Source: Octopus vulgaris (taxonomy: Eukaryota). Taken from it: a stretch of 64,000 nucleotides of DNA. The position numbers were made by a program, and so were the translations under genes. The notes under the pieces were generated by a model. The model was not told where the DNA came from and searched no databases. It saw nothing but the letters and a program-made list of their open reading frames with translations. This document shows positions 1 to 64,000 of the stretch, piece by piece. Where the stretch lies: assembly GCA_951406725.2 (NCBI GenBank), contig OX597823.1, forward strand, positions 97,030,001 through 97,094,000, written 5' to 3'. Every line of letters starts with the position of its first letter. The stretch's first letter is position 1.

Positions 1-316
1 ATAGGTGCTGCATCAATGCACCCATGCCAGTGGCATGTAAAAAGCACCCATCACACTCTGTTAAGTGGTTGGCATAAGGAAGGGCATCCTGCCATAAAAA
101 CCATGCCACAACAGACAGTTGGATCTGAACAGCTCCCTGCTGGTCAGTTCCATGCCAAACTGTCCAACCCATGGAGAGCAGACATTAAACGATAAGTCGT
201 AAATTTCAAAGCAGTGCCCCATCATGGTCACAGTCTAATGAATGAAACAAGTAAAAGATAAAAGAATATAAAAATTGAAAGTGTTGAACAATAAATGAAA
301 TGAATTTTCTACTTAC

Positions 317-462
317 GTTTCACAAGGAAGATGTTCATTTCCTTCTAAATGATTAAACGCGCCAAGATATTTATTGTAGGAACTTGATGACAAACAGGAT
401 GTTGTGTCATTCCAGACATTCAAGCCAGAAATAGCTACTATCAGAATACAGATTATTTGAAC
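317..462 (-). CDS. Internal coding exon of an unidentified, probably transmembrane, protein (VQIICILIVAISGLNVWNDTTSCLSSSSYNKYLGAFNHLEGNEHLPCET)
   Basis: Minus strand: acceptor tttttatttgaatttcag| (cag at 465-463) and donor |gtaagt (316-311). Only the phase-0 frame is open across the 146 nt. A hydrophobic stretch is followed by an N-D-T sequon. Not TE-like. Confidence 0.65.
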
Positions 463-519
463 CTGAAATTCAAATAAAAATGTTTGACTATTATTATTAT
501 TATTATTATTCCCTCTCTC

Positions 520-710
520 TCTTTCGGAGAGGCACAAGCACCTACACGCACATATACACACACGGCAGTAACTTCCGCCTACCGAATTCAATCACAAAGC
601 TTCGGTCGGCTTGGGGCTATAGCAGAAGACACCTGCCCAAAGTGTCACGCAGTGGGACTGAACCTGAAACCATGTAGCTAGGAAGCTCCCTAACCACACA
701 GCCATGTCCA
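520..710 (-). mobile_element. tRNA-derived SINE fragment (5' head)
   Basis: Reverse complement of the tggctgtgtgg...ggttcagtcccactgcgtg...gggcaggtgtcttct head seen in many copies across the window. Confidence 0.75.
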
Positions 711-769
711 CCAGCAACTCCCTTAGGCCCTTTCTTAACAGACAATGCTCTTTGGTCTTAGATTTTGAT

Positions 770-1015
770 ACTGTGCCGGTGGCATGTGTAAAAGATTTGA
801 GCGAGGTCATTGCCAGTACCACCTGACTGGCACGTAAAAAGCACCCACTACACTCTCGGAGTGGTTGGCGTTAGGAAGGGCATCCAGCTGTAGAAACTCT
901 GCCAGGTCAAGATTGAAGCCTGGTGCTGCCATCTGGTTCACCAGCCCTCAGTCATTCGTCCAACCCATGCTAGCATGGAAAACGGACGTTAAACGACGAC
1001 GATGATGATGATGAT
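770..1015 (+). mobile_element. RTE LINE 3' end with (GAT)n tail
   Basis: aaaagcacccactacactctcggagtggttggcgttaggaagggcatccagctg...caacccatgctagcatggaaa...(gat)n, matching the 3' UTR of the RT-coding copy at 39345-41166. Confidence 0.8.
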
Positions 1016-1019
1016 CAAA

Positions 1020-1940
1020 AATCTCAATTTTTGAGGATAAAAAGGATTTGTACTGATATAGGAGATTACTGGAAACATGCAAATGCTTTTGTACACCATT
1101 GTGTCAAATGCGGTTAGAGTGAATCATGATTAAAGGAAATTGCAAATGAATTGCTAAGATTAGCAAGGAAAGTCAAACAAAGTAAAATATTTGAAAAAAC
1201 TCCTATAGTGGTTAACTGGCTCCAGAATTTCACTGGCATTTCAAAAGTGTTGCATGAAAGTTACCAGCATGTTGCAGAAAAATATCCTTGTTTCAAACAA
1301 ATATTCCCTCAGCTGCCTATTGTAGCCTTTAATTAGTATAAAAATATAAGGGAACTATTAACCACTACTTCTGACATCAAGAAAAGTAACATTGGAATTT
1401 CTGAACACCGTATCTTGAAAAAATGGCTGCAACAGAGGTAATGAGTCAAGTCAATTCCGTTAAGAATCATAGCAGAAATGTTATAGTTTATACAGAAGGT
1501 AGGGTGTGTGGAGATCCCCATTTGCTGTGCTCAGCCGAATGCACCCAACACAACTTGATTTACATTGGTTATACAGCAGAACAATTGAACAAAAAAGATT
1601 CAGTGGGCACAAGTATGATGTCAAGCACAATATTAGTTGTTTGACAGAACTTGCTGAACATTTTACATCAATGGCTGCAGTTTTGAAAAAGACCTGGAAG
1701 TGCATATTCCCAGAAAATATTCTGAATTTACTTTCAGTCCTCAAAATGCACGAGGAGTATTATGTGAGTTATTAACATTACTCCCTGAAGGAATGAACAA
1801 AATGAAAAGGGAATTTCATTGTATTTACTCCAAACTGTTTGATTAAATGTTCTTTTTCTTTTTTTCTTTTTGTTTTTGTCAGTTGTAAAATTGAAATTTG
1901 AAGACTGATGATGTCATTCCTTCAAAGTGGGAATGCAGGA
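1020..1940 (+). mobile_element. Penelope-like element remnant (GIY-YIG endonuclease region plus 3' end)
   Basis: Frameshifted peptides AECTQHNLIYIGYTAEQLNK / RFSGHKYDVKH...ELAEHF and a terminal LLPEGMN fit the PLE GIY-YIG domain. A CTGATGA plus stem (decayed hammerhead) follows at 1905-1937. Confidence 0.65.
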
Positions 1941-2239
1941 TCTCCTCATTCAAACTTTTGAATTTGAATTTCTATGTATCACTTTTCATTTTGAACTCGA
2001 AAAATTGTTCAAACCAACAAATACCTATTGCAACTGCATCATGCCCTTCATATTGTCTATTTATTTTTGTGAAGAGTTATGTCAATCCTTTTAAAGTACT
2101 ATTATTGTTATTATTCTTATTTTTTTTAACTAAGGTTTTGTTGGAACTCCTGGAGTTTTGCATGCATAACGGACTTGTTGCCTGCAGCCTGTGTCTCAAA
2201 GTCAGCAGTTCATCAAGCAGAAATCGATAAAATAAATGC

Positions 2240-4640
2240 CAGATTGAAATACATACTGAGGTCACTGGTTCACCTTGTCCAGCACTACTAGGTCTGGCTT
2301 GTTGTACTTTAGCACCTGATCTGTTTGGATTGGGAAATCCCACAGGATTTTGCAGGTCTCTGACTCTGCCACTCTCTGTGGTTCGTGCTCATACCACATC
2401 TTGCCCCTCTCTAAACCCCCACTTTTTGTGCAATTCCCAATGTAGCACTTTTGCTACCTCATCATGTTGTCACAACTTGTTGTGGTTTTGGGCAAGTCTA
2501 GGGCATTCATTTGTGATATGGGTAGTGGTTTTGTCCAGTCTGTTACAGATGTGGTACAGCAGAAACACTTGCTCATTCCTAAAGTTGACCCTCTAATTTG
2601 CAGCCAAAACTTGGTCTGGCACCACCAGTATGGTGCTCTCAGTCTCTTTCTTCAGTGCTCCTTTCTTCACCTAGTCCCATTTACATTTGCCAGCAACTTC
2701 AGTTGTGGCCGCATAGAATTCATTGTGTAGCCCCTTGTTGTGTAATACTTCTTCATGTTCATTTTGTAATTCCTGCTCTGTTTTTCTATTTTCCTCTGCT
2801 TTCAATACTCCCTCATTCATAACTGACTCTAGCAAGGTTTCCTTACTTTGGGAGAGGTGTCTCAGTAAACTTCCTACTTCGTTACATATGCAGTCTTCCA
2901 CACTCATCAATCCGCTTCCTCCATCTGCTCTTTTCATCTATTGGCAATCAGTGTCTGCACATGGATGATGAGCTCCATGCATCATTAAGAGCTTTCTTGT
3001 CTTCCTGTCCAACTCCTTTAGCTTCTGCTCTGTCCACTCCAGAATCCCAGCACTATACCAAACTACTGTGACTACATGCAAGTTTATTGCTGAAATTACA
3101 AGGTACTAATTATGTTTACGCAAAAATAACTTAATTACCCAAGTTTTAACATCATTGCCTCCAAAGGAGTCTCCTTGTGCAGCAATGTACCGGTCCCTGT
3201 GCAATTCACTCTGGGTCTTGACAACAGTGTTAAAACGATGATCTTTGAGCTGCATTTTCATCTTGGGGAAGGGATGGAAGTCTGCAGCTGCTTAATCTGG
3301 CAAATAGGGCAGGTGCAGAAATGATACCATGTTGTTTTTGGTGAGAAACTCACGAGTGAAGAGAGCTCTGTGAAGAATCCAATTCTTTATGCTTCATGGA
3401 TCCGGTCACTTTCATCAAATGTCCTCCCTCAAATTCTTCAAAACAGTAGAACTCTCAATCGATGGCCTGGGCCTGGGTGAGGAGGAATTCTTGATGCACA
3501 AAACCACATTTCTAGAGTTAACACTTATGGCAGCTCTTCTGGATCGCTCATCATCTTCCAGGGACATTCTTCCACTCTTGAAGAACCCATGCCACTTAAA
3601 GCATGGCATAAACCCATTGCCTCATCCCCATAAGCTTACCAAAGCATGCTCAATGTCTCTGTAATAGACATCCCAAGTTTTAAACAAAATTTCATGCTGG
3701 CTTTTTGTTCTTGACCATGACAAAACCACAGACTACAGCAATACACATAATCACAAAAGCACAAATTTCACATCTTGGTAAGTAAACAGTGATGTCATTT
3801 GGCACCCTGCCTCATGACGGACACTGCCAGCTCTTACTCTGCATGCAACTGTGTGCTGTCATCTGTTGATATGCTACAGAACTATAGTCCAAGAGCTTTT
3901 TGATATCATTTTGTATGTTTCTGGCATTCAGCTTTGAAACCAACAATTTTCTCACCCACTGCAGCTACATTTTCTTTCTTTCCATTCATATCGTTGTGCT
4001 TAATTCCATCTGTTCCAAGTATTCCTAGATATCTATATCTGGATTCAGGTTCAATTTCCTTCATCATTTCACCACTTGGCATACATATGCCTTCTCTCCT
4101 GACAATACTTTCCTCCTCTCATCACTATTGTAGCACATTTTGAGAGTTGAACTCCATCTTAAGAAAATCCGCACAGACTGGACTAAGCTGTCCAGTTCTG
4201 CCTCACATTTTGTTAACAACTTCAAGTCATCCATGAATAGCAGGGGGTTCAGTTTTCCCTTACCGCTTACCGGATCATACTTCAGCTTTGTCTTCTGCAG
4301 TGTTTCACTCAAGAGAATAATTCCTAGCACAAAGATCAGTGGGGGGACACTGTCCCACTGGAAGATTCCTCTCTTGATTTTTACCTCTCCTAATACCTCA
4401 TTCCCTGCTGTCAATTCAGTTTTCCAACATTTCATACTGTTCCATATAAAGTTTCTTGTGTTTTCTGCTACCCCACATATTTCCATGGTTCTTGTTACCC
4501 AAGCACATTGTATCATACTGTATGCTGTATGATAATTAATTCATGCCATGCTCAGGTTTGTGTGTCTTCTCTTGCAGTTTCTGATAATTAGATTATCAAT
4601 TAACAGTTGACTTTTCATTCCAAGAAGTTCACGGTGGTGA
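2240..4640 (-). mobile_element. R4/Dong-clade non-LTR retrotransposon remnant (RT plus restriction-like endonuclease), interrupted by a mariner
   Basis: RT: QLLIDNLIIRNCKRRHTNLSMA, GIFQWDSVPPLIF, NPLLFMDDLKL. RLE region: HDEVAKVLHWELHKK...WYEHEPQRV...KILWDFPIQTDQVLKYNKPDLVVLDK. Many stops and frameshifts. Confidence 0.8.
3099..3913 (-). mobile_element. Mariner transposon remnant (internally deleted)
   Basis: CFKWHGFFKSGRMSLEDDERS (HTH/linker) and HLPYLPD*AAADFHPFPKMKMQLKDHRFNT (YSPDLAP-like). TA at both ends; TIR-like end caaaatgatatcaaaaagctc. Confidence 0.8.
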
Positions 4641-4827
4641 GATGGTAATCTTGATGGTAATTTTTAGTCCAGACCCCTAGACCACAAGCAGAGGCAGGAT
4701 GCTCATGCAGGGACCATAACAGATGCCCAGTGAGAAGCAACTGCAAAACCAAGGGAGTCATCTATGAAACTGAGGTGTATGCTGACCCTAATAGCAGCAG
4801 CAACATCAGCAGCTCACCATTATAAAA

Positions 4828-4840
4828 TGGTGACCCCGAC
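4828..4840 (+). promoter_or_regulatory. LTR-retrotransposon primer-binding site, tRNA-Trp type
   Basis: TGGTGACCCCGAC is complementary to the 3' end of eukaryotic tRNA-Trp. It precedes gag/pol-like debris. Confidence 0.6.
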
Positions 4841-7800
4841 ATAGAAAAAGGATTTTCAGCAGCCGCAAAGCTTTATTGTTGCAGATGCCTCACTTGAACT
4901 ACAGAATGGCAGCTTTCACTTGCATTCTCAACCAAAAATCAATGGCCCAACGTCAGGATATCTTCTCTCATTCAAGTGAACCTTTAGAATTCAGGTTCTT
5001 CGCCCCAAACTCGTATCTAGAAGAATATGCAAGGAAAATACATGGAATTCTTTCAAATAATCTCCTGTTGAAGTAATTTCTCCCATAATATTGACCATCA
5101 ACGTTTGTTACCAGTAAATACACCAAATTCACCTACGGAAGAACACTTCAAGCAAGCTGACCATCAACTTCCAGCCATCATTCCTGTCTACCACAATATC
5201 TGGGTTGCCTCATGTGGTGAAACACAACATTACCAGTTTGCCCACCATTTGCTGATGGTTTCTTAAACAACAACAGAAAAAATACAAAAAAAAAGGAGCA
5301 CACAAACATTTCTTTTTCAGCAGACTGCAACACAGGTTTGGTGACTAAAAAAAAAAGGAAAAAAAATTTTTTCATTACTACACACTGTACACAAAGAAAA
5401 AAAAATCAAAAATTTTGTTAAGTAAAATTTTTTTTGCACACACGTTACTGTTCCAGCAACACTTTGTAAGTTCTTTGGTCCTTTCTTTTCCCTCCTCTGT
5501 AAAGAAAAAATAAAATGAGTCTTCCCCATTTACCAGCATACTCTGGTGACATCACGCTTTGGTTTGCCCAGTTGGATGCCTATTTTTCGGTCCATGCGGT
5601 GCCTCTCAAACAGCAACTAAGTCTATTGTGCTGTGGGATTCCTACCCTTCTTGCACACCCAGTGAGAGATCTTATCACTGACCCACATTCAGACGTGACT
5701 TGTGCGTCCATTAAATCTGAGGTTCTCCAACGGAACACCCAATCTGCCAACAGCAAATTCCAGACGCTGATGCCATCTGAGTTTCTTCGTCATTTACCTG
5801 AACTCAGCGACACATCACCAGAGGACAATTCTCTGCTCCGAAAATTATTTTTGTCTTGGCTGCCGCCGAATGTCCAATCCATACTGGCCACAGTCAAACA
5901 CTCAACTCGCCATTATATCACTACTTCTGGACCACCCGTTTTTTCGCGTCCGCAGCATCTCGCTCCTGATTGGCTCAAAAAGGCTTGTTCTGAGTTTGAA
6001 TATATGCTTCAACTTAGCCTTATTCGCCCCTCCACCAGCCCTTGGGCATCTCCTCTACATTTGGCAAGGAAAGGGGTTTCAGACTTTCGCCCAGTGGGGG
6101 ATTACAGACATTTAAATGCGGTCACTGTTCCCGATAGCTATCCTATAAAGAATCTCCAGAATTTATCTTCGAACTTGCATATTTGTACCATTTTTTCCAA
6201 GGTTGACCTCAACCGGGCTTATCATCAGATTCCAATGAACCCTGATGACATTCCCAAAACTGCCGTACCTCCTATTTATGAGCTTTGGTTTGCAGAATGC
6301 AACGAGTACATTCCAGAGGTTTATCAATGAAGTTGTCTGTGGACTTGATTTTGTGCTCACTTATATCGATGATTTGCTCATAGCTAGCGACACGTATGAA
6401 AATCATCTCCAACACTTATCTCAACTTTTTCAGTGTCTTCGCACCTACTATGTGTGAATCAACCTCGATAAGTGTGTTTTCAGGCAGTCCCCTCTGGAAT
6501 TTCTGGGGCATTACATCGACTCAAATGGTATCAGACCTTTCCCTTCCAAAGTCGATGGAATTCAACACATCTCACCTCCCACTTCTCTACACCAATTGCG
6601 TCACTTTTTGGGAATCGTCAACTTCTATAGATGCTTCATTTGTGATTGTGCAGACAAGTCACTTCCATTGACTGAACTACTGCAAGCAAATACAAAAAGA
6701 GATGCTCCTATCACTCTCTGCCGAGGCATTATCTTCGTTTGAGTCAATCAAGAAGGAAATAGCTTCTGTCCCTTTGCTTGCACATCGTCTCTCTTTAACA
6801 GTTGATGCACCAGATTCTGCGGTTGGTGCTGTTTTGCAACATACCATCAACAATCAAACTCGGCCTGTGGCATTTTTTTCTCGTCAATTAAAACCAGTTG
6901 AATGTCATTACAGTACGTTTGATCATGAACTCTTACCGATCTACCTGTCAATTCGTCCCTTTCAGCATCAACTCGAGGGCCAGGATTTTGTGATTTATAC
7001 TGATCACAAGCCCCTTAAATTTACTCTGACATCCAAATTGGACAAACACTCGCCTCGTGCTTTTTGTTACCTGGACTGCATTTCCCAGCTCACGAGTGAC
7101 ATTTGGCATATACCTGGAACAGAGAACATACCTGCTGATGCACTCTCATCTCCCTGTAAGTTCACTTTCATCTCCTGCTGCAATCGATTTAACTGCCATT
7201 GCACAGGATCAGCCAGCTCTGGACACATTGGATCTGACTTTCACCAAGCTGTCCTGTTGCAAGTTTGCCTATCTGAAAGTACAATCCTTTATGACACAGC
7301 TACTGGTTCTCCCAGACCATTTGTACCTGTGACCCCGCCCCCAGCATTCTGTTTTCAATGCCTTGCATTCACTGTCACATCCTGGCATTGCTGCCTCTGT
7401 GAAGCTTATGATGGCTCGGTTTTTCTGGCCTAATGTGTGCGATATGATCACCGTTTGGGCACACTCTTGTGTGAAATGCCAGCATTCTAAAGTCCACAGG
7501 CACATTCATGCTCCTCTGGGACAGTTTTCTCCATTGGAGACTCACTTTCGCCATGTCCACATTGATCTGGTTAGACCATGGCCTGTCAGTCGTGGGTTCT
7601 CTTACATGTTGATATGCGTTGATCGTTTCTGTCATTGGCCTGAAGCCATTCCAATAGTGGACATTTCCGCTGAGTCAGTTGCTTGAGCTTTTGTTTCTAA
7701 CTGGATTGCTCGCTTTGGTGTCCCAGCTAAAATAACCATTGATTGTGGACACCAGTTTGAAGCTTCTTTATTTCATGAATTGTCGCAAATCCTAGGCATT

Positions 7801-8677
7801 CATCACATTCGTATGACCAGCTACCATCCAGCTTCCAACGGGATGGTTGAACGCTTTCACAGGCAACTGAAAGCTGCTTCACGTGCCACTCCTGATCCAC
7901 AGTCTTGGACAGAATTCCTGCCTATCGTTCTTCTTGGTTGTCGCACTGCTGTTAAAACAGACTTAGGGTTCTCCTCTGATGAACTCCTTTACGGTACCAT
8001 CTTGGCACAATGTTGGTGCCAGACAATTCTTCACGTCCTGATCCAATGTCGTATGTCACCAGACTTTGCTCGTATTTCTCAAGTCTTCCACCCATGCATC
8101 TGTGTGACCAGTCTATTCCCTCTCACGTCCCACCGGACATTAACAAATGGACTCATGTTTTTGTTCAGGATGATTCTGTCAAGGGACTTCTCATTTCTCC
8201 TTATAAGGGACCATTTTGTGTGCTATCGTGCACACCCAAAACTTTTAGTCTCAACATCAATGGTTAGGCAGAGACCGTGTCGGTCGACAGACTTAAAAGG
8301 GCACATTTTGAGGTGTCCACACCCTTCGATGACACCCCAACCATGCCCACTTTTGATCCTTTGCAACCACATATAAATCCACCTGCACATGCACCTTTGA
8401 CCACACCATCACTTACATCTCCACCTTTGTCATCACTACCTAACACAAACAAACCCTATGCCACCAGGACAGGCCACACTATGCATTGACCCCAAAAACT
8501 CACTAGAACTATTTACATCTAACTTTTTTCTTTTTTCTTCCTCTGACAGACAATCGTTTTCTCGTCTGCTGAACATTACCAATGCCTTGTCATTGAACTC
8601 TGTAAAATAATATTTTGTGCATGCTCCTTTTATATTGCTTGTGATTGTTTTTTCTCAATTTCATATTTTATATTATA

Positions 8678-9049
8678 CTAGCAGGGTTTGTTTCAACCCT
8701 TTAGAATAGGAATTTTTGAAAAGTAAAAATTTTGCATTATGTAGCTTCTTATTCTCTTTAAGTGAACATTTTTCTGGTTGAAATACACCAAAAAATGGCG
8801 ACACAGCAGTCAAAAAATGGTTAAAAAATAGGGATTTTCATAGAAAAAAAGCACGTTTTTGATGTAAATAATTTTTGGTGTTAACATGGTCCGATTTGAA
8901 TTTTTTCTTCTACGGCATGAAGAGCAAGCCTTCTTCTATCATAATCTCAATTTTGGTCAACTTGCGCTGCAGGGTTTCGGAGGAGATAGTGTTAGTTGAA
9001 GGCTACCAAACCTGCCATACACAGACAACTTCAGCTTTATATATAGAGA
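8678..9049 (-). mobile_element. Non-autonomous Helitron-like element nested in the Gypsy 3' region
   Basis: Minus strand begins tctctatatataaagc...tgtctgtg and ends ctgCTAG|t; same architecture as 59505-60010. Confidence 0.55.
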
Positions 9050-9152
9050 GGTTTTGTACCACATCTTGTTTGTGATTGGTGACCATCTTTGCTTTCTTGT
9101 GCCTGCTCCAGTCATTCTAATTTTTGCACTGGCGTTCTCAGGAGGGAACTCC

Positions 9153-9574
9153 TGTAGTGTGATACAAGAAGCCAGCACCATTTTGTACGAGATCTCACCT
9201 GCGGCCATTGCCAGGTCCAAGACAAGAGCAAAATCTCACCTACAACCATGTTTACCATGCACGAGACCACAGCGAGGCTCTCGTGGGCAACATCTATTTA
9301 AGGAGGTGTATTGATCAACACGTTCTTTTCTCTTGCATTGGCACTCACGTTGAACAACACTAGCAGCTCACAGAAGATTCTTAACCTGCTCTAACTTTAC
9401 CCGTTATCTCCAGAGGTAATGTACCTCTTGCAAACGGGGCTAACGAACTACATGCTGACATACAGATGGTCCCCGGGGCGCAAACCCCATGAAATGAGAA
9501 CCAAATAAACAACGATTGAATTGCATCTGCTTGTAAGCCTCTTCTTCTTTGAGTTCCAGAATCCTAAGACTACA
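9153..9574 (+). repeat. Putative 3' LTR of the Gypsy element
   Basis: Follows a purine tract (ggagggaa). Starts TGTAGT and ends ACTACA (inverted termini), with AATAAA near 9504. An alternative ACTACA end lies at 9452. Confidence 0.5.
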
Positions 9575-9656
9575 AAAAACAATTGTAATGGGAGAAGGAG
9601 ATACTCCACAGGTATCAGGAACCTTCTGGTCCCATTATAGAAATTTTCTGTACGAA

Positions 9657-9826
9657 GGCGCAGGAGTGGCTGTGTGATAAGTAACTTGCTTACCAACCAC
9701 ATGCTTCCAGGTTCAGTCCCAGTGCATGGCATCTTGGGCAAGTGTCTTCTACTATAGCCTAGGCCGACCAAAGCCTTGTAAGTGGATTTGATAGACGGAA
9801 ACTGAAAGAAGCCCGTCGTATATATG

Positions 9827-9857
<31 letters not shown>

Positions 9858-10025
9858 TTGTGTGTCTGTGTTTGTCCCCCTAGCATTGCTTGACAACCGA
9901 TGATGGTGTGTTTATGTCCCTGTCACTTAGCGGTTCTGCAAAAAGAACCGATAGAATAAGTACTAGGTTTACAAAGAATAAGTTCCGGGGTTGATTTGCT
10001 CGACTAAAGGCGGTGCTCCAGCATG
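9657..10025 (+). mobile_element. Near full-length tRNA-derived SINE with internal (TA)n(TG)n
   Basis: A box (tggctgtgtga), B box (ggttcagtcc), and a body shared with 30922-31321 and 34380-34750. Confidence 0.85.
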
Positions 10026-10179
10026 GTATCGGTTTATCAATTTTTCCGCTCATCGATTGTTTTTTTTTTTTTTTGGAGTCCTAAGTAATGCAGGCATCCA
10101 GTTTGAACAAAATATGTCAAAACTGGTAAAAGTCATGGTTGAAAATGGGGTGTAGCCAATTTTTGTGGGAAATTCTTAT

Positions 10180-11400
10180 CTGCCTCCCCCCAGACTAAGT
10201 AAACCTGTCTCCTAACTCCCCTTCTGGCAATCTGATACAATTCCCTACTATCACCGTTCTTCTAATCCTTCCATGCCTGTTTCTTTTCCCTTATGACTCT
10301 GTCAACTACACTGTTCCATCACCACATTACCTTGAGTAAAGAGGGGACTTTGCACCATCCACAGATCTGGTCAATAGCCCTCAACAGGTTGTCCTGTAGG
10401 AACCCCCAGTTGTCTTCCATATCATGTGATGCTATATCCCCCTCTATTTCGTCAAAAGATTTGAGTAATACGTTTCTAAATCTCTGTCCATTCACAGGAT
10501 CCTTAAGCTTCCAGACCCTTCTTCTCCAAGCTGGTCGTCTTCTGGGCATCCATTTAGCCCTGATTCTGAAGTTGCTAACTACTAATCTATGTTGTGGGGT
10601 GCATTCTTCACCTTGGAAGGTTTGGGCATTTATTTGTAGCCATCTTTCCCCATTTCCTGGTGAGAACTTAATCAATTTGACTAGTGTGTCCACCAGATCG
10701 GTAGGTGAATAGGTGACCATAAGATCATTTGCATTGCAGAACTCCAGCAGCCTGGTTCCCTCCTCATTGTGGGAACCAAAACCATAGCCACCATGTATGC
10801 CATAGAAGTCCTCTGCACATTGTCCAACATGCCCGTTGAAGTTGCCAGCCACAAAGAGAAGGTCCCTGTCATTTGTTGAGGAGGTAGTCTGCAAGAGGGG
10901 GTCATAAAATCAATCTTTCTCTTCGTCAGTTAGCCCTGGCTGAGGGGCATAAGCTGAGATAATGGTTGCTAATCCATGTTGCAGCACTAATTTAATCTTA
11001 AGTATTCTATCACAGACTCTGACTAACTTGATTACCTTATCAACCCATTTCCCTGCAAGAAGTATACCCATGCCCCCCGGCCCCATCACTGTTCCCTACC
11101 CAGAAAATCTTATATCTATGTTCTTTGTCTGTGAGGAACCTAGCAGAACTTCCTCCCCATCTAACTTCTTGGATGCAGCACAAATCTACACATCTTCGTT
11201 CAAGCATTTGAACAATCTCACCAGACCTACCTTTCAACATGCCAGCATTAAGTGTGCCAACTCTGAGGGCATGGAAGGTGTGGGCCCGCAAAACCCTGGG
11301 ATGGAAGACAGCAGCATCATGTACCTGAAAAGAAAGCTCACATTTGGCAGAACTCATAAACATACAATAGCTTTCAGTCTGCATACACTACACCATCATT
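10180..11400 (-). mobile_element. RTE LINE remnant, APE endonuclease region
   Basis: LRVGTLNAGMLKGRS..DLCCIQEVRW, VAGNFNGHVG, HGGYGFGSHNEEGTRLLEFC, QHRLVV. Confidence 0.85.
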
Positions 11401-12216
11401 TTATGCACTACATAATTACTGCATTACATAGGAGATAAACCCTAAGTAGGAATGGGGGGAAAAATTAAGCCTTTGGAGGTGTTCATGGGAAAGACATCTG
11501 ATAGAAGTCAGAGGATAGAGACTTCTGGTATAGGTGGTGGGGTGGGAAGGGAGGGTGCACTGTGAAACGGCAAAAACTCAGGCTGACAATATGAAAGAAT
11601 AGTAATAATAATAATGAGATAGAACTGGGCATTTGCATTCTTAGCTAGAGCTATAACCAAAAGTTTTCGGTCAGCCAAGGTGTGACAAAATTAGATAAAT
11701 GAATGAATAAAATGACAATAATAAATGAGTGAAAGAGAGGAAGAAGGGAGAAAGAGGGGGTTGAGTGAAGGGACCTTAAGTTTTTTCTCAAAACATATTG
11801 GCATGGAAGACAAAACTGTGTTTACATAGATAGATAATGAAATATATAGCTAATGAAATTAAATAATAAAGTAATTATAATTTACATTGAAAAAGAGGTT
11901 TTAGATGTGTGCTAAGTTGGAAAACAAAGTTGTTTATCTGAACACCTTGATTTCTACTCCATGTGGTGAGGTATTAAAATACGAGGTAGAAGAATCTGAA
12001 TGAGCTAGTTTGTATAGGGTGGAGTGGGGTGTTGGGAGAAGCAAGTGGTTAATGAAACTGAGAGAGAAAATGAAGAAGAAGAGAGAGACCAGAGTTAAGC
12101 TGGTTGAAGACAGAACATGAGGAGATGGAATTTTAGAATTTAGGGTAACATAACTGAATGAATAGGTTTAACATTGCTGCTGCCAGTGTGAAAAAAAAAA
12201 TAATATATATATATAT

Positions 12217-12840
12217 ATCATCATTTAAAGTCCGTTGTCCATGCTGGCATGGGTTTGACGGTTTGACCAGGGCTAGTAAGCTGGAAGGCTGCACCAGACT
12301 CCAGTCTGATTTGGCAAGGTTTCTACAGCTGGATGCCTTTCCTAGCGCCAACCACTCCGAGTGTGTAATGGGTGCTTTTATGTGCCACTGGTATGGGTGC
12401 CATTTGTGTGACACCGGTACCTTCCATGACTGCAATTTTGCTCAGTTTGATGGATCTTCTTCTCAAGCATGACATAATGCCAAAGGTCTCAGTCATTGCC
12501 TCCATGAGGCCCAACACTCAAAAGAAATGCAGCCACTTTGCCTCCTTGGGGCCCAGTGCTCAAAAGGAACTCAACCACTTTGCGTCCGTGAGGCCCAGTG
12601 CTTGAAAGGAACTCAGCCACTTTGCCTCTATGAGGTCCGATACTTGAATGGTGCTCTGTACATACCACTAGCATGGTTGCCAGTTACCTGGTACCAGCAT
12701 CAGCCATGACTGTGATTTCACTTGGCTTGATGGGTCTTCTCAAGCGCCGTGTACCGCCAAAGGTCTCGGTCACTAGTCATTGCCTCTGTGAGGCCCAAAG
12801 CTTGAAGATCATGCTTCACCACTTCATCCCATGTCTTCCT
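12217..12840 (-). mobile_element. RTE LINE 3' end containing a 42-bp tandem repeat
   Basis: ORF-end (WDEVVKHDLQALGLTEAMT) and 3' UTR homology; about 3.5 copies of a 42-bp unit at 12497-12650. Confidence 0.75.
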
Positions 12841-12904
12841 GCATCTGCCTCAACCACAAGCTCCCTCTAGGAGCAGAAATCCTAAAAACACGTACAGTGT
12901 ATGA

Positions 12905-13210
12905 TCTTGGGATTCATTTGAGCAACAATGCCTCGTTTCACATGCAGGGAAGATTGCATCAATGGAACAGCTGAGCTACTGGGACTCTACTCCCTAGAGT
13001 GAAGATGGGAGAAAACTACAACTTTACTCCCTGGAGCAAAGGCATGAGACATATGCAATTATCTACATATGGAAAACTCTAGAGGGGCTAGATCCTAATT
13101 TTGGCATTGAGTGTTATACAAATGCCAGAACATTCCACCATTGTATTGTACCAAAGATACCATCGACTCCATCTAGATGCAGGACCAGGTACTGCAATAG
13201 TCTAGGGTAG
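12905..13210 (+). mobile_element. CR1-type LINE fragment (RT C-terminus)
   Basis: DLGIHLSNNASFHMQ and LYSLEQRHETYAIIYIWKTLEGLDPNF. Confidence 0.55.
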
Positions 13211-13226
13211 GTAATCCAGATAGACA

Positions 13227-13272
<46 letters not shown>

Positions 13273-13833
13273 AAGACTGAAACACATGACCATATACACA
13301 CACAAGGAGATAGAAGTACACACACAAACTCATGGATATACAGAATACACATATATAAAAACGTACACACATACATATATATATGCATACACACACACAT
13401 ACACACACACATGCATACATACATACACACATACATACATATGTGTATACACATGCACACTTATGCACACACATGTGCACAAACAAACAAACAAAAAGAA
13501 TGCAGCTCTGTAGAGGTTGCAAGACACAACGAAATTTTAGAAAAAATAAATAAGTAAATGGGTGGAAATTAATTCAGTGAATGTGTTAATTAATAAGGCA
13601 TTAAAAGAGAACGACTCTCCTCAGACACAATACTATATGCGTGTGTGTGTGATTTGTAGAAAACACAAATCCGGAGAAGAAGCACCATCTAAGCTGTAGA
13701 GTGGTGTATATTTTAATGGGGAAGGCCAGTTTATGGAATTACCCTGAGTTTTCCATCCATAAAGGGTCTAGCTTTACGGCATATTGTCAGATCCCAAAAC
13801 CTGTTTTGAAGAGGTCTTAGGTCAACAGGTTTT

Positions 13834-13894
13834 GGGGTCTGACGATATGCCATAACGCTAAACCCTTTATGTTCAGGAAACTCAGGGTAATCCC
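13834..13894 (+). ncRNA. Type-I hammerhead ribozyme motif, intact core
   Basis: ggggt-CTGACGA-(stem II cataa/ttatg)-GAAA-CTCAGG-GTA-atccc. Stem I is ggggt/atccc. Lies in the right arm of the 13711-13918 inverted repeat. Confidence 0.7.
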
Positions 13895-14170
13895 ATAAAC
13901 CGGCCTTCCCCATTAAAACACACACACACATATATATATTTTCATATGTATATATATTTATATATGAACATATATATATGTATATATATATATTTATATA
14001 TGCATATATATGAATATGAATTTTATTTGTTAGGAAATAAAAATTCCGGCATAACAGAGGTTCAAATTATTCTCAATGAAGAAATATATTTTAATTTAGA
14101 GATAGTAGACCCCTACATCTCACCATATAAAAAAGAATTTTTATTTTAAATACCTACTGTTTTATTACTT

Positions 14171-14265
14171 GGCAACACGTGTTTCATGAGGTACATCCTC
14201 CGGTTACTAAACCACTCCGTGTTTTCCTGGGACCCTTCTTAAAATGTAACCCAAATCATCAGGCC
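14171..14265 (-). ncRNA. Type-I hammerhead ribozyme motif with long stem II
   Basis: Minus strand: ggc-CTGATGA-tt-tgggttacattt...ggatgtacctca-t-GAAA-C-ACGT-GTT-gcc. Within the 14084-14399 inverted repeat. Confidence 0.65.
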
Positions 14266-14396
14266 CTTATATCACTTTATCATGAGGATGTACCTCATGA
14301 AACACGTGTTGCCAAGTAATAAAACAGTAGGTATTTAAAATAAAAATTAATTTTATATGGTGAGATGTAGGGGTCTACTATCTCTAAATTAAAATA

Positions 14397-14461
<65 letters not shown>

Positions 14462-14608
14462 TTAGAGATAAAACCACTATTAAGCAAATCAAACAGTGAA
14501 AATCATAAACCAATACATAGAAATAAAATTAATTAATAAAATATAAAATTCAAAATTTAAATTTAAAGTTAAAATTTTTAAAATTATTTAAATAATTTAT
14601 ACCTATAA

Positions 14609-14680
<72 letters not shown>

Positions 14681-14701
14681 TTGTATGTATGTATGTATGT
14701 A

Positions 14702-14880
14702 TAGTGAGAAATTACAAAAAAAGCAAAAAACGAAGACAGGTGTGTAAACAACAAACAGATGTATTAGTTTAATGCTCAGGAAGTGAGAAAAATCTTTTAC
14801 ATTTCAAGCCTACGCTCTTCCACAGAAAGGAACACAGAAATAAACAGGGATAGAAAACAGAAAAAGGTACAGTGGCAACA
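14702..14880 (-). mobile_element. Short PLE-like terminal-repeat element with a decayed hammerhead (same family as 26430-26610)
   Basis: Minus strand cttt-CTGTGGA-a-gagc-gtag-gctt-GAAA-tgta-aaag at 14794-14829; flanked by (TA)n. Confidence 0.5.
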
Positions 14881-15102
14881 TATATATATATATATATATA
14901 AAATTAAATGGGTGGCTTAGTAATTTTGCCTTTATATATAATATAATATAATATACACATGTAATAAAATAGGATTTTTTCTCAGCAAGTACAAAAAATT
15001 TATTAAAATGAAATTGAAACTCAATAAAGAGTTGCTTTTTAAAACCTTTAGAAACATTCTCTTATTTTAGGGTGAAAAGCAAGGAGCATACCATTAACTT
15101 AC

Positions 15103-15193
15103 CATTAACAAGGCCATGCTATCTGGGGGCCACGTATCTTGATATTCTTTCGTTTCTTCAATATATGTGTAAGTGTGTGAAGTTTGTAATAAA
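15103..15193 (-). CDS. Internal coding exon (LLQTSHTYTYIEETKEYQDTWPPDSMALLM), probably the same gene as 317-462
   Basis: Acceptor is a poly(T) tract plus gcatctcag|; donor atg|gtaagt. The 91-nt open frame ends in phase 0, matching the phase-0 start of the 317-462 exon, and the join gives a continuous hydrophobic segment (SMALLMVQIICILIVAISGL). Confidence 0.65.
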
Positions 15194-15887
15194 CTGAGAT
15201 GCAAAAAAAAAAATGCATCAAATAAGTAGAAGATTTGAAGTAGGGTTTTTTTTTTTTTGCTAAATATAAATTTAATTTACCAGAAAACAGGATAACAGTT
15301 CTAAATAATTAAACCAATCCTTTTGAATTTAGTTGGATGTGAAGTGATTATGTATTTTCCATTCATCATTGATTGTCACGCATTCACACAAACAGGATTT
15401 TGTACTATAATAATTCTTTTGTTTTGCTCCCACACATCTGAATTTTATTTTCTAATTCTACAACAGTTTCAGCCATAAAAACAAGGTCATCAGCATCCAG
15501 AAACTTCCAGGAGCAACCTGGAAATCATAAATTTATCTCAAAGCAGATAATTAGAGTTTGTTGCAGTCCTCTGGTTTGCCAGCATCTGTTGAGCCATCCA
15601 ACCCATAGCAGACTGGAAAAGGAATGTTAAATAAATGATGTTGCTGGATGATGGTGATGAAATGCATATATATATATATATATATATATACAAAAAGGGG
15701 TTTGTATGATTGTGTGTAGAGGGATATATATTATTCAAAGACATACCAACTCTGTCTGTTTTTTATGTTTTATTTATATTCTTTATAATATTAATGTAGA
15801 ATATAGAATATATAGTATATATAGTAAAATGAAATGAAATATTGATTGTCTTATTGAATAGATGAAACGTTAAATATAAAATATTAG

Positions 15888-15931
15888 GGGACTAGTATAC
15901 TTTCATGCGTTATAGCAGTCTTCAAGGTCCC
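15888..15931 (-). ncRNA. Minimal hammerhead motif with one extra U in the core
   Basis: Minus strand gggac-CTTGAAGA-c-tgc-tataac-gca-t-GAAA-GTATA-CTA-gtccc. 5-bp stem I; palindromic stem III AGTATACT. Confidence 0.55.
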
Positions 15932-15952
15932 AGGTTGTGACAGGAGTGTTTC

Positions 15953-16006
<54 letters not shown>

Positions 16007-16449
16007 ATAAAATTCGATTAGAGTTTGTGTTAAGCTCATGAAGGGATGGTTTAATCCAAGAAAATACATTTTGGGAAATTAATTTCCTTATAATAATATA
16101 TATATATATGTATGTGCCAGCTTCTCTGGCCCCTGTGCCGTTGGCATGTAAAAAGCACCCACTACACACTTGCAGTGGGTGTTAGGAAGGGCATTCAGCT
16201 GTAGAAACATTGCCAGATCAGACTGAGGCCTAGTGTAGCCTCCTGGCTTCCCAGACCCCAGTCAAACTGTCCAACCCATGCCAGCATCAAAAACGGCCGT
16301 TAAACGATGATGATGATGAATTTATATTTATATTAAAGAAGAAAAAGAAAATAGAGATTGAGAAGTTAATAATTGTTTCTTCCCAACCTCCATTTGCTTT
16401 TTCTCCTTTGATATATATACACATATATATATATATATATAACGACGAC

Positions 16450-19125
16450 CAATGGTGGGCACCATTAATCGAAAAGTTAACTTCTATAACTGTTAATCAG
16501 TTAATTCTTTAAAAATGTAACAGAAGTTGTCAATGAACCGTTAATGTTAATTTTTATTATAGAAAAAAACGAAAAATCAGTTTTTGCTCTAAAGCCACCT
16601 AAAAACACCTTTAAAAAGTGCCAAAACTATAAAATCAGCCATTTTCGGTCTTTTAAAGGACTTTAGGACCCCAAAAATATAGGGTTTTTTTTTCCAATGT
16701 TAGAGTTAAAAAATGCTGATTTTATAGTTTTAACTTTTAAATGACCTAAAAAAAGGATGATTTCATAATTTTGGTCCTTTTTTTAGGTTTTTAAAGGATT
16801 TTATAGCTAGAAAAGTGTAAAAAAACACTCAAATGAAACACAGTATTAGTATTAAACTAAAAAATTTTATTGATAAAGTAGCTGTAAAAAAAAAAGATAA
16901 AAAAATGAAAAACATGATATATACATAATTTTATTTTTTCCTCTTTTTGTTCTCCATTTGGTTCATGAGATGCATGTTGCCCTTCATGAAAATTAGCAAG
17001 TCAAAGTTTTCATCAGAGAGGGATGATCTATTGACCCTCAAGGTGTCCTTGCCTATCATTTGGCTGTGTTGAACTTGATGAACAAGTTCACCAATACTTG
17101 CTCACCCAAGAAAGCAGCATCTGTTTGCAATTCCTTGGAGTTGGTCTCCAACCAGGTCTTGACCAAATTCTGGGCCTTGTCCTTGAGTGACCTGTGGCTC
17201 CTGCTGCTCTCTTTTGGCTGGGTGACACCACTGATGAAGTCATCCTTCCCCTCTTTGTTGTTGCTGCTCATTTAGTCAGACTGCTGCCTCAAGGCCTTAC
17301 CTTCCATACTTTTCCTCACCTTGGCGACTTTGATGTTGTCATACTTATCCAACCAGATGAGGTGAGATCTGGGGTGGAAGACAGCAGCCAGCTGGCATTC
17401 CTTATTTTCTAGGTTCGTCCTAAACCCTTTGTCGATGCCTGCCAAAAGTGTGTTGACCAAGGGGCTGCAGTAGACAAAGCCCTTGGACTTCAAGTCCACA
17501 GAGTCCCAAGGTAGGCTTGTCCCTGGATCTTGTCGAGTGCTTTGGCCACAGGTGACATGACCTGGAAATAAAATAATGGAGAATTATCAAATTTTAGAAA
17601 TTCAAATTTGTAGGGAAACAGACTAGTAAAAAATATATTATCAAATCAAATGTCAATATTAATTTTATAATTCAGTATCTGTAATATTATTATATCAATA
17701 ATTAATATATAATATATGTGTTTTGAAGGATTTATAATATAATGTGTGTCTAGAAACTGAAGTTCTTCAAGGTGCTCTGAATATTACCTGATCAAGTACT
17801 ACTTCAAGTTAGTAATGCAAATCAATGATTCACCTGCCCAATGTCCTCCTCAACATGGAGCTCTTGCTGGGGTCCAGCATCTTGATAAGCCTCTCGAATG
17901 TGTCAGATTCTACAATGTGGAGTGGCAGTATGTTGGCTATGAACAGGTCCACAATCCTTGATCCACAGCAGCCTGGGGTATGCCACTGTCAGTAGCAGCA
18001 ATGCCAAAGGAATCAGCAATGAGTTGCTGGCATGCTTTCTTGCCGGAGGGAAATGAAAACAGATTTGATAATTCTGAAATGCTGTTGCCACTGTTGGAAC
18101 CAGAAGAAAACCTCTTCTTGGCTTTTCCACGAGATGAACCTGCCTTGACCTTCTCCTCAAACTGCATGAACTTGGCTATGTGGGTCCTCTTGATGTGCAG
18201 CTTGAGGTTTGTCATATGCCCCTTGATTGGCACAGTCCCGGGCAGGCACAGCTTGCAGTTGAAAATAAACTTGTCTCCTTCCCTTGATTTGATCAAAAAG
18301 TAGTTGTCCAGTCGGGGCCAGTGGTTCTGAGCCTGTTCCTGCTGAGGTCCAGTGGCACTGGCAGTTTCAACCTCAATGATGTCAACAAATACAAATTTTT
18401 GAGATTCCGTCATCTAAAACCTTAAACAATATAAATATTTGAAACTATTATAAAACCTGTGGCTAATTAACGAATCAGATCTTACAATAATCAAAAATAT
18501 AATTTGGCCAAGCGAATACTAGAATATCAGAGGAATGTACACAAATGTTTGATATATTATAATAATGAAACTGGACTTATTTATTTTCTTTCAGTTAACA
18601 CTAAATGGTATCACTATAATAAGTCAGTCATGCTGTAACCCCATAATGGCCCTTCAGGGTGAAGGGAATCCTCTTTCTACTGGGACTTCTTTTTATATAT
18701 AGCACTGCATTGCATGCTGTGGTGCAATATCTTATTTCTTTATTAAAGAAATTTTTTTATGATTTATTAATAAAAAATAATTGCTTAAATATCTAATGCA
18801 TAAAATATCATTTTGAACTCACAAGTCTAAGTTTAATTGAAAAGTTATTTATAAAAGTCTGTGGCATTATATTGGGGTTGAAAGAATGATGCGTACAATA
18901 TTAAGTATGCTAATACTTTACATCTGTATTGAAAATCTGAAAATAATAGTAACTTTTAAGCATTTACTAGTTTTTAGGAAACTTTTGGGTTAGCAGACTT
19001 GGATTAACAGAAGTTGATTAGTCCAGTAATGAATTCCAAAGTTAACTTAAAAGTTAAATCGTTAACAAAAATGTTAACTTTGCTAATTAACAATTAATGG
19101 ATTAACAGTTTGTTACCCAGGTTTG
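16450..19125 (-). mobile_element. hAT-superfamily DNA transposon remnant (zf-BED, C-terminal dimerisation motif), apparently intron-containing
   Basis: NCKLCLPG...TNLKLHIKRTH (BED finger); LAAVFHPR; LFIKFNT...RSSLSDENFDLLIFMKGN. Subterminal gttaa-rich repeats at both ends; degenerate 8-bp TSD acgacgac/aaaacaac. Confidence 0.8.
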
Positions 19126-19359
19126 AAAACAACTCTGTGTGTGTATGTGTGTGTGTGTAGATAATATATATGTACGTATGTACATGCAAGTCTGGTGAAG
19201 TGCCACTCTAATGTCTAAAACTGCAAACATTATGTAAATGTTCACTTTGAATTTTTGTGTAAATTGGTTTTGCAAACAGAGTTGGTACCGAAACAAATGT
19301 CACAAATCATTAAAAATGTATTCAGGAATTTCTTTGTGTTATTATTTGGATTACATACA

Positions 19360-19868
19360 TACATGGTGGCTGCCCCTCATTATCGAGTATGGCCATTGCA
19401 CAAAGCTTAATCAATGTTGTTATCATGCAATGCCTGTGCAAGAAGATTTTTTTTTAAAGTGAGGAAAGGCTGTGCACTGAGTCAATCCCACTCACTAGGC
19501 AACAGCAGTCATAATCCGAAAAGAAGAACAAGTCAACATCATCGGTAACCACTGAGCCGCAGGTTTTATGTTGGAGTTATCCCAGTTACCTGAGTTACCT
19601 TCTCCTAGAAGGATGCCCTAACAAAGGCTAGGAGTCCTTCACTCACAATGGTTTAACCGCGCGATCGGGTATTCAGTCCGATTATTTCTATGTCCCCGCG
19701 CATGATATATCCTTAAGACATTTATTGGATCACCGTTGACTCTCAAGAGTTCCTTCGCCCTTTGATGGGTTTTGTTTTTCATCCCACAGGGTGTCTAATA
19801 AACACTCTCCTCACCAAGCAAGCTTGGTGGGGTTGCCAGTTTAGTCGCTGACGACCCAACCATGCAAC
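19360..19868 (-). mobile_element. Probable RTE-derived non-autonomous (SINE-like) element
   Basis: GC-richer, stem-loop-rich 5' part, and a 3' end ...gaggggcagcca followed by (GTAT)n, resembling RTE/BovB-type termini. Confidence 0.35.
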
Positions 19869-19954
19869 ATATGTTACAATTTAGAACAAATAGTAAAAGA
19901 TTGTCATTATAGTACTCGGAGTTTTGAATGTGGGAGAGAAGAGCTACGATGCAT

Positions 19955-20011
19955 TAGCTGACAAGAATGTATTGTCACTCTTCGCTCTGGCATTTGAAAC
20001 TCTGAGTACTA
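19955..20011 (+). ncRNA. Hammerhead motif with a G8>A core lesion, inside a fold-back element (19869-20052)
   Basis: tag-CTGACAA-gaatgt...gcattt-GAAA-CTCTGA-GTA-cta. Confidence 0.55.
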
Positions 20012-22057
20012 TAATGACAACCTTTTACTGTTTGTTCTAATTTATAACATATAAATAATCCTCTATTTCGCTAATATCAAGTTTTCATTCTTTTGTTGCT
20101 ATATCTTATTATTATTATTATATATTAATATATGTATTTATATTTATGTATGTGTGTGTAAGTACATGTGTATGTTTATAACTGTGTGCGTATGGGTGTG
20201 TTTGTGTCTCCTAGGTTTGAGATTGCACAATAGTTGTAAATGAGTGTCCCTGTCATACAGTGTCCTTCATTCCCAATTGTCCGGGAGAACATACCCAGCC
20301 CTGGGGAAATATTGTCTTGCTTTGAAACAGGTAAGGCTTGGTGACAGGAAGAGCATCCAGCTGCAGCAAATCAGCAAATCTTCGTCAGCTAATTCTGTCT
20401 GACCCACACAAGCAAGGAAAAGTGTATATTGAAATGATAATGATGATGATGAGCTTACAAGATTGCGTGTTTAAGGAGCTTGTTTCGCAATCTCATGGCC
20501 CCAGTTTCAATCTCATCATGTGGAACCTAGGGCAAGTATCTTCTATTACAGCTTGAGATTGACCTAAGACTAGTGAAAAAAACTTAAGTAGATGGAAACT
20601 GTATAGAAGCCTGTTCGACTAGATTACTCCTGTTGTTGGTTGGTAGATTTAAGTAACAATTCAATTCTTCAGCAAGTTTAACATCACCACCTCTCTTTTG
20701 GATGATTTTATTGGAGTCTACTTGGGGCAAAGAATTCAGAAAAGACATGAACTTCATTTATCATCTTCATACTTGGCTTCCTACTGAAAAAAAACCCCAA
20801 TGGAATGAGTTTTTTCCTTCTCTTGCCCCAGTTTTCGAAGATCACTAATACTGTTTTTTTCTATTAAACCTTTTCATATTTGCCTGTCTGAAACTGTTGC
20901 TTGTCTTGTGACATAAAATACCTCTTTTAAAGTGATTAAAATTCTTTAATGTGATTAAAATTCTTTCTGAAACAGGAATTCCTGTTTCACAATGACAAAA
21001 AAAAACCTTTGTTGGCATTTAGTCACATGTATTGGAATAGAAATAATTATAATTGTGAAGAATTTGTATTGCTTATCATCAGATATACACCACCACCATC
21101 ATCATCATCATTGTTTAATGCCAGTTTCATATGTCAGCATGAGTTGATGGTTTGACGAGAGGTGACAAGGCCAGGAGTTGTATAAGGCTCCATTGTCTGT
21201 TTTGGCTTGGCTTCTACAGCTGGATGTCCTCCTCGCTAATGCCTACCATTTCACAGAGTGTACCTAGTGCTTTTTTATGTGGCACCATCATGGGTACTTC
21301 TTATATGGTACCAATACCAACAGTGCCACCCAGTACCTTGCAAAACAAAGAAAAAGAAAAAAAAATCTTTATTATCTTTCCCTTGCTTCAGCCTTTGAAT
21401 TTTTAGTCAAATGAATTTTTTAAAACCTGGTACTTATACTATCGATCTCTTTTGCTGAACCACTAGGTTACAAGAATGTAAACATGCCAAGTGGTGGTGG
21501 AGGGACAAACCTGAATAGAAAGACATGCACACATAAATGAGCTTCTTTCAGTTTCCTTCTAGCAAAGTCACTGACAGGGCTTTGGTCGGCCTTAGGCTGT
21601 AGTAGAAGACACCTGCTCAAGGTGTCACACAGTGGGACTGAACCTAGAATCATGCGGTTGTGAAGCAAGCTTCTTACCACACAGCCATGCCTGCACCTAC
21701 ACTGAATTATTTTCCTGATGAGAGAACACAATGATGTAATTGTGAAAATAATATGCGTGTATTTAATGATAGAGTTTGATAATAATGTGATAACAGTGGT
21801 GATATAGTAATGCTAAATCCTCTGATGGGGGTTTAAGCTTTTGTATCAGATGATATTTTGTCATTTTTAATTAAACGAAGATATTTATAAAGAACCAGCT
21901 AATGCTTTTTCTTAAGATCAACGTATGATGGTTGTAAGATAATTCCTAAGAAAGAAGTAACTGCAGAAGATGCTTGGACTGGATTAAAATGATGATGATG
22001 ACAATGACGATGATGGCAGTGGTGGAGGTGGTGGTGATGATGATGATGATATTAGGT

Positions 22058-22260
22058 ACGTCGCCTTTCATCCCCCTTCAATGAGGTCATTGACTTTTAT
22101 GACTCAAAGAAACACAATCACATAGTGCTCATGTAGGCATGTGTCTCTTTGTCTCGACAGCATGCAATAGTTGTTTATGATTGCCATCATGACACAAGTG
22201 GTGTTGTGAGTATTTGTCACAGAAGACAATGACCTCATTGAAGGAGGATGTAAGGGGATA
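22058..22260. mobile_element. MITE with about 40-bp TIRs (Tc1/mariner-like, TA ends)
   Basis: tttcatcccccttcaatgaggtcattgactt ... aagacaatgacctcattgaaggaggatgtaa are inverted copies. Confidence 0.6.
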
Positions 22261-23818
22261 TATGTCCTTGGTTCAGGAGCTGCTATAATTGCACCTAATA
22301 GAACCATAAATGCTGTTACAAAGAACAACTTGAATTTCAGGATAATGAATGGTCCCATTCAACTGAAGCTGTGACCATTTATTGCAGTACACTCAATATT
22401 CTATCCTCCTCTAGGCACAGGGCCCGAAATTTTGGGGGAGAGGGCCAGTTGATTAGAACAACCCCAGTATGTAATTAGTACTTAATTTATTGACTCCAAA
22501 AAGATGAAAGGAAAAGTCGACCTTGGTGGAAACTGAACTCAGAACATAAAGACAGACGAAATACCGCTAAGCATTTCACCCTGCATGCTAATGTTTCACT
22601 TTTGACATGTAATATTGAAATAGTGTAAGAGATAAGAGATTGCTTTAGGCTCGCATTAGGAAAGGAGTTGAAAATTTTTTTGGCCCATGACACTGCATGG
22701 AGCCTAAGTAAGGCACGAGTAAAATTTGAATGAAATTGGTTGTGGAATTCTCAAGTTGTAGGGATTCACACAGACAGACACACATTCTTATTTTTATATA
22801 TACAAATTTCCCCCACTTGTATCATCTGACATGTTTGTTTATATTCACGAGTTCCTATTTTCCGTGTTTTATTTTTTAGTATAAATTTTTTTTAGAAATA
22901 GCTGAATCTTCCTAATTTTTTCCCCATTTCATTTATTTTGGATATATTTCCCATTTTCATAAATTTTTTAGAAATTAGGCATCATTTTCTTGGATAAGTA
23001 TGCTTCTAAAGAAGTGGCAAAAATTGTATGCATATCGTTGCACAGATGTGGTGGGTTCAAATCCTTGGCGAATTGAGAGTAGTCTATTTATGTTGGAGGT
23101 GTGGAATTTCAAGGAAAAAATTGTAAGAAAAAGCAACTTAAGTCAAAGAGAGCACACGTCAAATTTGGTGAAATTCAGTTGAAAATTGTAGGAGTAGACG
23201 TGGTTCACACAACACACAGACAACTTGCTTTTAATATATACTCTCATATATGTGTGTGTGTGTGTGTGTGTGCACGCGTGCGCGTGTGTATACATGTGTG
23301 TATGTTTGTATGACTGTGTTTGTCCTCCCACCATCACTTGACAACCGATGTCGGTGTGTTTACATCCCCGTAACTTAGCGCTTTGGCAAAAGGGACCGAT
23401 AGCTTAAGTACTAGGCTTATAAAGAATAAGTCCTGGAGTTTTATTTTCGTCTCTATTTTTATTTCATTATTATTTCATCATTATTTCATCATTATTATTT
23501 CATCATTATTTCATTTTTATTTTGTATTTGTTTATTTGCAATTCTTTATTCATTATTCGTAACTTTTATTTGTAATTTTCACTTGTATTTTTTCTCTTTA
23601 AATTTTTTTCCTTAAATGTTTATTCCTTGAATTCTTATTCCTTAAATTTTTACTCCTTAAATTTTTAATATTCAGTTATTATTTTTATTTATTATTTGTA
23701 TTTCTATTCATTTGTATATGTTAAGTAAGATTATATTGAAGATATAAAGTATCATGGAGGTATATAAGAGGTAATGTGTAAAGGTATATAAGAGGTAATG
23801 AAAAATGTTGAGGAATCC

Positions 23819-23918
23819 AGACCTGAAGACTGGGAGTATGTCGACCTGATTAAGTATTGAAACTAGATACGTTGTATCTAATCAATACCGACGTACTTTC
23901 ATGAAACACGTGTAGTCT
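23819..23918 (+). ncRNA. Type-I hammerhead ribozyme motif with extended multi-segment stem II
   Basis: agac-CTGAAGA-c-[tgggagtatgtcg/cgacgtactttca 13 bp including 3 G-U; gtattga/tcaatac; tagatac/gtatcta]-t-GAAA-C-ACGT-GTA-gtct. Predicted cleavage after 23914. Confidence 0.8.
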
Positions 23919-24576
23919 TATAAACAGAAAATACAGGATTCAGAATAGATATAGTTAGTATAAGATTTAATATTTAACATTTTATGGAGTGGTCGGGTAT
24001 AAAATCTTTCAGTGTTGATTGAGTTGAAGGTGGTTCTGTCTCTAAAACTACTCATATATATATATATATATATATAGATATATATGTATGTATGTATGTA
24101 TATTTATGTGGGGATTTTGGCCGGCGGCTGTTGGTGCTACTACCTATGGTTGCTTTTGTAGTAAGAGATGGAGAGGAAGGGAGTTTGTTATTTGTTTCAC
24201 TCATTTGATTGTAGCCACGCTGGGGCACCACCTTGAAGGGTTTTATTTGTTTCAGTCATTTTGGAATGAACAATTTTAAACACTGTTGGATTTTTCTCCT
24301 AAGGTATTGGAATCTTACATATATACCATTCTGCCTAAAAAATGGATCTACAAATTCAATATCCCTACATATTTCACATCTATTTTCTTTCCTCCACCTC
24401 ACTCTCTATTTTGTATCACATCTAAATTAACCATTACTTAACCATCCTCGATGAAGGGATACAATTAATAAATATCCTGGAAACAGCTGTAAGACCTTCT
24501 ATCTATAAATGTTCTAATATCTACATAGCCTTGGTTTTTTATCTCATTACACAAAAAATTCTTATATATATACATA

Positions 24577-24607
<31 letters not shown>

Positions 24608-25234
24608 CAAGAGAGGGACATATATAGAGAGAAAGATAGGGAGAGAGAGTTAACAAGAAAGAGGGCAGAAACTGCTGAAGAACACTGAGAGACAGAGAGA
24701 GTGTGTGGGAGAGAAAGAGCAGGAGAGAGTTGGCAATGAAGTGCACACTTGTGAGAAGTGGGAATCAGAGCATAGAGGGGGTGGTAGAGTGAGGAAGAGA
24801 GAGAGATAAATGGTGGTAGGTGGTGGCAGGGTATTGCCAAGAAGGTGCAAGTAGGGATTGGGAGTGGGGGATGCTGCAGCTGGTGAGAACCCAGTTATAT
24901 TAGAGGGGGTGGGGAAAGCAATGATACAGTGAGTCAGGCAGTGGGGACAGGGTTGGGGAGTGGGAGATCTCATAGTTCATGAAGAGGAAATGCGAGGAAG
25001 AGAAGAGATAGTTTGGGAGAAATGTAATTTGGTTTGTTGGTGGGGTGGGAAAATGTTATTGTTACATGTGGGTGGAACACAGCGCTTCTAGAACTCAGGT
25101 TTGCTGACATGGGTGGGTCTTCTCCAGAACTTCATATTGCCAGACATCTCGGTCCATTGTCGTTTCCTCTGTGAGCCCCAACATCCTGAGACTGGTCCTC
25201 ACCACTTCATCCCGTGTCTTCCTGGGTTTCCCCT

Positions 25235-25867
25235 CTTCAGTTCATTTTTGGTGTTACAAGGAGTTTTGTTGATCTCTTGCTCAACTGCACCCCACACATA
25301 ACAATCAAGTGGGTTGCAGTCTGGGGAGTTAGGTGGCCAGATGTTAGGGGTGATATGGTCGCAGAAATTGCCGCAGATAGCCATGACTGGGTTCTCCTGC
25401 TTGTGTGGCATGGTGCAGAGTCCTGTTGCTAGATATAGGGCCTTCTGGCAGCCACCCTTGACCCAGGGCAGCACTAACTCCTCCAGGCACTTGATGTAGG
25501 CCTCTGGTTAAGCCTGAGACTGTGTGGGAAGATGAAGGTTAGTCCTAATGTAGCCGTCGCTAGGGATCACTTCAAACATCATGACGTTGACTGGATATTT
25601 GATTTTCATCCCTCTTGGTACATGTCCTCAGATTGACACCTAAACACTCTGAAATGTTCATATTGGAGCTTCCGGTGTGAATGCCAAGCAGTACAGCATG
25701 CTGCTTCCAAATTTCTGGCAGAGTGAATTGTGTTATGGTGCTGTTTTTCACACAGACAGTGCCAAACTGACCCTACTAAACTGTGTAGTGAACAAAATCT
25801 AAAACAAATGATGTGCATGCACAAAATTAAAAATATAAAATGGTGGCAATTTACCCATCGCACCCTG
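25235..25867 (-). mobile_element. Tc1/mariner-superfamily (DD37D-like) transposon remnant
   Basis: ITPNIWPPNSPDCNPLDCYVWGAVE motif; end TA|cagggtgcgatgggtaaattgcc. Confidence 0.75.
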
Positions 25868-26335
25868 TATATATATCTTTTATCGTTTGTTTCAGTCATT
25901 AGACTGCGGTCATGCTGGGCACTGCCTTGAATTTTTTGGTTGAATGAACTGACCCCAGAATTTCTTTCTTAAGCCTGGTACTTATTCTATCAGTCCCTTT
26001 TGCTGAACTGCTAAATTACAAGAATGTAAACACACCAACACTGGTTGTCAAACTGTGATGGGGGACAAACACAGACATAAAGACACACATACATAGATAC
26101 ACACACACACACACACACACACACAGTGGTGGGTAGGTGTGCATTGACAGCTCATAGCTAGGTATGGTCATAAATATTGCCAAGATATATAAGTGTTTCG
26201 AGGAAAGTATGTTTTACATATATATATATATCTCATCGGTAAATCATTAATCCAAAAGAGAAGCACACCCTTAGTTACAGAGCAGTAGAGTATTTAAAGA
26301 ACGTTAGTTATGGTTGGTTGAGGCCACTGGCCATT

Positions 26336-26397
26336 AAGGTCTGGCGAGACATGTGTAAAGCTAAGCGCTTTATAGATGAGAAATCCTGGGTAACCCT
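26336..26397 (+). ncRNA. Decayed hammerhead (A6>G) within a short inverted repeat (26291-26429)
   Basis: aaggt-CTGGCGA-..catgtgtaaagc/gctttatagatg..-GAAA-tcctgg-GTA-accct. Same family as 13711-13918. Confidence 0.5.
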
Positions 26398-26829
26398 ACG
26401 AACTGGTCATAACTAACATTCTCTAAATATAGGGAGAATTCACAAAAAAAAAGCAACAAAAGATGAAGACAGGTGGTGTAGACAACAAACAGATGTATTA
26501 GTATAACGCTTGGGAAGTGAAAAAGTCTTTAATGTTTCGAGCCTATGCTCTTCCTCAGAATGGAACACAGAAAGAAACAAGGAGAGAAAATAATGCGTAG
26601 AGGCTAGCGATCTTCTTTCATCACCTATGAACTTCTACTGGACTTTCTACACTTCAGCTGCACCTCTCCTGCCTATGGATTACACTGGACTCTCTGTTAA
26701 TGAAAAATTCTCTAAATATATATATATATAGTCGTAAGATGTACAGGAGCCATAAAGACCTCAGATACATGGGAAAGGGATATCCTTAAATGTCCTGGTG
26801 GTTCTCTGGTAGTTAAAGAAAATTTTGAG

Positions 26830-27745
26830 TTACCTAGGTGACCCAATTAGCAGCAGAGGAGGTTGTACAGACAGTGTAACTGTTAGAATAAAAATAGGAT
26901 GGAGAAAGTTCTGAGAGCTTTTACCTCTGTTGGCAACCAAAGGTCTTTCTTTCTGAGTGAAGGGAAGATTGTATGATGCATGTGTATGAACTGCGATGCT
27001 GCATGGGACTGAGATGTGGGCCCTGAATGTAGAGGATACATGAAAGCTGGAGAGGAACAAAGCTAGTGGTATGCTCTGCTAGATGTGTGATGTAAGTGTG
27101 CATGTGTGACAGAGCATTGGTCTGTTGAGAGAGAAATGAGGTGCATTGCTATACTCAAGACCTGCCCAACACAACAAAATTATAAAGCACCCAGTAAACT
27201 CTGGTTGGCATTAGGAAGGGCATCTAACTATAGAAACCAAGCCAAAACAAATTATGGAACCTGGTGTGGCCCTTGCCTTGCCAGTTCTTGGCATGTCGTC
27301 CAACCCATGCCAACATGGAAAACGGATGCTAAATGTTAATGATGATGATGATATCGTGCCGGTGGCACGCAATAAGCACCATGCATGCATGGGTCGTTGT
27401 CAGTGCTGCCTGACTGGCTCCCCATGCTGGTGACACGTAAAAAGCACCATCCAAACATGGTCGATGCCAGCCTCTCTGCCCTGACTGGCTCCTGTATCAG
27501 TAGCACGTAAAAAGCACCATCCGAATGTGGTCGATGCTAGTGCTGCCTGACTGGCTCCCGCGCTGGTAACATGTAAAAAGCACCCACTACACTCTCGGAG
27601 TGGTTGGCGTTAGGAAGGGCATGTAGCTATAGAAACACTGCTAAATCATATTGGAGCCTGATGCGGCCTCCTGGCTTCCCAGTCCCCAGTCAGAACCGTC
27701 CAACCCATGCCAGCATCGAGAATGGACGTTAAACGATGATGATGA
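26830..27745 (+). mobile_element. RTE LINE 3' fragments and 3' UTR with about 65-bp subrepeats
   Basis: YLGD..., GRLYDACV..AMLHG peptides; 3' UTR and (GAT)n tails. Confidence 0.7.
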
Positions 27746-28158
27746 TATATATATATATCGACGTATGTATCTTTATCTCTGACTTTGTCTCACACTCTCC
27801 ACCGCTTGACAACCGACGTTGGTTTGTTTACGAACCCTTAACTTAGCGATTTGACAAAGGAGAGCCGATATCAGTACCAAACTGGAAAGTAAAAGCAAAA
27901 ATTAGAACTGGGTCTTGAAACGCTACCTTAAACGCTACCTTAAAACCTCTTCAAAGCGGGGTCCCAGCATGGTCACGGTCGAATAATCGAAACAAGTAAA
28001 CGGTTAAAGAAGAAAAGAAATTAAATGTTACAATAAAATAAAACATATAAATCTTTCTCAGTCGCCCACACGATTTCAGCTTTTTTTTTGTCAAGGGCGA
28101 AAACTGCGTCTGTCAAGTGATCCGTTGTTATCTCCCTTGTCCTTCCTTAATTGCAAAC

Positions 28159-28267
28159 ATGGCGAGCGGAGGTTCGCCAGCACTTCCACCGTGTTTCAAA
28201 CCGATTCAACATTATTTAAAGATTGCCGAGGAACATAGTAAAAGGGATCAAGTTGTTTCATATTACT
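28159..28267 (+). CDS. VTA1: VTA1 homolog, coding exon 1 (MASGGSPALPPCFKPIQHYLKIAEEHSKRDQVVSYY-C)
   Basis: Matches the VTA1/LIP5 N-terminus (LP..FK.IQH.L..A.EH.KRD.VV.YYC). Kozak-like aacATGg; donor t|gtaaga, phase 1. Confidence 0.95.
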
Positions 28268-28471
28268 GTAAGAATGTTATGTCATTTCATTCCTATACCG
28301 ATATCCATTGTTCTTCCTGGTTGTCGTTGGTTTCTTTCTCACTTTGAACATTCCTCTTTTAAATACGTCATTTTTTAAAGACTCTTTCTTTTACCGGACT
28401 TCGTTCAGTTTGTTTACCTCGTTCGCTGCTTACCGTTTCAGTTCTTGCAAATGTCTTAATAATATCGATTT

Positions 28472-28508
<37 letters not shown>

Positions 28509-28788
28509 ATATATATAAAACTAGTATATATATTTATAGATAGATATATACAGAGATATATATGTGTGTGTGTATATATATAGATATTTGTGTGTGTATA
28601 TATGTATGTGTGTATATATACGTGTGTATGCGTATATATATATATAGATAGGCGAAGTTTCGCATGTCGACGACCGAAACTATGCCTATAGATATGTGTG
28701 TGTGTATATATATATGTATGTGTGTGTATATATATTTATATATATCGTGTGTGTATGTATGTATATATATATATATATATCGTGTGTG

Positions 28789-28829
<41 letters not shown>

Positions 28830-28959
28830 TGTGTATGTATATATATATATATATACCGGAGTAAACACATAAATGTGAAACAAGGTGGAAAAAAGAGTAC
28901 TCAAATACCAGTGGTAGAGTAATATGCTTTATTTTAAGCAGCAGAAAATTCAATAAAAT

Positions 28960-28997
28960 CTGTTACTCTGAGTTTCTCGTTGCCGTTCATCAGACAG
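28960..28997 (-). ncRNA. Minimal type-I hammerhead (mirror copy)
   Basis: Exact reverse complement of 29014-29051. Confidence 0.7.
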
Positions 28998-29013
28998 TTT
29001 TTGCTAGCAAAAA

Positions 29014-29051
29014 CTGTCTGATGAACGGCAACGAGAAACTCAGAGTAACAG
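29014..29051 (+). ncRNA. Minimal type-I hammerhead, sense to VTA1 intron 1
   Basis: ctgt-CTGATGA-a-cg-GCAA-cg-a-GAAA-CTCAGA-GTA-acag. Stem I ctgt/acag; GNRA-capped stem II; palindromic stem III ACTC-A-GAGT. Confidence 0.7.
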
Positions 29052-29083
29052 ATTTTGTTGAATTTTCTGCTGCTTAAAATAGA

Positions 29084-29121
<38 letters not shown>

Positions 29122-29628
29122 TGTGTGTATGTGTATATATATATATATACACATACATAGAATATCCATACACACTCATAACTTAATTATTTTGATAGGT
29201 TTCGGCATGATTAACTTAATAGCACCACCTGATATGTATATATATATTAGCATTTTAACGTCCATTTTTCCATGCTTGCATGGGTAAGGCGGAATTCCAA
29301 GAAGCAGATTTTCTTCGGCCCGATGCCCTTCCTTTCGCCAACCTTCACCGTTTTCTAAGCAAAGTGGTATTTCGTTATGGCCAGACATATTTTCGTGGAA
29401 GACTGGAAACGAACGACACCGCTTGTATGACGTTATCACTCGTTTTACATCTACCACACACACACACACACACACGACGAGTTTCCATAGTTTCCACCTA
29501 CCAAGGTTTTGGTTAGTCCGGTGCCATAGTAGAAGCTACTTGCTCAAGGTGCCATGCTGTGGTACTAAACTCGAAACCACACCATATACATACATACATA
29601 CATACATGTATATAATCTAATAGTATCT

Positions 29629-29663
<35 letters not shown>

Positions 29664-30096
29664 CTTTGTAACATTATCATGGGTGATAAATTCTTGTCTC
29701 TTTGTAGAATAAAGTCCTCAAATTTTATAATTTTTCTCTCGTAGAACCAGAAATTAAAACTTGGCAAAGATTCATCCGTTTCTCTCGCCTTAACTTAGAT
29801 ATATTTATATTATAATCCCTTGTAGAGAAACTCCGGAGTATTGCACATGATAAGAAGCATCTAAGCTATAAAGTATTTTACAAATTGTGACTGCTTTGTA
29901 CGGTTGACTGGAAATTCTTACACCACTTATTTTATGTATGTACTAATGTATGTTTATGTGTGTGTGTATATATGTAGTAATGTAACAGTAGTAAAATATG
30001 TCTAATATATTTTGTCAATACGCTACTTGGAGCAGATAGACCTGGACATTCCTGCTGAGATTGAAACTTAAGAGTCATCTGTCGACTTTGATAATG

Positions 30097-30137
<41 letters not shown>

Positions 30138-30921
30138 TCAAATGGGTTGTATATATATATGTGTGTGTTTGTGTGTATAAATATACATAGATACAATCAC
30201 ATACATACACACAGGTAAAGTTGACGGATCTATTCAAAAACAACGACGTCCGGTACAAAACGAGACTACAAAGAAACGATTTTCTGGATTCCTGGAATGT
30301 CTATAAAAATGTTATAGTTTTCGTGTTTTATTGTTTGTAAAATATACCCTAACTGTATAATTAAATCAGTTTAATTAATCACAGGCTTCGAAATTTGCTC
30401 GTAAACTATTATGTAGACTATTTGTGTAGAATCCCCGAATGGCTACAAAATTATTAAAATGTAGTTTTATGTCTATAACATATACAACAGAACGGTAATC
30501 ATCTCAGTTTAATTAATGCTAGTAATCATTTATGTAAAATGATGATTTATTTGTAAATTAGGTGAATTTTTTTATGTGGTATCTTCCGTTTTCTACCCGA
30601 AGGTTGTTGTTTACATAAAGCTTCGGCAAGTTCACACACGTACACACACACTGTGTGTGTGTGTGAGAGCGATTAATATTTTAAGTTCAGGATGTGAAAA
30701 CTGTAAGCAAAACACACCTACACGTACACGAATTGTTTAGCACTCAACTCTACACTATTTTTATTTCTTGGGATTGAAAAGTCATTTTATGTATAATAAC
30801 AAACCGTCCCCTAATCAATAAATAGGGCACTGTCTACAGATTTGGTTGGCATGTGCCTACGAGTGTGTATAAAATTATTCATTCATTGTATTACTGTACA
30901 CACGTACATACATGTCTTTTA

Positions 30922-31321
30922 CTCTTTTACTTGTTTCAGTCATTTGACTGCGGCCATGCTGGAGCACCGCCTTTTAGTCGAGCAAATCAACCCAAGGACT
31001 TATTCTTTGTAAGCCCAGTACTTATTCTATCGGTCTCTTTTGCCGAACCGCTAAGTTACGGGGACGTAAACACACCAGCATCGGTTGTCAAGCAATGCTA
31101 GGGGGACAAACACAGACACACAAACACACACACATACATATATATATATACATATATACGACAGGCTTCTTTCAGTTTCCGTCTACCAAATCCACTCACA
31201 AGGCATTGGTCGGCCCGGGGCTATAGCAGAAGACACTTGCCCAAGATGCCACGCAGTGGGACTGAACCCGGAACCATGTGGTTTGTTAGCAAGCTACTTA
31301 CCACACAGCCACTCCTGCGCC
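30922..31321 (-). mobile_element. Full-length tRNA-derived SINE (young, CpG-rich)
   Basis: Reverse complement of the 9657-10025 family with head, microsatellite and tail. Confidence 0.85.
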
Positions 31322-33121
31322 TGTGTTGATGTTGGTGATTAAATTTCTCAGCAAACCTCATTAAACCATTAAACAGACCTAATGATCACAGAAGCTTGAG
31401 CTCTGATTACCTTGTCTATCTATGACTACATTATTCAATGTGTCTGTCCGATTTGAGGGAGATTTGAGCATGTTGAGCGATCGTGTAAAGGAGCCCTCGT
31501 TGACCTGTGGCCTTTGTGATATTGTTGTTGACATTGTACTTCCCCATGATCAAACATTACTAATGCTTTTGTTATTGTTCAGTTCCAAATCTGTCCTGAT
31601 TGAGCGTTCTACCCTTAGCCACTATTGTTGCCAGATCTGCTCTGACCCTGAGTAGCTGCACCTGTTAGGGTCTCAGCCATAACATGCCAAAGGTGGAAGG
31701 TCACTCAGAGACACCCCAACTAACCCAGAGCAGACGAGGACCTTCAGCTCTTGAGCTGCTGATCTAAGAGAAGACATCTCACTTACAAATCCTGCATCCT
31801 GATAGCTATTGGGCTTGTGAAGCAACTGGAAGTTTTCAGCTTTGACTATGTGTACAGGTGACCATAGGGTGATGGTTGTTTTTTTAGCTGTCTTACTGAA
31901 CCCTCATTTATTGAAGCAATGACAAGAGTTGACAATATTATCAAATGTATCCTTTCCTTGAAGAAACTGTGGTGTGATTTGAGGGAAATTTGTATCTTAC
32001 AGGGCATGCTTCTGCTTAGAGGTCCTTCCTGCCCTCATTGGCTTGATAATATTTTTTATATTATGGCAAGCTGGTGTTTCAGTGTGGACTAAAACCCTTA
32101 GCCGGATGGATTTGCTGGTCTTTGATTCACAGTTCAGACCTATTTTATTTGACTTAGTTGATAGTGCTCTTTCTCTCCATCTCATTTCCTATAAATTCAA
32201 AATTGTACACTCATTGTTGGTGAGCACAATGCTGGCTCAGATTGAACAAGGACTTACTGTATGATGAAAGACATTTCAGCCATGATGATCCCAAATCATT
32301 TTGAAATATACTGTATCCAGGACGATGTTATCTAACATGTCCTTCTGTTTCTAAGACAGTAAGAATGTGATTTGAAGGAGATTTGGCTGCTAGTGATATC
32401 CTTGTCATTATTTAGGCCCTGGTCCTGGTCACTGACTGAAATGGGTTACTGCTGTTCCTGTTTCAAGTACAACACTGATAATCTGGAATCACTTATGATT
32501 TGTACTAATGTACAGGTACCTGTATTTCATTTGATTATTTAAATAAATTTAATATTCATTTAACTTAAGGCAGAATCGTTAGCACACCAGACAAAATACT
32601 TAGTGACATTTCGTCCATCTTTACATTCTGAGTTCAAATTCTGCCAAAGTCAACTTTGCCTTTTGTCCTTTTGGGGTCAATAAAATAAGTACCAATTGAA
32701 CACAGGGGTTAATGTAATTGACTAGACTCCTCCCCTGAAATTACTGGCATTGTGCCAAAATTTGAAGCCTATCTTTGTTTACTTTAGAGAGTGTTGACCA
32801 AGGTGACACCCCCACTTTGGAAAGATCAGTAATTCCTATCATAGCACCTATGATATTAGGTATGATAAAAAAATATTTTTGATCTCCAGATTACAGACCA
32901 TGGTACCCTGTCAAAAACCTGCTCCAGATGGACAAATGCTAGGTATAGTGGTTTACTTCTAGCTCAGAAATTTTCTTGTAGTTTCTCACTAGGAAATATC
33001 TCATCTTAGCACAAACCTGAAGTGTAGCTTCTCTTCCTGATATGTTGTACACTAAGTCTTTCTGTTACATTTGTACCTTAGTCCATCAGTTTGATGCCTC
33101 TGTAGTTGCTACTGTTTAGAG

Positions 33122-33382
33122 CAGGGCTTCTCAACCAGGGTCCACATGGCCCTTGGGGGAGGAGGCATAAAAGATTTTGCTGTTAAAATTTATCTGCAAT
33201 AAATGGGGTATACTTCTGTGGCATTCAAAATATTTTTAATTTTTTAAAAATACAATTCCTAATGAATATTTTAATTATAAAAATGCAATAGGATTTTTTA
33301 AACATTGAATGGCTAGGAAGGTCCATCTGAATAAAATTGGAGCCAAAAGGATCTGTATGCAAAAAATGGTTGAGAACCACTG
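33122..33382 (+). mobile_element. hAT (Charlie-like) MITE
   Basis: TIRs cagggcttctcaacc / ggttgagaaccactg; 8-bp TSD-like gtttagag/ctgtagag. Confidence 0.75.
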
Positions 33383-33928
33383 CTGTAGAGCATCTCATTT
33401 TCCCTTGTAGTTTATGTTGATACTGTTACAACAATTTGCTGGACATGACACCTTCCTATACTACCTCATAGACAATGTGGATTCTTCACACAGCCTCTCT
33501 TTGATTGGATATCTTCTGGTGACTACTTCTGCTAATCCAGCTGCTTTCCTTGCCCTCGTATCCTTTAACTGCACTTTCAGTTACATTGCTTGTCAACTTT
33601 AATAATTGGTCCCCTCTAGTGGGACTGCAGTATTAATTACATGATGCGAGCCAATATTTTAGTGAAAATTTCCAAGAAATATTTGCCACTGCCGAGTGGT
33701 AAAGAACTCTTTTCAGAACCTTTATTTGTGAGATGCGGTTTCAATCCATGGTTGATCTTTTTTCATTTAACTCCTTTCTCATTGTGACATTCGACGTAGC
33801 TCATATAACGGTACTCTTTTCTCATTCTTTGGAGTTCTGCAGCTTAAGTGAAACTGAAGACCCTCTTTTCGGCAATATGATTGTGCCTCATATTTTTGTA
33901 TTTAATTTTTTTTTTTTTTCTACTACAG

Positions 33929-34023
33929 GTCAGCTCTATGCCTTTCAAAAAGCAATGGGAATTGATAAGAAGTCTCCAGATTGCAGGGACTATTTAATGA
34001 TGCTGATGGATTCTCTAGAAATG
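33929..34023 (+). CDS. VTA1: VTA1 exon 2 (QLYAFQKAMGIDKKSPDCRDYLMMLMDSLEM)
   Basis: Poly(T)...tacag| acceptor and |gtatgt donor; phase 1 to 0; MIT-domain homology. Confidence 0.95.
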
Positions 34024-34379
34024 GTATGTGGTGTTTCTTGTTTTATCAGCATCATTATCATCATCATCATCACCACCTGCACTACAACCATCATCATTAT
34101 CATTTTAATGTCCACTTTTCCGTGCTTGCATGGGTCTGGTAGAATTTGTTAAGGCAGATTTTCTATGGCCAGATGCTTACTCTGTTGCCAACCTTCACCT
34201 GTTTCTAAGAAAGGTAGTATTTCCCCATGGCTGGGCATGTTTTTACAGAAGATTGGCAATGAAGGACACTGCTTGTAGGATGGGGATCACATGGAGTCAA
34301 GACAAGGAGGCACCCCCTCACATTCTCTCTGTCTTCCTCTCTCTTCCTCTCTCTCTCTCTCTTACACGCATATGCGTGT

Positions 34380-34750
34380 TCTTTTATTCTTTTACTTGTT
34401 TCAGTCATTTGGCTGCAGCCGTGCCTTTAGTCGAGCAAATTGACCCCCAGGACTTTGTAAGCCTAGTACTTATTCTATCAGTCTCTGTTGCTGAACCACT
34501 AAATGACAGGGCTGTAAACACACCAACATTGGTTGTCAAGCGATGGTGGGGGCACAAATACAGACACACACACACACACACAAACATATACATACATACA
34601 TATGTATATATGTATGTGTATATATATATACGACAGACTCAATTTCTGTCTACCACTCACTAGGCTTTGGTCGGCCCAAGGCTCTAGTAGAAGACACATG
34701 CAGTGGGACTGAACCCGGAACCATGTGGTTGGTAAGCAAGCTACTTACCA
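34380..34750 (-). mobile_element. tRNA-derived SINE
   Basis: Same family as 30922-31321. Confidence 0.75.
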
Positions 34751-36950
34751 CACAGCCACTTCTGTGCCTGTCATAGGCTTCTTTCAGTTTCCATCCACTA
34801 AATCCGCTCACAAGACTTTGGTTGGCCTGGGGCTATATAGTAGACACTTGCCCAAGGTACCATGCTGTAGAAATGAACCTGAAGCCATGTGGTTGAGAAG
34901 CAAGCTTCTTAACCACACAGCCATGTCTTATTGTGTGAAATTCCCTTCTAATTTGTTATTTGGTCAGACAGTTTTTAATGTTAGTAGAATCAGCAGAGTA
35001 CCAGACTAAATTAATTGTACTAATTTTGAACAAACAAGGAACTTCTATATAGTTGTTCAACTTACTAAAAATAGCAGCCTAATCTCTCTCAAGTTATAAT
35101 TATAAAAGAGGAAGGACTTATTGTAAAATGTAGTCTGTGATAGACTATATTTAGGGGAAAAAAATTGGATGGATTGCCATGGCTTTAATCCTAGGATTAC
35201 TTTTTATTTGTTTGAGTCATTGGATTGTGGCCATGCTGGGGCACTGTCTTGAAGGGTTTAGTCAAACAAATTGATCCTGGGACTTATTGTCATGTCTGGT
35301 ACTTATTCTATTGATCTTTTTGGTTGATCTACTTAGCTACAGGGATGTAAACAAACCGTCTCTGGTTTTCAAGCAGTGAAGGTTAAAAATACAAACACAC
35401 ACACACACACACGTAGATATATGTATGATGGGCTTCAGCACAGTTCCCATCTATCAAATTCTTTTACAAGACATTGGTTGGCACAGGGCTGTAATAGGAG
35501 ATACTTGCCCAAGGTACTGTGCAGTGGGACTGAACCAGTGTGTTTGTTGACATTTGCACTCTACGAAAATAGTTGGCTATGTGCAATGTTGCTGTAGTTG
35601 TCATTCTACCAAAAAAAAAAAAAACCTCTGCTCACTTTTGAAACTGTGAAATAAAAGATCCTTTATTTAAAAAAACAGGTAATGGTTAATGACTGGAAGA
35701 CCATTTGGCTGTGAAACAATGTTTCTCTGATATAGTTGTCTAACCCATGCCAGCACTGGAAACTGGACATAAAGCAAACAAACAAAGGAACAAATAGCCA
35801 GGGCTTCATTTGTAATACCAGTGCTCTCAGCAACCCCACAACATACTGATATATTGAAGTTTATGTACTAAACATGAAATAGTTTTTGTTTCAGTTTAAA
35901 ATTTCAAAGGATTTACAAACCAAGATCATTTTCTTAAATTAAAAATTGTAGTGATGTGTGGAATTAAACTTAAAAACAATTTATTTTTAAACTAAAATTA
36001 TAACTGCAAGTTCAAATTGAAATTCAGGCTAATAAATATAGTTAAAAATCAGTAAGAATATCTTTATTGTACTTAAATATTTCAGTGGGATTTTCAGAAT
36101 CAGATTGGAGAAACCTCCCCACTGAGTCAAGTTTCCAACACCTCTTTCCGGTGGCATGTAAAAAGCACCCACTACACTCCGGAGTGGTTGGTTTTAGGAA
36201 GGGCATCCAGCCGTAGAAACTCTGCCAGATCAAATTTGGAGCCTGGTGCAGCCATCTGGTTCACCAGTCCTCAGTCAAAATCGTCCAACCCATGGAAAGC
36301 GGACGTTAAACGATGATGATGATGAAAATAGGATCAGTGTAAACATGAATGGCTTATATATTCTTTTTGTTTAACCCTTGACCCATTTATGAAATCCTTG
36401 ATCCCTCAGCAATTCAGTGTATCATCATCATCATCATCTTCATCATCATCATCCCCATGATTTGCATCCAGTTTTCCATGCTTGCACGTGTGAGGCTGAA
36501 TACATTGTGGTAGATTTTTTGCAGCCAAATGCCCATCTTGTTGCCATTTCTTACCTTGTCATTAATATCAAGCTCTTACATGGAAGACTGGAAACAGTGA
36601 TACCACTTGTATGACAGTGACACTCATTTACAGCTATCATGTGAGGTATGAGGTATGTCAAATCAAAGAAACAATCACACACACACACATATCCAGTGCC
36701 ACTGACTGGCACGTAAAAAGCACCATTCAAGCATGGCCAATGCCAGTGTTACCTGACTGGCCCCTGTGCCAATGGCACATAAAAAGCACCCACTACACTC
36801 TCATTGTAGTTGGCATTAGCAAGGGCATCCAGCTGTAGAAACCTTGCCAGATCAGATTGGAATCTGGTGCAGTCTCCTGGATTGCCAGTCCTCAGTCAAA
36901 CCATCCAACCCATACCATCATAGAAAGCAGACGTTAAACAATGATGATGA

Positions 36951-36987
<37 letters not shown>

Positions 36988-37220
36988 TAGATAGATAGAA
37001 AGATAGACAGTTTCTGTTTACCAAATCCATTCATAAGGCTTTGCTCAGTCTATGACTACATTTGAAGGCTCTTTACCAAGGTTCCACGGAGGGGGACTAA
37101 ACTCCAACCCATGTGGTTGGGAAGCAAAACTCTTAACCACGCAACCATGCCTACACTTCTTGCACTTTGATAAAAAAAAAATATAAAGTAACATGCACAG
37201 TGTTACTTCCAGGGCATTAA

Positions 37221-37441
37221 CCCTTTCGTTACCAACCTGGCTGAAACCGGCTCTGGCTCTTTAGTATAAATGTCTTGTTTTCATAAGTTTTGAATTCAAA
37301 ATTTCCACCAAATTTTAGTCACAATTCATGTTCCTAACACTAGCTCAATGATAACGATGTTATTTTACTAAATTCTTTCTTATATTTAAAATAATTGGAA
37401 GAAACACAGAGCATCTCAAAATAAATACAGTAACGAAAGGG
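37221..37441. mobile_element. piggyBac-type MITE
   Basis: TTAA|ccctttcgttac ... gtaacgaaaggg|TTAA. Decayed relatives at about 38277-38428 and 44043-44205. Confidence 0.8.
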
Positions 37442-37789
37442 TTAATCTATCTTCTCTTACATGATAATCCTCTCTGTTTTGTACTTCTATAAGCTCAGTG
37501 GTGTTGGTGCAGTTTTCTCTCCCACCAACTATCCCATCTTCACTGTTCAACTGGATTGAGGATGGAATGGCTGAAAGGATGAGGGTGCCTGTGTTTGCTC
37601 GTGAATACATAGGTATCTACCTAAATGTAAACTCAGTACATGTTACCTGGTCATACTCACTTCTGAGTGACTGCTATGCTTTCTTAGTAAATACCTCTCA
37701 TCAACTTGCACTAAATATTTAGTAGAATTATGTACATTGTTCCAATAATCAACGAGGGTTTTTAATTTTGAACAAAGATTTAGCTTCAA

Positions 37790-38018
37790 AGAGAGAGAGA
37801 GAGAGAGAGAGACACTCACACACTCACACACACACACTCACTCACTCACACACTCACTCACTCACTCACTCACTCGCACACACACTCACTCACCCACTCA
37901 CTCACTCACACACTTACTCACTCGCACACACACTCACTCGCTCACTCACTCGCACACACACACTCACTCACTCACTCACTCACTCGCTCACACACTCATG
38001 CACACACTCACTCGCTCA

Positions 38019-38050
<32 letters not shown>
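37790..38050. repeat. Compound (GA)n/(CACT)n/(CA)n microsatellite
   Basis: Direct inspection. Confidence 0.9.
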
Positions 38051-38051
<1 letters not shown>

Positions 38052-38767
38052 CAAAGAATTCATGATGTCATACTCAGTGTCTGCATTCTTTATTTTGTAC
38101 CCCAAACAATGCAACAATCCAGTCAGGTATGTGCATTTTCTCTTGTGCCTTTCAGGTGTGCTTTCAATTCTCTTAATTCTTCAAGGTGTTTATGTTTATA
38201 TTTGGGTCACAACCTGAAGTATTTCCTGCTCCTTCTTGGAAATACTTGAAATGTCCACATGGTGTAGAAAATCTAACCCTTTAGCATTTAAAGTGACTAG
38301 ATAATTTATGTTCCAAACACAAGCTTAATGATGATGATGAAATTATTTCACTAAATTCTTTATTCTCCTCCAAATTAATTGAAACAAAAGCAGTGTATTT
38401 AATCAGAAATATGGTAATGAAAGCGTTAAAGCATCATATTTGCATTTAGTGGCATTGCATCAAGTTGCATGTTTTTCTTCAAAACAGCTTCAGTCTCTTT
38501 TGCGATGGTTGGTTAAATTGCTAGTTTTATTGTATTATGATTTCCTCACCAATGGCTACAACTGTTCTTTCTTTGCTACTTTAAGGAAAATACTGTTTAA
38601 TACTGATCGGTGCTTTAAAGAATGTCTTAAATTTGGTTGATTTCTAATTTGTTCCTTTGGTGCTTTAAAAAAAATATCCACATCTTTATTTTCTTACCAA
38701 GTGGTCTTCATTTTTGCAGGTTGTTTTAGTCAACAAAGATATGAATCCAAATTTCAAACATTCTTAT

Positions 38768-38983
38768 AAATAGCCATCTATATATTATACTTAATGTACA
38801 CACACATCTATATAAACTGTTCATAGGCCAGTTACTGTGGTATTTGTCCTGAAATAACATCTCTTATGGTTGAGCTTTGTTAACACAACTCAACCACAAG
38901 AGATGCTGTCTCTGGACAAATACCACAGGAACTGGCCTATCAACAATGTGTCTACATTAAGTATGATACACAGATGGCTATTT
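38768..38983. repeat. Imperfect fold-back (about 100-bp arms)
   Basis: aaatagccatct...ataggccagttactgtggtatttgtcc...ttgag / ctcaa...ggacaaataccacaggaactggcctat...agatggctattt. Confidence 0.75.
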
Positions 38984-39344
38984 TCATGTAATGCTGTATC
39001 AGTTGCATATAATGGATGCTCTTAGTTGAAACTCTCTTAGTTTTCTCAATTTAAAACATCAGATTGGAAAAAAAAATTGAATTGAAACGAAATGAAACTG
39101 CCTCATTTCTGATCTTCCAGCATAGTTGTATTTAAGAATGTTTTAACTAATACATTTTTTTGTTTTTATTATAGTAGGATATGATGTGAGGGAGATACCT
39201 GTTGAGCCATGCAATTCATTTACAGAAAAGGAAAATACGGTTGTAGAATAATACGTAATGTCTCCTTAGCTCTGCAGGGTCTTTTAAGAGTTAATAAATA
39301 ACCTTAGTGAATTTAAGTATATAGGATACAAGTGACTCAGGTAA

Positions 39345-41166
39345 CATCATCATCATCATCATCATCATTTAGCGTCCGTTTTCCATGCTAGCATGGGTTG
39401 GACGGTTCTGCTGGGGTCTGTGAAGCCAGAAGGCTTCATCAGGCCCAGTCAAATCTGGCAGTGTTTCTACGGCTGGATGCCCTTCCTAACGCCAACCACT
39501 CCGTGAGTGTAGTGGGTGCTTTTTACGTGCCACCCGCACTGGTGCCAGACAGAGCTGGCAAACGGCCACGAACGGATGGTGCTTTTTATGTGCCACCGGC
39601 ACGAGGGCCAGGCGAGGCTGGCAACGGACACGAAACGGGGCGGTGCTGGCAACGGTCGCGAAACGGAAAGTTCTCTTACATGCCACCGGCACTGGTAACA
39701 CATCTGCAATTTCCATTGATCGATTTCCATTGATCGATTTCGATTCTGATCCTCACTTGCCTCAATGGGTCTTCACAAGCAGAGTTTCGACATGCCACCG
39801 GCACTGGTAGCACATCCGCAATTTCCATTGATCGATTTCGATTCTGATCCTCACTTGCCTCAACACGTCTTCACAAGTAGAGTTTTGTGTCCCAAGAAGG
39901 GAAGGTATGCATACGTAGGCTGGCTCCATCCCATGTAGAAGGCCACGGGTTGTGGACTCACTTGTCCTGCCGGGTCTTCTCGCGCACAGCACACTTCCAG
40001 AGGTCTCGGTCTCTAGTCATTTCCTCAGTGAGACCTAAAGTTCGAAGGTCGTGCTTCACCACCTCGTCCCAGGTTTTCCTGGGTCTGCCTCTTCCACAGG
40101 TTCCCTCAACCGCTAGGGCGTGGCACTTTTTCACACAACTATCTTCATCCATTCTCGCCACATGACCATACCAGCGCAAACGTCTCTCTTGCACACCACA
40201 ACTGATGCTTCTTAGGTCCAGCTTTTCTCTCAAGGTACTTACACTCTGCCGAGTGTGAGTACTGGCATTACACATCCATCGGAGCATACTGGCTTCATTT
40301 CTAGCGAGCTTACGCATATCCTCAGCAGTCACGGCCCATGTTTCACTGCCATGTAGCATGGCTGTTCGTACACACGCATCATACAGTCTGCCTTTCACTC
40401 TGTGCGAGAGGCCTTTTGTCACCAGCAGAGGTAAGAGCTCTCTGAACTTTGCCCAAGCTATTCTTACTCTAGCAGTTACACTTTCAGCACACCCGCCCCC
40501 GCTGCTGACTTGGTCACCTAGGTAACGGAAACTATCAACTATTTCTAGTTTTTCTCCCTGGAAAGTGACAGAAGTTGGTCTCAGAGCATTTTCAGTGTTT
40601 ATTGTTCCTGAGCATCTGCCACATACAAAAACCATCTTTCTAGTTAGCCTTCCTTTGACATTGCTGCATCTCTTATGTGTCCATAGCTTACACTTGGTGC
40701 ATCTTATAGAGTTTCTACCTACACCTTTTCTACAGATCGAGCAGGGCCATCTACCTGAAGGTGTTTGTGATTTGTCAACCTTCCTACTGATTACGACTTT
40801 GGTTTTAGCTAGATTGACTCTGAGGCCCTTCGATTCTAATCCTTGTTTCCACACCTGAAACTTCTCCTCCAGTTCTGATAGTGACTCAGCAATTAGAGCA
40901 AGGTCATCAGCATAGAGGAGCTCCCAAGGGCATCCTGTCTTGAATTCCTCCGTTATTGCCTGGAGGACAATGATAAATAGGAGGGGGCTGAGTACTGAGC
41001 CTTGGTGGACCCCTACCTCTACCCGGAATTCTTCACTGTACTCATTTCCAACCCTCACCCTACTAGCGGCGTCCCTATACATGGCCCGCACAGCTCTCAC
41101 TAACCATTCATCTATCCCTAGTTTTCTCATTGCCCACCAGATAAGGGATCGGGGGACCCTGTCGAA
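39345..41166 (-). mobile_element. Young 5'-truncated RTE LINE with an uninterrupted 390-aa RT C-terminal ORF and complete 3' UTR
   Basis: ORF 39958-41130 (VGVHQGSVLSPLLF, LLYADDL, FRYLG, RLRWYGHVARM, RGRPRKTW); (GAT)n tail. Confidence 0.95.
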
Positions 41167-41574
41167 GTATCTATATTGTCTTTGCAGTTTGTGTTAGTAA
41201 ACAAAGGTAGAAATTCAAATTTCACATACTCTTGTAAATGTCTGTACTTCTTCATATAAGCAACTGCCATTATGCTCATTAAAATTTTTACTCAGTTGGT
41301 ATTGGGAAGGGCATCCAGCTGTAGAAACCATGTCAAAGCAGACACTGAGGCTCGATTCAGTCCTCTGGTTTGCTGGATCCTGTTAAATCATCCAACCCAT
41401 GCCAGCATGGAAGAGTAGATTTGATTAAATCAACTACACTGCTTCACTGCTACCTTATTTTATTGACCCTAGAAGGATGAAGGGCAAAGCTGACTTTGGT
41501 AGGATTTGATCTCACAACATAAAGGACCATCACATAATACTACAAGGTATTTTGTCTGGCACTCTGAATCTTCC

Positions 41575-43310
41575 ATCATCATCATCATCATTGCTTAACG
41601 TCTGCTTTCCATGCTGGCATGTGTTGGGTGATGGTTTGACAGAGGACTGGCAAGCCAGGAGGCTGCACCAGGCTCCAATCTGATCTGGCAATGTTTCTAC
41701 AGCTGAATGACCTTCCTAATGCCAACCACTCCTAGAGTGTGGTGGGTGCTTTTTATGTGCCACTGGCACAGGAGCCAGTCAGGCGGCACTGGCATCAACC
41801 ACATTCGGATGGAGCTTTTTATGTGCCACCTGTATGGAGAGCCAGTCAGGCAGCACTGGCATCGACCCATGCTTGAATGGTGCTTATTACGTGCCACCAG
41901 CACAGGTGCCAGTCAGGTGGCACTGGCTTCAGCCACAACTACGATTTCCATTTTGATTTTGATTGACTCAATAGGTCTTCTCAAGCTCAGTGTATTGCCC
42001 AACGATTCAAGGGTACTTTTTAAATGGGCTGGTTATGCAACACTGGTAACCTCACTTTCCTTGCTGGGTCTTTTCAATCACAGCATACCTCCAAAGGTCT
42101 TGGTCTCTTGTCATTGCCTCTGTGAGGCCCAACATTCAAAAGTCATGCTTTACCACCTCATCCCATGTCTTCCTGGGTCTCCCTCTTCCACGGGTTCCTT
42201 CCACTGTTAGGAAGTGACACTTCTTCACACAGCTATCCTCATCCATACGTAGCACATGACCATACCAGTCATCTCTCTTGCACACCAAATCTGATGCTTC
42301 TTATGTCCAACATTTCTCTCAGGGCGCTTACACTGATGTGTGTGCACACTGACATTACACATCCAGTGGATCATACTAGCTTCATTTCTTTCAAGCCTAC
42401 GCATGTCTTCAGCAGTTACAGCCCATGTTTCACTGCCGAATAGCATGGTAGTTTGCACACATGCATTGTACAATCTACCTTCAACTCTGAGCTAGAGACC
42501 ATTTGTCACCAGTAGAGGTAGGAGCTTTCTGAACTTTGCTCAGGCTATTCTTATTCTAGTGGCAATGCTCTCTGAGCATCCACTCCCACTACAGACTTGG
42601 TCACCTAGGTAGCAGAAGCTATCAACTACTTCTAATTTCTCCTCCTGGCATGTGATGGAACCTGTTTTCTGAGCATCTTTGGTGTTTATTACTCCTGTGC
42701 ATCTGCCACACATGAAAACTATCTTCCTGGTTAACATTCCTTTGATATTGCTGCACCTCTTATGTGTCCATAGCTTGTACTGGGTATATGTTATGGAGTT
42801 TCTACCTACGTCTTTCCTACAGATTGAGCAGGGCCATCTACCTGACTGGATTTGAGATGTGTTTGCCTTCCTACTTACTAGAACTTTGGCTTTTGCAACA
42901 TTGATTCCAAGGTCCTTTGATTCTAGACTTTGCTTCCACACTTGAAACTTCATCTCTAGTTCTAATCGTGACTCAGCTATTAGAGCAAGGTCATCAGTAT
43001 AGAAGAGCTCCCAGGGGCAGCCTATATTGAATTTCTCTGTTATTGCCTGGAGGACTGACCCTTGATGAACCCCTACTTCTACCTGGATTTCTTCATTATA
43101 TTCATTGCCAACCCTCACCTTACTGACAACATCTCTGTACAGGGCTTCTACAGCTCTTACCAACCACTTGTCTATCCTTGGTTTCCACATTGATGTCCAG
43201 ATAAGGAATCTGGGGACACTGTCAAAGGTTTTGTCCAAGTCAACAAAAGCCAAGTACAGAGGTTTATCTTTGGCTAGGTATTTCCCCTGCAGTTGCCTTA
43301 CCAGAAATAT
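41575..43310 (-). mobile_element. Older RTE LINE copy (RT plus 3' UTR)
   Basis: AFVDLDKTFDSVPR, LFYTDDL; stops and frameshifts. Confidence 0.9.
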
Positions 43311-44277
43311 AACATCAGTGGTGACATGTAGAAAGCACCATCCAAACGTGGTTGATGCCAGTCCTTGGGCCGACTAAAGCCTTGTGAGTGGATTAGGTAG
43401 ACGGAAACTGAAAGAAGTCCATTGTATATGTGTGTTTGTCTGTCTATGTGTGTCTGTCTTTGTGTTTGTCCCCCAACCACCACTTGAGAACTGGTGTTGG
43501 TGTGTTTATGTCCCTGTAACTAAGCAGTTCAGCAAAAGAAACTGATAGAATAAGCACTAGGCTTGAAAGAATAAGTCCTGGGGTCGATTTGTTTGATTAA
43601 AATTCTTCAAAGGAGTGCCCCAGCATGGCCACAGTCAAATGACTGATATGAATAAAAGTAAAAAAAAAAATGAAAAATGAAAGTGATAATGTAATAGATA
43701 CATTATTAATGCAATAGATAAATTAACAATGTAATAGATTAGAGACACTTATCTCAAGAATGGTGAATAATTTATTCATGGTATAGATAATTTATTCATG
43801 CTATTAATACAATAGACAAATGAATAGTATATCTTAAGAAAGCTGGATACATTATTAATGTAACTTCTCGTTAATAAGATAAAAATCTTATCTGAATTTT
43901 TTATTATTTCACATTGTGAATCAATTAGAATCAATTGTGACATGTTCTTAGTAACATCTGTTCATTTCTTTTAGGCATATGTCTCCAATGAAAGCCAGTT
44001 GTGGTGGTCAGCACAATTTAAAAGTGCAAAGTGTAAACTATTTTAACCCTTTTGTGTCAATATTTAAAGTATATTTTGAAAATAATGAAGGGTTTAGTAA
44101 AATAACTTTATCAAGAAATTTTGATAGAAGATTTTTATTTAGATCACACAGGAAGTTTTTATCATAGGACCGGGGGTGGTTTCAGGCTGGCTGCTATCAA
44201 AAGAGATAAATCAGCTCATTTAGAAGCCATTAAGGCTTATTTAAGAAATGATACAGGTTAAATGAGATAATAGCTTA

Positions 44278-44998
44278 GAGATGAGGTAGTGAAGCATGAC
44301 CTTCAAACACTGGGCCTCACCGAGGCAATGACTAGTGACCGGGACCTCTGGAAATATGCTGTGCTTGAGAAGACTCGGCAAGTGCAAGTGAGACCATAAC
44401 CTTGTGGCCTATGCCAGGGGTGTAACCAGCCCACTTATGCGTGCCTTTCCTTCATTGGACACTAAACTCTGCTTGCGAAGACTTGTTAAGGCAAGTGAAA
44501 TTGAAATCAATATCGAAATCAAATTCGATGACTGGCATCCGTGCTAGTGGAACACTAAGAGAACCATACGAGTGAGATCGGGGCCAGAGCAACAAGCTGG
44601 CCTCCGAGCCGATGGCACGTTAAAAACACTGTTCGAGTGTGATTGTTACCTGCATCGCCTTACTAACACCTGTGCTCGTAGCACGTGACAAAACATTCGA
44701 GCAAGGTCATTGCCAGTGCTGCTGGACTGGCTCCTGTGAAGGTGGCACATAAAAAGCACCATTTGAGTGTGGCTGTTGCCAGTACTGCCTGACTGGCCTT
44801 CGTGCCGGTGGCACGTAAAAGCACCTACTACACTCTCAGAGTGGTTGGTGTTAGGAAGGGCATCAAGCTGTAGAAACTCTGCCAGATCAGATTGGAGTCT
44901 GGTGCAGCCATCTGGTTTGCCAGACCTCAGTCAAATCGTCCAACCCATGCCAGCATGGAAAGCGGACGTTAAACGATGATGATGATGATGATGATGAT
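44278..44998 (+). mobile_element. RTE LINE 3' end
   Basis: DEVVKHDLQTLGLTEAMT..., 3' UTR subrepeats, (GAT)n. Confidence 0.85.
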
Positions 44999-45147
44999 TA
45001 AAAGTTCCTGTGATAGTCTTTCTTTATTTCACAGTCTTTTGTCTTTAAAAAAACCCCAAAATAGTTGTATATTTTTCTTTCTCTTTTTCATGTTTTGTTC
45101 TTCTCCTTGTTTATTTTATGTTTTCGTTTGTGATTTCATGTGACCAG

Positions 45148-45275
45148 TCGAAACAGCAACTAGCTGATAGCGATGCCATCCAGTCAGAAACAGTTGGGCA
45201 GGCGTATCTGGAGGAGTATGCCCTCAAGTTTTTCATTGTGGCTGACAACAAAGACAGAGCTGCTCAATTTGATAA
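45148..45275 (+). CDS. VTA1: VTA1 exon 3 (SKQQLADSDAIQSETVGQAYLEEYALKFFIVADNKDRAAQFD-K)
   Basis: ccag| acceptor and aa|gtatgt donor; phase 0 to 2; conserved LE.YALK.F..ADN.DRA. Confidence 0.95.
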
Positions 45276-45446
45276 GTATGTATTGTTTGGAGCCAAAAAT
45301 TATTCATCAGAAACACACACACACACACACAGAGAGAGTCTCAGTTAAGTCAATATATGCTGTCATCTCTACCCCTGATACCCTCTCTTCTTCCTGTCAT
45401 TCATCTCTCTCTCTTTCTTTCTCACTTACTCCCACTTCTATCCTGT

Positions 45447-45484
<38 letters not shown>

Positions 45485-45509
45485 TAATAATAATAACAAT
45501 AATAATAAT

Positions 45510-45858
45510 AGCACTCAGAGAGGGAAAACCTCCACCAAGGCAACACCAACATCCTCTCAATGATTAGCCGATGATTTTTAAAATGAGAATATCTGAAATA
45601 AACTCAGCTGCTCTCACAAACGAGAATACTAATAATGAAACTGACTGTTCTCAAAAATTAAGTAAAAAAACAAGAAAAATAATCCAGAGTCCTTGTCTGA
45701 AACTGGATCAATCCCAAAATCTAATCAGTTCATGCCAGTCACGAGGCCAAACATTCCTGACAGTTTCATCAGAATCCATCCAGCAATTCTTGAGAAGTCT
45801 TGTCCATGGACAAACACATCTGGAAAGAATACCTCTGCCTTCGCAAAAGCGGAGGTAA
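45510..45858 (+). mobile_element. Helentron/DINE-like non-autonomous element in (TAA)n
   Basis: Subterminal acctccacc and 3' hairpin acctctgcc..gcggaggt; inserted in AAT repeats. Confidence 0.4.
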
Positions 45859-46597
45859 TAATAATCCTTTCTACTAAAGGCACAAGGCTTGAAATTTGGA
45901 GGGAGGGGACTAATGAATTACTGTGACCCCTGTATGTGACTGGTACTTAATTTATCAATCCCAAAAGGATGGAAGGCAAAGATGACCTTGGCGGAATTTG
46001 AACTCAGAATGTAAAGATAGACGAAATGCCGGAAAGTGCTTTGCCTGGCATGCTAACGGTTCTGCCAGTTTGCTGCCTTAATAATAATGGTAATAATCCT
46101 TTCTACTATAGGCACAAAGCCTGAAATTTTGGGGCAGTGGGCTAGTCAATTACATCGACCCCAGTGCATAACTGGTACTTATTTCATCGACCCTCAAAAA
46201 GATAAAAGCAAAGTCGACCTTGGTGAAATTTGAACTCAGAACATAAAAATGGGTGGAATACCACTTAAATATTTAACGCGGCTTCCTAATGATCCTAAAT
46301 AATAATTCTTTCTACTATAGGCACAAAGCCTGAAAAGTTGTTGGAGGATGTTAGTTGACTACATTGTTTCGGGTGTTTGACTGGTACCTATTTATTGACC
46401 TCAAAAGGATGAAAAGCAAAGTCAGTCTCAGTGAAAAGTAATAATAATAATAATAATGATAATAATAATAATAATATATATATATATATGTGTGTGTGCT
46501 TGAGAAAACCTATTGAGTCAAGTAAAATCAAGATCAAAATCAAAAATGGAAATTATAGTTGTGACTGAAACCAGTGCCACCTGACTGGAATACATGT

Positions 46598-47270
46598 TGG
46601 TGGCACGTAATAAGTACCATTCAAAAGTAGGTCGATGCCACTGCCACCTGACTGGCTCTCCGTGCTGGTGATATGTAAAAAGCACCATCCAAGCATGGTC
46701 GATGCCAGTCCCTGACTGGCTCTTGTGCCGGTAGCACGTAATAAGTACCATTCAAAAGTAGGTCGATGCCACTGCCACCTGACTGGCTCTCCGTGCTGGT
46801 GATATGTAAAAAGCACCATCCAAGCATGGTCGATGCCAGTCCCTGACTGGCTCTTGTGCCGGTAGCACGTAATAAGTACCATTCAAAAGTAGGTCGATGC
46901 CACTGCCACCTGACTGGCTCTCCGTGCTGGTGATATGTAAAAAGCACCATCCAAGCATTATCGATGCCAGTCCCTGACTGGCTCTTGTGCCGGTAGCACG
47001 TAATAAGTACCATTCAAAAGTAGGTCGATGCCACTGCCACCTGACTGGCTCTCCGTGCTGGTGATATGTAAAAAGCACCATCCAAGCATGGTCGATGCCA
47101 GTCCCTGACTGGCTCTTGTGCCGGTAGCACGTAATAAGCACCATTCAAACGTGAGTCGACGCCAGTGCTGCCTGACTGGCTCCCCATGCTGGTGGCACAT
47201 AAAAAGCACCATCCGAATGTGGTCAATGCGAGTGCCGCCTGACTGACTCTGTGACAGTGGCACGTAAAAA
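46598..47270 (+). repeat. 131-bp tandem array (about 4 near-identical units, each a dimer of about 65-bp subunits) inside an RTE 3' UTR
   Basis: Period shown by identical ORF starts at 46751/46882/47013/47144. Confidence 0.9.
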
Positions 47271-48199
47271 GCACCCACTACACTCTCGGAGTGGTTGGTG
47301 TTAGGAAGGGCATCCAGCTGTAGAAACCTTGCCAGATCAGATTGGAGCCTGGCACAGCCTACTGGCTTGCTAGTCCCCAGTATGGAAAACAGATGTTCAA
47401 CAATGATAATATAGATATACTATGTAATATATATATATATGTATGTAATCTCCCACCACCATTACCGGATATCTCTCTTCTCTCACCAGAAACCCTCTCC
47501 CTCATTGGTGGTATCCTCTATCATACCTGCAATCTCCTCTCCCTCTCTCTCTCTCTCCCAGGACAAATGCAACTGGTTTAGCTGTCCACCTACTTAATTG
47601 GCTATCTTTTGTTTTGACTCAAAATTTGTCAACAAACTACTCAGTAATTTCCATGGATGTATCAAAGGGAAAGAGAAAGCTAATGGGCTATATGTGCGTG
47701 CTTGTTCCGTACTCGCGCGCATGTATGTGTGTGTGTGTGTGCATATGCATGCTTGTTTCTGTCTGTGTGTATATTGATGTGTGCTTGCTTGTTCTAATGG
47801 GTGTGCTTGTTCCTCTCTTCTCTCACCATAAACCCCCTCCCTCATTGGTGGTATCCTTATCATACCTGCAATTTCTTCCCCATCTCTCTCTCTCGGGACA
47901 AATGCAACTAGTTTAGCTGCCAACCTACTTAATCTAACATTGGCATATTCATATTCTTCTCTCTTCTTTTTCTTCTCTTCCTTTATCTATTTTTTGGTTT
48001 ACTTATATCTGCAACTCCAGGAATGCTTAAATTCATGCTTTTACGAAGTCAGTAATGCTTTTACTTACAGCGCCACTAACACCTACTCCTACCCCCTGTA
48101 GGGGCAACAATCTTAACATGCTCAAATGTTTGAATGATGACAGGTCAAAAGTGAGAACAGGTGTAGCATGTCGATTAAGCGAACATGAAAACCTTCTTT

Positions 48200-50640
48200 T
48201 CAGGCACTGAATCACATCTCCCCTCCCCATGTCTCCTCCTACATTCCTGTCCCTGTTTTTAGAGTTGGCACTGTCAATGTAGGCACACTGAAAGGTAGCA
48301 CTAGTGAGATTGTAGAGATGCTTGAATGGAGACGTGTTGATGTATGCTGCATACAAGAAGTAAGATGGAGAGGAGCTTCAGTCAGGATCCTCACAGGCAA
48401 GGCACATAGGTATAAAATCTTCTGGGAAGGAAACAGTGATGAAGTAGGGGGTGTAAGTATACTCCTTGCGGAGAAATGGATGGATAAGGTCATAGAGGTA
48501 GTCAGGGTATGCGATAGAGGGCTTAAGCTCAGGCTAGTCTTGCAAAATGGTATAGCTACAATTATCTCTGCCTATGCCCCACAAACGATCAGAAGGGCCA
48601 CTTTTATGACATCCTTCTACAGGCCACCTCAAAAACAAGTGGCAATGATCTCATCTTTGCGGCTGGGGATTTTAATGGTCATGTTGGACGGCAATCTTGT
48701 ATCTTCCATGGTGTTCACTGGGGCTATGGAATTAGTTCCTGAAATGAAGTGGGTATGAGGCTACTGGAGTTCTGTGATGTATGCAACCTATTAATCTGCA
48801 GCACTAACTTCAGGAAGCCAGACAGCCACCTGATAACCTATCAATCGGAGGACTCTGCTAGCCAGATTGATTTCATCCTCACCAGACAGCGGGACGCAGG
48901 GTTGCTCTTAAATACAAAGACTCTCCCTTGTGAAGAAAGTACCCCCCAGTATAGGCTAGTCATTAGTGACTTTAGGCTCGAGGCCAAAAGGATACCAAGA
49001 AGTAGACCAATCTGGAAGCTAAAGAACCCTTCACATGGTCAGAGATTTAGGGACATCCTCACTGAGAAATTTGATGAGAGAGAGGAGGAGCTACAGACTT
49101 CAGGCATAGAGGGTAACTGGAAATTCCTGTGTGACAGCTGACTGAGCACCACAGACTAAATCTTTGGCTGGGGCAAAGTCCCTTCCAGACCTAGAGTTAC
49201 GTGGTGGTGGAATAGTACAGTAGACAAAAGCCATTAGAGCAAAGAAACAGGCCTGGAAAACCTAGAAGAGTGGGGGTAGCAAGGAACTGTACCAGATAGC
49301 CTGAAAGGAGGCTGGGCGACAGGTATATATAGCCAAGGGGAAAGCAGAAAAAAGAAGTTTGCCATTGTTCAGCGACGTGAGGACCAAAGAACTGAAGGAG
49401 TTCAGATTGCAAGACAGTGTGTGAGAGAAAATTGTGATGTCACAGGAGAGAAATGTGTCCGCATGGATGATGGTGCATTTGCTTTCAATGTTTCTGAAAA
49501 GAAAGGGGCTTGGAGAAGCCATTATGAGAGACTGCTGAATGTGGAAAATGAATGAGAGGAGGAGAGCCTGCTAAATGTTGACCCAATTGAGGGACCAGCT
49601 ACCCGAATAGATAGCACCCTGGTAGATAAAGCAATTAAGGATATGAAGTCAGGAAAAGCCTCCGGCCCATCAGGAATCAATGCTGAGATGCTTTAAATAT
49701 CTGGTGGTGTGGGTCGTGGCCTAGTTACCCATATTCTAAACCAAGTTGTTCAGAAAGGAGTCATACCCAATGACTGGCATAGCAGCACCATAGACATCTG
49801 CTAGAAAGGTAAAGCTGGTGCTTTAGCTCAAAATAACTGCATGGGTATCAAACTGCTAGGATCAGGTGATAAAGGTCATGGAGAGGGTCATAGCCCAACT
49901 AATTAGGGAGAGTCTGCTTAGATGAGATGCAGTTTGGTTTTGTGCCAGGTAGAAACACCCCTGATGTTATATTTCTGGTAAGGCAACTGCAGGAGAAATA
50001 CCAAGCCAAAGATAAATCCTTTTATTTGGCTTTTGTTGACTTGGAAAAAGCCTTTGACAGGGTCCCCCAATCCCTTATCTGGTGGGTGATGCAGAAACTG
50101 GAGATTGACGAGTGGTTAATAAGAGCTGTACAGGCCTTATACAAGGATGCCGTTAGTAAGGTAAAGGTCGACAATGAATATAGCAAAGAATTCTGGGTAG
50201 AAGTAGGAGTTCACCAAGGATCAGCCCTCATCCCCCAGCCCCTCTTATCATAGTCATCCAGGCAATAACAGAAATGTAAGATGGGCTGCCCCTCAGAGCT
50301 CCTCTATGCTGATGGCATTCCTCTTATAGTGGAATCACTACCAGAACTAGAGAAGAAATTTCAGGTGTGGAAGCAAGGTTCACAATTGAAGGGCCTTAGA
50401 GTTAATGTTGCAAAAACCAAAACCTACACCAGTGTCACATAACCATCCCATTTAAAAAGTACCTTTGAACCATCAGGCAACATTCTGTGCTTGAGGAGAC
50501 CTATTGAGTCAAGTAAATCAAATCAAATCACAATCAAATAGAAATTGTAGTTGTGGCCGCCACCACTGCGTGGGTCGCTGCCAGAGTCACCTAACTGGCT
50601 CCCCATGCTGGTGGCACGTAAAAAGCACCATCCAATCATG
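48200..50640 (+). mobile_element. Degenerate RTE LINE (APE plus RT), sense to VTA1 intron 3
   Basis: RVGTVNVGTLKG, CCIQEVRW, SAYAPQ, SQIDFIL, QFGFVPGR, AFVDLEKAFDRVP; many stops. Confidence 0.9.
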
Positions 50641-51019
50641 GTCAATGCACCATTTGATCATGGTCTGTTGTCCATGCTGGCATAGGTTGGATAATTTGAC
50701 CAGGGCTGGCAAGCTGGAAGGCTGCACCAAACTCCAGTCTGTTTTGGCATGGTTTCTATGGCTGGATGCCCTTCCTAACACCAACCAATCCGAGAGTGTA
50801 AAAGGTACTTTTACGTACCAGTGCACAGGTGCCATTTGCAAGATACCAGTATCTGCCATGACTGCGATTTTACTTGACTTGATGGGTCTTCTTCTCAAGC
50901 ATGGCACATTATATATATATATATATATGTATATATATGTATATATATATATATGTATGTGTATATATATGTATGTGTGTATATATGTATGTGTATATAT
51001 ATGTATATATATATGTGTG

Positions 51020-51835
51020 TGTTATAGCAAAGGTGACAGTCTGTTGTGTTTTACCCTTAATTCGTCTGTTCATGACTGTGAGGACAAGAGAAAAATCTGG
51101 GGTATACATAGGTTATGGTTAGGTACATCAAGGTAGATAGGGTGTGACCTATGAGGAAGTGGGTAGCGTAACCCTAAGATAGGATTTTAAATTGTTTCTA
51201 ACACACATTTTCTATTTCTCTACCTGTTTTACCATTCCTTCAGTTATTTCCTTTCCACTTCTGATTCATTTTCTTTTCTTGTTTTTTTGATTATCAGTGA
51301 CCACAATAATTTAGTAAACTCAACTTTGAGCAACCTTCAGTCTTACTGAATTTTGAAATATTCACAATACCTAGATTTTTATTAAACCTTAAAAACTAAC
51401 CTTTGGACTCCCAGGACAAGCAAATTAAAAGAAAAACCTATTCTAAGAAACACAAGAACATATATTTAGATACAATAATACATCATCATCATCGTTTAAT
51501 GTCTGCCTTCCATGCTGGCATTTTAGTAAATTATAAATTGAACTTTGAACTTTTTGTAGAACAAAAGATCTAAGGCTCTTGATCGAAATATACCAAAATA
51601 ATTTCAAATCATGAAAAGGCATTCTCTCTCTTATAATGGAGTATAGTTCTAGCTACAATGCACACCTAAAAATACCTTAACCCACTTCCTCATGTAGGTC
51701 ACCTTCTATCCACGTTGACACACCTAACTTAAACTGAATTATTTCTACACCTGGATTTTTCACATGTTTCTCTAATCACGAGCAGCTTAGCTAAGGATGA
51801 AACTCAGATTAGGTTGTCAACTTTGTTATAATAAA
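51020..51835. mobile_element. Element bounded by diverged inverted arms of about 150 bp
   Basis: 51020-51170 aligns with the reverse complement of 51673-51835 (e.g. atgaggaagtgggt/acccacttcctcat); flanked by (TG)n. Confidence 0.5.
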
Positions 51836-52328
51836 TGTGTGTGTGTGTGTGCATGTATGTGCATTCGTTTACATTTGTGATTCTCTGACAAACATAAGCT
51901 GTGATCAGTGTTATTGTTGTTATTTCTCCTGTTTTTCCACCTTTGAAGACACATGAAATAAGGGATCTCTTGCTTGATATAACAGTTAAGGATCAGTGAC
52001 TGAAAGGGCATCTGATGATAAAACAATGCCTTAGTAAAACATTTATTTAACCCTTGCTAGTAAAACGTTCATTTAACTGTTTTAGAAAAACAAATATGTG
52101 TGTGTGTGTGTGACCATCTCTATTTCTATGCTGGCATGGGTAGGATGGTTTGACATAGACAGATGAGGCAGAAGGCTCTGCCAGGTTCTACATGTTTTGG
52201 CTTAGTTTCTACATCTGAATGCCTAGTTTAGCTCTATCATCTGGTTTTTGGTTGTCTTTAGTGGAGTCCACCCTGTTACAAATATTGAGACCATTTCTCC
52301 TCTGTGAGGAGAACTTGCTACTCTAATG

Positions 52329-54037
52329 CATTGCTTCTCAACCATTTTTTGCCCTTTGGAGCCACTTTAATTCCTGTTTTATACAACTGGACTTCCATAG
52401 CTATTTGATGGATATGTAAAAAAAAATCCTGTTATATTTCTATAATCAAATATTATTAGGAATTGTGCACTGAACTGCAAAAGTAACGTGAGAAGTGTGT
52501 GACTGTGAAATCTGTTTTAATTTCATTATGTCAGAGATAAATTCTGATAAACCTGATAAAGTCATTTTCTTGGATGGACTCTGGCCTCTGTCTATGGGTT
52601 GTTGTCATGTGTTCTTGTAGTGGGTGGATCCAGTACATCGAGATTGTAGGGTGTGATATGTTCAATACTATGTATGCCCTCCCTGGGTATTCAAAACGGT
52701 CATACACCGTCAGTACATGGAGTGCATGAGGCAGTTCACAAAACCCATTGGCACCTGTGCTCACACCTTGAGGGAAGCTACCTCCAGTTCTGCACGACTT
52801 GAAGACCTTGGGACCATCTGTTTCAGCCATCTCTGGATTTCATCTCACAGGTGTTCAATTAGATTCAAATCCTGGCTGAGAGTCAGCCACGGCATGGTTC
52901 TGATAATGTTCTGATGCAGGAAGTTCATGGTGATCCTGGCCGTGTGGGAGGGAGCATTGTCCTGCTGGAACATGTGGCTATGGTGACAGGTGAAGAAGGG
53001 CATGATGTAAGGTCTTAGGATCTGGTCAATGTAGCGCTACGCTGTGATGCCATTCCTTCTACCTGCACGAACATTTTGGAACACATGGGCCCCAATTCTC
53101 TAATTCAGGCCTATAGCATCCCAAACTATGATGCTTTGGTCACCCCATGTGTCTCTCTCCATGCATTTCTGTAGCGTTCACCCCTCTTACTCCACACCCT
53201 CACTCTGCCACTTGAGGTGGAAATGCCGTACCAGCTCTCATCAGAGAAGACTGTCGACCTTCATTGCTTATGCCACCAATGTTGGTGCTGTGTAGCCCAC
53301 TGTAGTTGTACCTGACAGTGATGGGCAATAAGGACAGGCCCTTGAGCAGGATGATGGTAATGCAGGTTGTTGACGGCCAGTCGACGTACTGTATCATTGC
53401 TGATGGGTCACTGTCCAGTGCCAATGGTCTCATGAGCTGTCACGCTGGCCAGTCTGAATCAATCCTACCTGGGATTGGTCGCCTGGGGGCGCCCTCTGCG
53501 GGTATGGTCTGCAATGCTGTTGTTGTTGTATTGCTGTTGCAGGTGTAAGTTTTCGCAACAATCAGAGCACCCTGCCCTGCTTGCAATCAACTTGTTCTCT
53601 CTATGCTGCCGACAATCGGGTCATGCCTGATGCATCCAAATTATGAATGCCAGGAATGCAGTTCAAGTTGATTTTTATACCCATAACCTCTACGAGATGC
53701 ACGTGCATTTTGGCATTCAACACAGCTGCATTTTAGTATCTTGTTTCAGGGAAAGTTGAAAGGTTACCTGCAATTTGGGTCACAGCCATAAACCGGTATA
53801 TCTTGGAATATTGACATTTGAAAGAATCACGTTTCTTTTGTGGTTCATCATCATCGTTTAACATCCGTTTTCCATGCTAGCATGGGTTGTTAAAGTATTT
53901 TGTGTATTGTAGAAGTTTAACCAATTTATTGCACATAAATTTTAACAAAATCTTCTATGGATCTGCAAGAGTCATATGGACCCCCAAGGGTCTTATGGAC
54001 TCCCAAGGGTCATGTGGACCCTCGCTGAGAATCATTG
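52329..54037 (-). mobile_element. hAT MITE (same family as 33122-33382) split by a Tc1 insertion
   Basis: Ends cattgcttctcaacc / gctgagaatcattg; TSD ctctaatg/ccctaatg. Confidence 0.65.
52468..53847 (-). mobile_element. Tc1-like transposon remnant
   Basis: FQQDNAPSHTARIT and PWLTLSQDLNLIEHL*DEI (WPA.SPDLNPIE-like); TIRs tgaactgcaaaagtaacgtga / tcacgtttcttttgtggttca. Confidence 0.8.
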
Positions 54038-55971
54038 CCCTAATGTGTTATTTCCTACTGCACCAATTCATAAACTATCATCTCTTCCTCATAGTTTTCT
54101 TTGTTTCCTCCCACCTACCTGAAAGATCCGACCAAAAGTCATGGGTGCTGCCATTTAAAAACTCATCCCACATCAACACCTCATTATTGGTTTAGTGTCC
54201 ACTTTTTTCTGCTTGCATGACTCAAACTGAATTTGTCGAGGAAGATTTCTTTATGGTTGGATGCCCTTCCTCTCACCAGCCCTCATTTGTCTTCAGATAA
54301 GGTTATATTTCTCCATGGCCGGACATGTTTTTGCAGAAGACTGGAAATGAATGACACTGCTTGTATGATGGTGGCACTTGTCTACAACTGTCACACAATG
54401 GCAAGACAGGGAGTGGCAAATATTCTCTCTCTTTCTCATCAACCGTTTTCTATGCTGGCAAGGCTGGAGAGCTGCATCAGGTTCTAATTGTCTGTTTTGG
54501 CATGGTTTCTACTGCTGGTTGACCTTCCTAACACCAATCACTTTACAGAGTGTACTGGGTGCTCTTTAGGTGGCACCAACACCAGTGCCATTTACGTGGC
54601 ACCAGCATGGGAGCTTTTTAGGTATGTATATGTGTGCATGTATTTGTACACACACACACAAACCAGGCTTCTTTCAGTTTCCATCTACCAAATCCATTCA
54701 CAAGGCATTGGTTGACCCAAGAGGATTGTAGAAGACACTTGCCCAAGGTGCCATGCAGTAGGACTGAACCCTGGAATGGCATGGCTGGGAAGCAAACTTC
54801 TTAGCCACGTGACTATGTAAAAACCAGTGAGGAAAGATTGGATAGAAACTGAAGCAATAGATTTGCAGGCTTAGATGTTAGATGGCATTAGGAAGGGTCC
54901 TGGCATTAGGAAGGGCACCCAGCTGTAGAAACTCTGCCTGATCAGATTGGAGTCTGGTTCGCCAAACCTCAGTCAAATCGTCCAACCCATGCTAGCATGG
55001 AAAGTGGACGTTAAATGATGATGATGATGATGTAGGAAGAAAGCTAGAAATATGAAGTGGTGGACATTGCTTTGCAAGAATTGTATCACAGCAAACACAG
55101 GTGTTTTAATTAATAACTGAAAGGGAATTAGTATTAATGTGAGGAGACCAAATTTTGTAATTCAGTTTCCGTGTGTGAGAATTTGTAGAAGCTAATATCA
55201 TAGCAGCATTTGTTATAAAGTTGATCCTAATGTTTGTGTGAGAGACAGATTGATAGAGAAAAAGAGAGAGAGATGAAAAGAAGGAGAGAGAGAGAGAGAG
55301 AACATTTATGCCTATGTGTATGTGCTCTATCTTCATGCTCTTTGTATACTAGAATAAACCAAATAAAAGGTGTGTGAAGCTTAAAAAGAAATTGAAAAAA
55401 AACAGGCCAGGAAGTGCTGCTCCTCCTGGTTTTGAAAGAAAGAAGTGTGTATTTGTGTGGAGGTGGGATAGGATTGCTAGTGGCTGACATTTTATGTGTT
55501 TGTTTTGAGCTGAATGACACACTAAAAACTTATACAACAAGTTAGTCTGAAGGATGGTATGTTGGCAAACCTATCTACTATCAGAAGACACGAGAAAAGT
55601 ATACAGTGTAATTAAATGAAGCAGGTAAAGAAGAGAGGTAGAGAGCAGAGGGTGGAGAGCAGGCCATGACTGAACCTGTCTACCTGCTGGTGCTGCAGGA
55701 GTCTTTCAATTAGTGTTGTAATTAGTGTCACTTGATTACTTTAGAATGCATGATTAAATACTTCAAGATGTTATTTATAGACTAAAGCTTATTATTTTTA
55801 ACTAACGAGACTTGTGGAAATTCCATGATTTGCAAGCTTCGTGATTTTATTTTGATGCAAAAATTTATAATTAGTTTCGAAACACTGGCACCTTGGGCAA
55901 ATGTGTTTTACTGTAACCTTGGACTGACCACAGTATTGTGAGTGAATGGATCTGGTAGATGGAAACTGAAA

Positions 55972-56200
55972 GGCGGCAAGCTGGCAAAAACGTTAGCACG
56001 CTGGGCGAAATGCTTAGCGGTATTTCGTTTGCCGTTATGTTCTGAGTTCAAATTCTGCCGAGGTCGACTTTGCCTTTCATCCTTTCAGGGTCGATAAATT
56101 AAGTACCAGTTACGCACTGGGGTCGATGTAATCGACTTAATCTCTTTGTCTGTCCTTGTTTGACCCCTCTAGTTTTAGCCCCCTTGTGGGCAATAAAGAA
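55972..56200 (+). mobile_element. Second tRNA-derived SINE family with a Deu/Nin-like central domain
   Basis: Head ggcggcaagctggc...gagttcaaattc, then gcctttcatcctttcagggtcgataaa..agtacc. Further copies at about 22410, 32570, 45865, 46095, 56560 and 60995. Confidence 0.75.
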
Positions 56201-57084
56201 ATAAGAAACTGAAAGAAGCCTGTTGAATACATACATGTATATATATGTTTGTGTGTGTGTGCTTCATTTGACATCACATAATAGTTGTAAATGAATGTAA
56301 TTTATTTCCAATATTCTGTGAAAAAATACCTGGCCATGTGGAAATATTACCTTGTTTGGAAACATGTAAGGGTCGGCAACAGGGAGGGCACCCAGTCAAA
56401 GAAAATCTGCTGCAATAAACTCTGTCTGACCCATGCAAGCATGGAGAAAAACTGGACTTCAAAATAATGATGGTGTTGAAAAACAGAATGATGATTGGGG
56501 TTATTGAAAAATTAGGATTTAGTTAATTTAGAGTTTTAGTAATATTGTAATAAAATATTTAGGTGGCAAGCTGGCAGAAACATTTGCATGCCAGGCAAAA
56601 TATTTGCAGAATTTCGTCTGTCTTTATGTTCTGAGTTCAAATTCTGCCGAGGTCGACTTTACCTTTCATTCTTTATGGGTCGATAAATAAAGTACCAGTT
56701 GCGTACTGTGGTCAATCTAATCGACTGGCCCCCTCCGCCAAAATTTTGGGTCTTGTGCCTAGATTAGAAAAGAATAAATATTTAGTATAATTCAACAGTG
56801 GATGTGTGTGGTTTAGTGGATAGGATGTTGGACTCATGATCCTAAGATTGCGGTTTCAATTCTGGGACCAGGTGTTGAATTGTGTCCTTGAGCAAAACAC
56901 TTCATTTCATGTTGCTCCAGTCCACTCAGCTGGCCAAGCGTTAGTGATCCTGCAACGGACTGGTCTCTCATCCAGAAACTGGGAAACCAGCTCTCTGAGT
57001 CTATATGACCCTGGAAGGATCTTATCCTTAAAATTCAACGGTTGTTAATTTAACCAAAAATTAATATCTATTTTTTAATTTTTT

Positions 57085-57311
57085 TTTTACTACCCACAAG
57101 GGGCTAAACACAGAGGGGACAAACAAGGACAGACAAACGGATTAAGTCGATTACATCAACCCCAGTGTATAACTGGTACTTAATTTATCGACCCCGAAAG
57201 GATGAAAGGCAAAGTCAACCTTGGCGGAATTTGAACTCAGTACGTAGCGGCAGACGAAATACGGCTATGCATTTCGCCCAGCGTGCTAATGTATCTGCCA
57301 GCTCGCCGCCT
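57085..57311 (-). mobile_element. Same SINE family, opposite orientation
   Basis: Reverse complement of 55972-56200. Confidence 0.8.
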
Positions 57312-58565
57312 TGAAATTAATATCTGTTGATTGACCAGTTATTTAACTCAGGACCTCACTGTATAAAGAAATGTTTTGTTGAAAATCTCACCATGCAGGT
57401 TGTTTGTCATAATTGTCTTTCTTCCTAATTTATTTTCCCATCACCCCCCTCTCTCTCCCTCTTTCCCTCCCTCCCCTTCTCTCTGACTATTGCCACCTCC
57501 TCCCAACTAGCATTTGTTACCTCTTCTCCTTCCCTTGTCTGCTTCTTTGTCTGCAACAGATATAAAAAAGTGGAAATTTTACTGGTGAGTGTGTTATATT
57601 ATAAGGCACAAAAAACAAAAAGAAAATGACTCTCCCCAGACACAACAGAATATGCCTCAACACACGAACTCACATAAAGAATCTTGCAAACCAAATCCAA
57701 AAACGAGATATAAAAAAGAAAAAAAGAAAACAATGACAAAGTCAAGACATGGTTTTTTTTCTCTTTGAAAATGGATTCTGGGACATTGTGAATAGAGTAT
57801 GTTAATATCTCTGTAACTTAGTGTTGTGGGGTTACTAACATATCTCGGGTCATCTTTGTTTAAGTAGACCTATAGTCAAAGACGTTCCAGCCATAACCAT
57901 TCCATCTAATTGCATATTTAAGACTTCACTATCCAACGTATTGTTCCATATTTAAAACTCCTGGGTACGATACGAGGGAGATTTGGCTACTATATTTAGC
58001 ATGTTTTTGTCTCTTTGTATATTTAAGACTACATTAATATCAACTTGTTGTTCCTTTCTCATTTAAAATAGCTGATTGTAATTTGAAGGTAATTTGGCTC
58101 CTATATCTTGCAGATCAAGCTATTGCATAGAAGCTCCCTTATTAAACCATATCTCATTGTTGTTGTTGTTGTTTAGCCCCAGGCCAGGCCTGATTAAACA
58201 GACCCATGACAAAAGGTGTTTAAGTGTTGATCGCCCTGAGTTTTTAGGGGTGATTATAGCTTGGATACCCTGGTAGAGTTGAATTATTGCCCAGTTTAAG
58301 ATTATCACTTGGGTCTGGGTTGGCTTTAGTGAGAATCTCCTGTCCCACCCAAGAACAGATACAATATACACAGCAGGCTTCTGTACAGTTTCAATCACAA
58401 GACATGGGATTGATTCAATGCTATCTGATTAACACTACAGAGAGCAGATATATATATATATATACCAGACATATGTACATCAGCAAACCTATTAAAAAAT
58501 AACACATACACACACAAAACCATATACATATATATATGCATACATACTTACTCACACAAAATTAC

Positions 58566-58596
<31 letters not shown>

Positions 58597-58664
58597 CATA
58601 AAATAAGTATCATTATATGCTGGAGACAATATGATATGATGGAGTAAAACTTGTGAAGGCAATG

Positions 58665-58822
58665 GATGGCATCCAGCATGGATGCCATCTCACAGGCCCC
58701 ATCCGTCCTACACACCATCTGTCCTAGACACCATCCGTCCCAGACACCATCCGTTCCAGACACCATCCATCCTAGACACCATCTGTCCATGGCACCATCC
58801 ATCCTAGATGCCATCCAGCCCA
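58665..58822. repeat. 16-bp minisatellite (gacaccatccgtccca), about 10 units
   Basis: Direct inspection. Confidence 0.85.
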
Positions 58823-58918
58823 CTCATATTCATCATCTAACATAAACACCATCCAGTAACTGAACCCATTGAAAGAATATTCTTCTTCTTATTGCTCTTC
58901 ATATTTTCTGTTAATCAG

Positions 58919-58994
58919 GAACTTGGTGAAGACGTTTTATACAGCAGGATTGTTGTTTGATGTTTTATCCGTCTTTGGCGAAACTGATGAAGAC
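58919..58994 (+). CDS. VTA1: VTA1 exon 4 (NLVKTFYTAGLLFDVLSVFGETDED)
   Basis: tcag| acceptor and |gtgagt donor; phase 2 to 0. Confidence 0.95.
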
Positions 58995-59504
58995 GTGAGT
59001 AAATTTTCAATTCGTTTGTGTTTTTATCTTTTACTTATTAGACTGAATGAATTGATCCCAGTATATATATATATCTTATCAAAGCCCTGTACTTATTCTA
59101 TCAGTCTCTTTTGCCAAAGGGACATAAACACATCAACATCGGTTGTCAAACAGTGGTGGGGAACAAACACAGACTCAGAGATGCACATAGATATGTGTGT
59201 GTGTGTATATAAATGTATATATTTATATAAACTAGGATAAAAATCATGTAAATGATAATATCAAGTGGCCAACATGATATAAAACCTTGTGGTTAAATTA
59301 TACTAAAATAATAATTATATATATCAATTATATAATTAAATAAAGGAACAGGAAAATACCCTGCTCCAACATGTTGAAAGAATACGACAAAAAACATTAT
59401 AAAACCACCTTTAGCTCCTGCAAAAATACGGGTTGTAGATGAGCAAATGATAAATACAAATAAAACTCTACAGTCAATTATTATTATTTTAATTTATATA
59501 TATA

Positions 59505-60010
59505 CTAGCAGTATCGCCTGGCGTTGCTCGGGTTTGTAAGGGAAATAACTATATAAGCATTTTTAGAGAGTTACTTCCCTTATAAATTCGGGCTTTCTTA
59601 GCCATTTTTGTTTTGGTGTCTTCAAGCCATGAAGTCGTTGTTCTAAAAGAACGCTGGTTTCCTTCACAACGCATTACGACGTTGATTTCTTTACACTCCC
59701 TTCCCCACAGCTTCACGAGGGAGGGAAGGGGGAGAAGCAAACAGGTGCAGCTGTGAGCGTGGACGCCAACTCCGCCGCCATCGACATACGATGCATTTTA
59801 TGCATTAAAATGGAATAAAAAATGATGTTAAATTATTTTTAAAATCGTAGACTCATCGTTGACGCGCGCTAATAGTCAGACGGGCTCGATATGAATCACG
59901 ACTATAAGATACCCGAATTTGGTTAAACTGCACCGCAAAATGTGGGAGGAGTTAGGAATCTAAATCGAAGGGGACAGACACTCACACAACTAGAGTTTTA
60001 TATATATAGA
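59505..60010 (-). mobile_element. Non-autonomous Helitron
   Basis: Minus strand 5' TC(TA)n..., 3' hairpin cccgagcaacgccagg then CTAG; inserted between A and T. Confidence 0.75.
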
Positions 60011-60203
60011 TATATATTAGAAGAAATAAGGTACTCAGAAATCTGGATGGTTTTATATTTACAGATATTTATTAATATGTCACATGTTTTTATAAATCAT
60101 ATATTAGTGTTTGCGTCCACTCAGAGTGGATGCAAGTGCTAATATATGATTTCTGAGTACCTTATTTTTTCTAATATATAATACCTGTACATTATCTGCA
60201 AAC

Positions 60204-60266
<63 letters not shown>

Positions 60267-60902
60267 GACTTCTTTCAGTTTCCATCTACCATACCTACTC
60301 ACAAAGCTTTGGTTGTCCCAAGGCTATAATAGAAGGCACTTGCCCAAGGTATCACACAGTGGGACTGAACCTGGAACCATGTGGTTAGTAAGCAAAATTC
60401 TTACCACAGTGCCACGCCTGGTCAAACATTACTGTAATTTTTGTTTTCCTATTGTTAAGGTTTTGGATTTTGGAGGACTCTATTTGTGGTTTACAGATCA
60501 TGCAAGGCTGATGTGATTGATGGGATTAATATTCTCATTGAACAGTCGTTATGCTTTAGTCATTGGTCAGCTCTGATTGAAGTATTCCAGCCATAGACAT
60601 CACATTTGTTCTCAAGCTTAGTGTTTTAAAAACTATTTTATCTGATATTTTTCTTTTAGGTAATGGTGTGCTATTTGAGGGAGATTTGGTTGCCATTTCT
60701 AGCTGGTACCTCCCTTACATCACACCTCACTATCATGAAAACAAGAAGTACATTGGACAAAACATTAATAGACACACTATTCTGTTGTTTGAGACACAGG
60801 TGTGGACGTGAGGTCAAGAATACAGTTTTATATTTAAGAGATGAGGAATTATTTACATTATTTACATTTGATGGAGATTTGTCCCCATCTTGTTTGTTGT
60901 TA

Positions 60903-60946
60903 ACACAACATTTCGGCTGATATACCCTCCAGCTTTCATCAGGTGT
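60903..60946 (-). ncRNA. Minimal hammerhead motif with a decayed stem III
   Basis: Minus strand acac-CTGATGA-aa-gctgg-agggtata-tcagc-c-GAAA-tgtt-gtgt. GAAATGTT probably derives from GAAACGTT. Confidence 0.55.
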
Positions 60947-61752
60947 CTTGGGGAAATTTCAAACCTGGGTTCTCATTGTTAAAGTATTTTTCGTAACTGG
61001 TACTTATTTAATCAACCCCGAATGGATGAAAGGCAAAGTCGACCTCGGTGGAATTTGAACTCAGAACGTAGCGGCAGACGAAATACCGCTAAGCATTTCA
61101 TCTGGCAAGCTAACGTTTCTGCTTGCTGCCTTCATTTATGCATATATTATGCCCCAAGTGTTGAGGAAATGAACCTGTATACAGAATGATCAATACATTT
61201 GCTAAAAAATACAGTGCATGCTTCATTGGCTCTGTTCATGTTTAAAATCAATCAATTATTTTGTACAAATCATAACCCAGTGACATGTGCAAAGCACCCA
61301 CTACACTTTGTGTTGTAGTTGACATTAGGAAGAGCATCCAGCTGTTGAAACCATTGCCAAAACAGACAACTGGAGCCTCATGCAGCTTTCTGGCTTACCA
61401 GCTCTGGCCGAACCAACTAACCCATGCCAGCATGGAAAATGGATGTTAAAAGTTGATGTTGATGGCAAGCCTTATTATTTTTGAAATGTAGAACACATTT
61501 GATAGTGTGGTCTTAGATATATTATGCCTGGAAGCAATAAGATGGGATTGACATGTCTGGAACACCTTTGATCATATCATAGTCCTGCTCAGTCAGAACT
61601 GACAACGTCAGTAAAATATCTCCTCTGATATAACTGGTATTGTGATGTAATTCTTACCATTAACATTTTGTTTCGATCGTGTGTTTTGAAGGATTTTCTT
61701 TGTCCTTTCTTTGAGGAATTCTTTCTGTAAAAATATTGTTTTTGTTTTGTAG

Positions 61753-61855
61753 CTTGAGAAGAACAAAAAATATGCCAAATGGAAAGCAGCCTATATTCAC
61801 AAGTGTTTGAAGAATGGGGAAACTCCAATCGCAGGTCCAATGACTGACGAAAAAG
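61753..61855 (+). CDS. VTA1: VTA1 exon 5 (LEKNKKYAKWKAAYIHKCLKNGETPIAGPMTDEK)
   Basis: Hallmark KYAKWKA.YIH.CLKNGETP motif; gtag| acceptor and g|gtaat donor; phase 0 to 1. Absent from the ORF track because it is short. Confidence 0.97.
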
Positions 61856-63247
61856 GTAATAACCATTGGTTTGGCTTCATTTAGTTTCCACTGAAAAAAA
61901 CCATGATGACCATCATCCTCATTTCATGTCCACGTTCCATGACACATTAGGGGTCAGATAGTTTGACAGAATCTGATGGGTTTAAGGAATGTATTATGCT
62001 TCAGTTTCTGCTTTGGCATGGCTTCCACAGCTGGATGCCCTTCCTAATGCCAACCACTTCAGAGAGTGTACTCGGTGCTTTTTATGATGTCACCAGCACC
62101 AGTGAAGTTGCCAGGTAGCTTGCAAGACTACAAACCCCAAGGTGGGAGGTAACTTCAACGCTAAGAGAATGAGGAGTAGACAGAGGTGAAGCAGGGGAGA
62201 AAAAGGTTGGAGCAGAACAGGTTTTTTGTTGTAGAGGGGTCACATGACCAATTCATACTTTAGAAAAGAGAGTGGGGGTAATTGGATGGAGTTGGAAAGA
62301 AATAGAAAATAATGTTGATGGCAATCATCATCATCATTGTTTTATGTTTTTTTATAACTACTTCTTCAGGCTGGCATGGAGGGGTTGAATGGGATTTTTG
62401 AAGCAAGTTTTTATAGCCAGGTGTCATGTCCAGGTTTCATGACGTGTGTGGCCTTTGTAAACAAAAAGCTCAGTCAGTGTCATTTGTTTCCTGCTCATCG
62501 TTTAACGTCGGCTTTCCATGCTAGCATGGGTTGGATGAATGACTGAGGACTGGTGAACCAGATGGCTGCACCAGGCTTCAATCTTGATCTGACAGAGTTT
62601 CTACAGCTGGATGCCCTTCCTAACGCCAACCACTCCGAGAGTGTAGTGGGTGCTTTTACGTGCCAGTCCAGCAGTACTGGCAACGACCTTGCTTGAATCT
62701 TTTACACATGCCACTGGCACAGGTGCCAGTAAGGCGGTCTGGGCTATTTGTTGTTCGATAGACTGCTGGATTGTTACTTTGCATGGAAACAGGTGAGGGT
62801 TGGCATCAGGAAGGGTATCTTCCATAGAAAACTTTGCCCCAACACTTCCTTATCTGACCCATGCAAGCATGAGGTATTAGTCAAATTGACAATGATCCCC
62901 AATGTTTAGCATTTAACCCTTTAACTGTGAAATTAAATTTCATGTTTATTCCATAATGATTTTACATATCTACCAAAAAATATAATTTTGATTTTCTGCA
63001 AGTCACATTGCCTCATAATAAACTTGACATCTCTCAACAAAAAATAGTTTCAAACATGACATTCTTGAACAAAAGATAAATTGGTATATAAAACTGTTTT
63101 TTGCAATTGAGGGTAAGGAAACTTTTGAGTGGACACATTTGCTTTCTGCAATAAAGAGGATTAATAAAAAACGATGTTAACATTTACTGAGATGTACTTG
63201 CATAGCAAGTGACTTGATCTGAGATCTTGTACTGAAACAAAAACAAT

Positions 63248-63513
63248 TGCAGCATGGAAGGTGTTTAAAAGCCATTTAAAAACACACAAAAACTGTTAAA
63301 TTCACTTTAACATTTAAAATTAATTTGCCAAAAATATTTTCACCACTTTGAAACCACTGTTCTCTGACAAAATTCCATGATGAACGGAATTTTGTCCGTA
63401 AACAGGTCACAGTTTCAAAGCGATGAAAATATTTTGGCAGATTAAATTTAAAAAAGTGAATCTAATAGTTTTTGTGTGTTTTTAAATGGCTTATAAACAC
63501 CTTCCACACTGCA
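63248..63513. repeat. Imperfect fold-back (about 130-bp arms)
   Basis: ggaaggtgtttaaaagccatttaaaaacacacaaaaact ... agtttttgtgtgtttttaaatggcttataaacaccttcc; inner gacaaaattcc/ggaattttgtc. Confidence 0.85.
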
Positions 63514-63644
63514 GATTTTAGCATTCAATAAATTAATTTAATTTCATCAAAACTGACTGGGTTAATGATATTATTTGTGGTTATTTTGTATTTCTATGAA
63601 AGGAAGTTTTCTGAAAATTATTGTTTTCTTTCTCTGGTTTTCAG

Positions 63645-63923
63645 AAGATGAGGATAACATTAACTCAGAACCTGTTGTATTTAGTAACGTTATCGAACCA
63701 GGTCCAAGTGGAATCAATCAGAATGCTGCTACTTCTTACCCTGATATGGGTTTAAGTGCAAATGGGCCCTCCCCCAACCAGCAACCAGACAGGTTGCAGA
63801 AACCTCCATCAGGTTCAATGGCCCCACCGACTACTCCACAAGACAGTATCTATGGCAACAATGCTGTTTCCACTGCGGGTGGATCGTTGATGTATACCCC
63901 ATGGAAACCACCAGAAAATCCAG
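63645..63923 (+). CDS. VTA1: VTA1 exon 6, Pro/Ser-rich linker (EDEDNINSEP...PWKPPENP)
   Basis: ttttcag| acceptor and cag|gtaaga donor; phase 1 to 1 continues the frame of exon 5; low-complexity linker expected between the MIT and VSL domains. Confidence 0.85.
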
Positions 63924-64000
63924 GTAAGAATTTTTACAGGGAGGCACAGCTGTGTGATTAAGAAGTTTGTTTTGCAGCCATGTGGCCTTGGGTTCAGTCT

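What the first reader, a model, noticed from the sequence alone, without database searches (positions are those of the whole stretch)
28922..29089. Double-hammerhead palindrome in VTA1 intron 1
Seen: a 168-bp palindrome 0.65 kb after exon 1, with an intact minimal hammerhead on each strand, so transcription in either direction yields ribozyme plus anti-ribozyme. In the VTA1 pre-mRNA the antisense arm is made first and should trap the ribozyme in a hairpin of about 80 bp. Established: coleoids have extensive ADAR editing of dsRNA. Inference: editing or Dicer processing could alter whether the ribozyme is released, forming a possible switch.
Basis: partly seen in the sequence, partly recalled or inferred. 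Interest (0 to 1): 0.7.

Follow-up and report, generated by a model that had tools for sequence, protein, structure and literature searches.

The report
Mirror-image Penelope retrotransposon stub in intron
The hairpin in the first intron of VTA1 is real, but it is one of at least 1,373 similar head-to-head stubs of a Penelope-type jumping gene in this genome, likely a by-product of how the element inserts, and its predicted self-cutting RNA is unlikely to be a switch for the gene.

Summary
The palindrome, both minimal hammerhead motifs and the place in VTA1 intron 1 are confirmed. The real unit is larger: 229 bp (28856-29084) between (TA)n runs, with a 79-bp stem and an unpaired 71-nt tail. 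Its long arm matches the 5' end of a near full-length Penelope-like element elsewhere in the genome (1 mismatch in 149). That element encodes RT plus a C-terminal GIY-YIG nuclease with Hydra-clade motifs. The genome holds 5,300 exact tail ends, at least 1,373 double-hammerhead palindromes, and 144 with this exact centre. 53 of 55 centre-picked palindromes have one tailed and one short end. Arms stop near a common 5' boundary, not at the ribozyme cut, and join at short overlaps (here CTAG). Most likely both target strands primed reverse transcription. The hammerhead is the dimer-needing type, has no same-strand partner in the window, and stays paired in simulations of full editing, so a VTA1 switch is improbable. 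Editing, small RNAs, cleavage and polymorphism at this locus could not be tested. The architecture is published, and this scan has noted it before on other DNA.

The parts
28856..29084 (.). Whole insertion (229 bp): two head-to-head, 5'-truncated ends of a Penelope-like element
   Evidence: Boundaries shared with dispersed copies; (TA)n on both sides
28856..29007 (-). Long arm: pLTR from family position +4 to +84, plus the tail
   Evidence: 1 mismatch in 149 to the 5' end of near full-length copy L032
28856..28926 (-). 71-nt unpaired tail, the sequence that follows the upstream pLTR and leads into the ORF in the parent
   Evidence: 5,300 exact matches to its TA-joined end
28898..28921 (-). Small bulged hairpin at the start of the tail (predicted; not significant by itself, z -1.0)
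29004..29084 (+). Short arm: pLTR from +4 to +84, ending at the short terminus next to (TA)n
29004..29007 (.). Self-complementary CTAG shared by both arms: the junction and centre of the palindrome
   Evidence: 4-nt overlap; the same 30-nt centre at 144 loci
29014..29051 (+). Minimal type I hammerhead motif: stem I CTGT/ACAG, core CTGATGA 29018-29024, short stem II with GCAA loop, GAAA 29035-29038, palindromic stem/loop III, predicted cut 29047/29048
   Evidence: activity untested
28960..28997 (-). Mirror copy of the hammerhead motif (antisense in VTA1 pre-mRNA)
28786..28855 (.). Left (TA)n-rich target flank
29085..29119 (.). Right (TA)n target flank
28159..28267 (+). VTA1 exon 1, coding part (host gene)
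33929..34023 (+). VTA1 exon 2 candidate, which closes intron 1 (28268-33928)
   Evidence: phase-matched acceptor and donor; peptide fills the gap between the Vta1 matches

Best explanation
This is a young, 229-bp insertion of two head-to-head ends of a Hydra-like Penelope retroelement in a (TA)n run of VTA1 intron 1, likely made when the element's enzyme copied its RNA twice, once from each cut target strand, and it is most likely neutral for the gene. Shown: family identity, parent ORF, copy numbers, the one-tail/one-short-end rule, the common 5' boundary, junction overlaps. Inferred steps: (1) the RT-endonuclease nicks both strands of (TA)n; (2) one 3' end primes at +84, the other 71 nt further on at +155; (3) both cDNAs run over the uncleaved hammerhead to the RNA's 5' end near +1 (CCATTCT, an initiator-like motif by recalled consensus); (4) their 3' ends anneal at CTAG and are filled in. 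The two hammerheads are passengers of the pLTR. In VTA1 pre-mRNA the hairpin is predicted to keep the ribozyme off; it may be edited like other intronic repeats and is then spliced out.
For: Parent: L032 has pLTR-tail-ORF-pLTR with RWK, DKT, YRDDG and a C-terminal VYRA/YTG nuclease; Atlas neighbours carry RVT_1 and GIY-YIG in 21-49% of members where listed. Numbers: 5,300 tail ends, 8,899 pLTR-end motifs, 1,373 double-hammerhead centres, 144 identical centres; reversed-pattern controls 0. Of 90 tail-picked copies (the first 90 listed on contig C1), at least 58 have an inverted short arm within 60 nt and 12 have a long arm running over 100 nt upstream. 5 of 6 larger stretches fetched show the same plan with arms of 0.7-2.7 kb. 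Of 55 centre-picked palindromes the script called 51 tail+short; two more (L157, L181) are tail+short on reading the output, two have a broken partner end, none is short+short. Arm 5' ends cluster at 0..+6: 22 of 58 short arms, 19 of 90 long arms; at the ribozyme cut (+47..49) 0 of 58 and 2 of 90. Overlap of at least 1 nt in 31 of 37 filler-free junctions, or 14 of 16 by a strict measure, against 47% at random. The short arm reaches further 5' than the long arm in 25 of 58, the reverse in 11, and L032 ends in the short terminus without an inverted arm; plain fold-back does not give either. In vitro, a Poseidon PLE nicks and extends both strands, starts at two internal sites that bound the tail, and uses uncleaved RNA (PMC11167929).
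Against: The CTAG centre also fits a cDNA folding back on itself with a 2-nt loop, and later deletions in a palindrome's centre could give asymmetric junctions. Paired arms share subfamily markers (0.07 versus 2.17 mismatches for unpaired arms), which fits one RNA but equally self-copying or conversion. In vitro the two strands did not differ in start site, so the strict pairing is not yet explained. The transcription start is inferred only. Pfam gave no hit on the parent ORF and no tree was built. No fully open ORF was found among the 9 long stretches examined. Neutrality at VTA1 is inferred, not measured.
Confidence: 0.85

Rival explanations
1. Same element, other route: one cDNA primed at the tail end reaches the RNA 5' end, folds back at CTAG and copies itself (or self-priming on an antisense template); the nuclease then resolves the second end at +84. 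Asymmetric copies are later deletions.
For: Zero-spacer centre at 144 loci; paired arms nearly always of one subfamily; self-priming proposed for PLE junction palindromes (PMC3846280, passages); tail ascribed to nuclease resolution (PMC8557442, passage).
Against: 25 of 58 copies have a short arm with 5' sequence that the long arm lacks, several long arms stop inside the tail, and the short terminus occurs without an inverted arm (L032).
Confidence: 0.25
2. One reading: ADAR editing or Dicer cutting of the hairpin frees the sense hammerhead, which cleaves VTA1 pre-mRNA at 29047/29048 and tunes VTA1 output.
For: Geometry is as described. Coleoid editing of intronic repeats is documented. An intronic ribozyme can affect its host gene (Cpeb3, PMC10919898; search listing only). 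A PLE hammerhead can be protein-assisted.
Against: One of at least 1,373 such loci; young; dimer-type ribozyme without a same-strand partner in the window; active monomer fold +0.5 kcal/mol with ensemble share 7e-6 even without the antisense arm; hairpin survives full simulated editing; editing of the sense arm would hit core adenosines; Dicer cutting would destroy the motif (inference).
Confidence: 0.03
3. The copy has no ribozyme role, but its transcribed 79-bp hairpin feeds small-RNA or editing defence against the parent element, as part of a large pool of such hairpins.
For: Long near-perfect stem in a host intron; PLE small RNAs are reported in rotifer and fly; contigs from three runs guessed to be RNA cover the parent in 30 of 30 bins.
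Against: No small-RNA or raw-read data were available; the kinds of change in the RNA-guess contigs resemble those of the DNA run.
Confidence: 0.2

Closest known systems
Inverted, 5'-truncated pLTR insertions of endonuclease-positive Penelope-like elements (PMC3846280; PMC8557442 Fig. 2 legend; PMC4209133)
   Same: Head-to-head pLTRs with a palindrome at the junction, tail on one end only, microsatellite target, hammerheads close together on opposite strands.
   Different: No ORF between the arms; tail 71 nt rather than 30-40; here counted genome-wide (1,373 centres; 53 of 55 with exactly one tail).
Hydra clade of PLEs (Craig et al. 2021, PMC8557442), e.g. Hydra-1_Obim, Hydra-2_Amil
   Same: Parent has RWK, DKT, CxCx5C linker (in L031 and L033), CxxC and CxH beside the conserved E and N, C-terminal nuclease, (TA)n target. 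A coral consensus in the supplement (by its order Hydra-2_Amil) shows the same CTGT/ACAG stem I and ACTC-N-GAGTA stem III.
   Different: Not Hydra-1_Obim itself: its listed hammerhead differs in sequence. L032 spans about 3.45 kb against the usual <3 kb. No phylogeny was run.
Poseidon element PAc of Anolis (Frangieh et al. 2024, PMC11167929)
   Same: Two internal start sites bounding the tail, both strands nicked and extended, AT-rich target, uncleaved RNA used.
   Different: Other clade; in vitro the strands did not differ in start site, whereas here the ends pair one of each.
Non-LTR retrozymes (bioRxiv 10.64898/2026.07.22.740005, part 1 of 5 read)
   Same: Non-coding, PLE-derived, type I hammerhead.
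   Different: Retrozymes are direct tandem repeats with two same-strand ribozymes; this is an inverted pair, so no unit can be cut out and circularised.

Membership tests
EN+ Penelope-like element insertion | Parent ORF with RT and C-terminal GIY-YIG nuclease | tested here: met
   L032 ORF motifs; Atlas neighbours; Pfam itself gave no hit
EN+ Penelope-like element insertion | pLTRs flanking the ORF, each with a hammerhead | tested here: met
   L032
EN+ Penelope-like element insertion | Inverted 5'-truncated copy at the 5' end, tail at one end only | tested here: met
EN+ Penelope-like element insertion | Target-site duplication | tested here: inconclusive
   Both flanks are (TA)n, so none can be read
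Hydra clade | RWK motif and DKT in place of DKG | tested here: met
   RLRWKA and NSDKTR in L032 against PMC8557442 section 11
Hydra clade | CxCx5C linker; CxxC and CxH beside the conserved E and N; no internal CCHH | tested here: met
   CNCKNESSC in L031 and L033, second C changed to F in L032, L139, L141; C..C..E and N..CRH present; absence of CCHH judged by eye from the translation
Hydra clade | Insertion into (TA)n | tested here: met
Hydra clade | Placement in the clade on an RT tree | not tested
   Reference proteins were seen only as passages of a supplement
Minimal type I PLE hammerhead | Core CUGANGA, GAAA, NUH triplet, short stem I | tested here: met
Minimal type I PLE hammerhead | Palindromic stem/loop III for dimer formation | tested here: met
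   ACTC-N-GAGTA in 57 of 62 distinct motifs, centre base variable; self-duplex -7.4 kcal/mol
Minimal type I PLE hammerhead | G10.1-C11.1 pair closing stem II | tested here: not met
   A-A in this copy; A-T 26, A-A 20, A-G 12, A-C 4 of 62; feature from PMC4209133
Minimal type I PLE hammerhead | Self-cleavage | not testable with these tools
   Needs an in vitro assay; no Rfam hammerhead model matched at E<=1
Non-LTR retrozyme | At least two same-strand hammerheads in direct tandem units | tested here: not met
   One motif per strand; no other family copy in the window
microRNA precursor (mir-745 model) | Rfam gathering score | tested here: not met
   39 bits against 62, equal on both strands
Host-regulatory intronic ribozyme (Cpeb3-like) | Single-locus conservation across species and cleavage in pre-mRNA | not testable with these tools
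   No related genomes are held; the high copy number argues against it

The most novel reading that the evidence does not exclude
An editing-gated ribozyme switch: ADAR opens the antisense arm, and the freed hammerhead cuts VTA1 pre-mRNA with a partner supplied in trans by another family transcript, possibly helped by the element's own protein, so that over a thousand such hairpins tie host splicing to retroelement activity and to editing level.
Probability: 0.03. Interest if true: 0.7.

Novelty: new member of a known kind. Interest (0 to 1): 0.2.

Why it matters
As a locus it is ordinary. As a family it is a large natural record of how Penelope elements insert, an open question: the near-strict one-tail/one-short-end rule, the shared 5' boundary and the same-subfamily arms give countable predictions for the in vitro system of PMC11167929. 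It also warns that double-hammerhead hairpins in coleoid introns are expected by chance, about one per 2 Mb here.

Tried and rejected
Rfam: no hammerhead family at E<=1; mir-745 and mir-196 hits are below their gathering scores and strand-symmetric. Pfam and PDB sequences gave nothing for the parent ORF. Sequencing runs: 24 listed, all as assembled contigs, no RNA holder on record; so RNA ends, strand, editing and small RNAs were out of reach. On the parent copy, contigs of one DNA-guess and three RNA-guess runs cover 30 of 30 bins; T>C versus C>T counts were 10/16 (DNA) and 35/36, 15/22, 36/39 (RNA guess), which is inconclusive for editing. I considered that the G at 29082 records editing or a templated change at insertion, because it was common among the hits; that came from the query, as 0 of the first 100 listed ends carry it, so I dropped the idea. 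Arm ends at the ribozyme cut are not enriched. The strict microhomology measure kept only 16 of 57 junctions, because subfamily differences break exact matching. The third hammerhead-like match at 15466-15493 reads as ADDLVFMAET, an RT-like motif (recalled), and was set aside. Lunse et al. 2017 is not held; I know it only through PMC6765202. A search for Penelope + twin priming + inverted gave 2 papers, neither on PLE mechanism by title or abstract; octopus + Penelope + hammerhead gave 4 listed, of which PMC8557442 was relevant. bioRxiv supplements and most subscription papers were not visible and may already describe this family.

Full report
Observation. The sequence is as described. The arms 28922-29005 and 29006-29089 are 96% complementary with no spacer, and the region folds far better than 200 shuffles (z -28). 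A hammerhead core lies on each strand, with the GUA triplet ending at 29047. The host gene is VTA1: exon 1 from 28159 to a donor at 28268, an exon 2 candidate at 33929, and further Vta1 matches at window 45136-45282 and 58917-59003. Only one of these matches passes the Pfam cut-off, but they are collinear. The palindrome is therefore in intron 1.

Boundaries. Copies elsewhere in the genome share the sequence from 28856 to 29084 and lie in (TA)n. The unit is 229 bp: a long arm on the minus strand with a 71-nt tail (28856-29007) and a short arm on the plus strand (29004-29084), sharing CTAG. The arms pair over 79 bp with 2 mismatches; each arm is 1 mismatch from the commonest family type over 71 nt, so the insertion is young.

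Parent. Upstream of three hits I found one element. L032 reads pLTR, tail, a frameshifted ORF, about 1 kb of 3' sequence, pLTR, short end, (TA)n. The window's long arm differs from its 5' end at 1 of 149 bases. The ORF has RWK, DKT, YRDDG, a CxCx5C linker (intact in L031 and L033) and a C-terminal nuclease with CxxC and CxH. These are the features given for the Hydra clade (PMC8557442, section 11 read). The Atlas places the protein with RVT_1 / GIY-YIG clusters; Pfam and PDB gave no hit. No tree was built, so 'Hydra-like' rests on motifs.

Numbers. Exact patterns give 5,300 tail ends joined to TA, 8,899 pLTR-end motifs, 1,373 loci with two facing hammerhead starts within 30 nt (this pattern admits a variant core) and 144 loci with the window's exact 30-nt centre. 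Reversed controls gave 0. That is about one such palindrome per 2 Mb, so finding some in introns needs no special cause (inference).

Anatomy of the family. I read the first 90 of the 100 listed tail ends on contig C1. At least 58 have an inverted short arm within 60 nt; 12 have a long arm running over 100 nt upstream; the rest end in flank or were missed by the script. Of six larger stretches fetched, five show the same head-to-head plan with arms of 0.7-2.7 kb; in the sixth the partner end was not inside the stretch. To test end pairing without bias I took 55 loci picked by their centre (15, 20 more from its list, 20). The script called 51 tail+short; L157 and L181 are also tail+short on inspection; two have a damaged end. 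Arm 5' ends pile up at family positions 0 to +6 (22 of 58 short, 19 of 90 long) and not at the ribozyme cut. Filler-free junctions overlap by at least 1 nt in 31 of 37 cases by a loose measure, which can inflate overlaps, and in 14 of 16 by a strict one, against 47% at random. 21 of 58 junctions carry filler bases.

Mechanism. Frangieh et al. (PMC11167929, parts 1-2 of 4 read) show in vitro that a PLE protein nicks and extends both strands, starts at two internal sites that bound the tail, and uses uncleaved RNA. The simplest reading here is two cDNAs, one per target strand, started at +84 and +155, that run to the RNA's 5' end and anneal. In favour: the short arm reaches further 5' than the long arm in 25 of 58 copies, the reverse in 11, and the short end also occurs without an inverted arm. 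Against: the CTAG centre also fits fold-back with a 2-nt loop, central deletions could make asymmetry later, and paired arms share subfamily markers. Arkhipova et al. favoured self-priming for such junctions (PMC3846280, passages). I put two-strand priming at about 0.7; the family assignment is near certain.

The ribozyme. Core and triplet are canonical. Stem I is 4 bp, stem II is closed by A-A here, and stem/loop III is a palindrome with a variable centre in 57 of 62 distinct motifs (loci overlap, so distinct sequences were counted). Cervera and de la Pena (PMC4209133, parts 1-2 of 4 read) found such motifs in pLTRs, noted pairs on opposite strands 100-700 bp apart, and saw no monomer cleavage and low dimer cleavage. 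A review says the same, citing Lunse et al. (PMC6765202, passages). In VTA1 pre-mRNA only one sense motif is present in the window. The hairpin is -129 kcal/mol; with all 21 antisense adenosines read as G it is -116, and as non-pairing -58. These are secondary-structure energies without inosine or tertiary terms, but the gap is wide.

Expression and editing. Only contig-level runs were listed. RNA-guess contigs cover the parent, but they cannot show ends, strand or editing, and their spectrum of changes resembles the DNA run. Editing of repeats in introns is general in coleoids (PMC9068888, passages), so some editing of this hairpin would be unsurprising and would not by itself show a switch.

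Verdict. A real but ordinary feature: a new member of a published kind, noted before by this scan for other families. Interest 0.2, mostly for the family-wide record of the insertion mechanism.

Noticed in passing
window 28647-28689: A 43-nt imperfect hairpin with facing GAAAC motifs in (TA)n, 170 bp left of the element (z -5.1); a 20-nt probe matched only here. Possibly a worn stub of another PLE family.
   Followed up: partly
family-wide, e.g. L008, L074, L166: Older subfamilies have C at core position 4 (41 of 62 distinct motifs) and an A-U closed stem II; the young subfamily, including this copy, has the canonical U but an A-A closing pair.
   Followed up: partly
window 28898-28921 (-): The bulged hairpin at the start of the tail resembles sequence downstream of the hammerhead in a coral Hydra-clade consensus seen in a supplement passage; it lies just 3' of the short start site.
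   Followed up: partly
L139, L140, L141, L143, L144: Long arms read ORF-3'UTR-pLTR-tail, so their templates were tandem or circular RNAs; such kb-size inverted pairs would form very long hairpins if transcribed.
   Followed up: partly
L130, L063, L090, L096: Junction fillers copied from nearby arm sequence, of the kind left by microhomology-mediated end joining.
   Followed up: no
window 15466-15493 (-): Third CTGATGA..GAAAC match; reads as an RT-like peptide of another retroelement (motif recalled).
   Followed up: no
window 27181-27746, 26000-26064, 27804-27863, 31034-31104: Tandem and dispersed SINE-like repeats around the VTA1 promoter, including an inverted pair 27804-27863 / 31034-31093 across exon 1.
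   Followed up: no
L005 = G000:C1:174027120-174027350: A sister copy lies about 25 bp after an apparent splice donor of another gene's exon; a better test case for an effect on splicing.
   Followed up: no
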